A stretch of DNA of 64,000 nt from Alphaproteobacteria bacterium (GCA_965243135.1 OZ251539.1:736001-800000), one strand, 5' to 3'. Shown: positions 1 to 64,000, counted from the first letter of the stretch. Numbers and translations: made by a program. Notes: generated by a model not told the origin, from the sequence alone.

Positions 1-109
1 CCAGAACCCCGAACACGAAGGCGGTGGCGATCAGGCTCAACGCGACCGGAATTCCGGCGAACACCAGAACGAACAGGAACGGGAACATGAAGACGGCGAG
101 GTCGGACAT
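1..109 (-). CDS. dctM: TRAP transporter large permease, N-terminal part (runs off window)
   Basis: ATG at 109 reads MSDLAVFMFPFLFVLVFAGIPVALSLIATAFVFG, the typical DctM 'GIPVA' start; lies directly after dctQ. Confidence 0.85.
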   Translation of the reverse strand, partial: MSDLAVFMFPFLFVLVFAGIPVALSLIATAFVFGVL

Positions 110-110
110 G

Positions 111-653
111 TCAGGCGCCGGGGAGCTCTTCGCCCCGGTGGAGCAACGGAGACCTGCCTAGGCCGAGCGCGCTCCGGAAATGCCGGACGCACTCGGCGAT
201 CATCTGAAGGAACAGGGCGGCGAATCCGGTCAGGATGCCTGCGAAGAGCGGCCACAGCAGCGGCTTCCAGGGGCTGGCGGGATCCAGTTCGTCAGTGACC
301 CACGCCTCCAGCCATTCCTCCCATGCGCCGATCAGGAGGAAGGTCATCGCCGGAAAGACCAGCGCCAGGTAGACGGCGACGTTGATCCAGTCCTGGATCC
401 TTTGCGGAAACCGGCTCGACAGGAAGTCGATGCGGATGTGGCCGTTGTGCCGCAGCGTGTAGCCCGCGGCGAAGATGAAGCCGATGCCGTTGAGCATGTA
501 GGCCACGTCGTAGGCCCACAGCGTCGGCGCGGAGAACAGGCGTCGCGAAACGACCTCGTACATCATGTCGCCGACGAGAACCAGCAGCATGATCATCGAG
601 ATCGCGGCGAAAAACCGCGAAATCCGGTCGACCGTCGGCAGAAAGCGATTCAT
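111..653 (-). CDS. dctQ: TRAP transporter small permease
   Basis: 180 aa, about 4 TM segments, 'GHIRIDFL' motif, between dctP and dctM. Confidence 0.92.
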   Translation of the reverse strand: MNRFLPTVDRISRFFAAISMIMLLVLVGDMMYEVVSRRLFSAPTLWAYDVAYMLNGIGFIFAAGYTLRHNGHIRIDFLSSRFPQRIQDWINVAVYLALVFPAMTFLLIGAWEEWLEAWVTDELDPASPWKPLLWPLFAGILTGFAALFLQMIAECVRHFRSALGLGRSPLLHRGEELPGA

Positions 654-697
654 GGCGGCGAGCGGCGCCGGGAGTTCCCGGCGCCGCGGCCCGACCG

Positions 698-1753
698 TCA
701 GTTATGCCGGTACGTGCTGAACTTCTTCCAGCGGTCGTAGAAGCCCCAGTACGACTCCGAGGCGCGCGCCATCCACGGATTCCCCTTTGCGGTCTGTTTC
801 TTCGACTGCTCGGCCGACCATGCGCGCCCGAGCTCCTCGATCTTCGCCTGGGCGGCGGCGTCCAGCGTCGACCATTCGTTGCGCCCGGCCTTCAGTTTTT
901 CCATCGCATCGATGTCCTGCACGCCGACCTGCATCGCCGTCTGAAACCCCGAGTAGACGCCCGCGGCCGTAATCTGTTCCTGGAGTTTCTTCGGGAGCTT
1001 GTCCCAGTCGCCGGCGCGGAACACGGCCTCGTTGGAGTGCGACGGGTTATGCAGTCCGGGGACGATGATGAACTTCGCAACCTTGTGGAAGCCGAGTTTG
1101 ATGTTGCTGGACGGAGTGATGAACTCCGTGGCGTCGATCACGCGGCGCTCCAGCGCCGTGTAGATATCGGCCGGCGGGATGACCGTCGCCGAGGCGCCCA
1201 CCATCTTGAGGATGTCGGCCCAGGGTCCTGCCGTCCGTATCTTCATGCCCTTGAGATCGGCGAGCTTTTCGATCTTCTTGTGCGAATGGAGGAAGAATTC
1301 CGTCGAACCCATGCCCGTGACCACGGAATGAAGTTGCTGGGTGTCCCTGCGGAAGCCGGCCAGCAGCTTGTCGCCGCCGCCCGCGAGATACCAGTGCATG
1401 AACTCTTCCATCGGCATGCCGCCGACCGTGCCGCCGAAGATCCCGTTGGCGGGGTCGGCGTTGACCGCGAATCCGGGATAGCAGTAGCAGATGTCCGCGG
1501 TGCCCTTCTGCACCGCCGACCAGGCGTCGAAGGGTCCCGACAGGACGCCGACGCTGAACCCCTTGATCTTCACCTCGCCGTCGGTCAGCAGGTGGACGGC
1601 GTCGATGAAACGCTGCATGTAGTTGTTCCAGGTTCCCGACTTGAGCGGGACGTACGAGGTGAGCTTCCACTCGTATTTCTGGGCCTGCGCCGGGCCGAGC
1701 CCTGCAGCGACCGCAATGGCCGCGGCGCCTGCCAGTTTCGTGAATTTCAGCAT
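698..1753 (-). CDS. dctP: TRAP transporter substrate-binding protein
   Basis: Signal peptide MLKFTKLAGAAAIAVAAGLGPAQA; 'DLKGMKIRT' and 'DIYTALERRVIDATE' motifs; GGAG RBS upstream of ATG 1753. Confidence 0.92.
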   Translation of the reverse strand: MLKFTKLAGAAAIAVAAGLGPAQAQKYEWKLTSYVPLKSGTWNNYMQRFIDAVHLLTDGEVKIKGFSVGVLSGPFDAWSAVQKGTADICYCYPGFAVNADPANGIFGGTVGGMPMEEFMHWYLAGGGDKLLAGFRRDTQQLHSVVTGMGSTEFFLHSHKKIEKLADLKGMKIRTAGPWADILKMVGASATVIPPADIYTALERRVIDATEFITPSSNIKLGFHKVAKFIIVPGLHNPSHSNEAVFRAGDWDKLPKKLQEQITAAGVYSGFQTAMQVGVQDIDAMEKLKAGRNEWSTLDAAAQAKIEELGRAWSAEQSKKQTAKGNPWMARASESYWGFYDRWKKFSTYRHN

Positions 1754-2320
1754 GGTTCTCTCCCTTGTTGCGGAAGTCGCTTCCGGTCGCTGCGCCGGAT
1801 CCGGATCCCGTGCCGTCATTGAAGCACACTTGCGCGTCAATTAACAAACCCAAGGACGACGGGCGCAAACTATATCTCAGCCAGGAAAGGGGCGCTCCCT
1901 GTGGCGAATGACCAACCACGAAAAGAGCGCGCCGCGTCAGGTCGAGCGCCGGCTTAGCCTCGCGCAACGGCGCCGCGCCGCCGGTTCATGGTTTGTCGAA
2001 ACCGGCGCTTGGCGGTTCCATCCAACGCGGAGTTCTCCGTACCGCAACTGCGTCTGACGATCCGTGAAGCGGAGGGCATTCCGGAAGAGCGCGTTACGAA
2101 GGAGGCGCGGGAGGAGCTGTCGTGGCACGGCGCGTGAATCCGCCCGGACCGAGGGCCGGGCAATTGCGCAGTCTTCGCCGGCGCTCGCCGCACCCCGCTT
2201 ATTGCAGGACCCCGCCCTCCGGAGCGTTATCCGCGACCCTGCTTCGGCGAACTCGGGATTCGACTTCACGAACATCCGTTGAGATAAAAAGGCACGAGCA
2301 AGAGTTGCGGGGAACGCAAG

Positions 2321-5300
2321 TTGACCGACGGGTTTCAGAGAACGCTGGATCACATCCGGACGATCGCCGGATCGCAAGCGGAGAAGGGCCGCCTGTTCGA
2401 GCGGCTGATGAAGACCTTCTTTGCCAAGGATCCTCTCTATGCGGAACGCTTTTCGAATGTCCGGCTGTGGTCCGAATGGGCGGAGATCAGGCCGGAATTC
2501 GGCGGAAACGACATCGGCATCGACCTCGTGGCCGAAGAACGGGACGGCGGCTTCTGCGCCATCCAGTGCAAGTGCTACGCCCCCGGCACGACGATTTCGA
2601 AGCCCGACCTCGACTCGTTCATCGCCGCCTCGGCGCGCGATCCCTTCACGGCCCGCATCGTGGTCGACACCGGCGACGGTTGGGGCCCCAACGCCCTCAA
2701 GACCGTCAAGGGCCTGAAGCCGTCTTGCGGCGTCCTGCGTTTCGGCGATCTGGCCGGCCGGCCTTTCGACTGGCCGGATCTGGCCAGCCAGGAACCCGAG
2801 AATCTTTCGTGGCGGGGCGAGGCGTTCAGCCTGCGCCCGCATCAGCGGGAGGCTTTCGACGACGTGATCCGGGGTTTCGGGAACCGCGGCCGCGGCAAGC
2901 TCGTCATGGCCTGCGGCGCCGGCAAGACCTTCACGGCGCTGCGCATCGCGGAAGCCGTCGCCGGCGTCGGCCGGCGGGCGCTTTACCTGGTTCCGTCGAT
3001 CTCCCTCTTCCAGCAATCGATGCGCGAGTGGGCGACCCACCGGGGGATTCCGCACCGCTACGTCGGGATCTGCTCCGACACGCGGGCCGGCCGCACGGAC
3101 GAGGACGCCTCGATGGAGGAGCTGGAAATCCCGGTCACCACGAATCCGGACGCGATCCAGGAAGCGCTTCGTGGCACCGGGAACGACGCGATGACGGTGG
3201 TCTTCTGCACCTACCAGTCGCTGCCTCTGGTGGAGCGGGCGCAGGCGCAGGGCGCTCCCGGGTTCGATCTCGCGATCTGCGACGAAGCCCACCGGACGAC
3301 CGGCGTGGAAATTCCCGACAAGTCGACGTCTCCGTTCGTGCTGATTCACGATGCGAAGAAGATTGCGGCGGAGAAGCGGCTGTACATGACCGCGACGCCG
3401 CGCATCTATGCCGAGGGTGCGAAGGCGAAGGCGGCGAACCGGGCCGTCGAAGTGTTCTCGATGGACGACGAGGAAACCTTCGGGCCCGAGTTCCATCGTC
3501 TGCCGTTTTCGCGGGCGATCGCACGAAACCTGCTGTCCGACTACAAGGTGGTGATCCTCGTGGTGCGGGAGGATGCGGCGGATCCGGCGCTCCGGGCGCA
3601 TCTGGCCGAGGGCGACGGCGAGATCAACCTGACCGACGCGGCGAAGATCGTCGGGTGCTGGCGGGTGCTTCAGAATCCGGAGAACGCCGCCGTCTCCGCG
3701 CCGCTGGGCCGGGCGATCGCGTTCAACGGCAGGATCAAGGATTCGCAGAAGCTGGAGCGGCATTGGGGACCGATCGTCGCGCAGGCCGTGGAACTGTTGC
3801 CCGAGGACGAGCGTCCTGCGGATTTCCGGTGCGAGACCAAGCACGTCGACGGACAGCACAACGCGCTCGACCGCAAGCGGCGGATCGAATGGCTGAAGGA
3901 GGGCGATCGGAGCGCCTGCCGAATACTGACCAACGCGCGCTGCCTGTCGGAGGGGATCGACGTGCCGGCGCTCGACGCGGTGCTGTTCATGAGTCCGCGC
4001 AACTCGCAGGTCGACATCGTGCAGGCGGTCGGTCGGGCCATGCGGAAGGCGGAGGGCAAGGAGTACGGCTACATCGTGCTGCCGGTCGCCGTTCCGCCGA
4101 ACGTGGATCCGGCCCGGGCCCTGGACGACAACGAGCGGTTCGCCGCCGTCTGGGGCGTGCTGCGCTCCCTGCGTTCCCACGACGACAGGTTCAACGCGGA
4201 GATCAACAGGATCGACCTCAACGACACGCCCACCGAGCGAATCGTCATCTGGGACGGAAGCGACGAATCCGCCGGGAACGGCGAACCCTCTGAGCGGACG
4301 CTGCCCTTTCCGCCGCTCGACGTTCCGCCCGGCGCGATCTTCGCCAGGGTCGTCGAGAAATGCGGCGACCGGCGATACTGGGAAAGCTGGGCGAAGGACG
4401 TCGCCGACATCTTCGCGCGTCTGGTCCTTCGTATCGGAAACCTCCTGGACGATCCCGCCAACGAAGCCCTGCGCGAATGGTTCGACGCCTTCCTCGACGA
4501 ACTCAAGGCGTCGATCAACGATTCGATCACTCGCGCGGGCGCCGTCGACATGATGGCGCAGCACATTCTGACGCAGCCGGTCTTCGAGGCGCTGTTCGAG
4601 CGCTACGAATTCGCGAAGAGCAATCCGGTGGCGCGGGCGCTTGACGCGCTGCGGGAGGATTTCTGGGAATTCGGCTTCGAAAACGAACTGGAGGGGCTGG
4701 AGAGCTTCTACGAAAGCGTCCGCATGCGCGCTCGCGGCCTCGACAACAGCGCTGCGCGCCAGCATGTGCTGATGGAACTCTACGAGAAGTTTTTCGCGAC
4801 GGCGCTGAAGAAGGAAACGGATCGGCTCGGCATCGTCTATACGCCCGTCGAAGTGGTGGACTTCATCCTCCGCAGCGCCGACCATGCATTGCGGGAAGAA
4901 TTCGGTCGGTCCCTGAGCGACGAGGGAGTCAACGTGCTCGACCCGTTCACGGGTAGCGGCATCTTCCTCGTCCGGCTTCTCCAGTCGGAGTTGATCGCCG
5001 ACGCCGATCTGGAACGGAAGTTCGGCGGGGAACTTCACGCCAACGAGATCGTCCTCCTCGCCTACTACATCGCGGCGGTCCATATCGAAGAGGCCTTCCA
5101 CGGTCGGGGGGGGGGGCGGGTACGAACCGTTCAATGGCATCGCGCTTGCCGACACCTTCAACCTTCACACGGAGAGAACCGGTTTTCCGAAGGACTGGCT
5201 TCCCGGCAACAGCGAGCGCGTGGAACGGCAGCAGAACCTGCCGATCCAGATCGTCGTCGGCAACCCGCCGTGGTCGGCCTGGCAGAAGAATGCAGCCGAC

Positions 5301-7196
5301 GACAATCCGAATGTCGACTACCCGGAAGTCGAAAGCCGGGTCGCCGAGACCTACGCAGCGTGGTCGCGGGCGACGAACAAGAACAGCCTGTACGACACTT
5401 ACAAGATGGCGGTTCGTTGGGCGTCCGACCGCATCGGCGAGCAGGGCGTCGTCGCCTTCGTCACCAACGGGTCCTGGATCGACGGCAACGTCGATTCCGG
5501 CGTGCGGGCCTGTCTGGCGGAGGAGTTCACGTCCATCTACGTCCTGAACCTGCGGGGCAACGCGAGGACTTCGGGAGAACTGCGACGCAAGGAGGGAGAT
5601 AACGTATTCGGACAGGGATCCCGCGCGCCGGTGGCGATCACGGTGCTGGTCCGCAACCCGAAGGCGGACCGCGAGGACTGCCGCATCCTCTACCGCGACG
5701 TCGGGGACTATCTGACTCGCGAGGACAAGCTGGCCTTTTTGCGGGAGAAGGGATCGATCATGGGCATCGACGACTGGAAGGAAATCGCGCCCGACCGCCA
5801 TCACGACTGGATCGGGCAGCGCAGCGAGGAATTCGGGAAGCTCTATCCGATAGGTTCGAAGGACGCGAAGGCCGGCAAGACCGAAGAAGCGATATTTTCG
5901 CTGTTCAGCAACGGCTACAAGACCGGCAGGGATGCGTATGTGTACAATTTTTCCCGACGTGCTTGCGCGGAGAATGCCCGCCTGATGGTTGACGACTATT
6001 GCGATGCGCTGGAAGAATTCGAGGAAATTATGCGAGGCAAGAAAGACGTTTCAAAATTCGAAATAAATCAGATCGTCGACGATGTCGTATCCTCTAGCAG
6101 GCTGCATTGGGATCAGAAGTTAATAGATAATCTGAGAAGAAGAAAATACATAAAGTTCGAAGAACGTAATCTTTACAGGACAATTTATCGTCCATTTATT
6201 GCTATGAATTTGTACGCCGATCATTTCTTTGCTCAACGGAAATATCGGATGGATTTGATTTTTCCAAAGTTAGTTCGAGGCGAAAACCGTGCGATCTGCG
6301 TTCCGGGCATAGGATCGACCAAGCCGTTCTCCGCCCTCGTAGTCGATACGATGCCGGATCTGGAACTCGTATCTAAAAGTCAGTGCTTCCCGCGATACCG
6401 GTATCGGCGTTCGGAAAACACGCAGGACGAGCTTCCGGGGCTTGAGCCGAAACTCGAACGAGTGGACAATATCGCCGATACAGCCCTTCGAGTCTTTCGC
6501 ACAAAATACGGCGACAACTCCATCTCGAAAGACGCGATATTCGATTACGTCTACGCAGTCCTGCATCATCCGCGTTATCGAGAACGTTTCGCGAACGACT
6601 TGACCAAGGAATTGCCCCGCGTTCCGTTCGCGGCGGATTTCCATGCTTTCGCCGAGGCGGGGCGCAAACTCGCCGATCTTCATCTTCGATACGAGAGCTG
6701 CGACGAGTACCCGCTCGATGTCGAGTTTTCGGGTTCCGAAGAGCCTCGACCGGAACATTTTTGCCTCGGCGATCGGGCAATGCGGTTCGAGGACGACGAA
6801 AGGACAATCCTCCGTGTCAACGAGCACGTGAGCCTCCGCGGTGTCCCCGCCAAGGCGCACGAATACCAAGTCAACGGGAGAACCCCGCTGGAATGGTTTA
6901 TCGACCGTTACAGGATCGTGCAGGATCGCGAGAGCGGCATCGTCAACGACCCGAACGGCTGGTTCGACGACCCGCGTGACCTGATCTCTGCCATCCGCCG
7001 CGTCGTCCATGTCAGCGTGGAAACCTCGCGCATCGTCGCGGCGCTGCCCGAACCGTTTGCCGACGACGAAGCTGATCGGAGCGCGGCCGCTTTTCGGGCC
7101 GAAGCCCAACGCCAATCCCTTGTCGTCGCCCGGAGCCCGCAAGCGCAGGAGGACCAAGATTTTGTCGATGCCGTCACCGACTGGGGCGATGAATGA
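2321..7196 (+). CDS. Type ISP (LlaGI/LlaBIII-like) restriction-modification enzyme: Mrr-like nuclease, SF2 helicase, N6-adenine MTase, TRD; frameshifted at poly-G 5106-5116; C-terminal antitoxin-like tail
   Basis: ORF 2321-5602 has DIGIDLVA..AIQCKCY, MACGAGKT, DEAHRT, LSEGIDVPALD, QAVGRAMR and LDPFTGSG. ORF 5220-7196 has GNPPW, NLRGN and NGRTPLEW. Removing one G joins them into about 1624 aa (..AFHGRGGGGYEPFNGIALADTFNL..). Confidence 0.9.
5106..5116 (+). repeat. G11 homopolymer at the frameshift of RM gene 1
   Basis: cggtc-G11-cgggtacgaaccg; G10 or G13 restores the frame. Confidence 0.9.
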
Positions 7197-7528
7197 AGCG
7201 CGGATGGACGGTTTCAGGAGGAGGAGACTATACGGGCAAACCCCATCCCGCAGTGATCGTTCAGGACGACGGATTCGACGGAACCGCCTTGATCGCGATC
7301 TGTCCCTTCACGACCGACACAGCCGAAGCGCCGTTGATGCGCCTCCCAATCGAACCTGACGGGCGAACGGGCTCGATGCGCTGTCTCATGGTGGACAAGA
7401 TCGCCACTGTATCGACACGGAAGATCGGCAGGCGGACCGGCGAACTCGACAGAGAAGACATCGAACGGCTCGATCAGGCGATAGCCGTTTTCCTCGGCTT
7501 GATGGTTTCGCAAGAAGACATGTGCTGA
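7193..7528 (+). CDS. mazF: MazF/PemK-family toxin, possibly degenerate
   Basis: MKRG-WTVSGGGDYTGKPHPAVIVQDD..CPFTTD..LMVDKI..VFLGL resembles the PemK family; ATGA overlap with the RM gene. The usual KPRP reads KPHP and small deletions are apparent. Confidence 0.8.
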   Translation: MKRGWTVSGGGDYTGKPHPAVIVQDDGFDGTALIAICPFTTDTAEAPLMRLPIEPDGRTGSMRCLMVDKIATVSTRKIGRRTGELDREDIERLDQAIAVFLGLMVSQEDMC

Positions 7529-7898
7529 AAAGCGATGACGGTACCGTTCGAGAAAAGGCAATCCGGTTTGGCCAGTACTGTTTGGCGTGAACCGGCCGGC
7601 GCGACGATATGCCGAGGCCGAACATTGTCGCCGTTCTCGGCGCAAAGCTTATCCTGCGCGCGCTCGAAATATTCCAACGCTCGTTGCATGCCGAAGAAAA
7701 GCGTCATGCCGAACGCGATTTCGAGCCGGTCTCCGCAAAGAGCTCCTGTTCCGTCGCTCGGAGATCCGTTCCTTTGGGCGCGACGTGCCCCTATATGGCA
7801 GCCTTCTTCCGGGCGTCCTGTGGAATGAAGCGCGGCACGAACCGTGCCGACGCCCGAACCCGCGCGCCAGTCTTGGCCGGCGGTTGCGTGGAGCCGTT

Positions 7899-8909
7899 TC
7901 AGTTCCAGCACGCGAAGCCGTTGGCGGTGCCGGTGCCGGCTTCCGACCGGTAGCAGGGCACGTAGTCGATCACGTCGCCCGACAGCTCCGTTTCGAACAG
8001 CACGCCGGCGGCGGCGATCCAGTTCCGCAACTCCGACGAACCCGACATCAGCAACTCCTGTTCGATCCCGCGCAGCGCGTCCGAATCGCGGCCCCGCAGC
8101 GCGTCCAGAAATCTCCGGTCGAGGTCCTCGTCGATGCAGAAATGCGACATGCCGCCGGAACCCACCACGGCGACCCGCGCTTCCGAATTCCAGCCGGCGA
8201 TCGCGCGCCCGATCATCCGGCCGAGATCGAAGCAGCGGCGGGCGGTCGGCTGGTTGGGCGGATAGAAGGTGTTCGCGATGACCGGCAGGGTGGCCACCGT
8301 CCGGTCGCGCATGATCCGCCTCAATATGAAACTGAAGGCGTGCGGGGTTCCTGCATGCCGATGGTTGTCGTGTTCCGGCCAGGCGGCGGACGCGGCGAGA
8401 TCGAAGCCGTCCCGCATCGCCTGCTCGAAGACAACTTCGGCGAGTTCGGGCGCGCCGCGATACTCGGTCCGCCGGTCGGGGCGGTACGCCCACTCCGCCT
8501 CCTCGATGCCGGGAGGCAGAAGCGCCTTCTGCGCGTCGGTCAGCGGCTGATTGTGGAAGATCTCGCCGTGATAAACGGTGAAAGCGGGCTGAATTTCTTC
8601 GAGAAAGAGTTCGCGCTGATCGTTGCCGAGGATGACGCAGACGTCCGGCGCCGCGCTTTCCCAGGCGTCGCCCAGGGCCGCGATGGCCTTTTGGCAGGCG
8701 TCGTAGCGGCGCTGCCGCTCGGCGTCGGTGAACTTTTCGCGAATTCCCTCGCCGGAGCGTCGTTCGACGAGTTCGTCGAACGGCAGTTCTTCTCCCTTGA
8801 ACCAATGCTTGCGGGCGAGGTCGGCCTTGACCCGGTTCGCCCATTGATCCGGCGTGGTGTTGAGGGTCGGGCCGTGGGTCGTCCACATGCCGAGCACGAT
8901 ATCAGCCAT
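7899..8909 (-). CDS. ligZ: LigB-superfamily extradiol dioxygenase, OH-DDVA oxygenase LigZ-like
   Basis: MADIVLGMWTTHGPTL..GNDQRELF..NTFYPPNQPTARRCF..GSGGMSHF..YVPCYRSEAGTGTANGF closely resembles recalled SYK-6 LigZ; DesZ is the related paralog. Confidence 0.82.
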   Translation of the reverse strand: MADIVLGMWTTHGPTLNTTPDQWANRVKADLARKHWFKGEELPFDELVERRSGEGIREKFTDAERQRRYDACQKAIAALGDAWESAAPDVCVILGNDQRELFLEEIQPAFTVYHGEIFHNQPLTDAQKALLPPGIEEAEWAYRPDRRTEYRGAPELAEVVFEQAMRDGFDLAASAAWPEHDNHRHAGTPHAFSFILRRIMRDRTVATLPVIANTFYPPNQPTARRCFDLGRMIGRAIAGWNSEARVAVVGSGGMSHFCIDEDLDRRFLDALRGRDSDALRGIEQELLMSGSSELRNWIAAAGVLFETELSGDVIDYVPCYRSEAGTGTANGFACWN

Positions 8910-8954
8910 CGTATGTCTCCCGTTGTTCGTTGCGCCCCTTGGCCGGCGCGCCGG

Positions 8955-9851
8955 TCATCGATTGCGGCCCTCCGGAGCGGTGATGTCGCGAACGCCGTCG
9001 CCCATCAGATTGACCGCGATCACGAGCAGGAATATCGCGAGGCCCGGCAGCGCGATCAGATAGGGCTTGAAGAACATGAAACTGCGTCCCTCCGAGACGA
9101 GCAACCCCCACGACGGGGTAGGGGGCTGAATCCCGAGCCCGAGAAAGGAAAGAACCGCTTCCACGAGGATGGCGATCCCGGTCTCCAGGCTGGCGACCAC
9201 GATGATCTGGCTCATCACGTTCGGAAGGATTTCGCGCAGGACGATCCGGGTTCGCGATGCGCCGACCGCCTCCGCCGCCGTCACGAACTCGTTGTTGCGG
9301 ACTTGCTGGGTGGCGCTGCGCACCACGACCGCGAATCGGTCCCAGAACAGGAAGCCGAGAATGCAGACGATCGCGAGGAGCGAGCCGCCGAATACCGACA
9401 CCAGCGACAGGGCGATCAGGATGCCGGGAAGGGCCAGCTTCACGTTGATGAGATACATCACGGCGGCGTCCGCGCGGCCGCCGAAATACCCGCCGATCAA
9501 TCCGATCGTCGATCCGACGAGGCCGGAGATGGCCGCGGCGCCGAGGCCGACGATCAGCGATATCCGCGCGCCGTAGAGGATTCGGGTGAGGTAGTCGCGG
9601 CCGAGGGAATCGGTTCCGAGCGGATGCGACCAGGTGCCGCCGTCGCCCCAGACCGGATTGATCAGCCGGGCGTCGAGGTTCTGCGCGAACGGATCGAACG
9701 GCGTCACCGCGGGCGCGAACGCCGCCAGCAGCGAGATCGCCAGGACGAATCCGGTTCCGAGAAGGAATCCGGCATGCGACAGCGCGCGCCGCCGCATGAT
9801 CTCGCGCGGCGACGGCGCCGCGAATTCGGTCGTTTCGTCGGCGTCGCGCAC
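8955..9851 (-). CDS. Peptide/nickel-type ABC transporter permease (DppC/OppC-like)
   Basis: HPLGTDSLGRD, EAA loop (EFVTAAEAVGAS), LSFLGLGIQPPTPSWG. Confidence 0.93.
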   Translation of the reverse strand: MRDADETTEFAAPSPREIMRRRALSHAGFLLGTGFVLAISLLAAFAPAVTPFDPFAQNLDARLINPVWGDGGTWSHPLGTDSLGRDYLTRILYGARISLIVGLGAAAISGLVGSTIGLIGGYFGGRADAAVMYLINVKLALPGILIALSLVSVFGGSLLAIVCILGFLFWDRFAVVVRSATQQVRNNEFVTAAEAVGASRTRIVLREILPNVMSQIIVVASLETGIAILVEAVLSFLGLGIQPPTPSWGLLVSEGRSFMFFKPYLIALPGLAIFLLVIAVNLMGDGVRDITAPEGRNR

Positions 9852-9860
9852 CTTCGCCTC

Positions 9861-10778
9861 CTAATCCAGCCGAATGCGGGGATCGAGCCGCGCGTTGATC
9901 AGATCGGACGCCAGCGTGAGCAGGATGTAGGCGAACGATACGAACACCAGGATCGACTGGACGACGGGAAAATCGCTTCTGAGAATCGACTGATAGGCGA
10001 GCAGCCCGATGCCGTTCAGCGCGAAGACCGCCTCGACGATCACCGATCCCCCGAGCAGGAATCCCAGCGACACGGCGGAAAGCGACACCACGGGCAGGAT
10101 CGCGTTGCGCAGCGCGTGCTTGAAGAAGACGGTCGAAGCGTGCAGCCCCTTCGCCCAGGCGGTGCGGACGAAGTCCGCGTCCAGCACCTCCAGCATTCCG
10201 GCGCGGGTAAGCCGCATGAGCGCCGGCATTACCGTCGTGCCGAGAGTGACGGTCGGCAGCACGTAATGCGCGAAGTCGCCGGACCCGGATATCGGCAACC
10301 AGCGCAGGAGGACGCCGAACAGGTAGATCAGCAGCAGGCCGAACCAGAAATTGGGGATCGCCTGCCCGAATACGGCGATCGCGAGCGCCGCCCGGTCGAT
10401 CCACGTGTTCATCCTGACGGCGGCGAGCACGCCGAGCGGAACGGCGATCAGGAGCGCCAGGGCAAGGGAGTATAGGGACAGTCGGACGGTGACGCCGATG
10501 CGCTCGAGTATGAGTTCCGTGACCGGTTCGTTGGTGAACAGCGATTGTCCGAGATCGCCGCGGAGCGCCTTTCCGGCCCAGTCGAGGTACTGCGCGTGCA
10601 ACGGGCGGTCGAGACCGTAGAGCCTGGCGATCTCGGCGACCTCCTCGGGCGTCGCGTCCTCGCCGGCCAGGTCGGCCGCGAGGTCCCCGGAGAGCCGCAA
10701 TAGCGCGAAGCCGATGACCGACACCGTTATGGCGACCAGAAGCGCGACGCCCGCCCTCTGCAGGAAGAAGCGGCCCAC
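9861..10778 (-). CDS. Peptide/nickel-type ABC transporter permease (DppB/OppB-like)
   Basis: GLDRPL..QY, GDLGQS, DFVRTAWAKGL, KHALRNA, GGSVIVEAVF. Confidence 0.93.
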   Translation of the reverse strand: MGRFFLQRAGVALLVAITVSVIGFALLRLSGDLAADLAGEDATPEEVAEIARLYGLDRPLHAQYLDWAGKALRGDLGQSLFTNEPVTELILERIGVTVRLSLYSLALALLIAVPLGVLAAVRMNTWIDRAALAIAVFGQAIPNFWFGLLLIYLFGVLLRWLPISGSGDFAHYVLPTVTLGTTVMPALMRLTRAGMLEVLDADFVRTAWAKGLHASTVFFKHALRNAILPVVSLSAVSLGFLLGGSVIVEAVFALNGIGLLAYQSILRSDFPVVQSILVFVSFAYILLTLASDLINARLDPRIRLD

Positions 10779-10802
10779 CTTGCGCTCCGCCGCTCCGCGC
10801 GG

Positions 10803-11816
10803 TCAGAGCCCGAGTCCGAAGACGCGTTTCGCGTTGCCGGAAAGAAGCTTCTCCTTGTCGGCGTCGGACAGCCAGTCGAAAGACGCGATGTGGTGAGCGA
10901 CGTCGTCCATGTGCCGCCCGGTGTCCGGATTGATCGAGGAGCCGACGCCCGGACATTCGGCGCCGAACAGGCACTGGTCGACGCCCGCCACGCGGATCAG
11001 CAGCTCGATCGCTTCCGGCGTGTACAGAACCGTGTCGTAATGCAGGCGGCGCATTCGCCGGCTGAACCGTTCCGCGCCCTCGCGCCGCAACGTGCCGGAC
11101 TCGAAGCGTCCGAGCTGGTAGGGAATCGCGCCGCCGCCGTGGCTCACGACGATCTTGAGATCCGGAAAGTCGTCGAGGACGGCGGAGTTCACCAGACCGT
11201 ACACGGCCGTCGTCTCCTCGTTGATGAAGCGCAAGGAGTAGGGTTCCCGTTCGGACCTCGATCCGGTGCCGTGAATGTGAGCCGGAACGTCGAGTTCGCA
11301 CAGCTTCTCGTAGAGGGGATACCAGTAGCGGTCGCCCAGAGCCGGCGGATGGACGCCGGTGTTTTCGTAGGGGTCGGGGTTGAGCAGGCATCCTCTGAAG
11401 CCGAGCTCGCCGACGCAGCGTTCAAGTTCGGCGATCGCCATGTCGAGCGGTTCCCCGCAGGGCTGCGGCAGACCGGCGACGCCGACGAAGCGGTTCGGGT
11501 ACAACTGCGTTTCGCGGTAAATGACGTCGTTGCACTCCTCGTGGAACCATTGCACGAGTTTCGCGGGTTTTTCGGAGTGCATGAGCTGGAAGGGCCGCGG
11601 CGACAGGAGCTGCAGGTCGGTCCCCAGTTCGTCGAGGTAGCTCATGTGGCTGTGTCCCGATCCGGGGAAGTGCTTTTCTTCGACGGAGCGGCGGATGTCG
11701 TCGTCGCTGACGACGACCTTGCCCCGGCCGTGCGAACCGCGATGGGCCAGCAGCGTGGCCTTGTAGGCCCAGAGTTCCGCGGGCGCGCTGACGTGGGCGT
11801 GACAGTCGATTATCAT
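10803..11816 (-). CDS. ligY: Amidohydrolase-fold meta-cleavage product hydrolase, LigY-like
   Basis: MIIDCHAHVSAPAELWAYKATLLAHRGSHGRG..LLNPDPYEN..LGDRYWYPLYEKLCELD..SHGGGAIPYQLGRFES..ECPGVGS closely resembles recalled SYK-6 LigY. Confidence 0.85.
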   Translation of the reverse strand: MIIDCHAHVSAPAELWAYKATLLAHRGSHGRGKVVVSDDDIRRSVEEKHFPGSGHSHMSYLDELGTDLQLLSPRPFQLMHSEKPAKLVQWFHEECNDVIYRETQLYPNRFVGVAGLPQPCGEPLDMAIAELERCVGELGFRGCLLNPDPYENTGVHPPALGDRYWYPLYEKLCELDVPAHIHGTGSRSEREPYSLRFINEETTAVYGLVNSAVLDDFPDLKIVVSHGGGAIPYQLGRFESGTLRREGAERFSRRMRRLHYDTVLYTPEAIELLIRVAGVDQCLFGAECPGVGSSINPDTGRHMDDVAHHIASFDWLSDADKEKLLSGNAKRVFGLGL

Positions 11817-11882
11817 GTGACGGTCCTCCGCAGGGGCGCGAGCGGCGCCGATGACGAAAGATCAAGGATAGGGAGACGCAAG

Positions 11883-13439
11883 ATGAACGGCAAACGGAGA
11901 ACGACCCGAAAATCGGGCGGACGGTTTCTTGCCGCGGCGGCGGCCGCCGTCATGATCGCGGCGCCGGCCGCGGCGCAGAAGTCGAAGGACACGCTGCGAG
12001 TAGGCTTCTACGATCCGATCGCGGGCGTGGACCTGATTTACGATCCCAAGGGCGAAACCTCGTTCACGGCTCGCGCGGTGTTCGACACGCTGATCTCCTA
12101 CAACGAGGAAACCAGGGAGTTCGAACCGCTGCTGGCCAAGTCGTGGCGGCGTCTCGACCCGACGACCTACGAGTTCGAGTTGCGGGACGACGTGAAGTTC
12201 CACGACGGCTCGCCGCTGGATGCCGACGACGTCGTCTACACGCTCAACTGGCTCGCGGATCCGAAGGTCAAGTTCCGCATCAAGACGCGCTTTCTGTGGA
12301 TCGACAAGGCCGAGAAGGTCGATCGTTACACCGTGCGCGTGACGACGAAGGGGCCGCGGGCGGTCGCGCTCGCTCGTTTCGCCGTGAGCATTCCGATATT
12401 TCCGTCCGACGTTCACGGCGCGATGAAGAACAAGGCGGCGTTCGGGAAGCAGGCGATCGGAACCGGGCCTTACAAGCTGGTCTCCTATCATCCCGACAAG
12501 GGCGTTCGGCTAGCGCGCAACCCGGATTACCGGCATGGCGTTCCCTCCAAACCGGCCGGCAGGATCGAGAACGTCCATGCCCTGCCCATTCCCGACATCC
12601 AGACCCAGGTCGCGCAGCTCGTCACCGGCGGCCTCGACATGATCCACAACGTTCCCAAGGATCAGGCGGACAACCTTTCCCAGGATCCGCGGCTCGCGAT
12701 CACGATCAGCAACGGCATCCTGTTCCGGTACATCGCTCTCGACGCCGTCGGACGCACCGGACGCGACGACCTGAAGGACGTCCGGGTGCGGCGTGCGTTG
12801 ATCCATGCGATCGATCGCGATTCGATCCGCCGCAATATCTTTGCGGGCGGCGACGCCGTGAGGAAGATGGATTCGATTTGCAAGCCCATGCAGATCGGCT
12901 GCGTTTTCGACCGGAACCCTCCCGCCTACGATCCGGCGGCGGCGAGGAAGCTTCTGAAGGAAGCGGGCAGGACCGGACTGCAACTGGAAATCACCACGCT
13001 GCTCGAGGCGCGCAAGGTGGCCGAGGCGATCGCGGGATATTTCAGGGCCGTCGGCGTGAAGGCGTCGATCAAGACGCAGACCTTCGGCGCCTACCGGAAG
13101 CTGCAGAGGGCGGGCAAGATCCAGGCGCTGGTTCACCAGTTCAGTTCGGGCGGCGTTCCCGACGTCGACGCTCTGGTCACCTACTATTTCGCCAGCAAGG
13201 CCCGCGACTATTACGGAGACGCTCAGATCAAGGGTTGGATGAAGGAGGCGGGTTCGATCTTCGACGTCGCCGAGCGGGAAAAGCTTTATCGCATGATCTT
13301 CGACCGCATCAACGAGCAGGTTTACGTCATTCCCATTGCGAGCCTGCCGTCCGTGTTTTTGCACGCGAAGGATCTGGCCGTCGACAAGGGCATCATCAAT
13401 CCCTTCGGCGCGCAGATGAGCCGGATCGGCTGGAAGTAA
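11883..13439 (+). CDS. ABC transporter substrate-binding protein, family 5 (copy 1)
   Basis: Signal peptide; PLLAKSW, LRDDVKFHDGSPLDADDV and IGTGPYK motifs; GGGAG RBS. Confidence 0.93.
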   Translation: MNGKRRTTRKSGGRFLAAAAAAVMIAAPAAAQKSKDTLRVGFYDPIAGVDLIYDPKGETSFTARAVFDTLISYNEETREFEPLLAKSWRRLDPTTYEFELRDDVKFHDGSPLDADDVVYTLNWLADPKVKFRIKTRFLWIDKAEKVDRYTVRVTTKGPRAVALARFAVSIPIFPSDVHGAMKNKAAFGKQAIGTGPYKLVSYHPDKGVRLARNPDYRHGVPSKPAGRIENVHALPIPDIQTQVAQLVTGGLDMIHNVPKDQADNLSQDPRLAITISNGILFRYIALDAVGRTGRDDLKDVRVRRALIHAIDRDSIRRNIFAGGDAVRKMDSICKPMQIGCVFDRNPPAYDPAAARKLLKEAGRTGLQLEITTLLEARKVAEAIAGYFRAVGVKASIKTQTFGAYRKLQRAGKIQALVHQFSSGGVPDVDALVTYYFASKARDYYGDAQIKGWMKEAGSIFDVAEREKLYRMIFDRINEQVYVIPIASLPSVFLHAKDLAVDKGIINPFGAQMSRIGWK

Positions 13440-13716
13440 GGTCGGCGGAGACCGGGAAGGCCCGGGTTCCGCCCCGGGTCTCCCGAGGTTGCGCGCGCGG
13501 CGTACGACCGGTTTCGCGCGGAATCCGGACGAACGCTCGCGAGCGCCCGCCTCGGGCGAGGCGCGCCGTCGGCTGCGCGCGGCGGTTGAAACGGCGCAAC
13601 GGCCGGGAGCGGGGTTCCGGCAGGTGGACCGCCTCTTCCTTCGAGGCCATCATGCCTTCCGGTTCGCGCGCCCGCCGCAGCGGGCGACGCGGCGCCTGTG
13701 CCGTCGGGAGAAAGAA

Positions 13717-15444
13717 ATGCAAGACGTTGCCCGCCAAGACGCAGACTCCAGAGCTCTTTCCCCTTCCGCCGCCGAAGCCCTTCTCGTCCGGCTCAAGCGG
13801 AACGGCGTCGATTACCTCTTCGCGAACGCCGGCACGGATTTCGCGCCGATCGTCGAAGGCTACGCCGCGGCCGCGACCAAGAGCGGTCTCGGCGCCATGC
13901 CCGAACCTCTCGTCATCCCGCACGAAACGGCGGCGGTCGCCATGGCGCACGGCTACTATCTCGTCACCGGCCGCCCCCAGGCCGCGATGGTGCACGTCAA
14001 CGTCGGTCTCGCCAATTCGCTGATGGGACTGATCAACGCGGCCAGCGACCAGATCCCGCTGTTCATGATGGCCGGCCGCACGCCGCTCACCGAGCACGGT
14101 CGCCTCGGCTCGCGAATGGCGCCGATACATTACGGCCAGGAGATGCGCGATCAGGCGGCGATGGTCCGCGAAGTGACCAAGTGGGACTACGAACTGCGCT
14201 ATCCCGAGCAGGCCGAGCTTCTGGTCGACCGCGGCCTGACGATCGCCATGACGGAACCTCGGGGTCCGGTATTTCTTGGATTGCCGCGCGAACCGCTGGC
14301 CGAGCGGCAACCGATGGATCACGCCGCCGACGTTCCGCTTCAATCGGCGCCGACGCCCGCCCGGCCCGATCCGGATGCGGTTCGCAAGGCGGCAAGGATG
14401 CTGGCGGCCGCGAACAACCCGTTGATCGTCGTCCAGCGCGGCGACCCGGAGGGCCGGCTTGCGGCGGCGCTTGCGCGCCTTTCCGAAGCGGCTGCGGCGC
14501 CGGTCGTGGAAAACCTCGCGCTCCGCAACGTCCTGCCGACCGCCCATCCTCTGCACGGCGGCTACGACGTCGGACCGTGGATCGGCGAAGCGGACTTCGT
14601 TCTGGTCGTTCAGTCGCAGGTGCCGTGGGTGCAGCGCAGTCAACGTCCCGCGGCCGGCGCCTGCGTCGTTCATGTCGGCCCCGATCCGCTGTTCCGATCG
14701 ATGCCGGTGCGGAGCTTTCGGAACGACCTTGCGATTTGCGGCGATGCCGCGCATACGGTCGACGCCATCGCCGAAGCGCTGAACGGTCCGGCGTCGGACG
14801 AGCGGAGGCGGACCGTCGCTGCGCGCGCGGACCGGCGGCGCGCGGACGCCGCGGCGGCCGCGGACAAGGGAGGCGGCACGCCGATGACGCCGCCGTACGT
14901 CGGCAAATGCCTCTCCGAGATTCTCGGCGGCGACGGCGTGGTATTCAGCGAACTCGGGGTCAATCCGTCCTTCATGGACCTCAAGGGACCCAACCGATTC
15001 TTCTCCGTCCCGTTCTCGGGCGGACTCGGGTGGGGCTTGCCTGCGGCGCTGGGAGCGGCGCTCGCCGATCGGGAACGGCTGGTCGTCGCCTGCGTCGGCG
15101 ACGGGTCGTACATATTCGCGAATCCGGTCGCCTGCCACCAGGTGGCGGAGGCGCAAAACTTGCCGGTGCTGACGGTGGTGATGAACAACGGCATTTGGAA
15201 CGCGGTGCGGCGGGCGGCGCGGAACGTCTATCCGGAGGGCGAGGCGGCGCGGATGAACCAGCTGCCGATCACGTCGCTGGAACCGCTGCCCGACTTCTGC
15301 CGAATCGCCGAAGCGAGCCGCGGTCACGCGGAGCGCGTCGCGGACGGCTCCGCGCTGCCGGCGGCGCTGGCGCGCGCGGTCGAGGTCGTCCGCAAGGAGC
15401 GACGCCATGCGCTGGTCGAGGCGCGGGTCGCGATTCCCGATTGA
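13717..15444 (+). CDS. Thiamine-diphosphate-dependent enzyme (decarboxylase/acetolactate synthase superfamily)
   Basis: GVDYLFANAGTDF, PHETAAVAMAHGY, GGLGWGLPAALGA and the ThDP motif GDGSY..NN. Confidence 0.9.
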   Translation: MQDVARQDADSRALSPSAAEALLVRLKRNGVDYLFANAGTDFAPIVEGYAAAATKSGLGAMPEPLVIPHETAAVAMAHGYYLVTGRPQAAMVHVNVGLANSLMGLINAASDQIPLFMMAGRTPLTEHGRLGSRMAPIHYGQEMRDQAAMVREVTKWDYELRYPEQAELLVDRGLTIAMTEPRGPVFLGLPREPLAERQPMDHAADVPLQSAPTPARPDPDAVRKAARMLAAANNPLIVVQRGDPEGRLAAALARLSEAAAAPVVENLALRNVLPTAHPLHGGYDVGPWIGEADFVLVVQSQVPWVQRSQRPAAGACVVHVGPDPLFRSMPVRSFRNDLAICGDAAHTVDAIAEALNGPASDERRRTVAARADRRRADAAAAADKGGGTPMTPPYVGKCLSEILGGDGVVFSELGVNPSFMDLKGPNRFFSVPFSGGLGWGLPAALGAALADRERLVVACVGDGSYIFANPVACHQVAEAQNLPVLTVVMNNGIWNAVRRAARNVYPEGEAARMNQLPITSLEPLPDFCRIAEASRGHAERVADGSALPAALARAVEVVRKERRHALVEARVAIPD

Positions 15445-15730
15445 TCCATGGCCGCCGTTGTTTCGGAAACGGAGAGGCTGACCTCCTCCGAGGATCGCGT
15501 TTGGATTTCTTCGTCCCGGCGGCCCGGAGGCGATCCGTTCGGCGCAGGGACCGTCCCGTTGCGCCCGTCGCTTCCCCCAACGTCTCCCGCGGAGCGTCCG
15601 CAACGACGTCGTCGCGCGAATTCGGTTCAGGGCGAAAGGATCGGCTGACGCAAGCCCTGCGAAAGACTACGATGCGGCTCATCGGCGCTTGACGCCCCGG
15701 CGAAGTCCGCCGGAGACAGGGAGACATGAA

Positions 15731-17260
15731 ATGCAGTGCAAAATTCTGATTGCGGCGGCGACCGCCGCAGTTTTGGCCGGCGGATCCACTCCGGCGCAGA
15801 AATCCGCGGACACGCTGCGAGTCGGCTTCTACGATCCGATTCCGGGCGTGGACCTGGTTTACGATCCCAAGGGCGAAACCTCGTTCACGGCGCGCGCGGT
15901 ATTCGACACGCTGATTTCCTACAACGAGAAAACCAGGGAGTTCGAACCGCTGCTGGCGAAATCGTGGAGTCGGCCGAACGCGACGACGTACGAGTTCAAG
16001 CTGCGCGACGACGTGAAGTTCCATGACGGCTCGCCGCTGGACGCGGACGACGTGGTCTACACGTTGAACTGGCTGGCCGATCCGAAGGTCAAGTTCCGCA
16101 TCAAGACGCGCTTTCTCTGGATCGACAAGGCCGAGAAGGTCGATCGCTACACCGTGCGCGTGACCACCAAGGGACCGCGAGCGGTCGCGCTGGCGCGGTT
16201 CGCCGTCAGCGTGCCGATTCTGCCTTCCGACGCGCACGGCGCCATGAAGAACAAGGCGGCGTTCGGGAAGAAGCCGATTGGAACGGGTCCTTACAAGGTC
16301 GTGTCCTACGATCCCAGCAGCGGCGTCCGGATGGCGCGGAACCCCGACTATCGGCACGGCGTCGCTTCCAAGCCCGCCGGCCGGATCGAAAACGTCCACA
16401 TCCTGCCGATTCCCGACATTCAGACCCAGGTCGCGCAGCTCGTCACCGGCGGCATCGACATGATTCACAACGTCCCCAAGGATCAGGCCGACAACCTGTC
16501 GCAGGATCCGCGGCTGGCAATGACCGTCAGCAACGGAATCCTGTATCGCTACATCGCGTTCGACGCGTTGGGACGATCCGGGATCGACGACCTCAAGGAT
16601 GCGCGGGTGCGCCGGGCGCTCGTCCACGCAATCGATCGCGATTCGATACGCCGCAATATCTTCGCGGGCGGCGACGCGGTGAGGAAGATGGATTCCATCT
16701 GCAAGCCGCTGCAGATCGGTTGCGCCTTCGACCGCAAGCCGCCGGCCTACGATCCCGCGGCGGCGAAGAGGTTGCTGGCGGAGGCCGGAAAGACCGGCCT
16801 CAAGCTGGAGATCACGACGCTGCCGGAATCCCGCAAGGTGGCGGAGGCGGTGGCGGGCTATCTGCGAGCCGTCGGGGTGCAGGCTTCCCTCAAGAGCGTT
16901 ACGTTCGGCGCCTACAGGAAGCTGCAGCGATCCGGAAAGATCCAGACGCTGGTCCACCAGTTCAGTTCGGGCGGCGTTCCCGACGTCGACGCGCTGGTCA
17001 CCTTCTACTTCGCCAGCAAGGCGCGCGACTACTACGGAGACGATCAGATCAAGGGTTGGATGAAGCAGGCGGGTTCCATCTTCGACACCGCCGAGCGGGA
17101 GAAGCTCTACCGCAAGATCTTCAACCGGATCAACGATCAGGCCTACGTCATTCCGATCGCCAGTCTGCCCTCGGTATTCGTGCACGCGAAGGATCTGGCG
17201 ATCGACGAAGGGATCATCAATCCCTTCGGCGCGCAGATAGGACGGATCAGCTGGAAGTGA
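15731..17260 (+). CDS. ABC transporter substrate-binding protein, family 5 (copy 2)
   Basis: Close paralog of 11883-13439; GGGAG RBS. Confidence 0.93.
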   Translation: MQCKILIAAATAAVLAGGSTPAQKSADTLRVGFYDPIPGVDLVYDPKGETSFTARAVFDTLISYNEKTREFEPLLAKSWSRPNATTYEFKLRDDVKFHDGSPLDADDVVYTLNWLADPKVKFRIKTRFLWIDKAEKVDRYTVRVTTKGPRAVALARFAVSVPILPSDAHGAMKNKAAFGKKPIGTGPYKVVSYDPSSGVRMARNPDYRHGVASKPAGRIENVHILPIPDIQTQVAQLVTGGIDMIHNVPKDQADNLSQDPRLAMTVSNGILYRYIAFDALGRSGIDDLKDARVRRALVHAIDRDSIRRNIFAGGDAVRKMDSICKPLQIGCAFDRKPPAYDPAAAKRLLAEAGKTGLKLEITTLPESRKVAEAVAGYLRAVGVQASLKSVTFGAYRKLQRSGKIQTLVHQFSSGGVPDVDALVTFYFASKARDYYGDDQIKGWMKQAGSIFDTAEREKLYRKIFNRINDQAYVIPIASLPSVFVHAKDLAIDEGIINPFGAQIGRISWK

Positions 17261-17268
17261 CCCTGCAT

Positions 17269-17293
17269 GCCCCGCCCCATGACCGGGCGGGGC
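17269..17293 (+). terminator. GC-rich hairpin after SBP copy 2
   Basis: gccccgcc-N9-ggcggggc stem immediately after the stop codon; U-tract is weak. Confidence 0.4.
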
Positions 17294-17294
17294 C

Positions 17295-17480
17295 TTACGC
17301 CGCTGCCGCTTCGCTCCCGTCGACGTAACCGAAGCGGCCCTTCCGGTCGTCGTCGACGAGCTCGTCGATCCGCTTGCGGGTGCGGTCGAACGTTTCCCGC
17401 GTGCAAGGCTCGAAGGCGAGGCGTTCGCCCGGGCGCGTCGACCGCGCACTTCTCCGGCAGTTCGCGCAGGAAATAACGCG
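17295..17480 (-). pseudogene. Remnant resembling the C-terminus of a NitT/TauT-type binding protein (second copy at about 19230-19420)
   Basis: Frameshifted pieces YFLRELPEK..PGERLAFEPCTRETFDRTRKRIDEL resemble the 'GPGERxVFEPYTREVF' tail recalled for that family. Confidence 0.35.
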
Positions 17481-17581
17481 TGCAGCGTTCCGGTTCGATG
17501 CCCCGCAGCGTCGGTCGGTTTCCGGAAATCGAACGGCCGCGGCGTCGCGGACGGGATTTCGGTTCGGCCGAATGGACCGGC

Positions 17582-17596
17582 TGGCGAGAGCCTTGC
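17582..17596 (+). promoter_or_regulatory. Candidate sigma-54 (-24/-12) promoter for SBP copy 3
   Basis: TGGC-gagagcc-TTGC with canonical spacing, about 70 bp upstream of the ATG; the copy-2 equivalent (15646-15660) is TGAC-N7-CTGC. Confidence 0.4.
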
Positions 17597-17664
17597 GAAA
17601 GGCTACGATGCGAATTCGGTTCATCGCGCCCCGGCGCAGTCCGCCGGAGACAGGGAGACACGAA

Positions 17665-19194
17665 ATGCAGTGCAAAATTCTGGTTGCGGCGGCGACCGCC
17701 GCAGTTCTGACCGGCGGACCCGCTCCGGCGCAGAAGTCCGCGGACACGCTGCGAGTCGGCTTCTACGATCCGATTCCGGGCGTGGACCTGATTTACGATC
17801 CCAAGACCGAAACCACGTTCACGGCGCGCGCGGTGTTCGACACGCTGATTTCCTACGACGAGAAGACCAAGGAGTTCGAACCGCTGCTGGCGAAATCGTG
17901 GAGCCGGCCGGACGCGACGACGTACGAGTTCAATCTGCGCGACGACGTGAAGTTCCATGACGGCTCGCCGCTGGACGCGGACGATGTCGTCTACACGCTC
18001 AACTGGCTCGCGGACCCGAAGGTCAAGTTCCGCATCAAGACGCGCTTTCTCTGGATCGACAAGGCCGAGAAGGTCGATCGCTACACCGTGCGCGTGACCA
18101 CCAAGGGACCGCGGGCGGCCGCGTTGGCGCGGTTCGCCGTCAGCGTGCCGATTCTGCCGTCCGACGCGCACGGCGCCATGAAGAACAAGGCGGCGTTCGG
18201 GAAGAAGCCGATCGGAACGGGTCCCTACAAGGTCGTGTCGTACGATCCGAACGGCGGCGTCCGGATGGCGCGGAACCCCGACTACCGGCACGGCGTTCCT
18301 TCCAAGCCCGCCGGCCGGATCGAAAACGTCCATATCCTGCCGATTCCCGATATTCAGACCCAGGTCGCGCAACTCCTCACCGGCGGCATCGATCTGATTC
18401 ACAACGTGCCTAAGGATCAGGCCGACAACCTGTCGCAGGATCCGCGGCTGGCAATGACCGTCAGCAACGGAATCCTGTATCGCTACATCGCGTTCGACGC
18501 GTTGGGGCGTTCCGGGATCGACGATTTGAAGGATGCGCGGGTGCGCCGGGCGCTCGTCCATGCGATCGATCGCGATTCGATTCGCCGCAATATCTTCGCG
18601 GGCGGCGACGCGGTGAGGAAGATGGACTCCATCTGCAAGCCGCTGCAGATCGGTTGCGCCTTCGACCGCAAGCCGCCGGCCTACGACCCCGCGGCGGCGA
18701 AGAGATTGCTGGCGGAGGCCGGAAAGACCGGTCTCAAGCTGGAGATCACGACGTTGCCGGAATCGCGCAAGGTGGCGGAGGCGGTGGCGGGCTATCTGCG
18801 AGCCGTCGGGGTGCAGGCTTCCCTCAAGAGCGTCACGTTCGGCTCCTACAGGAAGCTGCAGCGATCCGGAAAGATCCAGACGCTGGTCCACCAGTTCGGC
18901 TCCGGCGGCGTTCCCGACGTCGACGCGCTGGTCACCTTCTACTTCGCCAGCAAGGCGCGCGATTACTACGGAGACGATCGGATCAAGGGCTGGATGAAGA
19001 AGGCGGGTTCGATCTTCGACGTTGCCGAGCGGGAGAAGCTCTACCGCAAGATCTTCAACCGGATCAACGATCAGGCCTACGTCATTCCGATCGCCAGTCT
19101 GCCTTCGGTATTCGTGCACGCAAAGGATCTGGAGATCGACGAAGGGATCATCATTCCCTTCGGCGTGCAGATGGGACGGATCAGCTGGAAATGA
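17665..19194 (+). CDS. ABC transporter substrate-binding protein, family 5 (copy 3)
   Basis: Nearly identical to copy 2. Confidence 0.93.
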   Translation: MQCKILVAAATAAVLTGGPAPAQKSADTLRVGFYDPIPGVDLIYDPKTETTFTARAVFDTLISYDEKTKEFEPLLAKSWSRPDATTYEFNLRDDVKFHDGSPLDADDVVYTLNWLADPKVKFRIKTRFLWIDKAEKVDRYTVRVTTKGPRAAALARFAVSVPILPSDAHGAMKNKAAFGKKPIGTGPYKVVSYDPNGGVRMARNPDYRHGVPSKPAGRIENVHILPIPDIQTQVAQLLTGGIDLIHNVPKDQADNLSQDPRLAMTVSNGILYRYIAFDALGRSGIDDLKDARVRRALVHAIDRDSIRRNIFAGGDAVRKMDSICKPLQIGCAFDRKPPAYDPAAAKRLLAEAGKTGLKLEITTLPESRKVAEAVAGYLRAVGVQASLKSVTFGSYRKLQRSGKIQTLVHQFGSGGVPDVDALVTFYFASKARDYYGDDRIKGWMKKAGSIFDVAEREKLYRKIFNRINDQAYVIPIASLPSVFVHAKDLEIDEGIIIPFGVQMGRISWK

Positions 19195-19800
19195 CCCTGG
19201 GAGCCCCGCCCCTTGACCGGGCGGAGTGTTGCGCCGCCGCCGATTTGCCCGCATCGAGGTGACCGAAGCGGCCCCTCCGGTCGTCGTCGATGAAGATCGG
19301 ACTCGTCGACCCGCTTGCGGGTGGGGTCGAACGTTTCCCGCATGCAAGGCTCGAAGGCGGGGCGTTCGCCCGGGCGCGTCGACCGCGCATTTCTCTGGCA
19401 GTTCGAGCGGGAAATAATGCGTGTGGCGTTCAGCGGCCCGGTCGACGGTCCGGCGACAGGCCGCAAAGATGTCGCAGGCGCGGCCCCGTTCGCAGGATTC
19501 GAAGGTGCAGCGCCTCACCTCGTCGGGCGCCTGTTCGACGCCCGCGACGTTCGCAGACCAGATTCGCCGGCTTGCTCACCGCGAACTCGCAACGGCGCCC
19601 CTCGTTCATAGCCGTGCTCTTCGGCGATCCACTCATGCAGCCGCTCGTGAGATCGCACCACGAAATTCGCCGTGGTTTCCTCTCCTTCCATGCGGGTCGA
19701 TCCGCCGTGTCCCGTAAACCACCCGACTCGCATTTTTCGCGTCGGCGCGATGACAGGCCGGCGGGCGGTGGGGTAGGGTAGGGCGAAACGGGGGAGCGCC

Positions 19801-21054
19801 ATGCTGGACCACGCCGAGAACAGGAGATTGTCCGAAGTCGGCAGGAATACGCCGATGGGCGAACTGTTGCGGCGATACTGGCATCCTGTAGCCGCCGTCT
19901 CGGAAATGGAGGAACGCTCCACCAAGCCGGTGCGCCTCATGGGCGAGGATCTCGCGCTCTACCGGGACCTGTCCGGCGGCTACGGGTTGCTGGACAGGCA
20001 TTGCCCGCATCGGCGCGCCGATCTGACCTACGGCTACGTCGAACCTCACGGCCTGCGCTGCAGCTATCACGGCTGGTGCTACGACCGAACCGGCGCCTGC
20101 GTCGAACAGCCGTTCGAGGACAGGGCGGGTTCCCGATTCAGGGAGAAAATTCGGATAACCGCGTATCCCGTAGAGGCGCAGGGCGGCCTGCTGTGGGCGT
20201 ATCTCGGTCCCGAGCCCGCGCCGCTCGTTCCCAACTGGGAGCCGTTCACTTGGGAAAACGGTTTCCGCCAGATCGTGCTGTCGGAAATCCCGTGCAACTG
20301 GCTGCAGTGCCAGGAGAACTCGATCGATCCGGTCCATTTCGAGTGGCAGCACGCTAATTGGCGCGTCCGCGCGACGGGCGCTTCGGAACCCTACGCGCCG
20401 ACGCATCTGAAGATCGATTTCGAAGAGTTCGCATACGGCATCACCTACAAGCGCGTTCTGGAGGACACGGACGAAAACCATCCGTTGTGGACCGTCGGGC
20501 GCAATTGCCTGTGGCCCAACGCGCTGTTCACCGGAGATCACTTCGAGTGGCGCGTGCCGATCGACGACGGCAACACGCTCAGCGTCGGCTGGTTTTTCAA
20601 CCCCGTGCCGCGGGACCGGAGGCCGTTTCGGCAGAACGCGATCCCGTACTGGTACGGACCGGTCAAGGACGAAGAGACGGGACGCTGGATCACCAGCCAC
20701 GTCATGAACCAGGACTTCGTGGCGTGGGTCGGGCAGGGAAGGCTTGCCGACCGGTCGCGCGAGCATCTCGGACGCAGCGACCGCGGCGTGATTTTGATGC
20801 GGAAAATATTCGCCGACGATATCGAACGGATCGCAAACGGCGAGGACCCGAAGGCGGTAATCCGCGACCCGGCGGTCAACGCCTGCGTCGGCCTGCCGAT
20901 TTTCGACCGCGCCTATCTGGTTCAGGGACCGACCGGCGAGCAACTGCGAGACTCCGATCATCCGCGCGCGCGGTCCATGCGCAACTTCGTTTTCCAGGCC
21001 GGACAGCCGGCCGACATACGGGCAGCCTATGTGGAAGCGATGGGCTTCGAGTGA
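19801..21054 (+). CDS. ligXa: Rieske oxygenase, 5,5'-dehydrodivanillate O-demethylase LigXa-like
   Basis: Rieske CPH..CSYH; ENSIDPVHFEWQH; WPNALFTGDHFEWRVPIDD; WITSHVMNQDFVAWVGQG closely resemble recalled SYK-6 LigXa. Confidence 0.85.
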   Translation: MLDHAENRRLSEVGRNTPMGELLRRYWHPVAAVSEMEERSTKPVRLMGEDLALYRDLSGGYGLLDRHCPHRRADLTYGYVEPHGLRCSYHGWCYDRTGACVEQPFEDRAGSRFREKIRITAYPVEAQGGLLWAYLGPEPAPLVPNWEPFTWENGFRQIVLSEIPCNWLQCQENSIDPVHFEWQHANWRVRATGASEPYAPTHLKIDFEEFAYGITYKRVLEDTDENHPLWTVGRNCLWPNALFTGDHFEWRVPIDDGNTLSVGWFFNPVPRDRRPFRQNAIPYWYGPVKDEETGRWITSHVMNQDFVAWVGQGRLADRSREHLGRSDRGVILMRKIFADDIERIANGEDPKAVIRDPAVNACVGLPIFDRAYLVQGPTGEQLRDSDHPRARSMRNFVFQAGQPADIRAAYVEAMGFE

Positions 21055-21111
21055 GATCCCGAGGCTGCGGGGCGGGCGCGGACAAACCGGTTTCCAGGAC
21101 GGACGGCGAGC

Positions 21112-22692
21112 ATGAGCGGAGCGAACGCGGCAACGAAGATTGCCGGGAGTCTGCGTCGTGCTTCAGAGACGGTTTCCTATTGGCCCGTTATCGCCCTGTA
21201 TTTGGCGATATTTTTGGCGTGCTATTTTTCCGTTTGGGCGAATGACTTCGCGATCAGCGACGATTATCCCGATTTCTTTTTCGGGACGAACGGAACGCAC
21301 CCGGAGAAGCGAACAATCGAGGGTCGGCCCTTATACGCGTTGATCGGCTATATCTTTGTCTGGCTCGCCACCGACCTCGAAGACTTGCGATGGATCCGGC
21401 TTGTCGGCGTCGTTGGAATCGCCCTGTTGGCATGGAGTTTATTTCTCGCGCTCGTGCGCGCCGGACATAGCCGCTTCCAATCCTTCTGCGTGGGCGCGAT
21501 CATCGGCTGTTCCCTGCCGTTTCAACTCTCCGCTGCGTGGGCCACGATAGCGCCTGTACCTTATGCCGCAGCGGTTTCGGGGCTATCCGCCCTGTTGACG
21601 GACCGAGCGTTCGACGAACCTCGCCGCGTCGGAAAACTGGCGCTGACGGCGGGTGCCGTTTTCTGCTTATTGGCGGCGCTTGCCATATATCAGCCCGCGG
21701 CGATGTTTTTCTGGGTATTTGCCGCCATCAACCTGTTGAAACCATCGGATGCGGAAGAGTCGGGGAGGACGTTTCGCCGCTTCGCCTTATACTGCGCTAT
21801 CTTCGCTGTCGGGATGGCTTTGGGGTTCGTTATTTACAAGCTTGGCCCTGCAATATATTCAGATAGCCATTATTCTGCTCGCGGCGGATTGATTGGAATC
21901 TCGGACATCCCGGAGAGGGTTCTGTGGTTTGTCCGCCCTTTGACGTACGCTCTAAATTTCCTCGTTATACTAACGAATTATCCGAACTGGATCTTGCCGG
22001 TCACAATACTCATATTTTCCTTTATTTTCGCGGGACTTTTTCCGTATTTCAAAAGAGATAGAGAACGCCGTATCTCGAAATACGCATTGGCCATGCTTCT
22101 GTTGTTTCTCAGCCATTCCGTCATGCTTTCCGTCGAACAGCGGGCAAACGATTATCGAATGATACCGGCTCTTACCTCCCTCGTCGTTTTCTATATGTAT
22201 CTTGCCGTACAGGGATTTGCGAGCCGTTTTTCCGTCGGTCGAATAAATTGCGTCGCAGGCGCGACGGCAGCCGTCTGCATCGCGGTTGCGGCATGGCAGG
22301 TTCATGCCTGTTTCGTAATGCCTCAAATCAAGGAGTTGGAATTTGTTCGCTTCCAATTGCAACAAGCGAACCTGTCGGAATACAGGAATATTCATGTTAT
22401 TCGTCCCGAAAGATGGAGCAAATTTATGCCGATGCAGTATGCTGGAGCATCCAGCTATCATTCATGGACACCTCAATCGATGGTAGGTTTCGTATTGCGT
22501 GACGTAGCGCCGGGATACGCTAGCCTGAAAGTCACGAGTTCCGCTTCCGACGATCCATCACCCCCGCCCGTAGGGAGTTTGGTTGTCGATATGCGCAAAG
22601 GAGTATCGGTGCATCCGTTTACCATCTCTTCAATATGGCCTTTCGATAGACTCGGAGCGCTGTCCAAAAGCTTGGAGAAAATTTTCCGTTAG
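21112..22692 (+). CDS. Polytopic membrane protein, GtrII-like (GT-C) glucosyltransferase family
   Basis: About 11-12 TM segments, N-terminal 'SDDY' and 'GRPL', 'ALAIYQP' motif; visibly lower GC than the flanks. Confidence 0.6.
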   Translation: MSGANAATKIAGSLRRASETVSYWPVIALYLAIFLACYFSVWANDFAISDDYPDFFFGTNGTHPEKRTIEGRPLYALIGYIFVWLATDLEDLRWIRLVGVVGIALLAWSLFLALVRAGHSRFQSFCVGAIIGCSLPFQLSAAWATIAPVPYAAAVSGLSALLTDRAFDEPRRVGKLALTAGAVFCLLAALAIYQPAAMFFWVFAAINLLKPSDAEESGRTFRRFALYCAIFAVGMALGFVIYKLGPAIYSDSHYSARGGLIGISDIPERVLWFVRPLTYALNFLVILTNYPNWILPVTILIFSFIFAGLFPYFKRDRERRISKYALAMLLLFLSHSVMLSVEQRANDYRMIPALTSLVVFYMYLAVQGFASRFSVGRINCVAGATAAVCIAVAAWQVHACFVMPQIKELEFVRFQLQQANLSEYRNIHVIRPERWSKFMPMQYAGASSYHSWTPQSMVGFVLRDVAPGYASLKVTSSASDDPSPPPVGSLVVDMRKGVSVHPFTISSIWPFDRLGALSKSLEKIFR

Positions 22693-22706
22693 AGCCGACC
22701 GTGGAC

Positions 22707-23207
22707 TCAAGGCACGGGAGTTGTTCGAAAATCAGGGAGAATGCGGCGTACGCGCAGGCGTTCAGCGTCGCTTTTGATCCGGCGATTTCGAAACACTTCG
22801 AGCCGAAATTTCTGCATGGACTTCGACAACGGAGCGTGAAGCGCGGCTATTCGATAAAGGACCGATCGGAGATCGGAGAGCGGCTGCGAGATTCCGATCA
22901 TCCGCCGAGTCGCCATGACGGTAGGGCAGGGTATCGGGTTCGTCGCGGTGCAGGGCCACAGATCGAGAATCGGAGCCAGTCGGGCAATCGTTGTCCGCAT
23001 CGAAAAGCACGAGGATGCCCGCGCAATCGTGAGTCTAGGCCGCCGTGCGGATCGCGTTCTGCAAAGGATCCCGCTTTGCGAGTTGCTACCGCGGGCGCCG
23101 TTCGCGATCTTCACTCCCCAAGCCTGAGCTTCGTCGCGCAAGCGTCGGAACGGGATCGGCGCAGAGGAGATTTCGCCGTGCCCTTCGACAATCGGTTGGT
23201 TATTCAT
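22707..23207 (-). pseudogene. DUF4276-like (TOPRIM-like) protein, frameshifted
   Basis: Starts MNNQPIVEGHGE..RRLRDEAQAWG with an ATGA overlap to the ATPase. LFDADNDCP lies in a different frame, and the sequence degrades after PCPTVMATR. Confidence 0.7.
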
Positions 23208-24397
23208 CGTAGATCTTGGAAAAAATCGCTCCGGTTGACGCCGTCCTGAGAGCATGGCGCGGCTTCCAGGGCGTTCGCGCGAAACAATCCGCCCGCTTCC
23301 GTCAGGCCTTTCCGTAAGGCGCGACGGTTCGCATTCGACACCGGTGCGACGCGGGTTGCTCCTTCATTCCATTCGACCACTCGTAAATGACGGTTGCCGA
23401 CCTCCCGCCGGTCAAGCAGTTCCGGGCTGTGGGTGGTCACGATGACCTGCATGCGTTCACTTGCCTCCCACAGCAAATCGAGCACCGCGCCCAATGCGCC
23501 GGGGTGGATTGTCGCCTCAGGTTCTTCCACTGCGATCAACGTCGGCGGCGGCTTCTGAAACACCGAAGCCAGCAGTCCGATCGCGCGCAGGGCGCCGTCG
23601 GACATGCTCGATCCTTCGAACTTGAGCGTTCTCGGAGTGCCTTTCCCCCATTCCCGGGTGATCTCCAATGACTGCTTCTTCCCGTATCGCTTGACGGAAA
23701 CCCGGCGCGTATTCGGAACGATCGCTTCAAGAAACGATGACAGACGTTCGAAATCGCCCCGCCGCTGGCTTTCGATCCTTTCGAGCACGCTCGCCGCATT
23801 CGCGCCGTCCGGCAACAGAGCGTAGCCCGCGTCCGGTTCCTGCATCCCCCGCAGCTTTTCGGGTTCGATGGAATACGCGTTCATGCGAGAGAACGCGCGC
23901 CATACCGGTTTGAAATTCTTTGTGCCGCCAATAATCGGAAGCGCCAGGGAAGTCATTTCGAGCAATGGATGCAAACCGCCAACGTTCGAGTCAAAACGCT
24001 TCCCCTCGCGATCGAACCAGCTTCGCTCCTCCCCTTGGCGGAACACGCACTGTTCTCTCGACACCGAAAAGTTTTTCGTACGATCCGCTTTAACCTCGAA
24101 GGCGTAGAAACCGCGCTGCCTGTTTCTCCTGAAATCAAAATCGACGCGCATGGCAAGATTCGGCGGACGCCCTTCGCCGGACGATCGATTCCTGACCGCC
24201 GAGAAGCCACCCGCCCGGTCGAACGTCGTTGGCAGCGGCATTCTCATGGCATCGGCGAGAAAGGAGAATGCGCTCAAGATATTGCTCTTTCCGGAAGCGT
24301 TGCGGCCCACGAGGATCGTCGGGTTGTCGAACTCGATACGACCCGCCGGAACGCTGCGGAAACCTTTCAACACGAGTTGCCGGACAAAGGGTTTCAT
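23204..24397 (-). CDS. ABC-like AAA_21 ATPase
   Basis: Walker A GRNASGKSN, signature MSDGALR, Walker B VEEPEATIHPG, H-loop TTHSPELL. Confidence 0.88.
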   Translation of the reverse strand: MKPFVRQLVLKGFRSVPAGRIEFDNPTILVGRNASGKSNILSAFSFLADAMRMPLPTTFDRAGGFSAVRNRSSGEGRPPNLAMRVDFDFRRNRQRGFYAFEVKADRTKNFSVSREQCVFRQGEERSWFDREGKRFDSNVGGLHPLLEMTSLALPIIGGTKNFKPVWRAFSRMNAYSIEPEKLRGMQEPDAGYALLPDGANAASVLERIESQRRGDFERLSSFLEAIVPNTRRVSVKRYGKKQSLEITREWGKGTPRTLKFEGSSMSDGALRAIGLLASVFQKPPPTLIAVEEPEATIHPGALGAVLDLLWEASERMQVIVTTHSPELLDRREVGNRHLRVVEWNEGATRVAPVSNANRRALRKGLTEAGGLFRANALEAAPCSQDGVNRSDFFQDLR

Positions 24398-24850
24398 CTC
24401 TTGCTGCCTACGGCCGCGGTACCGGGCCTATCGTCGAGAACGGCACGGGCGACCGGCCCGGGTTGCGAGCGTCCATGCGTTTCAATTCCCGAAGCGCGGT
24501 GCGCCTCGCAGCCGCCGACGCCGCCTTGTTCGGCAAACTCCCGGCGCGACGCGGGACCATGCGGCGACGATCCTGCCGGACGATCCAGTGACGGCGAATC
24601 CGTCCCCCGTACGGCACCGTTCTTGCACGCTCAGAATCAGCGCCGCGACCGGCCGATCCCTGCGCACGCGCCATCGGAAACCCTCCCTATCGTCAACCCC
24701 CATTCTACAATGATCCTTACTTCAGTTCACCGTCCGAACGTTGCGGATAACGTGCAGCGCGCGCGGCTGCTTCCGTGGGCATTCGGGACGGCCTGAAATT
24801 TCGAACCGTCGGCGGCGGCGGGCGACGCCGATGCATGGGTCGCAGTTGCG

Positions 24851-25168
24851 AGGGACCGACCTGCGCGCGACTGCGGAACAAGGGCAGCCGCGTACCCGTT
24901 CCATGCGCAGTTGGTTCGCATCATGTATGCGTGATCTTGCGCAGCATTGCTCGACTGCGCGGAGGAGCGTCCACGAACGAAATTCTAAAGGTCGGCGTTA
25001 TTCCAGAAAGCTAAAAGATTTCCCCCAGAGCTTCGCCCGTTCGTTGTCGTGCGCCCATGCGCAGGCCGAGCCTTTCGTTTTCCGGGCCGGCCTGCGGGCC
25101 GCCTACGTGAAGGCGATGGGCTTCGAGTGGTCTCCAGAGGCTCCGCGGGAGGACAAACCGGTTTCCGG
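24851..25168 (+). repeat. Degenerate copy of the ligXa 3' end and downstream sequence (20924-21097), interrupted by a ~144 bp insert
   Basis: Shared blocks agggaccgacc, ccatgcgca, ttcgttttcc, gcgatgggcttcgagtg, ggacaaaccggtttcc. Confidence 0.8.
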
Positions 25169-25181
25169 AGCGGTAGACGCT

Positions 25182-27842
25182 TCAGAAGTCGATCTGCAAT
25201 TGAGCTGAAACTCCATGGTTCCGGGTTTCGTTTTCGTATTCCACGCCGAAGGCGAGTTGCGCGCCCCTCTGAACCGGCAGGGCATAGCCCAAGGCGTAGT
25301 GCATCGTCGGTCGGGCGCGCAAATCGATCACGGCTTGCCGCTGCTCGAGCGACTGCGGGCGTCCGCGGTAGAACGCATCGACAAAACTGCTTCCTGTCGC
25401 CACGAGATGGTCGATCCGGATCTGTCCTTTTCTGCTCCGGGTCTTCTGGCCGACGGAAAACCGCAAGGTATCTTCGTCCCGGAGCGCATTGCGCCCCTGG
25501 ACGCCCATCGACCATCCATCCGCTCGCAGCCCGGATATGCCGGACAGCATGCCGCCGGTCGCGGAGACTTCCCCGGAATTGCGTTCGTATCCGGCGAACC
25601 CGCGCCAATTCCCGCCCAAAGAACCTGACAGGGACAACTTCTGCCGGAGGGTTTCGGTACGTATGTTTCCGAGCGCGCCGAACGTAGAACCCCAGACGCT
25701 GCGGCTTTCGTCGATGCGCGAGAACTCCGCCGCAAAGTCGAACCCGCCGCGCGCGTGCCGCCATTGCAAGCCGAACTGGCGCCACGGCGTCCGCTGCGAC
25801 TCTCGCCCGCTGAACGCGACGAACGGCCGCGCGCCGTCGCCCTGCATGTGCAACGCGACGGCCCCTCCGGCGCTGTCGAAGAAGGGGGACGAAGCAGGGG
25901 CGGCGTCATGGAAGGCGCTCCATTCGCTCCATGACGACGTCCTGCAATCGCCGCAAAGATCGTGACTCAACCGCCAGCGGCCAAGCAGGCCGGTGGAAAA
26001 ATCCATCCCCACGGCGCGAAACGCCTGTTGGTCGAGATCGGCGAAAAGGACGGAATTCTCGACGCGGTAGCCGTTTGTCGGCGCGAGCATGTCCTTGGCG
26101 GCGTGAATCAACGTGGGGGAAGGCGGAGGAGCCTCGATGTCGACGATGCCGGACAGCTTCATGTTGTAGTACGCGCTGCCCACGCCGCCTACGGCGACCT
26201 CGACGGCCCGCATTCTCTCGCCCGCTTGGGCGAGGGCGGGGGACAGCGTCACGCGGGCGTTCCGCAGCGGAATTCCTGCGCGTCGATCGACGACGGAGTA
26301 CGGCAGGCGGACAGTCCCCTGCTTGACGATCGCGTTTTCGAGATTCAACTTTCCCCAGCCGTAGACCGCGTCCGGCTCGTCGGGGTTGTCCGCCCGTGTT
26401 CCAAGCGGGTCCGCGGACTCGAGCAGCAGGGCTTGCACGACCTCCATCGGCATGCTGGACAGCCGGCTCTTTAGAACCGCCAACGCACCGGTCACCATGG
26501 GGGCGGCGAACGAGGTACCGCCGATCACCCTGTCCGGGTCGGGGAAAATTCTGAGATTTTCCCCCGGCGCTACCAGGCACCAGTTTCTCGCGGCGCCGCA
26601 TCCGTTGGAGAACGCAGCGATTTCGCCGTCTTCATTCATCGCCGCGACGACCAGCCATTTTCCGAGCAGCCCGGGTTCGAACAACGGAGCTTCCATCCAT
26701 CCTCCACCGGAGTTGTAGTCGACGCAGTCGTCGCTGCCGCAGTCCGTGCCCCACAAGTCCTTGAAGGGGACGGTATCGCCCTCGCGCGTGAACTTCTCCA
26801 TGAATTCCGTGGCGGGGACCGTTACGTCTCCTAGTAAGCAACCCTCCTCCTTTTGGAAATTTTTCCCGCACATGGAGACTCTGTTGTTGACGGCGTTCCA
26901 TCCGTCGTTGCTGGCCGCCCACACCGCCACGATGTCCTCGTCCGCGAGAACGCTCGCGGCTTGGGCGAACTCGCTTGTCCAATAGTCGTCGCGGATAAGA
27001 GGATTGAAAGCGGGCAAAGGCTGGGTCAGCCATATCCCGGGTCTTCCGTCGTAGCTTCCCGTATGGAAGAACGGTGTTCCGATGCTGAGGTTGACGACGT
27101 CGGCGCCGTTGTCGACCGCGTGCTGGAGCGCCGCTATCGGCTGCCCGCCGCCGGACAGCCCTATCGGCATTATCGAGGCCGAGGGCGCGACTCCATGAAT
27201 GTTTTTGGTGAGAATCGGGCCGCCCTCGTCGACTTGGTCGACCGTTACCTGGAAGGGTCCTCCGGGATTGGCTCTCGCTCCCGCCGCGATCATGGCGACG
27301 TAAGTGCCGTGCACCGTGTTTCGGTCGCTCTCGGTCACGAGCTCGTCATCGAAGATCACGCGCTTCGGCGCGGTGATTCTGCCCGCCAGATCGGGATGGG
27401 TGAGGTCTATGCCGTCGTCCGCGATCGCGATGGTCACTCCTTGGCCGAAATAGCCGCGCTCGTAGGCCGTATGCGCGAGGATGCTCTTCAATCCCCAATG
27501 TTCTCCGTATTCCGGGGTCTGGTAGTCCATGCCGTCCGGCGCGGCGGGAGCGCCCAAATCCATTGGCCGGAATTCGAGGCCGACCGGGTTCGGCGTCGCA
27601 GGTCCGCCCGTGTTCGGCGGAGGGTCATCGTTCGGCGGGGGGGGACCGCCGCCTCCGCCTCCGCCGCAGGCCGCCAGGAGCGCAACGCAGGCCAGCAAAG
27701 GAACCGCAGTGCGCCCCTTTCGGAGCCAGCGCCGCGAGAAACCGGGGCGTAAATCGTTTCGTCGCTCGTCCGAGCGAAGGGGCGCGTCTTTAACCCACGA
27801 TACGCTGTCGCGTTCCCGGCGGTTGCCGAGCCATGCTTTCAT
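25182..27842 (-). CDS. S8 (subtilisin-like) serine protease, predicted lipoprotein with a beta-rich C-terminal domain
   Basis: Lipobox LLAAC, Gly/Pro linker, catalytic D (IAIADDG), H (HGTYVA) and S (GTSFAAPMVTG); ends in aromatic F; start uncertain. Confidence 0.85.
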   Translation of the reverse strand: MKAWLGNRRERDSVSWVKDAPLRSDERRNDLRPGFSRRWLRKGRTAVPLLACVALLAACGGGGGGGPPPPNDDPPPNTGGPATPNPVGLEFRPMDLGAPAAPDGMDYQTPEYGEHWGLKSILAHTAYERGYFGQGVTIAIADDGIDLTHPDLAGRITAPKRVIFDDELVTESDRNTVHGTYVAMIAAGARANPGGPFQVTVDQVDEGGPILTKNIHGVAPSASIMPIGLSGGGQPIAALQHAVDNGADVVNLSIGTPFFHTGSYDGRPGIWLTQPLPAFNPLIRDDYWTSEFAQAASVLADEDIVAVWAASNDGWNAVNNRVSMCGKNFQKEEGCLLGDVTVPATEFMEKFTREGDTVPFKDLWGTDCGSDDCVDYNSGGGWMEAPLFEPGLLGKWLVVAAMNEDGEIAAFSNGCGAARNWCLVAPGENLRIFPDPDRVIGGTSFAAPMVTGALAVLKSRLSSMPMEVVQALLLESADPLGTRADNPDEPDAVYGWGKLNLENAIVKQGTVRLPYSVVDRRAGIPLRNARVTLSPALAQAGERMRAVEVAVGGVGSAYYNMKLSGIVDIEAPPPSPTLIHAAKDMLAPTNGYRVENSVLFADLDQQAFRAVGMDFSTGLLGRWRLSHDLCGDCRTSSWSEWSAFHDAAPASSPFFDSAGGAVALHMQGDGARPFVAFSGRESQRTPWRQFGLQWRHARGGFDFAAEFSRIDESRSVWGSTFGALGNIRTETLRQKLSLSGSLGGNWRGFAGYERNSGEVSATGGMLSGISGLRADGWSMGVQGRNALRDEDTLRFSVGQKTRSRKGQIRIDHLVATGSSFVDAFYRGRPQSLEQRQAVIDLRARPTMHYALGYALPVQRGAQLAFGVEYENETRNHGVSAQLQIDF

Positions 27843-28070
27843 TGCCAGCCTCCCGGTAGCGTCGATTTAGAGTATAGCCTTGCCTGTGCTCCCGAACAAT
27901 TGAGGGCCATTCGGCAATGTCGCCGCTATTGGCTCCGAAGCGCAACGCGGGCGATCGGCGGCGCGGGGGCGGGAAGGGTCGGCTTGCGGACGGACGCCAT
28001 CGAAGCCGTGGGTGCGAAGGACCGCCCCGCGGGCGACAGCAGGACGTCCGCTTACCAGTTCCAAGCGCGA

Positions 28071-28240
28071 TTTCGTTCGGCTCAGCCATGCATGCGCAAT
28101 CCTGCGCAGAGGACCGGTTTCGGGAAATCGCCGTTATTTCGGCAAGTTGGAAAATTTCCGCGGATCCCGTTCGCCATCGAGCGCCCGTGCGCAGGCCGAG
28201 CCTTTCGTTTTCCAGGCCGGACGGTCGGCCGGCATGCGGA
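28071..28240 (+). repeat. Second copy of the insert plus ligXa-tail repeat (matches about 24911-25090)
   Basis: gcgcaggccgagcctttcgttttcc is identical in both copies; upstream cgttatt..atttcc..cccgttcg blocks are also shared. Confidence 0.75.
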
Positions 28241-28316
28241 TTGTCAACACGGAAGCAACGGCGAGTTGGGAAGGTCTCCGGAGGCCGCGCGGAAAAGCGG
28301 CCTCTCGCGCCGCAGG

Positions 28317-29507
28317 TCACTCGCGCCAGTCGGCGCCGGGCATGATGCGGCGCATGAACTGATCGAACAAGGGAACGGTAAAGGCAGTGTCCCCGCGCGT
28401 CGCGCTCCAGATCATTCCCTTGGCGATCAACTGGCTGCGGGTCGGTCCGAGCGAAGTAATCTTGCGACCGAGCGTTCGAGCGACCTCCCCGGAACGATGC
28501 GGGCCGGGGCCGAGTTCCGCCATGGCGCGCAGGTAGCGCTTCTGCGACGCGGTCAGGCGGTCGAAGCGGGCCCGGAAGAACCCGGCATCCAGCGAAGCGA
28601 CTACTTCCCCCGACGCGCGCTCGACGTCTCTGGCGGCGATCCGCGGTTTTTCTGCGATGTCCCAGGCGTGCTTCCCCCATTCCTGCAGGAAGTACGGATA
28701 GCCCTGCGTCTCGGCGACGATCATTCGCAGGGCCTCGGCGCTGATATCGGCTTTCCGGGCGCGGATCGGCTTGGCGACCGCATCCCGGGACGCTGCTTCG
28801 TCGAGAGGACCGACCTCGCGAAACTCGAACAGGCGTTCGGCATACGCCTCGGCCTCGGCGGCCCTGGCGCGCAACGGAGGCAGACCGGCGGCGGCGAGAA
28901 GGATCGGAAGCCGCCTCTGCCCCGCTCGATGCAGGGCGGCGATCAGCGCCCCCAATTCCGCCTGAGGAACGTACTGCAGCTCGTCGATGATCGCGACGAG
29001 CGCGGTATTCGAAGCGGACGCCGCCGTTCCGACCGCCTCGAAAAGGGCGGCGAGGTCGAATTCGAGATTGCCGCTGTCGGCGACGCCAGCTTCCGCAGGC
29101 GCGGCAATGCCCAATTCTATTTCGCCGTATTTGACCTTGAGCGCGGAAACGAATCCGGCGAGCACCCGCATGGCACGGGAAGTCAGATTGCGAACCCGTT
29201 TCTGGCGGGACAATCGTAAAAGGGCAATGTGCAACTCCGAGGCGAGCGCGACCGGCAGAACGCTTCGTTCGGTCGCTTCGATCTGAAACGTTGCGAGACC
29301 CTCTCTCTGGGCGTTCTGATGAATGCGGTCGAGCAGGACGGTTTTTCCTACGCCGCGCAACCCCAGCAGCAACACGCTTCTCGCTGGAAGCGATCGGCGC
29401 GTTCGTTCCGTGGAGACGCTGATGGTTTCGAGCAGTTGATCGCGTCCTGCAAGCTCCGGGGGCGGAGTTCCCGCGCCGGGCGCGAAGGGATTGTCGATCG
29501 GATTCAT
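28317..29507 (-). CDS. AAA_16-type P-loop ATPase with C-terminal winged helix
   Basis: NPFAPGAGTPPPELAGR, GLRGVGKT, IIDELQ, GYPYFLQEWG, C-terminal FTVPLFDQF. Confidence 0.85.
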   Translation of the reverse strand: MNPIDNPFAPGAGTPPPELAGRDQLLETISVSTERTRRSLPARSVLLLGLRGVGKTVLLDRIHQNAQREGLATFQIEATERSVLPVALASELHIALLRLSRQKRVRNLTSRAMRVLAGFVSALKVKYGEIELGIAAPAEAGVADSGNLEFDLAALFEAVGTAASASNTALVAIIDELQYVPQAELGALIAALHRAGQRRLPILLAAAGLPPLRARAAEAEAYAERLFEFREVGPLDEAASRDAVAKPIRARKADISAEALRMIVAETQGYPYFLQEWGKHAWDIAEKPRIAARDVERASGEVVASLDAGFFRARFDRLTASQKRYLRAMAELGPGPHRSGEVARTLGRKITSLGPTRSQLIAKGMIWSATRGDTAFTVPLFDQFMRRIMPGADWRE

Positions 29508-29511
29508 GTAT

Positions 29512-29576
29512 GCGTTTATACTGGAGTTAGCCGATTTATCAAGCGCCGATAAATCGGCTAACTCCAGTATAAACGC
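29512..29576. repeat. Perfect 29-bp inverted repeat with 7-nt loop
   Basis: gcgtttatactggagttagccgatttatc-aagcgcc-gataaatcggctaactccagtataaacgc. Confidence 0.95.
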
Positions 29577-29809
29577 GCTTGACCGTCATGCATTGCTGCG
29601 CGAATCCGAACGAGGCTCCTGGCGTTCGGCATGAAGCGCCGCTGAAAACGGTGACTTGGGAGGCTCCCGTGAAACGCCCTCGGCTGGACGGCGCGAGCTT
29701 CGCTGTCGGCGGCAACGACCGCAAGGGCGCGTTGCGCAGCTGGGGCGGCGTTGACTTGCGCGCGTTCCCGTTCGAGACTAAACGACCTTCTTCGAAACGA
29801 AAGCGCGGA

Positions 29810-30046
29810 ATGAAGCAAGAGGATCGCATTCGCGAACCCGAAAACCGGGTTTGGCAGACCCGCGAGCATGCGCAGACGGAGTTCGAGCGGTGTCTGGCGG
29901 ATGCCCTTGAGCGAGCCTTCGCGGACGGCGTCGTCGATCTGGCGCCGCTGGTCGACCGGCTCAATGCGGACGGCCTGCGCGACGAGGAAAATCGCGCATG
30001 GACCGAGGAGAGCTTCCGCGCCGCGATGGCGCGTCTCGGCGCGTGA
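29810..30046 (+). CDS. Small recombinase-like HTH domain protein of Rieske operons
   Basis: WQTR...FERCLADALERAFADGVVDLAPLVDRLN..G..WTEESFRAAMARLG; stop overlaps the next ATG. Confidence 0.7.
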   Translation: MKQEDRIREPENRVWQTREHAQTEFERCLADALERAFADGVVDLAPLVDRLNADGLRDEENRAWTEESFRAAMARLGA

Positions 30047-30825
30047 TGCCCGATGTCCGGCTCGAATTCCGCGACGTCGCGAAGCGCTTCGCGGGGCGCC
30101 GGAGCGAAGTGCTGGCGGTCGAAGACGTGTCGTTCGCCGTGAACGACGGCGAAGTCGTGTCGTTGATCGGCCCTTCGGGCTGCGGCAAGTCGACCTTGCT
30201 CAATATCGCGTCGGGACTCGACCGGGCGAGCCGCGGCATGGCTCTCGTCGACGGCGAGGAGGTGACGGAAGTCAACGAGCACGTGGCGTTCATGCTGCAG
30301 AAGGATCTTCTGTTGCCGTGGCGGTCGATTCGCGAAAACGTCGAATTCGGCCTCGAAATCCAGGGAGTGCGCGGCAGCGAGCGCAAGCGCCGCTCGTCGG
30401 ACTGGCTCGAACGCTGCCATTTGGCCGACTTCGCCGACCACTACCCGCACCAGCTATCGGGCGGCATGCGGCAGCGCGCGGCGCTCGCCCGCACGCTTGT
30501 CACCGATCCCCACGTTCTGCTTCTGGACGAACCCTTTTCCGCCCTCGACGCCCAGACCAAGATGATATTGCAGCAGGATCTCGCTACAATGCTCGAACAG
30601 TCGGACAAGACCGCCTTGTTCATCACCCACGATCTGGTCGAGGCGGTGGCGCTGTCCGACCGCGTTTTGGTGATGAGTCCCCGCCCCGGACGGATTATCG
30701 AGGAGATCGTCGTGGACATTCCCGAACGCGCCAATCCTCTGGAACGCCGAAAGAACGAGGCGGTCGGAGCCTGCGTCGCGCGGCTGATGTCTCTGCTTCA
30801 TGTCGGCGAACTCGAGCCCGTCTGA
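30046..30825 (+). CDS. NitT/TauT-family ABC transporter ATP-binding protein
   Basis: GPSGCGKST, LSGGMRQR, LLLDEPFSALD, FITHD. Confidence 0.93.
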   Translation: MPDVRLEFRDVAKRFAGRRSEVLAVEDVSFAVNDGEVVSLIGPSGCGKSTLLNIASGLDRASRGMALVDGEEVTEVNEHVAFMLQKDLLLPWRSIRENVEFGLEIQGVRGSERKRRSSDWLERCHLADFADHYPHQLSGGMRQRAALARTLVTDPHVLLLDEPFSALDAQTKMILQQDLATMLEQSDKTALFITHDLVEAVALSDRVLVMSPRPGRIIEEIVVDIPERANPLERRKNEAVGACVARLMSLLHVGELEPV

Positions 30826-30850
30826 ATTCAAACCCACAAGGAGAATGCCC

Positions 30851-31825
30851 ATGCATCGTACAGGAAAAATCGTCGCCTCGGCCGTCGTCGCGGCGGCCTG
30901 CATCGCCGGCGGCGCCGCGCAAGCGCAGAAGAAGGTCACCTATCTGCTGCCCGCGCCCGAATTCCTTCCCGCGTTCGCGCCCTGGCAGCTCGCCAAGCAC
31001 AAGGGGTACTACGCCGCCGAAGGCCTCGAGGTCTCGTTTCAGCGGTCCAAGGGCGGCGTCGACGTCGCGAAGCAGGTCGGCGTCGGCAACGCGCCGATCG
31101 GCGGCGGGATCGGGGACACCTCCATTCTCGTCCGGCCCAGCGGGATTCCGGTCCGCTCGGTGGCGCTGCTGGGCGGCGGCTCGCTCGTGCAGCTCGTCGC
31201 GCGCGCCGATCGCGGCATCGAGAAAGTCGAAGACCTCAAGGGCAAGACGATCTCCGTGCTGTCCTATCAGGACACGACGTTCTACGCCTCGCAGGGCATC
31301 ATGGCGTCCCGCGGGTTGACGCGGAACGACGCCGACATCCAGGCCGCGGGTCCGCAGGGCGTATGGAAGCTTTTCGTCGAGGGCAAGGTCGACGCGATGA
31401 TCGGCGTTCCCGACTGGATCGGCATCGCCCGCGGGCAGAACGTGAAGATGAAAATCTTCAACGCCCAAGACTACTTTCCCTCGATGGCGCAGGCGATCCT
31501 GGCGTCCGACGAAATGATCGAAAAGGATCCGAAGCTGATCCGCAGCCTCGTGCAGGCGACGCTGAAGGGACTGGCCGACTTGATGAGAGACCCCGTCGCG
31601 GCCGCCGACGACTACGTCAAGGCCGTGCCGCGCTGGAGCAAGGCGGCGGCGGCGATGGCCGGCACGTTCAAGCTCTACAACGCCTATACCTGGCCCGGCC
31701 AGAAGGTTCTCGGCGCGATGGACGAGAAGAGATTGGCGACGCTCCAGGACTTCTATCTCAAGGCCGGTTTCATCAAGAAGAAGACTCCGGTCGCGGACCT
31801 CTATACGAACCGGTTCGTTCAGTAG
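30851..31825 (+). CDS. NMT1/THI5-like ABC substrate-binding protein
   Basis: Signal peptide, KGYYAAEGLEV, DLKGKTI, terminal YTNRFV. Confidence 0.9.
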   Translation: MHRTGKIVASAVVAAACIAGGAAQAQKKVTYLLPAPEFLPAFAPWQLAKHKGYYAAEGLEVSFQRSKGGVDVAKQVGVGNAPIGGGIGDTSILVRPSGIPVRSVALLGGGSLVQLVARADRGIEKVEDLKGKTISVLSYQDTTFYASQGIMASRGLTRNDADIQAAGPQGVWKLFVEGKVDAMIGVPDWIGIARGQNVKMKIFNAQDYFPSMAQAILASDEMIEKDPKLIRSLVQATLKGLADLMRDPVAAADDYVKAVPRWSKAAAAMAGTFKLYNAYTWPGQKVLGAMDEKRLATLQDFYLKAGFIKKKTPVADLYTNRFVQ

Positions 31826-31894
31826 CGATGCCGCGGTCGGCGCCGCGGGAGAGGACGAGGTGCGGGTCCGGCGTCAATCGGGACGCGCGGAACG

Positions 31895-32665
31895 GTGACG
31901 CCGGCTCGCGTCGCCGCCAGCCTGGGCTTGCTGATCGTCTTCCTGGCGGCGTGGGAATGGGGGCCGGGAGCGCTCGGCGTCAAGGCCTATATCGTTCCGC
32001 CGATATCTTCCGTCGCGGCCGGGCTGATCGAGATGCAGGCGACCGACCGGCTCCTCTTCCATACGCAGGTCACGGCGCTGGAAGTGGTCGCCGGCTTCGT
32101 TCTCGGAACGCTGCTCGGCATGGCGGTCGGGTACGTTCTGGGCATCTCGCTGACCGCGGAAGTCGTGCTGTCTCCTTACATCCTCGCGCTCCAGATCGCG
32201 CCGAAGGTGGCGTTCGCGCCGCTGTTCGTCCTGTGGCTCGGCTTCGGCGTCGAACCCCGCATTCTCGTCGCCGTTCTGATCGTGTTCTTTCCGATCATGA
32301 TCAACGTGATGACGGCCGTGCGCAACGTGGATCCCGATCTGGTCAACCTCGCGCGGTCGTTCAAGGCCGGCCGGATGGCGATCTTCTGGAAGATCGAGTT
32401 TCCGGCGTCCATGCCGCCGCTGTTCGCGGGTCTCCGGATCGGCGCGACCCTCGCGGTCATCGGCGTGACCGTCGGAGAGTTCGCGGGCGGCAACACCGGC
32501 GTCGGCTACCTTATCGTGCTCACTGCGGGCGCCGCGGAAACCGCCAAGGTGTTCGGCGCGATCATCGTGCTCACCGTGATCGGAATCGTCGCCTATTGGG
32601 CGGTCATCCTGGTTGAACGGCGGGTGTTGCACTATATGCCCGGACGCGGGCTCGAAGGTTTCTGA
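31895..32665 (+). CDS. NitT/TauT-family ABC permease
   Basis: PKVAFAPLFVLWLGFG, FFPI, LFAGLRIG, GEF..GVGYLI. Confidence 0.92.
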   Translation: MTPARVAASLGLLIVFLAAWEWGPGALGVKAYIVPPISSVAAGLIEMQATDRLLFHTQVTALEVVAGFVLGTLLGMAVGYVLGISLTAEVVLSPYILALQIAPKVAFAPLFVLWLGFGVEPRILVAVLIVFFPIMINVMTAVRNVDPDLVNLARSFKAGRMAIFWKIEFPASMPPLFAGLRIGATLAVIGVTVGEFAGGNTGVGYLIVLTAGAAETAKVFGAIIVLTVIGIVAYWAVILVERRVLHYMPGRGLEGF

Positions 32666-32676
32666 CGGAGGCGATC

Positions 32677-33723
32677 ATGGCCGCCATTTCCCAAGAACGA
32701 ATCAGGGAGCGCGTCGCGCTCGGTCCGTTGAATCGCTGGTGGCCGGTGGCCGCGAGCTGGATGGTCGCCGAAACGCCGGTCGGCCTGACGCGTCTGGGCG
32801 AAAGGATCGTTTTGTGGAGGGATCGGGACGGCGCCGTCCACTGCGTCGAGGACCGCTGTCCGCACCGGGGGGCGCGCCTCTCCATGGGCTGGAATCTGGG
32901 CGATCGCATCGCCTGCTGGTACCATGGCGTCGAGGTCGGCGGGGACGGGACGGTGCGCGACGTTCCGGCCGTGGCCGAATGCCCGATGGTCGGACGCAAG
33001 ATGATCCGCTCCTACCCGTGCTTCGAACGTCTGGGCGGAATCTTCGTGTGGTTCGGCGACGCCCTGCACGAGGATCCCGCCGAATTCCGCATGCCGGAGG
33101 AATTCGTCTCGCCGGAGTGGGCGACGATGCTGTGCACCGCGCACTGGAAGTGCAACTGGGTCTATGCCGTCGACAACGTGATGGATCCCATGCACGGCGC
33201 CTATCTGCACGCGGTTTCGCATTCGATGGCCGAGGGCGACCGGGAGGCCAGCATGCGGGTCGACAAGACCGAGACCGGCTTCGTGTTCGGAAAGACCGGC
33301 CAGCGGGACGTCAATTTCGACTGGATCGAATGGGGCGACACCGGCGCGTTCTGGCTTCGGGTTTCGCCGCTGCCCTACCGCAAGGAAGCGGGACCCGGCG
33401 GGCATTTCGCGATCATGGGTTTCGTCACGCCCATCGACGAAGGCAACTGCCGCGTTTTCTTCTGGCGCACCCGCAAGGTCCAGGGCTGGCAGCGCGACGT
33501 CTGGCGTTTCATGTACCGGCACAAGCTGGAGGCCCTGCATTGGGACGTGCTCGAGCAGGACCGCGTCATTCTGGAGGGAATGGCGCCCGACGCGCGCGAG
33601 CGGGAATTTCTGTACCAGCACGATACCGGCCTCGCTCGCGCGCGGCGCGTTCTCGAGGCCGAAGCCGAAGCGCAGCTTGCGTCGCTGGCCGCCGCCGGGC
33701 GCTCCGTCGCAGCCGCGGAATAG
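32677..33723 (+). CDS. Rieske non-heme iron oxygenase (VanA-like)
   Basis: CPHRGA..CWYHG, DNVMDPMHGAYLH, EQD. Confidence 0.92.
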   Translation: MAAISQERIRERVALGPLNRWWPVAASWMVAETPVGLTRLGERIVLWRDRDGAVHCVEDRCPHRGARLSMGWNLGDRIACWYHGVEVGGDGTVRDVPAVAECPMVGRKMIRSYPCFERLGGIFVWFGDALHEDPAEFRMPEEFVSPEWATMLCTAHWKCNWVYAVDNVMDPMHGAYLHAVSHSMAEGDREASMRVDKTETGFVFGKTGQRDVNFDWIEWGDTGAFWLRVSPLPYRKEAGPGGHFAIMGFVTPIDEGNCRVFFWRTRKVQGWQRDVWRFMYRHKLEALHWDVLEQDRVILEGMAPDAREREFLYQHDTGLARARRVLEAEAEAQLASLAAAGRSVAAAE

Positions 33724-33725
33724 TC

Positions 33726-34487
33726 GTGAGCGCGGTTTCTCTCGCCGGCAAGCGGGTGGCGATCACCGGCGGCGCGAGAGGGCTCGGCAAGGCGTTCGCC
33801 GAATCGGCGGCCGCGGCCGGCGCGACCGTGCTGATCGCCGACCTCCTCGAAGACCGGGGCCGCGAAACGGCGAAGGCGCTCAACGACCGGGCCGGAACGG
33901 CGTTCTTCGTCCCCGTCGACCTGGCTCTTCCCGACTCGGTCGATGCGTTCGCGGCGAGCGCGAGCGAGGTTCTCGGCGGCGTCGACGGACTGGTCAACTG
34001 CGCCGCGATCGCGACCGGAATCGGCGGCCGGACGTGCGAAGAGATCGACGTCGAGACCTGGGACCGGGTGATGACCGTCAACGTCAGGGGCACGTGGCTC
34101 GTCACGAAGGCGTTGCTGCCGGCGCTGCGGGCCTCCGGCAACGGCAAGATCGTCAACGTCGCTTCCGACACCGCGCTCTGGGGCGCGCCGCGGCTTCTGC
34201 ACTACGTCGCGTCCAAGGGTGCCGTCGTCGCCATGACGCGCTCGCTCGCCCGCGAACTCGGAAACGACGGCATCGCCGTCAACGCGATCGCCCCCGGGCT
34301 GACGCGCGTCGAGGCGACGGAATGCGTTCCCGCGGAACGGCATCGGCTCTACGTCGACGGCCGGGCGATGAATCGCGCGCAGCAACCCGAGGACGTGGTG
34401 GGCGCCGTGACGTTCCTGCTGTCGGACGCCGCGGATTTCGTGACCGGCCAGACGCTGCCGGTGAACGGAGGGTTCGTTTTCAACTGA
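33726..34487 (+). CDS. Short-chain dehydrogenase/reductase
   Basis: TGGARGLG, YVASKG, NAIAPG. Confidence 0.92.
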   Translation: MSAVSLAGKRVAITGGARGLGKAFAESAAAAGATVLIADLLEDRGRETAKALNDRAGTAFFVPVDLALPDSVDAFAASASEVLGGVDGLVNCAAIATGIGGRTCEEIDVETWDRVMTVNVRGTWLVTKALLPALRASGNGKIVNVASDTALWGAPRLLHYVASKGAVVAMTRSLARELGNDGIAVNAIAPGLTRVEATECVPAERHRLYVDGRAMNRAQQPEDVVGAVTFLLSDAADFVTGQTLPVNGGFVFN

Positions 34488-34512
34488 AGGGGCGCGGCCC
34501 CGGGGAGACAGG

Positions 34513-35052
34513 ATGGCGGAGACCGCACGGAAGGAGTTTCCGGGCTGGAGCCCGGCAGGGGACCAGGAGCTCGGCGACTGGATGGAGTCGCGGGTGGCGC
34601 GCTTCGAGACGCGCCGCTACGACTGGGACGTGCTGAAGTTCCAGGCCGATCTCGACCCGAAATACCGGCGCGCGCAGATGCGCTACATGGGCACCGGCGG
34701 CACGGGCAAGGAATCGGACATGAACACGGTGCCGTCGGAGCACTTCACCTTTTCGACCATGGTGCTGCCGCCGGGCTGCGAAGGCCCGCCTCACGTGCAT
34801 ACGGACGTCGAAGAGGTTTTCTTCATGCTTCGCGGCAGCATTCGCCTCACGATTCGGGACGGCGGCGACGAATGGGAAACGACGCTCGGCGAGCGCGATC
34901 TGGTGTCCGTGCCGCCGGGGGTATACCGCGGCCTGGTGAACGAGGGTCAGGAAGAGGCTCTGATGTGCGTGATGCTGGGCAGCGCCCGTCCCGTGACGCC
35001 GACCTATCCTCCGGATCACCCGCTGGCCAGCGCGCGGCGTCCGAAGTCGTGA
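34513..35052 (+). CDS. Cupin domain protein
   Basis: GPPHVHTDVEEVFF..VPPGVYRG. Confidence 0.88.
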   Translation: MAETARKEFPGWSPAGDQELGDWMESRVARFETRRYDWDVLKFQADLDPKYRRAQMRYMGTGGTGKESDMNTVPSEHFTFSTMVLPPGCEGPPHVHTDVEEVFFMLRGSIRLTIRDGGDEWETTLGERDLVSVPPGVYRGLVNEGQEEALMCVMLGSARPVTPTYPPDHPLASARRPKS

Positions 35053-35077
35053 CGCGGCCCGCGCGGCGCTCTCCGCC

Positions 35078-35869
35078 GTGAACCGCCCGAACGAGTTCGC
35101 CGCGGACGGCTTCGCCTGGATCGAGGCGGGCGAGGGCGAGCCGATGGTCCTTCTTCACGGCATCGGATCGGGCGCCGCTTCGTGGGAGGATCAGATAGCG
35201 GGCTTCGCGGACCGGCGCCGGGTCGTCGCATGGGACGCGCCCGGATACGGCGAATCGGCGCCGCTCGGTCCGCCTGCGCCGACGGCGTCGGACTACGCGG
35301 AAGCCTTGGTCCGTTTTCTCCGGGCGGCCGGCGTGGACGAGTTTCACCTGGTCGGGCATTCTCTGGGCGCGCTGATGGCCTGCGCCTTCGCCCGCCTTTG
35401 GCCCGACCGGATCCTGAGTTTGCTGATCGCTTCTCCGGCAGCCGGGTACGGAACGTCCGACGCCGAACTGCGGGAAGCGAAACGGGCCGCCCGCCTCGAT
35501 CTTCTCGACGAGCTCGGGCCGGAAGGGGTGGCGCGCGAACGGCACGGCGCGCTGCTGTCCGACGGCGCGCCTCCGCGGGCGCGAGAGCGCGTTCGATCGG
35601 TTATGGCCCGGATTCGTCCCGGCGGGTACCGGCAAGCGGTGGAGATGTTGGCGGCGGGCGACATACACGCCGACGCGCGCCGGATCGGGTTGCCGGCGAC
35701 GGTCGTCGTCGGCGGCGCCGACCGGGTGACGCCGCCGGACGGCTGCCGGGACGTGGCGAGGAGTTTCGCGCGGTCGCGCTTCGAGATACTTCCGGGCCTG
35801 GGGCACGCTTGCTACGTCGAAGGACCGGACGCTTTCAACGGCGCGCTCGCGGCCCATCTCGAACGGTGA
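35078..35869 (+). CDS. Alpha/beta hydrolase
   Basis: LLHGIG, DAPGYGES, GHSLG nucleophile, GH near the C-terminus. Confidence 0.9.
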   Translation: MNRPNEFAADGFAWIEAGEGEPMVLLHGIGSGAASWEDQIAGFADRRRVVAWDAPGYGESAPLGPPAPTASDYAEALVRFLRAAGVDEFHLVGHSLGALMACAFARLWPDRILSLLIASPAAGYGTSDAELREAKRAARLDLLDELGPEGVARERHGALLSDGAPPRARERVRSVMARIRPGGYRQAVEMLAAGDIHADARRIGLPATVVVGGADRVTPPDGCRDVARSFARSRFEILPGLGHACYVEGPDAFNGALAAHLER

Positions 35870-35999
35870 CCGCGCGGCTCGCCGTCGTCCGGCCGCCGAT
35901 TCGGTCGGCGCCGCGGCGCGGAGCGTTTTCGAACGGTCCGGAACGGAACGGCGGGCCGAAGGCGGCGGCCGGGCTTTGGAAGGCGGAGTAGGACGCGCG

Positions 36000-36797
36000 A
36001 TGGATACGGGAATGAAAGACCGGACGGTCGTCGTCACCGGAGGGTCCTCGGGGATCGGGCTGGCGGCGGCCGAAGCCTTTCTGCGGGAGGGAACGCGGGT
36101 CGCGATCTGCGGCCGCGATCGCCATAGGCTCGACGCCGCCGCCGCGAGGCTGGCCGGGGTCGGAGGAGCCGACCGGGTGCTGCCGGTCGCTTGCGACGTG
36201 CTGGACGAGAACGCCGTGACGGGATTTCGCGATCTCGTCGAGGAACGGTTCGGCGGTTGCGACGCGCTGGTCTGCAACGCCGGCCAGGCCCGGCGAAGCG
36301 CGTTCGCCGATACCTCGGACGGCGACTGGCGCGACGAGTTCGACCTCAAGTTCTTTTCGGTCCTGCGTCCCGTCCGCGCGTTCCTGCCCATGCTCGAAGC
36401 CTCCGGCCAGGGGGCGGTCGTTTGCACGGGCGCCCTGATCGCGAAACGGCCCGAGCCGTCCCTTATCGCCACGAGCGCGACCCGCGCGGGGCAACTCAAC
36501 CTTTGCAAGTCGCTCGCGGCCGAATTCGCGGCGAAAGGCGTGCGGGTTAACTCGGTCCTGATCGGCCTCGTCGATTCCGGCCAGTGGAGCCGCCGCTACG
36601 ACGACGGCGAGGCGCCGCCCGGCATGTCGAAGGACGAATGGTTCGCGAAACTCGCGTCCGATCGCGCCATCCCGCTTCGCAGGATCGGCCTGCCGGAAGA
36701 AGCGGCGAACGCGATACTCTTTCTCGCTTCTCCCATGTCTTCCTACGTCACCGGCGATACCGTGGAGGTGGCCGGAGGCCAGTCGCGGCATGTCTGA
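36000..36797 (+). CDS. Short-chain dehydrogenase/reductase (atypical, lacks YxxxK)
   Basis: TGGSSGIG, CNAG, 'SATRAG' in place of YxxxK. Confidence 0.88.
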   Translation: MDTGMKDRTVVVTGGSSGIGLAAAEAFLREGTRVAICGRDRHRLDAAAARLAGVGGADRVLPVACDVLDENAVTGFRDLVEERFGGCDALVCNAGQARRSAFADTSDGDWRDEFDLKFFSVLRPVRAFLPMLEASGQGAVVCTGALIAKRPEPSLIATSATRAGQLNLCKSLAAEFAAKGVRVNSVLIGLVDSGQWSRRYDDGEAPPGMSKDEWFAKLASDRAIPLRRIGLPEEAANAILFLASPMSSYVTGDTVEVAGGQSRHV

Positions 36798-36863
36798 CGG
36801 GGTCGAGCGCGCAGCGGTTCGCGTCGTTCCGCCGGTTCGCCGGAGCGCGCGGGAGGCCGGTCC

Positions 36864-37667
36864 GTGAAGGCGATGCTCATCGGGTACGGGGCGATCGCCC
36901 GGGAGGTGCTGGCGCGCGTCGGCCCGGACGAAGACGCGAAAATCGTCGCCGTTCTCGTGCGGGAAAATCGCGTCGAGGAGGTCGCGACGGCGGTGGCCGG
37001 GCGCGGCATCGAGGTGGTTTCCTCCTTCGACCGTCTTACCGTTTCTCCTGCGCTGTGCGCCGAGTGCGCCGGTCACGGCGCCGTACGCGCATGGGGGCCG
37101 ACGGCGTTGAGGCGCGGCATCGACTTTTTGGTGATCTCGATCGGCGCGCTGGCGGACCCAGCGCTCCGCGCCGAATTGCGGCAAGCGGCCGTGGACGGCG
37201 GAGCCAAACTGGTGCTTGCGGCAGGCGCGGTCGCGGGCGCCGACGCGCTGGCGTCGGCGCGAGTCGGAGGACTCGATCGCGTGACGTATACCTCGCGCAA
37301 GCCGCCCGTCGCGTGGAAGGGAACGCCGGCGGAAGACCTTTGCGACCTGGACGCGCTTCCCGGCGAAACGGCGTTTTTCGACGGCGCCGCGGGCGAGGCG
37401 GCGCTGCGGTATCCCCAGAACGCCAACGTCGCGGCGACGGTCGCGCTCGCGGGCGCCGGATTCGAGGCGACGAAAGTGCGGCTGGTGGCCGATCCGGACG
37501 CGGACGCCAACCTTCATCATGTCGCGGCGGAGGGCGCGTTCGGCCGCTTCGAAATCGAAATCCGCGGGAAGCCGCTGCCCGGCAACCCCAAGACGTCGAC
37601 GCTCGCCGCCCATTCCGTCGTCGCGGAAATCCGCCGCCGCGCCGGTCCCGTGGAAATTGGCGGGTAG
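36864..37667 (+). CDS. nadX: L-aspartate dehydrogenase family protein
   Basis: IGYGAIA, ECAGH, SIGALAD, YPQNANVAA, NPKTSTLAA. Confidence 0.85.
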   Translation: MKAMLIGYGAIAREVLARVGPDEDAKIVAVLVRENRVEEVATAVAGRGIEVVSSFDRLTVSPALCAECAGHGAVRAWGPTALRRGIDFLVISIGALADPALRAELRQAAVDGGAKLVLAAGAVAGADALASARVGGLDRVTYTSRKPPVAWKGTPAEDLCDLDALPGETAFFDGAAGEAALRYPQNANVAATVALAGAGFEATKVRLVADPDADANLHHVAAEGAFGRFEIEIRGKPLPGNPKTSTLAAHSVVAEIRRRAGPVEIGG

Positions 37668-37696
37668 CCGCGGGGGCTGGCCGAGCGTTCCTTGTC

Positions 37697-39010
37697 TCAA
37701 TGGGCCCGTTCGGCGGCGCGGCCGTCCTCGGCCGCAACCGCTTGCTCCGGCGCGCCGGGCGCAAGCGCGGCTTGGCGATCCCGCTCCAGCCTGTGGCGCA
37801 GCGCGATCCGGGCGAACATTCCCGACGTCCTCAGCATTCCGACGAAATCGCGCTGCCGCTCGTTGGGAACCGCAGGCCGTTTCTTCATTCGGTAGATCGC
37901 GAACGCCCCGAGGGACAGCATCGCCGCGGCCGGAAACCAGAAATATCCGCTGGGTCCGACGATCTGGATCGCGCCTCCGGCGACGACCGGGCCGGCGATT
38001 CCGCCCAGACCGTTGACCAGCAGCAGTCCGCTCGACGCGGCGACCATCTGCCTGGGATTCAGGTAATCGTTCGTGTGGGCGACGGCCAGGGAGTAGATCG
38101 GCATCGCAAAGCCGCCGACGATCGCGACCGCGACGATGCCCGCTATCGCCGTCGCGCCGGTGAACAGGGCCGCAAGGGCTGCCGAGACGCTGCCGAAAAG
38201 AGCGATTCCCGTGATTACGAGCCTGCGGTCGAAGCGGTCGCTGAGGCGGCCCGTCGGCCAGATGAGGATCGTGCCGCCGACGATCGAAGCCGCGGTGAAC
38301 AGGGAGATCTCCTCGATGCCCATCCCGGTCAGCTTGCCGTAATGCGACGCGAGCCATATCAGCGCTCCCGTCGAGGCGCCGTTTACCAGGCAGGCGGCGA
38401 CGCCGAGGGGAGAGATGCTCGCCAGTTCCCCGAGGCCGAACCGATCCTGTTCCTCGAACCTCGGGGCGGGATAGGTGGTGAGGGCGACAGGCACCAAGGC
38501 GATCGACACCAGAATCGAGGCGACGATGAACAGCTCGTATCCGCCCGTCGGCGCGACGTTGAGCAGCAGCGGTCCCGCGGCCATCGCGCCCGTCATTACG
38601 GTCATGTAGAGCGAAAGAAACTGGCCTCGCGTCGTATTGGACGCACGATCGTTGAGCCAGCTTTCCGCAGTGACGAACAGGCCGATGTAGCAGAACCCGG
38701 TAAGTATTCGCAGTACGCTCCAGACGGTGGGGTCGACGAACGCGGAATGCAGGAGCGCCGCCGTGGAGGCGGTCGAGGCCAGGGCCCCGAAAACCCGGAT
38801 GTGGCCGACGCTGCGGATCAGGCGCGGCGCGGTCAGCGAACCCAGGACGAAGCCGGCGTAGTAGCTCGACATCACGACGCCGGTCTGCACCGGCGAAAAT
38901 CCCTCCGCAGCCGCGCGCACGCCCAGCAGGGAGCCTTGAAGGCCGCTTCCCATCATCAGCAGCGAGACGCCGACGAGCAGCGCCCATACGGAAACGAGAG
39001 CGGCGATCAT
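37697..39010 (-). CDS. MFS transporter (YcaD-like)
   Basis: About 12 TM segments, VGHIRVFGALAS, ESWLN, GRLSDRFDRR. Confidence 0.9.
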   Translation of the reverse strand: MIAALVSVWALLVGVSLLMMGSGLQGSLLGVRAAAEGFSPVQTGVVMSSYYAGFVLGSLTAPRLIRSVGHIRVFGALASTASTAALLHSAFVDPTVWSVLRILTGFCYIGLFVTAESWLNDRASNTTRGQFLSLYMTVMTGAMAAGPLLLNVAPTGGYELFIVASILVSIALVPVALTTYPAPRFEEQDRFGLGELASISPLGVAACLVNGASTGALIWLASHYGKLTGMGIEEISLFTAASIVGGTILIWPTGRLSDRFDRRLVITGIALFGSVSAALAALFTGATAIAGIVAVAIVGGFAMPIYSLAVAHTNDYLNPRQMVAASSGLLLVNGLGGIAGPVVAGGAIQIVGPSGYFWFPAAAMLSLGAFAIYRMKKRPAVPNERQRDFVGMLRTSGMFARIALRHRLERDRQAALAPGAPEQAVAAEDGRAAERAH

Positions 39011-39539
39011 GGCCGTACTCCGGGTTCGAAGAGGAGCATCGCCGGACAATCGAGTTGCCGAAGATGATGGCGGCAGATGGGGGGGCGAGAAAGAATGGTC
39101 AATAGGTCGCGCGCGCTTTTTTTTCGCCCTCGGAATCGTCCGAATCCGAATGGATCTTCGTCCTCGCTTCGGCCGGTCGGGCGATGGGCTGGCGGAGGGC
39201 CGGGGGCGGCCTGGCGCGTTCGGCGCCGGGACGATCCGCGCTGCCGCGCGGGTCAGGTTTCGCGGACGCTTTTTGCAGCCGGCCGCAGGCCCGCGCCGCG
39301 GGATCGATGGTCGCGGCATTCCCGGGATTCGCGGCGGGCCGCCGCTCCGCTGCAGGCGCGCCGGCCGTCGCGCGTCCGCGCTCGTTCCCCGGACGGATCT
39401 TGCCGTTTGGGCGGCCTTGTGCGAATGAACGCCGCGCGCAGGGGCGAACGTCCGGCGAGGGAAGCCGCCTGCGCCCGAGAGGTCTGACCCGGGCGCGTTC
39501 GCCCGGCGAGGCGTTATGTTGACGTGGGGGACCGCGAGG

Positions 39540-42269
39540 ATGCAGGAGGGTGCCGAATCTTCCAAAGACGCGCTGCTCCGCGACCAGCTCCAACTGCTGG
39601 AGCGGCTGCTCGACCGGACGGTTCGCGCGCAGGAAGGCCCGGAAGTCTTCGAACTCGTCGAAACGATCCGGCGCGATTCCATCAAGTTTCACCGGGAGGA
39701 GGATCTCGAGGCGCGCCGGACGCTCGAGGCGGTTCTGAGGACGCTCGGAACGGATACCGCCATCCAGATCATCCGCGCTTTCAGCTATTTCTCGCATCTG
39801 GCGAATATCGCGGAAGACCAGCACCATATCAGGCGAACGCGCAGTCACGAGATTGCCGGTTCGCCGCCGCGGGACGGGTCGCTGGCGCGGGCGCTCGACC
39901 GGGCGCTCGAAGCCGGATGGTCGGCCGGCGATCTATCGCGTTTCTTCGCCGATGCCCATGTCCGGCCCGTTCTGACGGCTCACCCGACCGAGGTTCGGCG
40001 CAAGAGCACGATGCGGCGCGAAATCGCGGTTGCGGGCCTGCTCGACGAACGCGGACGAAGCGATCTCACGCCCGACGAACTGAAGGAAATCGACGACAAG
40101 CTGGAGCGCGCAGTTCTCGTTCTTTGGCAGACGAGCCTGCTGCGGGAGACCAAGCTGAGCGTGCGCGACGAGGTCGAGAACGGCCTCTCGTATTTCGATT
40201 ACACGTTCTTTCGAGAGGTTCCGGCGCTTCACAACAGGCTGGAGGACCGTCTGGCCGAACTCGATCCCGAACTGGATCCCCCGGCGACGTTTCTCCGGGT
40301 CGGCAGCTGGATCGGCGGCGACCGCGACGGCAATCCGTCGGTCGACGCCGAAGTCCTTTCCAGGACCCTGCGCGCGCAGAGCGCGCACGCGCTGGAGCAC
40401 TATCTGCGGGAGCTCGGCAAGCTCCGGCTGGAATTGTCGCTTTCGACGGTGATCGTCGACGTCTCGGACGGGCTGCGCGATCTGGCGGATCGTTCGCAGG
40501 ACCGGTCGCCGCACCGGGAGCTGGAACTCTATCGTCGCGCGATCTCCACGATTTCCGACCGTCTGGCCGCGACGCGCGAATCGCTGAACGGCGCGGGCGG
40601 GACGGCGGAGCCGTATCCGTCGGCGGCGGCGTTTCGAGCCGATCTCGAAGTCGTTCATTCCTCGCTCGTCGCCAACGGATCGGCTGCGCTTACGCGCGGG
40701 CGCCTGCGGCGCCTGCGGCGCGCCGTCGACTGCTTCGGATTTCACCTCGCCAGCCTCGACATGCGCCAGAACTCGGACGTTCTGGAAGCGACTCTCGCGG
40801 AGCTGTTCGAGGCGGTGGAGCCGGACGCCGGCTACCGGGACATGGACGAGGAGGACAGGATCGAGGCGCTTCGCAGGGAGCTCGGGAGCCGCCGTCCGCT
40901 CGTGCGGCGGCACTGGGCGTATTCGGAAGGCGCACGGAAAGAGTTGGACATATTCCGGGCCGCGAGGGCCGTCCGCGACGTCTACGGCGCGGAGGCGATG
41001 ACGACGGCGATCATCTCGAACGCCCGCGGCGTTTCGGACCTTCTCGGACAGGCGGTGCTGCTCAAGGAAGCCGGTCTTGCGGGCGGCGAAGGCGGCGGCG
41101 AGATGAACGTCGTGCCGTTGTTCGAGACGATCACGGATCTGAGGAACGCCGTCGCGATCATGGACCGCCTGCTGTCGATTCCGGAGTACCGGAGGCTGGT
41201 CGACGGCTGCGGCGGCGTTCAGGAAGTCATGCTCGGCTATTCGGACAGCAACAAGGACGGCGGATACGTCACGTCCGGCTGGGAACTCTACAAGGCCGCG
41301 GTCGGGCTTGCCGCTCTGTGCAGGCGGCGCGGAGTCCGCCTGCGCCTGTTCCACGGCCGGGGCGGCTCCGTCGGGCGCGGCGGCGGTCCGAGCTACGACG
41401 CGATCATGGCGCAACCCGCCGGGACCGTGAACGGGCAGTTCCGCCTCACGGAACAGGGAGAGATCGTTTCGGGCAAGTACACGAACCCTGCGCTGGGTCG
41501 GCGCAATCTCGAGATTCTCGCATCCGCCGCCATAGAATCGTCGTTGCCCGGAAAAGACGAAGAGGCGGTCCCGGAAAGCTATCTGGACGCGATGGAGCGC
41601 CTGTCGGATCTCGCGCTCGCCGCGTACCGGGCTCTCGTCTACGAAACGCCCGGCTTCAACGACTATTTCCGCGCTTCGACCGTCATCGGCGAAATCGCGA
41701 CGTTGAATATCGGTTCGCGTCCGGCGTCCAGGAAAAGCGGCGGCCGGATCGAGGACCTGCGGGCGATTCCTTGGGTGTTCAGCTGGTCGCAATGCCGCGT
41801 CATGCTGCCCGGATGGTACGGCTTCGGCGCGGCGACGTCGCAGTGGTTGGCGGAAAACGGCGGCGACTCTTCGCTGCTGCAGGAAATGTATCGCGAATGG
41901 CCGTTCTTCCGAACGCTTCTGAGCAACATGGACATGGTGCTCGCGAAGACGAACATGGCGATCGCGTCGCGCTACGCCGGCCTCGTGTCCGACGAGTCCC
42001 TGCGCGAGGCGGTGTTCGGCCGCATCGTCGCCGAGCGCGCCGCCGCCATCCGTTCGGCGCTCGAGATCGCTCGGGCCGACCGCCTTCTGGCGGGGAATCC
42101 GCTTCTCGCGCGGTCGATCCGGAACAGGCTTCCCTACATCGATCCCTTGAACCACTTGCAAGTCGAGCTCTTGAGGGCGCAGCGCGAACGGCCGGACGAC
42201 CCGGACGCCCTGCGCGGTCTGCTGCTGACCATCAACGGCATTTCCGCCGGACTCAAGAACAGCGGCTGA
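39540..42269 (+). CDS. ppc: Phosphoenolpyruvate carboxylase
   Basis: [56 protein letters not shown], terminal GLKNSG. Confidence 0.97.
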
Positions 42270-42408
42270 CTCGCGGCCGGCGTCTCCGGCGCTCGACGCG
42301 GTAGGCGCATGAACGGCGATCGCCGTCCGGACGCGACGGCCGGGCGATGTGTCGCGCGCGGCGCGAATGGATATATTCGCTGCGCTCAACTTCCGAAGGG
42401 ACACGTCA

Positions 42409-43050
42409 ATGGCCACCGACAAGGACGCCGCCGGCGGCGTCGGCGAAACGCCGAAGCAGCTGCATCGCGTCGGAGCGCTGCGCGTACCGGATCGCGAGAC
42501 GCTCGACGAAGACATCAGAAAGTACATGGACGTCTGCGAGGAGAAGCTGGACCACGTTCCCAACGTCATGAAGGTGTTTTCCCTGCGCCCCGCGAAGCTT
42601 CGCACGTTCATCGCCAAGTACAACGAACTGATGTTGACCGACGACACTTCGCTCACGCGGCTGGAGCGGGAGATGGTCGCGGTCGTGGTTTCGTGCGCCA
42701 ATCGTTGCGTCTACTGCATCACGTCGCACGGCCAGGCGGTCAGGGAATTTTCCGGCGACCCGGTGCTGGGCGACATCCTGACGGTCAACTACCGCGAAGC
42801 CAATCTGACGCTCCGGCAACGCGCGTTGCTCGATCACGCCTGGAAATTGACGGTTCGGCCTTCGGAAGTCGGAGAAGACGATCGGACGGCCCTGCGGGAC
42901 GCCGGGCTGTCCGACGAGGAAATCTTCGACCTCACCGACGTCGTGGCCTATTTCAACTACACCAACCGCATGACGCACGGTCTCGGCATGTTGCCCAACG
43001 AGTACTATTTCGGGCGCAACCGCCTGCCCGATCCGAAGGGGAGCGCCTGA
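42409..43050 (+). CDS. Peroxidase-related AhpD/CMD-family protein
   Basis: LTRLEREMVAVVVS..NRCVYCITSHG (CxxC), FNYTNR. Confidence 0.88.
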   Translation: MATDKDAAGGVGETPKQLHRVGALRVPDRETLDEDIRKYMDVCEEKLDHVPNVMKVFSLRPAKLRTFIAKYNELMLTDDTSLTRLEREMVAVVVSCANRCVYCITSHGQAVREFSGDPVLGDILTVNYREANLTLRQRALLDHAWKLTVRPSEVGEDDRTALRDAGLSDEEIFDLTDVVAYFNYTNRMTHGLGMLPNEYYFGRNRLPDPKGSA

Positions 43051-44711
43051 TTCCGTCGTCCGGCGCCTCGATTCGAACGGGGGAAGACGCGCGCCGCGCC
43101 ATGCTGCGCGGCATCGACCTGCTGGCGGACGCGGTTTCGGTGACGTTCGGCCCCTGCGGTCGAACCGTGCTGGTCGAAGGGCGGGACGCTTCCGGGCCGT
43201 GCGTCGTCCGCGCCGGCGCGACGGTCGCGGACTCGCTGGATCCCCCCGGGCGCTTCGAGCGGACCGGCTTTCGGCTGCTTCGGCGCGCAGCCCGGCGCGT
43301 GGGCGAGGACCTTGGAGACGGCACCACGACCGCCGTCGTTCTCGCCCGCGCCATCGCGGTCGGCACGCTTCGGGCGGTTGCGGCGGGGGTCGACGCGACG
43401 GCGCTGCAGCGCGCCGTCGCGTCGGGCGCGGATGCGGTGGTCGCGGAACTTCGCGCGCGGGCGACGCCGGCCGCGGGACGCAAGGATCTCGCTCGCGTCG
43501 CGGCGGTGTCCGCCGGCGGCGATGCCGCATTGGGCGACATGATCGCCGACGCGTTCGAAGCGGTCGGCGACGACGGACTCGTCTCCGTCGAAGCGGGGCG
43601 GTCGGTCGAGACGGCCTTGCTGCGGCGGAACGGGGTCCGGTGGGAAGGCGGCTACGTTTCGCCTTATTTCATGACGGATCCGGTCACGACCGAATGCAGC
43701 TACGAGGCCCCTCTCGTTCTTCTGACCGAACGCAAGCTCGAGTTCCACGAACCGCTCCTCAAGGCGCTGGAAACCGCGGTGCGCGCGCGCAGCCCTCTTT
43801 TGATCGTGGCCGGCGCCGTTACGGGCGAGGCGTTGCAGACGCTCGTGACCAACAAGGTCCGGAACAATCTTCGGGTCGTCGCCGGCAAGGCGCCGCTGTT
43901 CGGCGACCGCCGCCGCGAGATTCTCGAGGATGCGGCCGCCGCGACGGGCGCCCGTCTGGTTCCCGCGACGGACGCTCTCGGCCGTCCCGGCGACCTGGGG
44001 CGCGCCGACCGGGTCGTTCTCACGCGGGACGCGACCGAGATCGTCGGCGGAAAGGGGAAGGCTGCCGCGATCGAGGCGCGCATCGCCGAAATCCGCGCCG
44101 AGCAGGCGCGGGGCGGCGGCACGCCCAATCGCGGCAAGTTCCTGCGCGGGCGCCTGGCCTCCTTGGCCGGCGGAGCGGCGCTGGTGCGCATCGGCGGCGC
44201 CACGGATTCCCGGATTGCGGAGAGGCAAGCGCGCGCTACGGGCGCTGCGAACGCCGTCCGCGCCGCCAAGCGGGAAGGCATTTTGCCGGGCGGCGGCGTC
44301 GCGTACGTGCATGCCTCCCGGACGTTGCCCCCCGGCCGGACGCTGGAGGAGCGCGCCGCGCGCTCGATCCTCGGAAAGGCGCTCGCAGCCCCCATGACGC
44401 GCATCGTCGACAACGCGGGTTTCGACGGCCGGTCTCTCGCCATGCGCCTTCCCGGCGACGCGCGTTTCGGTTTCGACGTGCGGACCGGCAGGTTCGTCGA
44501 CCTTGCAAGGGCCGGAGTGGTGGATCCCGCCGCGGTCCTGGTTTCGGCGCTTCAGGCTGCGGCGTCGTTCGCCGTCTCGCTGGCGAACGTGGAGGTCGCG
44601 ATCGCGAAGCCGCCCCCGCCGGCGCGGCCGGTTCGTTCCGACGAAACGCCGTTCGGTCCGGAAGCCAAGGACATGACGGCCGAAGAGGCCCGAGGCTTCG
44701 GGCTCGTCTGA
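43047..44711 (+). CDS. Divergent GroEL/Cpn60-family chaperonin (start uncertain: CTG 43047 or ATG 43101)
   Basis: LADAVSVTFGPCGR, GDGTTTA, GYVSPYFMTD, KAPLFGDRR, EGILPGGG, GVVDP; no GGM tail and no adjacent groES. Confidence 0.85.
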   Translation: MIPSSGASIRTGEDARRAMLRGIDLLADAVSVTFGPCGRTVLVEGRDASGPCVVRAGATVADSLDPPGRFERTGFRLLRRAARRVGEDLGDGTTTAVVLARAIAVGTLRAVAAGVDATALQRAVASGADAVVAELRARATPAAGRKDLARVAAVSAGGDAALGDMIADAFEAVGDDGLVSVEAGRSVETALLRRNGVRWEGGYVSPYFMTDPVTTECSYEAPLVLLTERKLEFHEPLLKALETAVRARSPLLIVAGAVTGEALQTLVTNKVRNNLRVVAGKAPLFGDRRREILEDAAAATGARLVPATDALGRPGDLGRADRVVLTRDATEIVGGKGKAAAIEARIAEIRAEQARGGGTPNRGKFLRGRLASLAGGAALVRIGGATDSRIAERQARATGAANAVRAAKREGILPGGGVAYVHASRTLPPGRTLEERAARSILGKALAAPMTRIVDNAGFDGRSLAMRLPGDARFGFDVRTGRFVDLARAGVVDPAAVLVSALQAAASFAVSLANVEVAIAKPPPPARPVRSDETPFGPEAKDMTAEEARGFGLV

Positions 44712-44742
44712 AGCGGACCCGGTTTCCGCCGCTCGGCGACGG

Positions 44743-47064
44743 TTACGCCGCTTCCCGCAGCATCCGCCAGATGCGTTCGGGCGTCGCCGGCATCGGGACG
44801 CTTTCCAGGCCGAGAGGAGCCAGCGCGTCGACCAGGGCGTTCATCATCGCCGGCAGAGCGCCGACCGCGCCGGCTTCCCCCGCTCCCTTGACCCCGAGGG
44901 GATTGGCGGGCGTCGGAACTACGTTGAAGCCGGTTTCGAAATCGCACAGGTCGTCGGCGCGCGGCATTCCGTAATCCATGAAAGAGCCGGCCAGGAGCTG
45001 GCCCGACTCGGGGTCGTAGGCGACCTCCTCCATGAGCGCCTGGCCGATGCCTTGGGCGAGGCCGCCGTGAATTTGTCCTTCCAGGAGCGACGGATTGAGG
45101 ATCGTTCCGAAATCGTCGATCACGACGTAACGCAGAAGCTCCGTCGATCCGGTTTCCGGATCGATTTCCACCTCGGCGACATGGCAACCGTTGGGGAAGT
45201 TGAGCGCGCCGGGACGAAACGCGGCGATTTCGTCGAGGCCGGGTTCCAGGTCTTCCGGCAGAAGCGCGGCGTCGTAGGCTGCCGCGGCCACGGCGGCGAT
45301 ATCCACCGACCGGTCGGTTCCGGCGACGGCGAAAGCGCCGTCTTCGAACGCAATGTCGTCTTCGGCGGCCTCCAGCAAGTGGGCCGCTATCCGCGTTCCC
45401 TTGGCGATGACCTTGTCCGTCGCGCGCGCCACCGCCGACCCTGCGAGGGCGGCGGACCGCGAGGCGAGGGTTCCTCGGCCGAAGCCGACCATGTCCGTAT
45501 CGCCTGCGACGTAACGCACGCGGTTCGGGGCGATCCCGAGGCGGTCGCAAAGGATCTGGGTAAAGGCGGTGGCATGGCCCTGCCCATGGTGGACAGAGCC
45601 GGCCATCAACGTAACGGAGCCGGTTTGATCGAAACGGATCTGCGCCGATTCGATCTCCGTTCCGGAGGCGCGGTGCACGGTGTTGGACATGCCCATTCCC
45701 CGAAGCTTGCCGCGGGCGCGGGCTTCCCGCCGCCGCTCCTCGAAACCGGCATAGCCGGCGAGCGCCATGGCGTCGTCCATGTTCTTTTCGAAGGCTCCGC
45801 TGTCGTAGGTGAAGGTAAGCGCCGTGCGATAGGGCATGGCGTCTTCGGGGATCGTGTTGCGGCGCCGCAGTTCCGCAGGGTCGGTTTCGAGTCGCCGCGC
45901 AGCCTGGTCGATCAATCCCTCCAGAACGGTGGACGCTTCCGGCCGTCCTGCGCCGCGATAGGGAGCGGTGCTGTGGGTATTGGTGAAGACGCCCGACACC
46001 CGGACGTGGATGGCGGGAATCGTATAGACGCCTGCGAGGGATCCCAGGTTGACGATCGGCGGCAGCGGGCCGCGCAACGACAAATAGGCTCCGAGACTGG
46101 CGAGGGTGGAGGAGCGGAGCGCGAGAAAGTTGCCTTGCGAGTCGAGCGCGAGGGCCGCGTCGGTCACGTTGTCGCGGGCCGAATCGTCGCTCGCCATGCA
46201 CTCCGACCGATCCGCGATCCACTTGACGGGGCGACCCGTTCGTTTCGACGCCCAGAGCGCGAGGCCGTTTTCCGGATAAACGTTGCTGTAGAGTCCGAAC
46301 GAGCCGCCGATGTCGGGCGCTATGACTCGGAACTTCGTTTCGGGCTCGCCGAATACCGAGCGCGCAAGTTCGGTGCGCAGGAGATGCGCCTGCTGCACGC
46401 CAGTGTACAGCGTGTACCGGTCAACTGCGGCGTCGTAATGACCGATGCAGCCTCGCGGTCCGATGGGCGCCGCGGTGACGCGGGAAATAAGGAAACGGCG
46501 CGAGACGACGACATCCGCCCTCGCAAACGCGGCGTCGACCGCTTCCCGGTCGCCGTCCTCGTGAAAGAAGCACTCGTTGTCCGGGCAATCCGCCCAAAGC
46601 CGGGGCGCATCGGCCGCAACCGCCTCCGCAGTCGCCGTCACGGAAGGCAGGATTTCGTAGTCGACACGGACTTGCTCCGCCGCGTCGCGCGCCTGATTCG
46701 CGGTTTCGGCCGCCACGAGCGCGACGTAATCTCCAACAAGGCGCACCCGGTCCGAGACCAGCAAGGGCCGAGGCGGCCGGTACATGTCTCCGCCGCCCCG
46801 GCGGAATCGCTTCTGGTCGCAGGGAAGGTGGCCGAGCCCGTCAGCCGCGCAATCCGCTCCCGTAAGCACTGCGAGGACGCCGGGCATTCCTGCGGCGGCA
46901 TCCGTATCGATCGCGCGGATCCGGGCGTGAGCGTGCGGCGAGCGCACGATCGCCGCATAAGCTTGGTCCGGCAGGTCGATGTCGTCGATGTACCGGCCCA
47001 TTCCCTTGAGGAGACGGGGATCTTCCAGGCGCGCAACCGGTTGGCCGATGGCGAACTCGCCCAT
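44743..47064 (-). CDS. Xanthine dehydrogenase/CoxL form II-like molybdopterin-binding large subunit
   Basis: RLEDPRLLKG, RSPHAHARI, IGGSFG, PYRGAGRPE, GQGH, GQIHGGLAQGIGQAL, GVKGAGEAG. Confidence 0.92.
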   Translation of the reverse strand: MGEFAIGQPVARLEDPRLLKGMGRYIDDIDLPDQAYAAIVRSPHAHARIRAIDTDAAAGMPGVLAVLTGADCAADGLGHLPCDQKRFRRGGGDMYRPPRPLLVSDRVRLVGDYVALVAAETANQARDAAEQVRVDYEILPSVTATAEAVAADAPRLWADCPDNECFFHEDGDREAVDAAFARADVVVSRRFLISRVTAAPIGPRGCIGHYDAAVDRYTLYTGVQQAHLLRTELARSVFGEPETKFRVIAPDIGGSFGLYSNVYPENGLALWASKRTGRPVKWIADRSECMASDDSARDNVTDAALALDSQGNFLALRSSTLASLGAYLSLRGPLPPIVNLGSLAGVYTIPAIHVRVSGVFTNTHSTAPYRGAGRPEASTVLEGLIDQAARRLETDPAELRRRNTIPEDAMPYRTALTFTYDSGAFEKNMDDAMALAGYAGFEERRREARARGKLRGMGMSNTVHRASGTEIESAQIRFDQTGSVTLMAGSVHHGQGHATAFTQILCDRLGIAPNRVRYVAGDTDMVGFGRGTLASRSAALAGSAVARATDKVIAKGTRIAAHLLEAAEDDIAFEDGAFAVAGTDRSVDIAAVAAAAYDAALLPEDLEPGLDEIAAFRPGALNFPNGCHVAEVEIDPETGSTELLRYVVIDDFGTILNPSLLEGQIHGGLAQGIGQALMEEVAYDPESGQLLAGSFMDYGMPRADDLCDFETGFNVVPTPANPLGVKGAGEAGAVGALPAMMNALVDALAPLGLESVPMPATPERIWRMLREAA

Positions 47065-47067
47065 CCG

Positions 47068-47679
47068 CTATTCGAATATCCTGATGCCCAGCGGAGCGGA
47101 TTTGCCGCCGTTGGTAGGGGAGGTGTCGGCCGGGCAAGCGGATACCGCCGCCAGGATGTTCATTTCCGTGCGCAGGTCGATGTAATCGTCGGGTCCGACG
47201 GTCGTGGGCTTTATCGCGAAAGAGCCGTCCGTTCTCAGATCCACGCTCATGAAGACGTTGAACACGTCGACGATGTCGTCGCCGGAGACCCCGAAGGGCG
47301 CCAGCGCTTCGGCCAGATTCTCCTGGCAGGAGCGGTGGCCGTCCGCGATATTGTCACGCAATTCGTAGAGACGCTTCGAGCAGCGCCCGCCCATGTTTCC
47401 CCAATGGTCGCGGTAGCTGTCGGCCACCACGGTCATCATGACGTTCTCCCGCGGCGGTTTCGAGTAAAAGTACTTGAAGCTCTTCGACGTGCCGGTGCCG
47501 CAAATGACGTTGATCGCCCAAGTCTGTCCGACATGGTACATCTCGCGGCGGTCGTCGGCGTTGTAGAAGACGCAATCGCCCACCTGACCGCCCTCGATCT
47601 GGTGGATGCGAAGGGTTCGACCCCGCTTCACCTCGAATGCCCGCGCATGGCGGGCCGGGATGACGAACGATTCCGTCAC
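47068..47679 (-). CDS. Urea carboxylase-associated (DUF1989) family protein
   Basis: GTG start overlapping the upstream stop; EGGQVGD, SCQENL, FNVFM, SACP. Confidence 0.85.
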   Translation of the reverse strand: MTESFVIPARHARAFEVKRGRTLRIHQIEGGQVGDCVFYNADDRREMYHVGQTWAINVICGTGTSKSFKYFYSKPPRENVMMTVVADSYRDHWGNMGGRCSKRLYELRDNIADGHRSCQENLAEALAPFGVSGDDIVDVFNVFMSVDLRTDGSFAIKPTTVGPDDYIDLRTEMNILAAVSACPADTSPTNGGKSAPLGIRIFE

Positions 47680-48080
47680 TGCTTGCGGTCGCTTTGCGTC
47701 CAGTCGTGGTCCGCGACGTCGAAGACGAGGCCGTTGGGATCCTTGTACTTCGTCTCCGCATCGACGCCGGGTATGTCGTCGGGCAACTCCATGAAGAAAC
47801 TGCCGCCGTTTTTTTCGATCAGATTGCCCGTCGCTTCCTTGTCGTCCACGATGAATCCCATGTGATGCAGCCCTGCCCACTCCGGGCCGTTGATGCCGCC
47901 CTTCGCGCCCTCCGGAAAATGCAGCAGCGTCAGGTTGACGGTGCCGTCGGAAAGCATGACGGCGTTGCCGTATTCGGTCTCGACGTCGCGCACGCGGTCG
48001 AGCTCGAATGTCCGCTCGTAGAATGCGGCGGCTTCCTGAAGGTTCGGAACCTGCATGGCGATATGCCGCAGCTTGCCCAT
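47676..48080 (-). CDS. VOC/glyoxalase family protein
   Basis: MGKLRHIA..LSDGTVNL..GLHHMGF..KYKDPNGLVFDV; GAGGAGG RBS. Confidence 0.88.
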   Translation of the reverse strand: MGKLRHIAMQVPNLQEAAAFYERTFELDRVRDVETEYGNAVMLSDGTVNLTLLHFPEGAKGGINGPEWAGLHHMGFIVDDKEATGNLIEKNGGSFFMELPDDIPGVDAETKYKDPNGLVFDVADHDWTQSDRKQ

Positions 48081-48523
48081 GGAAGACCTCCTCTTGTCGC
48101 GACCGCCATTTTGCGACGACAACGGATGGCTGTCCATACGGTTTTCGCACGGCATGGCGAAGCGCGCCGCGAGGGCGTCGAGACGCGCGGCGCCATGGTT
48201 CTTCTGGCATTGTCCGAATTTTCGAAGGGCCGCGTATGCGCGATTCCGCGCTGCAACGCTCCGGCCGGGCGGAGGGACGGTTCCGGGAACGGCATTCGAG
48301 AAAAACCGGGGTAATTTCAGGAAGCCGGGAAGAATCGTCGAGGCGCCGTCCCCGCTCGTCCTCCCGTGCATGGCACGAATTTGGCATGCCGGCATAGGAG
48401 GCGCCAGCTGTTCCCGATGTCGGCGAAACGCCGAGTTCACCGGCCATGTCCCGTCCATTCATGAGCTTCCGCCGATAGTCTGAAGATTCCGGCCGAGCCG
48501 TCGCGTTCGGTCCAGCCCTCGCT

Positions 48524-48606
48524 GGCCGTGCGCCGGACGCTTCAGGCGCTCCTGCAGGGTCAACTCTTGGGGATCGAAAGATTCGGAATTTTCGTCAGGA
48601 CCCTTG
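48524..48606 (+). repeat. Direct repeat, copy A
   Basis: gcttcaggcgctcc..agggtcaactctt..gatcga.agattcggaatt.tcgt.ag..accctt. Confidence 0.9.
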
Positions 48607-48865
48607 CTCGCTTCGCCCCTTCAAGTTTGACTGCCTCGTCGGCGAAGCGCACATCGCCGGAACCGTCCCTTGGACCGTCAGAAGCATGCGAGGGGTATGA
48701 TCGCGTCTCTCGCGCCATGGCCAAGGGAGAGGCGTCCAGTCCGCGTGTCGTGTTGACCAGTCGGTCATGAGGATGAACCGAAGATGACGACAGCCAAGCT
48801 GTCCCCGTGGGTCCCCGTCGGCGCGACAACGCCGGTCCTTCAGGCATTGGCATGAAGACCTGAGC

Positions 48866-49120
48866 ATGACTGCGCGGGATCGACTTCACCGGCTGGTGGA
48901 CGAGTTGCCGGAGAACGAGTTGGCGACAGCGGAGCGCGTATTGACCGGGTTGTCCGTGCTGTCGCTTTCCAACCCCGTCATCGCGGCGTTGGCTAAAGCT
49001 CCCAGGGACAACGAGCCGGTGACGGACCGGGAAGCGGAACGGATCGAGGAAGGCGAACGCGACCTGCGGGACGGGCGGATCGTCACGGGGGAACAGGTTC
49101 GCACGCGCCTTGGACCGTGA
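48866..49120 (+). CDS. Putative antitoxin of a RelE-type TA pair
   Basis: 84 aa, RDRLHRLVDELPE..EPVTDREAERIEEGERDLRDGRIVTGEQVRTRLG; GTGA overlap with the toxin. Confidence 0.7.
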   Translation: MTARDRLHRLVDELPENELATAERVLTGLSVLSLSNPVIAALAKAPRDNEPVTDREAERIEEGERDLRDGRIVTGEQVRTRLGP

Positions 49121-49320
49121 ATGTCCGCTACACCGACAAGGCTGCGAAAGACTCGGAAAGCCTGCCGCCGAAAGCCCGGCAGCGCATTTTGAAGGCGCTG
49201 GATCGCTTTGCCGTGAGCGGCGTCGGCGACATGCGCGCCCTCGGCGGCCGTGCGCCCGATGCTTCAGGCGCTCCAGTAGGGTCAACTCTTGAGGATCGAG
49301 AGATTCGGAATTGTCGTTAG
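49117..49320 (+). pseudogene. RelE/ParE-family toxin truncated by repeat copy B
   Basis: MNVRYTDKAAKDSESLPPKARQRILKALDRFAVSGVGDMRAL then runs into the repeat; the catalytic RLRVGDYR half is absent. Confidence 0.7.
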
Positions 49321-49413
49321 GGACCCTTGGTCACTTCTCATACAGACTCAGAAGGTCGTCGCAACCTTGTTTCAGTTCGGAAACCGAACATTGAAGGTAC
49401 AGAGATGCCGTAT
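49246..49413 (+). repeat. Direct repeat, copy B (includes the 3' end of the IrrE-like gene)
   Basis: Matches copy A over about 80 bp and copy C over about 150 bp. Confidence 0.9.
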
Positions 49414-50788
49414 CATCCGATATCAATCCGGTCTCGTAGGATTTCGCCACCAAATATGCAAATCTGCCTTTGCGTTGATCCGTGGTCTTCTCCAGCGGAA
49501 AGTAATCGAGCGTGAAGTTCTCTCGAACGTTCCATTCATCCGACGGTTTTTCATTGTGCAGGCCGACAGTCGGAACATCGAATTGCCGATAGTGCGAATT
49601 GTGTATATGAAACGATGCTGCGGTTTGGCTGAGTCCAAAATTACGCATTACCTTGGCGACAGATTCGGGCGAAAAAGGCGTTGGCGTCATATCGCGAACT
49701 GCCTTGATTGGCGCAAGAAACGCGACCGCGAATGCGTTGGCTCGTTGCTCAACAAAATCCGTATTCTGAATCTGGGGATCAATTTCACTCTGCTCGTATG
49801 AATCAATTTTCAGTTTTTCCAGTCTTGGACCGGGATCGTAAAGGAGATGTCCGAGTTCATGAGCGAGAGTAGCCCTTCGGACCCAGACATTTTTGTTCTT
49901 CCCGGAGATATTCAGAACGATGCCGCGCGTTTCCTTTCCGGATGCGTCCGTTGAGACTATGGTCGCGCCAGCAATGTTTTCGTCGATAGAGGCTTGAACG
50001 ATCGCTATTCCTAACCGTTCTTCTACCAATTCTCTCATCGAGAGTATCGGGCTTTCTCCAAGATCGAGTTTTTATCGGGTATGTTCCGCAAAATTATAGC
50101 CGATTTTCCAAGCTGGATATTCCGAAGATCCATAATTGTCGTCTGTTTTGAATCGATCTGGATGTTGTCCTATTCCTAACCAGTCTTGGAGCCTGTTCTG
50201 TATTCTGACTATGGACGCAGCTTCCGCAAACTTCAGCGCGGTACGAGGGGAAAGAACCACGGAAACATCAGTATCTCGGTATTGAAGCGTCTTCAGTCTC
50301 ACTGCCAATTTATGGTCGCCGGAATCAGGAGTTTGTTGAGAAAGAAATCGTTCGTCTAGTCCCAAGACAAGAGCGATGTGGTTCAACGTTCGCAATGGTA
50401 TCTCCGATAGCGGTTCCTCAGCGATCCTGACGTCTCGTTCGGAAACGCGTTCGGACACGTCCGCGGCGTGCGCGACATCCGCATGCGAAAGTCCAAGGGT
50501 CTCTCTACGTTTCTTCAAAACGTCTGCGGTGGAATGTCTTGAAGACATCAGAATAGCCGAGCCATACTCGATCGCCTCTTCCAGTTTGCTGCGCCCAAAA
50601 GTCCTGAAAGCTTCTCGAACGGTAAGTTTAGGTCCGACCGCGTTTCTCTTCGGATCATACACGGCCAGCTGTGCCAAGCTCCGCACAAAGCATGGGGGCA
50701 GATCTCTTACAGCATCGTCCTCGTCAGTGTAGTTTCCGAGCTTCGGCACAGGGGGAGGATGCAAGCTATATTCTATATTGGCCATCAT
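49331..50788 (-). pseudogene. XRE-HTH plus ImmA/IrrE (HExxH) metallopeptidase split by one in-frame TAA at 50072-50074
   Basis: ORFs 50072-50791 and 49331-50038 share a frame (..HTR*KLDLGESPILSMRE..). HTH LKKRRETLGLSHADVA; RRATLAHELGH; EQRANAFAVAFLAP. Low GC. Confidence 0.8.
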
Positions 50789-51140
50789 CAACCTTTCCGA
50801 TGTCGGTTCGCACGATCAGTTTCCATATCCCAACCTAATGAGGTTGCGTTGTAGCTAAAATACCGGAATACCTGTGCGGCATGCTCCAGTTGATATTGGT
50901 GGATTGGAGGGTAGCGCCCTGACCCACCGGAAATGATAAGATTCATTTCGGAGATAAACTATAATTCGCCGCCAAGATATGCATTTCCTCCCGCTGTGAG
51001 ATTCGTATGTTTGGGAAAATTATTGCCGACGGAAGGTGTTTATTTTTTCGATACAGTACCCGCTATCAACTCCGAAGTGCAATACCGGCAGCCGGCAATA
51101 CCTGTAGCGAGGACAGTATGGGGATGGGTTGGCCGGTGAG
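50788..51140 (-). pseudogene. Decayed small ORF coupled to the IrrE-like gene (toxin-like)
   Basis: Hand translation gives PKHTNLTAGGNAYLGGEL*FISEMNLIISGGSGRYPP..AAQVFRYFSYNATSLGWD..KG*, with TAG at 50959-50961; its TGA overlaps the IrrE ATG. Confidence 0.55.
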
Positions 51141-51306
51141 TCAAGATGCCGGGGCGGCGGGACATTCGCCGCAGGGAGGGCGTAGCCCGACCGGAAGCGA
51201 ACGCCCCCGCCGCAACGAAAAAATCTCCCTTCCCCGGGGCCGGGCCGACGCCCGCCGTTTGTTCTGCGCCACGAACCGACGCGGCCGACCGCCCCGACGC
51301 GCAGGG

Positions 51307-51460
51307 CGCTTCCGGCGCACCTGCAGGGTCAACTCTTGAAGATCGAAAGATTCGGAATTGTCGTTAGGGATCCTCGGTCATTTCTCATACAGACTCAGAA
51401 GGTCGTCATAACCTTGTTTCGGATCGGAAGTCGAACATTGAAGATACAGAGCCGCCGTGT
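51307..51460 (+). repeat. Direct repeat, copy C (orphan copy of the IrrE-like gene tail)
   Basis: Minus strand encodes TAALYLQCSTSDPKQGYDDLLSLYEK*, versus TASLYLQCSVSELKQGCDDLLSLYEK* in copy B. Confidence 0.9.
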
Positions 51461-51537
51461 TGATAAGGGGAATTTCATCCCGCTCTTTGCTGCCGGGAAT
51501 CGAGGTTGGAAAAGCCCTTCGACCATCGCGCGGTCCT

Positions 51538-52110
51538 TTACCGACCATGCGCCACGGCTTCGACGCGCTGCGCCATCGCGTCGAAGTCCTCGGGACATTT
51601 TCGGCGGATCGCGGGGAGATTCCGCGCAGCTTCCTTGCTTAGCGCCTTGCGTCCGCCGCCCGGACCGTCCGAGACGCCGCGATCTCGGGCGAGCGGTTCG
51701 AAATACCGTTCCTTGACGTGGATCTCGGTGCGGACGTCATTCCAACGCCAGTCATCCGGCAAATCTAGGCCGGCGAGAACCCAGGTTTCGATCTCTTCCC
51801 ATGCGTTCACGGCGTGGAAGGTTCTGCTGTTTCCGAACTCGGTCTCGATGGAATCGAGCCGCGCCCGACGCTTTTCGTTGCCGTCCCGGTCCACGCACAA
51901 AATGAAAACATCCGTCGTCCCGTCGTACCGCTCCACGATTTCGTTCAGACGCTCGGACTTCAGCGCTTCGCCGACCCCGCCGAGCAGCGGATCCCTGCAC
52001 ACAAGGATGCGGGCGCACGGTCTGCCGACGGATCGAAAGAGCCGTTCGAACAACGGTTTCAGGGTATACTGATCGTTACGGAAATCCTCAGGAATGACGA
52101 GAACTCTCAT
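51538..52110 (-). CDS. Hypothetical TOPRIM-like partner of the AAA_21 ATPase
   Basis: N-terminal VLVIPED, CVDRDG (DxD), EEIETWVLA; ATGA overlap with the ATPase. Confidence 0.65.
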   Translation of the reverse strand: MRVLVIPEDFRNDQYTLKPLFERLFRSVGRPCARILVCRDPLLGGVGEALKSERLNEIVERYDGTTDVFILCVDRDGNEKRRARLDSIETEFGNSRTFHAVNAWEEIETWVLAGLDLPDDWRWNDVRTEIHVKERYFEPLARDRGVSDGPGGGRKALSKEAARNLPAIRRKCPEDFDAMAQRVEAVAHGR

Positions 52111-53381
52111 TCCGGTTCCCCTGCGGCGCCTTCGGTAAACGCGAGCGCGTCCTCCATCCAGCCGCTAGCAAGAAGTCGGCCCAGCCCTTGGGACTTTCGC
52201 AGCTTCTCCGCTCGAGGCAGCTCCGATACCGGCCGGATGATCGCCTCGGCGTCATCGGGGAGGCGGCAGACAACGGACGCGTCGTTGAAGGTATTGTCGC
52301 TCATCATGGTGAGCAGCTCGGACGAATGGGTCGTGGTGACCACTTGAATCCCGGACTTCGCAGTCTGCGTTTCGATCAGGTCGATTAGAAGATGAAGCCG
52401 CGATGGGTGGATGCCGTTTTCGATCTCTTCGATGAAATACAGCCGCGCCGGGTTCGGGCCGAGCAACGCGGCCATCATGGCGAGAAAGCGCAGCGTGCCG
52501 TCGGACGCACTGTAGGCTGAGACCGCGCGGTTGTTCGTTTCCCGGATCGCCAGTCCAATCCGGCCCGTGGTCGGATCGACGGGGAACTCGAAATCCTTCA
52601 CGTCCATTGGCGTCAATTCGCGCAACCATTCGGCAAGGGTTTCTCTACGGCCATCGTCGGCGCAGATGCCTTGCAGCACCGTCGGCAGATTTTCCCCGCT
52701 GTCGCCCAGGACGGTCTGGCCCGGGAAAGAAGGCTGCCGCATGCGATCCGGTGCCAAATCGAGAAAGCGCATGCTGGCGAACGAGTCGATGATCGCCTGC
52801 GCGCCGTCCTTGTACGCCCGTATGACGCGCTTGGCGCTCTGGATCTGGGTGAGGGCGGGCTGGTCGGACCTTACCGCGAGGCGATCCCCATACTTTCTTT
52901 GTTCGTTTTTCTTTGCCATGCGGAGAAGAAGATGGCCATCGTCACCCTGCTCGCGAACAGGGTCGCTACCTGGTGGATGACTGGTATAGGTCGCTTCGTA
53001 TCCGTTCTCGACAAGCTCTTCCATTGTCACTCGGAATTCGGTGCCGTTGCCAATGCCGACCTCAATCCTGTGCAGGGTGGGTGCCTCGACCCCTGTTGGT
53101 TTTGACTTGGTGGTGATCGAGAAGGATGTATGGCCGACGCGCGCCATCTCGTTGGCCGCGCCGCGTATCGGCCCCCATTCGACCTGTCCGCCCGGCCCGT
53201 ACTTTCCGCCGAAGATCTCCGCCAGCGTGTATCCGCGGCCGATGCCGTGGAGAAATCGGAAGGCGGCGCGGATGTTGCTCTTGCCGCTGGCATTGGCGCC
53301 GACGATCACGGTGAACGGCCCGAGGTTCAGCGTTTCTTTGGCGAAGTTCGTGAAGTTTTCGAGGCGAATCGAGGCAATCAC
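52107..53381 (-). CDS. ABC-like AAA_21 ATPase
   Basis: GANASGKSN, ASDGTLRF, IEEIENGIHPSR, TTHS; GTG start with GAGG RBS. Confidence 0.88.
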   Translation of the reverse strand: MIASIRLENFTNFAKETLNLGPFTVIVGANASGKSNIRAAFRFLHGIGRGYTLAEIFGGKYGPGGQVEWGPIRGAANEMARVGHTSFSITTKSKPTGVEAPTLHRIEVGIGNGTEFRVTMEELVENGYEATYTSHPPGSDPVREQGDDGHLLLRMAKKNEQRKYGDRLAVRSDQPALTQIQSAKRVIRAYKDGAQAIIDSFASMRFLDLAPDRMRQPSFPGQTVLGDSGENLPTVLQGICADDGRRETLAEWLRELTPMDVKDFEFPVDPTTGRIGLAIRETNNRAVSAYSASDGTLRFLAMMAALLGPNPARLYFIEEIENGIHPSRLHLLIDLIETQTAKSGIQVVTTTHSSELLTMMSDNTFNDASVVCRLPDDAEAIIRPVSELPRAEKLRKSQGLGRLLASGWMEDALAFTEGAAGEPE

Positions 53382-53538
53382 GGCCTCTTCTCCGACTGCC
53401 GGGCCCGCGACGCGACGCACGCCACATGCAGGACCGGCAGGTAAGGGTGAGCAGGCACCTTATCATGGAACCGCACGTCGGCCACCAACGCAGGATATTC
53501 CGTCTGAATCCCCAAATCGAGGCGGAGGGGTTTATTAT

Positions 53539-53553
53539 GTTCTATTTTTGTTT
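53539..53553. promoter_or_regulatory. Candidate alphaproteobacterial LexA box
   Basis: GTTC-tattttt-GTTT (consensus GTTC-N7-GTTC) in an AT-rich patch about 160 bp upstream of the ATPase. Confidence 0.4.
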
Positions 53554-53992
53554 CAGACCGTCCGCGGTGAGATCCGCAAAGCGCACGCGTGATGCCTCTG
53601 TCTTCACGCCTCGCCCTCGGCCGACGGGTTCCCGACCGCAACCCGGAAGGCCGTGCGACCCGCGCGATCCTCCGGAGGGCTATGTGGACAGCCGCTTCGT
53701 GCCTGGCCCCTTCCCCTCAACCACCACAACGGAAGCGGTCTTTGGTGCATAATGATGTTCTCGACAGGAGAAATTTCCAGGAGGCGCTTGCGCTGTGTCA
53801 TTTTCCCGGCGGGTCGTCTGGCCGACACTCCGCGGTTGGCTCTGCCCGCCCATCGGCAGTTCTGCAAGCGTCGCGCAGGAGTGCGGAGCGAAAACGGATA
53901 TTCGGTCGTCCGCCTCGATAATGTCCTCGCGACACGGATCGCCGACGGCCTGTGTTGCGCTTCGCAATTGATGGGGGCGCGTCGAACGGCCA

Positions 53993-55150
53993 ATGAAGAT
54001 CGTCAGCATTCGTGAAAAGCGGGTCTCGCTCGCGGACCCGCTTTCGAACGCCGCCATCGACTTTCGCGAAATGACGGCATCGGCGGTCGCCGTCGAGGTC
54101 GATACGGGCGGAAGAGGGACGGTGACCGGTTACGGGTTCTCGTCGATTGGACGCTACGCGCAGGGCGGTCCGATCGCGGAACGCTTCGCGCCGCGGTTGC
54201 TAGCCTCCCCCGACATGACGGGAGAAGACGGAAAACTCGATCCGGTGCGCGGGCGGGCGGCCATGATGGCGAACGAGAAACAGGGCGGCGACGGCGACCG
54301 GGCGGGAGCGGTCGGCGTTCTGGACATGGCTCTCTGGGATGCGGCCGCCAAGGCGGAAGGCGTTCCGTTATGGCGGCTTCTTTCCCGGAACTTCAACGAC
54401 GGGAATGCGCACGGCCGGGTTCCCGTATACGCCACGGGCGGCCATTACCACGCGGAAGGCGATCATGCAGCCCTTCGCGACGAGATAAAGGGCTATCTCG
54501 ACCACGGCTACGAACGCGTCAAGATCAAATGCGGATTGCGGAGCCTTGACGACGACCGGGCGCGTATCGAGGCGGTTTTGCCGCTGCTGAACGGCGATGG
54601 CGCGCGTCTCGCGGTCGACGTCAATTGTCGCTGCGACGCTTTTGCGGAGGCGGCGGCCATGGCGGACGGATATGCGCCGTATCGGCTCGCCTGGATCGAG
54701 GAGCCCGGCCACCCGCACGATTTCGAGCTTCTGGCGGCGTTGGCTGAGAATTCGGAAACGCCGATCGGTACTGGCGAGAACCTGTTCTCGGTGTGGGAAG
54801 CGCGCAACCTGATGCGCTACGCGGGCCTTCGGCCCGACCGCGATCTGATCCAGATCGATCCGGCGCTCGCCTACGGAGCGGTCGAATACGCCGCGATTCT
54901 GGAACTTGCCGCGGACTGCGGCTGGCGGCGGTCGCAAATCGTGCCGCACGCCGGGCATCTGTTCGCATTCCATGCGGTAGCCGGGCTGGAACTGGGCGCG
55001 CACGAAGTTTCGCCACGATCCGATTCCGTCATTGGCGGGCTGCCGACAGGCGTTTCCGTAGAGAACGGGCATGCGACGCTGCCGGATGCGCCCGGCCTCG
55101 GTTTCGAGGCGCATGAGCGGTTGTGGGCCGTGCTGCGCACCTTCGGTTGA
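53993..55150 (+). CDS. Mandelate racemase/enolase-superfamily enzyme (D-tartrate dehydratase-like)
   Basis: LSNAAIDFREMTAS, GYGFSSIGRY, DMALWDAAAK, KIK, DVN, WIEEP, TGENLFS. Confidence 0.85.
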   Translation: MKIVSIREKRVSLADPLSNAAIDFREMTASAVAVEVDTGGRGTVTGYGFSSIGRYAQGGPIAERFAPRLLASPDMTGEDGKLDPVRGRAAMMANEKQGGDGDRAGAVGVLDMALWDAAAKAEGVPLWRLLSRNFNDGNAHGRVPVYATGGHYHAEGDHAALRDEIKGYLDHGYERVKIKCGLRSLDDDRARIEAVLPLLNGDGARLAVDVNCRCDAFAEAAAMADGYAPYRLAWIEEPGHPHDFELLAALAENSETPIGTGENLFSVWEARNLMRYAGLRPDRDLIQIDPALAYGAVEYAAILELAADCGWRRSQIVPHAGHLFAFHAVAGLELGAHEVSPRSDSVIGGLPTGVSVENGHATLPDAPGLGFEAHERLWAVLRTFG

Positions 55151-55554
55151 GGTTGGCCGTTTTACGGTTTGGAGCGTGCGGGTCGAACTGTTCCATGTCC
55201 CGTGGGTTGCCGTTCGCACGGGAACGTCCGCGCCGCGCGCGCATTCTCCCGCTCCCAACGCGGACGAACCCGCGGTTCGTGGCGCTTCGCGTCCGAATCG
55301 GTGAGCGCAAGCATGGTTGCGTCGGCGGTCGCTGCACGGTCCCGTCATTGCTCGGAAACGCCGAACGCTTTCCGGCGTTCGTAAATCGGCCTCGACGGTT
55401 CGCTGGCGATTACCGGTGACGTATCCCGCTTCGACCGACAGGGCACGCGTCGCGGCTGTGCATGAATTTGCCTGGCTCGGTATTTTGTTGTTCTGTCAGG
55501 GGCGTCGCGGGCGGCGGAACGCCGGACGCTTCCTCGCAAGAACGGGCGGCAGCA

Positions 55555-58500
55555 ATGAAGGAAAACCAGGAAATGGATGGTTTCGCAGACAGTTTGGGAG
55601 ATCGTTGCAAGGCATTGTCGGAAAAGAAGGGAACGGAAAAGGGACGAGAGTTTGAAGTCCTGCTTGCCCAATGGTTGCCCCGGATTCCGGAAACCGAACT
55701 GGAAGAAGTTTGGCGCTGGTCCGACACTCCGTCTGCGTTGAGGGAACGAATTGCCCCAAGGACGAAACGGGCCGATACCGGAATAGATCTCGTTGCGAAA
55801 CGCCGGGATGGCGGTCTCGTTGCAATCCAGGCCAAGTGCTACGCGCCGGACCAAAAGGTGGAGGCCTCGGAGCTGGGAACCTCGGCGCTGACGACGGGAA
55901 ACGCGGATCTGGCCGGGAAATGGCTTGTGACCACCGGGGGGTGGACGCGCAATCTGGAACGCAGCGCATCGGATTGGACGTTGATTCACGCTCCCACCCA
56001 CTGGTCGCATGTGGTCCTGCAGGACAAGCGGCCCAGGAAGAGCCTGGATGCGCAGCAGCGCGAGGCCTTCGACGCGGCGGTAGATGGACTGAGGAAACAC
56101 GACCGGGGAACGCTGGTCATGGCCTGCGGAACCGGGAAGACCCTGACCTCGCTGCGGGTAGCCGAGAAGCTCGCGCCGAACGGCGGTCTGGTCCTGTACG
56201 CGACGCCGAGCATCGGCCTTACCGCGCAATCGCGGCGGGAATGGCTTCGGGAGGCCGGGCGTCCTTTGCACACGGTTGTTGTGTGTTCGGACATTGGAGC
56301 GGGAACGGGCTGGAGCAATGAAGTCGAGGCGCCGGTAACGACGGATCCGGAAACCATCGCGAGAGCGGTGAAGAAAGCGGGTCAAGCAGCCGGAAGCGAG
56401 GGGTTGGTTGCGGTTTTCAGCACCTATCAGTCAATGGAAAAGCTTTGCCTTGCCCAAGAAGAACACGGCCTTCCCGATATCGACCTGATGATCGCGGACG
56501 AGGCTCATCGAACGACGGGCGTCGTGAAGGACGACGATCCGAAGGCGTTCCAGATGGCCCACCATCGGCTTCGGGCGCGCAAGCGGCTGTACCAGACGGC
56601 GACGCCGCGCATCTTCTCGCGGCGCAGCCAAAAGAAGATCATCGACGGGATCGCAACGCAAACCGAAAGCAGGGTGGACATCCACGATATGGACGACGTT
56701 TCCACCTACGGCCCGGAGTTGCACAGGTTGACCTTCAGCGAAGCATTGCAGGCACCGGAAGAAGAGCGAAGGCTGTCGGATTACAGAGTGGTCGTGTTTT
56801 TCGTAAGCGACATGGCTGGCGGAGCGGAAGCCGCCGGACGCCAAGCGGTCGAAAAGCTGAAGGATACATCGTTGGCCGAGCGGATCGCCGGTCTCGGCCG
56901 TCTGATGCTGACCGGGGAGGGCGGGAATGAGCCGAACGAGCTTTCGAACGTTCGCAGTTGCATCGCTTATTGCAACAAGCTCGTCAATGCGAAGGAAGCG
57001 AAAAACATTTTGCAGGACAAGGAAGGCGGCATCCGCAGGTGGGCGGCCAGGATGGCCGAGCAGGACGGAAAGCGCCTCGGTCCGGAGGTGCGGCTGGCCG
57101 CCGGGTATCTGGACGGAAATTCGGACACTGCGGAGCGGATAAGGGAACTGGACAAGCTGGCCAAAGCCTCGGACGCGCAGCGCCGGGTGACCACGAACGT
57201 CAAGGTCCTGTCCGAAGGGATAGACGTTCCGGCGCTGGATGCCATCTGTTTTCTGGAGGAACGCAAGGGCGAGATCGACATCGTTCAGGCGGTCGGCAGG
57301 GTGATGCGCAAGCCGCCGGGGGGAGGCAAGGAATGCGGATACGTGGTCGTCCCGGTCGTCGCGAGCGCTCAACTGGATCTGGAACTGAACCTGAGCGAAT
57401 GGTGGAACAAGGACTGGCGCGTGCTCGGGCAGGTGTTGCGGGCGCTGCGCGCGCACGACGCGCGGATCGAGACGGACCTGGAAAAGCTGCTGATCGTTAC
57501 GTCCGACCACGGCGGCAAGGACGGAAGAGACGGGGACGACCAGGACGACGACCGGGGCGATTTCTGGAGCAAATTGAAAGAAGGGATTTTCGACGCCTTG
57601 GTGCCCGTGATTATGGAGAAATCGGGCATCAATCCGGACGGTGCCGAAAGGGTCAACCTGATCAAGCAGGCCGTGACGAGCGCAGCGACCCAAATCCGCA
57701 GGGAAAGCGGTCTGGGAGCCAGACTGGCCTCCGCCGTGGGCGTGGAGGAAGAAACCGGCGACCCCGAAAAGCGGGCTTGCGGGGCCGCGGCGCTGATAAT
57801 CGCGAACGCGCTGCTGATGCACCAAAGAATCGACGAGACCCGGAAGGACGAGCGCCGTCTACGCGTGACGCCGCTGCGGGAAGTGAAAAGCCTGCGAGAT
57901 CCGGAAAAGGTCTTGCTGTCCGACTGGAACCGGATATTGGAACTGGATTACCGGGTGATTTTCGAGCCGGCGATAAGGGTGATTAGAAATTCCGGGGGGG
58001 GGGGGGGGCGAAAACGGAATTCCCGAAGGAATGCGGTATGCGCTGCAGACGTTGGCAAAGCACTGCGGCGAGATCGCTTCGCAGTACGCCGAAATGGGAA
58101 TGGACCACGCCGGCGAACTGTTCCAGGCCGCGATCGACAATGCAGCGGCGGACGGAGCTTATTACACGCTGTCGCCCGGAGCGATGCTGCTGGCCGAGTT
58201 GGCCTGCGACGCCAAGGCGGATGAGGGGGATGGCGTGTGGGCCGATCCCGATACGTGGGTCAGAGAGTGCGTTCTCGATCCGGCCTGCGGCTCAGGAACC
58301 TTGTTGACGGCATTCGCTTCGGCCGTTCGGCGAAGAGCCGCTGCACTCTTAACCGACGACGGACGCTTGGCGAAAATAGGCAAGGCGCTTGTCGAGGACG
58401 GCCTCGCCGGCTTGGATATCAATGAAAGGGCGCTGCAAATTGCCGGAACGCAACTGGCGATAGGCGCTTCCGATACCGGACTCTCGCGCATGGGGCTCTG

Positions 58501-60034
58501 GTCAATGCCAAGAAAAGTCTCCGGTGCGGAGAAAATAACGGCCGCAACCGTACGCTTGGGTGCACTGGAACTGTTGTCCACATTGAGGGACGGCGCGATT
58601 AGGACGGACGACCTGTTCAAGGGCACGAAGGACGCTAACGAAACCGAAGGAATCCGCATCGACATTGCGGAGGACGCGGAGCACGGCAGCATGAGGAAAC
58701 ACCTCAGCCGGACGACGGTCTGCATCAGCAATCCGCCATACTCGAATTCGGCAAAGGAAGGCGAGAATCAGAATGCCGCCGTCCGCAAAGCCATGCAGGC
58801 GAGGAAGAAACGCATGAGGGCCTTCGTGGCCCGTCACAGGCCGGAACTCGCGCCGATACTCAATCCGAACAGCGTTAGACCGTGGTTTTCCGTCCTCATG
58901 GAGGAGCTGGTCGATCCCGATCGCGGCGTTGTGGCAAAGGTAATGCCGACGACGGCCTGCACGGCCGCGGACCCCTCCGAACGCAAGTTCTGGTCCCGGA
59001 ATTTCGACGTTCTGTATATCGTGACCTTGCACAATCCGAAAACGCTGAACTGGAGCGTCAGCACGGGAATCACGGAAAGCATGATGATCGCAAGGCGCCG
59101 AAACGGCGGCGATCGGCCGAAAACCCGTTTCGTGTCCTTGGCGCGGCGCCCCGAAACGGTCGACGACGTCCTGGAACTGAGGGACGGGATTCGTTCGGAA
59201 GACTTGGGCGACTGGGGACGGATCTGCTTATGGCCGTCGAAGCGCATGGAGATCGGGGATTGGTCTCCAGCCGTCTGGTATCATCCTGCCCTTGCCGAAG
59301 CCGGATACCTGCTCGACAGCCTTGCGGAAAAGGACGGATGGACGAGGCTCGGGGAATTGGGAGCCATCCGGACGACGAAGGAAATCGTGGGAAAGGAAAA
59401 GTGGGAGTGGTGCGGCCCAGATTTCGCTGAAGTTCCGGTTACGAGGGGAGCCGGCTCGGATGCGCAGACCTGTCTTTCAGGAAGAATCGACGATCACGCC
59501 CGCCGCGCGATCGACTTCAGGGATGATCCGAATACCTGGAAAAGGCTGACGGAGAAGGTCGGTTATCTTCACATCGCGAATACCCAGTGCTCCGTCAGCG
59601 CGCGAGTGAATTCCATAGCGCTGGATCAACCTGCCGTAGGCTATACATGGACTCCCGTACAGGAAACAGGCAAAGACGAGTCTCAGGCGCTGTCCGTTTG
59701 GCTGAATTCTTCGCTTGGAAGAATTTTAATGCGCAGGATTTGGACCAGAAAGCTCAATTGGCCGATGTACCAGCCCGACGCTCTCGAAAAACTGGTGATA
59801 CCGGACAATAGAACGAAATTTGGGCGCGATGCCTTGGAAGTCCTGCGGGAGTGTTACCGAGAAACGCGGAATATCGAGGTCGGCCCGTACAGGGATGGAT
59901 ATTCCGATGTCCGGCGCAAATGGGACGTCGCCGTTGCCGAGGCCGTCGGCATCGATGTCGCCCAACTCCGGGAATACGGAGAGCGATTAGCGCAGGAACC
60001 AACCATACGAGGGAAGGTCGATCAGGAATCGTAA
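55555..60034 (+). CDS. Second nuclease-helicase-N6 MTase fusion (Type ISP-like RM), frameshifted at poly-G 57994-58008
   Basis: First ORF has DTGIDLVA..AIQAKCY, MACGTGKT, DEAHRT, LSEGIDVPALD and QAVGRVMR. ORF 58031-60034 has YYT, LDPACGSGTLL and SNPPY. G14 or G17 joins them (G14 gives about 1492 aa). Confidence 0.87.
57994..58008 (+). repeat. G15 homopolymer at the frameshift of RM gene 2
   Basis: aattcc-G15-cgaaaacgga. Confidence 0.9.
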
Positions 60035-60147
60035 CGACGACCATCCCGTGCGTCGAAGGCGTTTCGGAGGGCTCAACTTGATCATTTGAGCGCGCGCCGA
60101 TCATTCCTTCGTCTTCGATTCCGGCAAGCGTTCTCGACCTGCCGCCG

Positions 60148-61443
60148 CTAACCGCGCATCAATTCCCGCCACGCGCCGTACTGCGCCCGCAACGGCAATT
60201 CGCTGGTTCCGACCGCGCCGGTCATTTCTCCGTTCGCGCTTCGAATGTCGGTGACGCGCCCCCGGGAAAGATCGATCCATTCCGTTTCGGATTCGCCCAG
60301 CGCCCGCTGGATCGCGTTGAAGACCGCGATGTCGTCGGACGTGATCTGCGACGCCGGCGAGTTGAGCGCGTTCAGGAACATGACGGCGCGGGCATGCATT
60401 CCCTCCGGGGCGCCGTCGAGACGGAAACACGCCGAGTGGACGATGGTCCGGTCGGCCGCCAGCGGCTCGAGAAGCCGCAGCTGCTGGTGCTTGGGATTGA
60501 GGATCAGGTTGGGGTAGATCAGGTGATTGAACGTGTCCCAACCCATTATTTCCTCGGCGCGGTTTTCGCCGTAGGCCGCGATCATCGCCCGGCGGTATTC
60601 GGCGTTTATCGGGTCGTCGTCGGTATCCTGCTTGATCGGGCCTTCCTTGTAGAAGCCGCCCATGTACGAGTGGCCGCGCGGAAATCCGTGGATTTCCACC
60701 TTGTCCATCAGATTGAGGGGCAGGCCGTTGCCCTTGAACATCTGGAGCGCATGGTCTTCCTTTCCGGTTTCCTTCGCGACTTCCCGCGCGGTCTCGACGG
60801 ACGAAGCATGGACGATGGAAGCGTGCATCAGGTCGTTGGCGTTCTCCATATGGAGTTTCCAGTTGCCGGCATATTCCTGCCGGAAGCCGGTCGTCATCTC
60901 GGCCCCGCCGTTCGGCGCGCGGTCGGTCATGTTGTCGATCGCTTTCGCTAGGGGACCGAGATATTCGAGGAGGGAAGGCCCGTCGGCGCTTCGATTGGCG
61001 AACACGAACCCGCGATAGCTTTCCACCCGCGCCGCGCGGGACAGATCGAGGGCAGGGTCGCTCACGTCGAGCGCGCCGTCGTATCCCTTGGCGTGGGGAA
61101 CGCCGACCAGCCGGCCGTCGGTGCCGAAAGTCCAGCCGTGATAAGGGCAGACGAACCGGCGTTTCGAACCGCGCCTGGCGGTGCACAGCTTCATGCCGCG
61201 ATGAGTGCAGCGGTTGGCGAAGACGTGGATTCCGCCGTCGGCGTGGCGAGCGACGACGACCGGGCGGTCGCCCATGTGCGCGGCGACGAAGTCGCCGGGA
61301 CCGCGGATCGCGCTTTCATGCGCGACGAACAGCCAGGAGCGTCCGTAGATGCGGTCCATTTCGGCGGCGAAGACCGCCGGGTCCGTGTAGGCGCGTTTGC
61401 TGACCCGGCCTTCTGACGCGAGATCGGCGAAGCTTTGACCCAT
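60148..61443 (-). CDS. Aromatic ring-hydroxylating Rieske oxygenase alpha subunit
   Basis: NRCTHRG..CPYHGW, NWKLHMENANDLMH..VH, DD. Confidence 0.92.
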   Translation of the reverse strand: MGQSFADLASEGRVSKRAYTDPAVFAAEMDRIYGRSWLFVAHESAIRGPGDFVAAHMGDRPVVVARHADGGIHVFANRCTHRGMKLCTARRGSKRRFVCPYHGWTFGTDGRLVGVPHAKGYDGALDVSDPALDLSRAARVESYRGFVFANRSADGPSLLEYLGPLAKAIDNMTDRAPNGGAEMTTGFRQEYAGNWKLHMENANDLMHASIVHASSVETAREVAKETGKEDHALQMFKGNGLPLNLMDKVEIHGFPRGHSYMGGFYKEGPIKQDTDDDPINAEYRRAMIAAYGENRAEEIMGWDTFNHLIYPNLILNPKHQQLRLLEPLAADRTIVHSACFRLDGAPEGMHARAVMFLNALNSPASQITSDDIAVFNAIQRALGESETEWIDLSRGRVTDIRSANGEMTGAVGTSELPLRAQYGAWRELMRG

Positions 61444-61520
61444 GTGTCGTTGTTCCTGTCGCGGCGGGAAAGTCGGCGAAACGGCTTTCGAACGGCGGGC
61501 GATTGCGTTATCCTGACGAT

Positions 61521-61862
61521 ATGGACAATACACGAAAATTCCGGTCCTTTGCGGATTTCTGGCCCTATTACCTTTCGGAACACGCCAGGCCCGCCACCCG
61601 GGCGACGCATTTCTTCGGAACGGCGGTCGCCATCCTGATGCTGGCGTCGCTGGCGGCGACGGGAGATCTCTGGTTCTTGCTCGCTGCGGCGGTCGGCGGG
61701 TATGGCCCGGCCTGGATCTCGCATCTGTTCATCGAGCGGAACAGGCCCGCCACGTTCAGTTATCCTTTCTGGTCGCTGCTCGGCGATTTCCGAATGTTCT
61801 TCATGGCCTGCTCCGGCCGCCTCGGAGCGGAACTGCAACGCCACCAGATCGCTCCCCGTTGA
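61521..61862 (+). CDS. DUF962/Mpo1-like membrane protein
   Basis: FADFWPYYLSEH..H..GYGPAWISHLFIERNRPATFSYPFWSL. Confidence 0.88.
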   Translation: MDNTRKFRSFADFWPYYLSEHARPATRATHFFGTAVAILMLASLAATGDLWFLLAAAVGGYGPAWISHLFIERNRPATFSYPFWSLLGDFRMFFMACSGRLGAELQRHQIAPR

Positions 61863-62111
61863 GCGGCCCGAAGGATCCGGACGGGACGGGGAAATCCGCC
61901 GCCGGGTCCGCGCGGCCTCGCCGTGCGTGTTGTCTGCCGATTCGCACTTGAGATCCGCGCCGTTCGACCGCGTCGTCCGCTCCTTCGGCATTATTCCGTT
62001 CGCCGAAGTTTTCGGTCTATGGAGTATCGCGGACGCAGCCGTTATCGTCGCCGACAGTCTCCTGCCGGCCCGGCGGAACCGTCGGCGGCTCGATGCGGAG
62101 GTGCACGGCGA

Positions 62112-63209
62112 TTGACGGCAGTACGTAAATTCACCCGCAACAAGCTGAGCATCGGCTTGTTCGGCGCCAATTGCGACGGCGGGCTGGCGTGTTCGACCTT
62201 TCCCGAACGCTGGCGCGCCACTTGGGAGAATTGCCGCGATTTGGCGAGGATGGCGGACGACTCGGGGCTCGACTTCATGCTGCCGCTCGGCCGCTGGATC
62301 GGCTACGGCGGCGAAACGAATCACAACGGGTCGAACTTCGAGACGATCGCCTGGGCCGTCGGCGTGCTGGCGGCGACGAAGCGAATAATGGCGTTCGGCA
62401 CGGTTCACGTGACGGCGCACAGTCCCGTCGTCGCGGCCAAGCAGATCGTCACCGCCGATCACGTCGGCGGCGGGAGGTTCGGGCTGAACGTCGTGTGCGG
62501 CTGGTACCAGAAGGAATTCGACATGCTCGGCGTCGATCTGGCCGAGCACGCCCGGCGTTACGATCTCGGCCAGGAATGGATCGATCTCGTGACGCGGATA
62601 TGGAGCGAGAGCGAACCGTTCGATTTCGACGGCGAGTTCTTCCGGACGAAGGGCACGATTCTCGAGCCGAAACCCGTCGGCGGCGAGCGGCCCATGATCG
62701 TCTGCGCCGGAACCTCGGGGCGCGGGCGCGAGTTCGCGCTGCGCAACGCCGACATGCTCTTCAACGTGTTCTACGAACTGGAGGCCATGCGTTCGGACAA
62801 CGTGGCGCTCCGCGCCGAAGCCGCGAAACTCGGTCGCGAAGTCGGGCTCTTCACCAATATCGGCGTCGTATGCCGTCGCACCCGCAAGGAAGCGGAGGAG
62901 TACCACCGCTACTATGCGGTGGAGCGCGCCGATGTCGAGGCGTGCCGACTGATGATGGTGGAACGCGGCCTCGATCGTCCCGAGGTGCCGGAGGAAACGC
63001 GGCGCCTGTTTCACCTTCGGGCGGCGACCGCGAACGGCGCGACGCCGGTGGTCGGCGACCCCGACGACGTCGCGGCGACGCTTTCGGCGATGGCGGACGC
63101 CGGCTGCGATGCGCTCGCCATGGGGCTGCCGAACTATCTCGACGATCTGCCCCTGTTCGTTCAGGAGGTCCTGCCGCGCCTCGAGGCGCGAGGGCTGCGC
63201 AGGCCCTGA
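62112..63209 (+). CDS. LLM-class (luciferase-like) flavin-dependent monooxygenase
   Basis: LPLGRWIGYGG, GGGRFGLNVVCGW, PKP, AGTSGRGREFA. Confidence 0.9.
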   Translation: MTAVRKFTRNKLSIGLFGANCDGGLACSTFPERWRATWENCRDLARMADDSGLDFMLPLGRWIGYGGETNHNGSNFETIAWAVGVLAATKRIMAFGTVHVTAHSPVVAAKQIVTADHVGGGRFGLNVVCGWYQKEFDMLGVDLAEHARRYDLGQEWIDLVTRIWSESEPFDFDGEFFRTKGTILEPKPVGGERPMIVCAGTSGRGREFALRNADMLFNVFYELEAMRSDNVALRAEAAKLGREVGLFTNIGVVCRRTRKEAEEYHRYYAVERADVEACRLMMVERGLDRPEVPEETRRLFHLRAATANGATPVVGDPDDVAATLSAMADAGCDALAMGLPNYLDDLPLFVQEVLPRLEARGLRRP

Positions 63210-63239
63210 AGGCGCGAATCGCCTCCGGAGAACCGGTAT

Positions 63240-64000
63240 ATGCCATCGAGACTGATCACTTTCGGCCTTACCCTGGCCATTGCCGCGTTGACGGTCTACC
63301 TGCTGGTCACGGGGCGCGACCTTTTGATCCCGTTCGCGATCGCCCTGATGATCTGGTATTTGATCAACGCGTTGTCGCGATTGTTCAAGCGCCACGAGCG
63401 GGTCCCCGGATGGGCGGCGCTCGCTTGCGCGATTCTTACGATACTGGTTGCGCTGGCGCTGATCGTCCAGATCATCAGCGGCAATATCCAGGCGGTCCAG
63501 GAGGCCGCGCCGAACTATCAGGTCAATATCGAGAAACTGCTGTCGGCGGCGATGGGCGTCGTCGGGCTGGAGACGATGCCGACGATCGGCCAGATTCTCG
63601 AGCAGTTCGATATGCGAACCGTCATCGCCGGGGTTGCCGGCGCGGCGGCCAACGTGGCCGGCAGCGCCGGACTCATCGTCATTTACGTCATCTTTCTGTT
63701 GACGGAGCAGCGCACGTTCGACGCGAAACTCAAGGCGTTGTTTCCCGATTCCAGACGCGAGGAAGAGGCGAGGCTGCTCCTCGCGGACATGCAGCGCCGC
63801 ATCCAGACCTACGTTTCGGTGAAGACGTTGCTCAGCCTCGGGACCGGGGCCGCCAGCTACGTCGTTCTCGTCGCCGTCGGGGTCGACCTCGCCGGTTTCT
63901 GGGCCTTTCTGATCTTCCTGCTCAACTACATTCCGACGATCGGGTCGCTCCTCGGCGTGCTGCTTCCGGCGCTGCTCACGATCGTTCAGTTCGGGGAGTT
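63240..64000 (+). CDS. AI-2E family transporter (partial, runs off window)
   Basis: MPSRLITFGL..LIPFAIALMIWYLINAL..FLLNYIPTIGSL. Confidence 0.88.
   Translation, partial: MPSRLITFGLTLAIAALTVYLLVTGRDLLIPFAIALMIWYLINALSRLFKRHERVPGWAALACAILTILVALALIVQIISGNIQAVQEAAPNYQVNIEKLLSAAMGVVGLETMPTIGQILEQFDMRTVIAGVAGAAANVAGSAGLIVIYVIFLLTEQRTFDAKLKALFPDSRREEEARLLLADMQRRIQTYVSVKTLLSLGTGAASYVVLVAVGVDLAGFWAFLIFLLNYIPTIGSLLGVLLPALLTIVQFGE

Follow-up and report, generated by a model that had tools for sequence, protein, structure and literature searches.

[quoted passage not shown] The last part of the single-chain enzyme is the C-terminal half of a MazE-like antitoxin, presumed to bind the toxin, and the enzyme's stop codon overlaps the start of the cognate mazF. 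While the full-length enzyme is made, the tail would keep the MazF dimer inactive. Loss or truncation of the gene, or degradation or lapsed renewal of the enzyme or of its tail, would free the RNase, and growth would stop. Toxin binding, neutralisation and the trigger are what we infer for the proposed pair. In the window (the whole 64,000-nucleotide stretch of alphaproteobacterial DNA that was analysed), the enzyme frame is broken at an 11-G tract and the MazF is altered at the Arg of its RP motif and by two small deletions, and this copy of the pair is probably disarmed or switched off. The features of the locus were as follows:

2321..5105, + strand, Type ISP RM enzyme, first frame: Mrr-type nuclease, SF2 helicase-like ATPase, coupler and methyltransferase start (Pfam, translation)
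5106..5116, + strand, 11-G run at which the reading frame breaks; likely a phase-variable tract or a length miscall
5117..7040, + strand, Type ISP RM enzyme, second frame: remaining methyltransferase (GNPPWS motif) and target-recognition domain (Pfam)
7041..7076, + strand, acidic linker LPEPFADDEADR, from the normal Type ISP end to the tail (tail alignment A2)
7077..7193, + strand, MazE-like antitoxin tail, C-terminal half only, without the N-terminal half (PF11455)
7193..7196, + strand, ATGA in which the stop of the Type ISP gene and the start of mazF overlap
7193..7528, + strand, mazF of the PemK family; the conserved Arg is replaced by His, and two deletions of 2 residues each are present (PemK_toxin)

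The frame that stops at 7196 ends ..RRVVHVSVETSRIVAALPEPFADDEADRSAAAFRAEAQRQSLVVARSPQAQEDQDFVDAVTDWGDE, and its TGA (7194-7196) is overlapped by the ATG of mazF (7193-7195). An antitoxin coding sequence directly upstream of mazF and overlapping it is the layout of a type II toxin-antitoxin pair. The neighbours of the locus were transporter and catabolic genes, and no defence island was present.

The initial annotation had described a tail following a normal Type ISP end, the absence of the antitoxin N-terminus, and a PemK/MazF gene with an ATGA overlap, all of which were confirmed. The frame runs to 7196, and the tail (7077-7193) matched the MazE-like family PF11455 with 29.8 bits (cut-off 22; E 5.8e-7) over positions 25-65 of the 65-position profile. 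The first 24 positions (..GLRPIQIWVPD) were unmatched, with the Type ISP body in their place, which makes the tail a partial and not a complete member of the family. A paralog in the same genome (83% identity) stops at residue 654 of the 693-residue query, precisely at the tail start, which identifies the tail as an addition to an enzyme that otherwise ends normally. In an 18-row tail alignment, the window's tail keeps all six invariant columns. The dN/dS of this tail against its fused relatives was 0.19-0.32, within a range of 0.19-0.39 for the tail overall, indicating purifying selection. No full MazE-like gene was found in the same genome, and the tail profile had no sequence match in the PDB.

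The enzyme body was assigned from its Pfam matches. Within 2321-5113 these were Mrr_cat_2 (1e-32), ResIII (6.7e-21), Helicase_C (8.9e-9), ISP_coupler (9.3e-41) and N6_Mtase (7e-4), giving the Mrr-type nuclease, SF2 helicase-like ATPase and coupler of a Type ISP N-terminus. Within 5115-7193, Type_ISP_C was matched at 8.1e-92 (308 bits). Eco57I in this second part (19.8 bits) and N6_Mtase in the first (19.4 bits) both fell just under their own Pfam cut-offs. The N6-adenine methyltransferase (GNPPWS motif in the translation) and the C-terminal specificity domain of the class are thus present. Over 691 residues, the second-frame part shared 70% identity with the protein of genome G040, which is intact at 1621 aa.

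The earlier reading of 2321-7196 as one Type ISP open frame did not hold. ORF 2321..5602 and ORF 5220..7196 lie in different frames, the first-frame translation is good up to ..EEAFHGRGGG, and the switch of good reading, which had been missed, falls inside the 11 G of 5106-5116; 10 or 13 G in the run would restore one frame. In the assembled sequence, translation from the start at 2321 therefore does not reach the tail. The contigs from public runs end short of the 11-G run, with none bridging it. The number of G in the run may have been miscalled in sequencing; the Type ISP enzyme would then be intact.

In the intact paralog of the same genome, this loop contains a run of 17 bases that keeps the frame (HGRRGGGGGYEPF), and the fused orthologs of other genomes have no run at the 11-G site. 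All four Type ISP-like genes of the genome carry a long G:C run (17, 21 and 15 bases in the other three), and three of them break frame there. Across this genome of 65% GC, 55 G:C runs of 10-21 bases were counted versus only 7 of 9 bases. The gene has the mark of a contingency gene, a long homopolymer within the ORF that determines the frame, and the window copy is probably phase-OFF, or else miscalled. Homopolymer contingency loci and phasevarions are mostly known from low-GC pathogens and from Type I and III systems. The likeness lies in a long G run within an RM ORF that sets the frame; the differences are the high GC content and the Type ISP genes, one of them tied to a toxin, with the phase variation itself putative. 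The long G:C tracts in all the Type ISP-like genes of this high-GC genome suggest phase-variable restriction beyond the usual low-GC pathogens.

The ORF at 7193-7528 matched PemK_toxin (PF02452) across the fold (1e-16, 61.6 bits, positions 15-109 of 109). The profile check that had been proposed for 7077-7528 therefore recovered both families, DUF3018 and PemK. The reported KPHP in place of KPRP and the small deletions were also seen. In an alignment of 22 MazF sequences (A1), the Arg was present in 21/21 others and His only in the window, where 2-residue deletions follow MKRG and RTG. When compared with the 21 A1 relatives and P0222, a 92%-identical relative, both deletions were common only to P0222, which also has the R-to-H change. 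The position of the conserved RP-motif Arg was R in 114, H in 5 and S in 1 of the 120 closest MazF clusters. As four of these clusters with His, besides the window's, are otherwise ordinary, His may be tolerated instead of inactivating. The Arg of this motif is needed for RNA cleavage: PMC8634880 reports that MazF-Da has no RNase activity when it is changed to Ala (R25A).

The A1 profile (22 rows, the window's MazF included) found the solved MazF9, MazF7 and EndoA, and its alignment placed the Arg/His position at the RP motif of MazF9; the window's MazF alone as the query found no solved structure at E ≤ 0.001. The dN/dS of mazF was 0.24-0.35 overall, with 0.31-0.35 for the window's gene and 0.24-0.32 for its relatives. 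As the former is only slightly higher, the gene was under constraint over most of its past, and a disarming, if there was one, would be recent or partial. Given its sequence changes and the frame break, the window's toxin is probably weakened, and the pair disarmed or switched off in its own genome.

A degenerate DNA pattern over the junction was scanned in one genome per species (185,579 species). It identified 11 loci, comprising eight with a Type ISP gene, the tail and an overlapping mazF, and three chance matches in canonical mazEF. The genome search suggested in the initial annotation thus showed that the fusion is not unique. The eight other genomes are alpha- and gammaproteobacteria. 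A full-length mazF with KPRP was present at 7/8 loci, and at L054 (G040) mazF is truncated after ~35 codons, with the enzyme and tail intact. The enzyme frame was unbroken (1619-1656 aa) in all six fused loci seen at full length. The start/stop overlap was present in 8/8, as it is in most canonical MazE-like/mazF pairs. The tail was also found on seven further full-length protein clusters (P0151-P0157, 1601-1636 aa) and on more divergent fragments (P0003, P0005 and P0018; 42-54% identical). A search of five carrier genomes found no stand-alone PF11455 gene at E ≤ 0.01; only the Type ISP tail was matched, and one of the five was without any match, tail included. The earlier proposal that the RM enzyme may act as the antitoxin is consistent with the recurrence in eight genomes, the dN/dS of 0.19-0.39 and this lack of a separate PF11455 gene.

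Most related long proteins (59/71) are tail-less and stop 5-30 residues past the LP motif. On a tree of the N-terminal 900 residues, the tail-bearing enzymes were scattered, with at least five label changes, a pattern that either repeated loss or module exchange could explain. No fused form turned up among the viral contigs or plasmids searched.

A co-fold of two MazF chains with the tail scored 0.45, and the best of three controls scored 0.01, which lends weak support to the pairing. The mark used was reached by 58/80 solved complexes and 2/110 mismatched pairs; at scores of 0.60 or below it was reached by only seven of those 80 complexes and by both passing mismatches. These counts hold only roughly for the present co-fold, which used alignments of our own. 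The runs agreed in at least 81% of contacts, with a partner pLDDT of at least 62. MazE-MazF complexes of other families have been solved, in which the MazE-type tail binds the toxin as an extended peptide, and likeness to them may add to the co-fold score.

The closest known systems are the canonical proteobacterial pairs of MazE-like antitoxin (PF11455, formerly DUF3018) and MazF. The toxin was 57-63% identical to alphaproteobacterial MazF by alignment (53-64% by tblastn), and the C-terminal antitoxin segment (EAHRQSLAVA..EDQAFIDA..DW) and the stop/start overlap are shared. In contrast, a restriction enzyme of 1580 residues stands here in place of the ~25-residue N-terminal half (..LRAQGLRPIQIWVPD). 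Dimerisation and operator binding are presumably the tasks of this half, and with its replacement autoregulation by the antitoxin is presumably lost. LlaGI and LlaBIII are Type ISP RM enzymes with the same order of Mrr nuclease, helicase-like ATPase, coupler, methyltransferase and target-recognition domain, to which a 40-residue antitoxin tail and a toxin gene are added here, and the frame is broken at the G run. EcoprrI is a Type IC RM enzyme that masks the anticodon nuclease PrrC, which is freed by T4 Stp. PrrC is not a type II toxin and is held non-covalently by the whole HsdRMS, whereas here the antitoxin peptide lies within the RM polypeptide. The likeness, an RNase kept latent by the RM enzyme of the same locus, is described for EcoprrI-PrrC in PMC12707154, where LlaGI and LlaBIII are also cited, and would apply here if the tail neutralises MazF.

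In the openly available full text of main papers, no report of a restriction enzyme as an antitoxin carrier in this architecture was found. Unusual or fused antitoxin carriers, such as EzeT, fused HicAB and CapRel, also join a toxin-neutralising segment to another functional domain; in these cases, however, the fusion partner of the antitoxin is either its own toxin or a DNA-binding domain, and here it is a restriction enzyme. Fused HicA/HicB forms are described, and EzeT is cited, in PMC10865869.

Five other Type ISP clusters have a different tail, 54-72% identical to the C-terminus of small VapB-like antitoxins. The genes of those small antitoxins overlap PIN/VapC toxin genes and are annotated beside VapC in plasmid records. 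The VapB-tailed enzymes are known from protein clusters, and a toxin gene behind them is putative. A broader reading, which we offer tentatively, is that Type ISP enzymes serve repeatedly as a platform for antitoxin tails, having acquired the C-terminal peptides that presumably bind the toxin from two or more antitoxin families with no relation to each other (MazE-like, VapB-like). The enzyme would then be the guarded, labile antitoxin of an RNase in an integrated two-layer immune module, in which loss, truncation, shut-off or interference at the first layer arms RNA cleavage and growth arrest. In the window, this module would sit within a phase-variable enzyme, with the toxin blunted so that OFF switching is survivable.

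The sequences favour none of a guard, an addiction or a shut-off trigger over the others. It is possible that the toxin serves the RM gene as an addiction or truncation lock, a mutant being stopped by pre-made MazF. As the antitoxin piece is the last 40 of 1620 residues, a deletion, frameshift or nonsense change anywhere in this costly gene would remove it. The six unbroken genes among six full-length carriers, and the position of the locus between transporter and catabolic genes, outside a defence island, are in keeping with a lock. So are the two loci with one damaged partner, G040 having lost mazF with its enzyme and tail intact, and the window having a broken frame beside an Arg-altered MazF. 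Two metagenomic proteins that look internally deleted also keep the tail (P0044, and the 233-aa P0002, in which the nuclease start is joined to the last ~80 residues), but both are single gene calls and possible assembly artefacts. The overlapping start would weaken the lock, as mazF translation may also drop when the upstream frame is cut short. It is more doubtful that the pair is a second line of abortive infection, in which restriction acts first and MazF cuts RNA after phage escape and host shut-off, or once the tail is degraded or displaced. The two unrelated tails, MazE-like and VapB-like, on one class of defence enzyme argue for a tie to the enzyme's role in defence and not to one toxin family, and MazEF and other type II systems are described in phage defence in PMC10865869 and in the RM review PMC12707154. 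However, the sequences cannot tell a shut-off trigger from addiction, and the fused form was absent from the searched viral contigs and plasmids.

It is unlikely that MazF guards the RM enzyme, to be freed when a phage anti-restriction protein binds or inhibits it. The profile, alignment and co-fold point to a physical link between the toxin and the enzyme through the tail, and PMC12707154 names RM guardians of such logic, PrrC and PARIS, but it is hard to see how an inhibitor bound elsewhere on the 180-kDa enzyme would release an extended tail peptide. A tail that tethers a still active MazF to the enzyme, as an extra subunit that could for instance cleave transcripts on incoming DNA, would account for the conservation of the tail along with an intact mazF. 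We consider this quite improbable, as the tail is homologous to the toxin-gene-proximal half of the canonical antitoxins in ordinary mazEF pairs, MazF left unneutralised should be toxic, and no other antitoxin was found in the five carrier genomes searched. The initial annotation had also allowed for a chance deletion-fusion followed by decay. The decay part fits the window copy, with its frame break, His and deletions. The fusion part does not stand, given the same arrangement in eight other genomes of two classes, the tail on seven more full-length protein clusters, and purifying selection on both the tail and mazF; a lineage-specific, functionless fusion is highly improbable.

Known RM guardians (PrrC, PARIS) are separate proteins, and known type II antitoxins are small regulators. 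Here, a recognisable antitoxin peptide lies within a 180-kDa defence enzyme, in an arrangement conserved over two bacterial classes, and this enzyme family carries another antitoxin tail that is unrelated to the first. [quoted passage not shown] If the tail neutralises MazF, the pair would offer a simple and testable example of the wiring between defence layers, of how a costly, large defence gene is protected from loss or truncation, and of toxin-binding peptides moving among carriers.

The Type ISP gene of the window, which the initial annotation had described as one frame running from 2321 into the antitoxin-like tail, was found to lie in two frames that switch within 11 consecutive G (5106-5116). 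The pieces comprise:

2321 up to the G run, plus strand: first piece of the Type ISP gene, with Mrr_cat_2 (1e-32), ResIII (6.7e-21), Helicase_C, ISP_coupler (9.3e-41) and the start of the N6 methyltransferase
After the G run to 7196, plus strand: second piece of the Type ISP gene, with the GNPPWS motif and Type_ISP_C (8.1e-92)

The translation reads ..EEAFHGRGGG upstream of the run and continues in the other frame as GGGGGYEPFNGIALADTF.. downstream; one G fewer, or two G more, would result in one frame of about 1624 residues. Outside the run, each half of the gene is open and conserved; an old pseudogene was disfavoured. None of the listed contigs from four public sequencing runs that were placed on window 2200-7700 spans 5066-5106. 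The contigs of runs X1 and X2 are identical to window 6701-7700 and are possibly the source organism's own data. The locus is flanked on one side by TRAP-transporter genes (111-1840) and on the other by genes for a LigB-type dioxygenase and an ABC permease system (7899-11816), all on the minus strand, and lies outside any defence island.

A paralog in the same genome (83% identical over 654 residues) stops at ..NLPDVFTEGRS, at residue 654 of 693 of the query, and 59 of 71 related long proteins end 5-30 residues past the LP motif. The window's enzyme continues through an acidic linker to RSAAAFRAEAQRQSLVVARSPQAQEDQDFVDAVTDWGDE (7077-7193). The Pfam search matched this tail to positions 25-65 of the MazE-like family PF11455 (65 positions; E 5.8e-7, 29.8 bits, cut-off 22) and found no match to positions 1-24; in an 18-row alignment, the tail retains each of the six invariant columns. 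The enzyme's stop codon (TGA, 7194-7196) overlaps the ATG (7193-7195) of a 111-residue PemK/MazF protein (1e-16). The profile searches thus bore out what had been noticed by eye, namely a tail like the C-terminal half of MazE-like antitoxins, its N-terminus absent, and a PemK/MazF gene behind it in an ATGA overlap. The canonical antitoxin of related genomes has ~75 residues (..LRAQGLRPIQIWVPDVRA.SF.AEAHRQSLAVA.S..A.EDQAFIDAVSDW.DE), and its gene overlaps, stop to start, with a mazF whose product is 53-64% identical to the window's MazF (tblastn). Judged by sequence, the tail is the C-terminal half of the canonical antitoxin of such pairs.

No complete MazE-like gene was found in the window's own genome. 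A weak match to the N-terminal half of PF11455 (G000:C1:4456848-4456928) was considered as the missing part of a split mazE and rejected, as it belongs to an unrelated 202-aa protein. This protein (L002, G000:C1:4455348-4458428; match on the minus strand) adjoins a PspA-like gene and begins with a segment like the MazE-like N-terminal half (..RLQRAGLTPVEVWIP); similar frames of 212-230 aa are present in about eight relatives. Promoter-like sites near mazF showed no excess over chance. The MazE-like C-terminal tail was also seen behind N-terminal parts of 30-120 residues that are different and unrelated (proteins P0053, P0064 and P0130, and locus L053), and therefore behaves as a portable module.

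The fused architecture is conserved. Genome G040, from another family of the same order, carries an unbroken Type ISP gene of 1621 residues, 70% identical and with the same kind of tail, and its mazF ends early, at ~35 codons. In this genome (L014/L054), a gene of >421 aa starts ~50 bases past the stop of the mazF remnant (MTLPGGPANKLGNRYEMWWTV..), and its insertion may have caused the truncation. A degenerate pattern reaching from the enzyme's WF motif to EDQ.F.D...DW of the tail was scanned against the genomes of 185,579 species (one per species) and matched 11 loci. Eight, from alphaproteobacterial and gammaproteobacterial genomes, are Type ISP genes with the tail and an overlapping mazF; the other three were rejected as canonical mazEF loci matched by chance. 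A full-length mazF with KPRP is present in 7/8 fused loci, and the frame is open, at 1619-1656 residues, in all six that are visible at full length. Protein searches added seven full-length tailed clusters (P0151-P0157) and more distant tailed fragments (P0003, P0005 and P0018; 42-54% identical in the junction). Because the window's own junction served as the query, these searches show presence and not frequency. No tailed form was found in viral contigs or in plasmids; two plasmid records matched at the Type ISP end only. The search that the initial annotation had proposed thus returned eight other loci in two classes, and the chance deletion-fusion in this lineage that it had allowed for is contradicted by their keeping the fused arrangement. 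Two metagenomic proteins appear to derive from Type ISP genes that lost a large internal part in frame: P0002 (233 aa) joins a nuclease start to the last ~80 residues with the tail kept, and P0044 (121 aa) joins a methyltransferase fragment to the MazE-like tail. Both could be assembly artefacts.

The irregularities noted earlier in the window's MazF, KPHP for KPRP and small deletions, were confirmed. The arginine is present in 21 of 21 aligned relatives and is replaced by histidine in the window, and the two 2-residue deletions are absent from all other aligned rows; at six columns conserved at >=90%, this MazF leaves the consensus. PMC8634880 reports that an Arg-to-Ala change in the RP motif abolishes cleavage in a studied MazF. 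A metagenomic relative (P0222, 92% identical) has the same histidine and both deletions, and differs from the window at two more positions, Q24P and T40K, where the 22-row alignment shows little or no variation. Among the 120 closest MazF clusters, the position is R in 114, H in 5 and S in 1, with histidine in four other ordinary-looking clusters. As the histidine occurs in these ordinary clusters and mazF dN/dS is only slightly raised in the window, a dead toxin is opposed; we read the window's MazF as probably weakened or recently inactivated.

The fusion is also under constraint. In comparisons of the window with three fused relatives, the tail had a dN/dS of 0.19-0.39, mazF one of 0.24-0.35 and the C-terminal body of the enzyme one of 0.18-0.33. 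In the carrier genomes searched (n=5), the enzyme's own tail was the sole PF11455 match at E <= 0.01, and in one of the five, with a divergent tail, there were zero matches. Where MazF is intact and a second cognate antitoxin is not recognisable, neutralisation would fall to the tail. Co-folding the 51-residue tail with a pair of MazF chains, using alignments built for this analysis, gave a score of 0.45 compared with 0.01 for the best of three controls; at least 81% of contacts agreed between runs and partner pLDDT was at least 62. Among 80 solved complexes, 58 reached the mark, as did 2 of 110 mismatches; at 0.60 or under, only 7 of the 80 did, along with both of the mismatches that passed. 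The co-fold, which the initial annotation had proposed, lends weak support to a predicted association of MazF with the tail. Against PDB sequences, the tail profile had no match, the MazF alignment profile matched MazF9, MazF7 and EndoA, and the window's MazF as a single query matched none at E <= 0.001.

The frame break belongs to a wider pattern. The window's genome (65% GC) has 55 G:C runs of 10-21 bases versus 7 of 9 bases, and the long tracts therefore form a separate class. Each of its four Type ISP-like genes contains such a run:

G:C runs in the Type ISP-like genes of the window's genome
Tail-bearing gene: run of 11 bases; frame broken
Intact paralog: the same loop holds a run of 17 bases; frame kept
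Third gene, at 2.085 Mb: run of 21 bases; frame broken at the run
Fourth gene, window 55462-60034: 15 G at 57994-58008; frame broken exactly at the run

The fourth gene encodes Mrr_cat_2, ResIII and Helicase_C followed by a methyltransferase, with neither a tail nor a toxin gene behind it. Example runs lie at C1:2085613-2085633 and 2859508-2859524, and about a dozen lie a short distance upstream of very long ORFs (870-2000 aa; GC at third positions 0.85-0.95). The loop that holds the run in the tail-bearing gene is free of such a run in fused orthologs from other genomes. The tracts look like a set of contingency loci, and the tail-bearing gene looks phase-variable, or at least the called length of the tracts is unreliable.

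A FastTree tree was built from residues 1-900 of 73 enzymes, excluding four proteins shorter than 1500 residues. On it, the MazE tail required at least five changes and a second, VapB-like tail two; the C-terminal module is either passed from enzyme to enzyme or frequently lost. Synonymous divergence between the window and its relatives was about 1.5 for the enzyme's C-terminal body, far above the 0.5-0.7 of the tail and mazF (two closest relatives), which fits exchange of the recognition domain. Within the target-recognition part, GC drops to 0.46 at window 6001-6500, against 0.60-0.69 around it; such an exchange is suggested in the window's enzyme.

The second tail ends five Type ISP clusters (P0159, P0195, P0209, P0213 and P0216) as G.ILEALRRSPLVGA.IDFTRP.EEGREVVL and had no match in Pfam or NCBIfam. 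Searched against 401 genomes of the class, it matched in 16 of them the C-terminal end of a small protein, with an identity of 54-72% in the twelve loci read and 49-72% over all sixteen. An intact PIN-domain gene follows in 11 of these twelve, overlapped by the stop of the small protein; in the twelfth (L075), the toxin gene behind it is shortened. In plasmid records, the downstream gene is annotated as a VapC family toxin. Since the tail matches small proteins preceding PIN/VapC genes, the Type ISP family appears also to have acquired a VapB-type tail, seen here in protein sequences only. One pattern match on a metagenome contig was rejected as a chance match in a canonical vapBC locus, and a candidate in genome G140 as a decayed canonical vapB. 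The pattern scan found no VapB-tailed Type ISP enzyme in viral contigs, and plasmids held canonical vapB-vapC pairs only.

The tail would bind a MazF dimer in the manner of a MazE-type antitoxin's C-terminal half, and on that ground the Type ISP enzyme is itself most likely the MazF antitoxin. Several roles can be considered. Addiction, or a lock against truncation of the 4.9-kb gene, agrees with the intact full-length carrier genes, the complementary damage in the two damaged loci and the retention of the tail by the two apparent internally deleted remnants (P0002 and P0044). A second-line abortive response fits as well, two different toxin families having been captured by one defence enzyme, and the guard model of the initial annotation, in which loss or inhibition of the enzyme would free the RNase, is possible. 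In the window's genome, a switchable enzyme and a live toxin would be hard to combine; that MazF was altered for this reason is speculation.

The closest known systems are canonical PF11455/MazF pairs, Type ISP enzymes, EcoprrI-PrrC and phase-variable RM genes. The available sections of a 2025 review of RM biology (PMC12707154) name PrrC and PARIS as RM guardians and do not mention an antitoxin-tailed fusion, and no description of an antitoxin-tailed Type ISP enzyme, or of any such RM enzyme, was found in the full-text literature searched. The Type ISP enzyme and the antitoxin tail are each of a known kind; their combination is new relative to the full-text literature searched.
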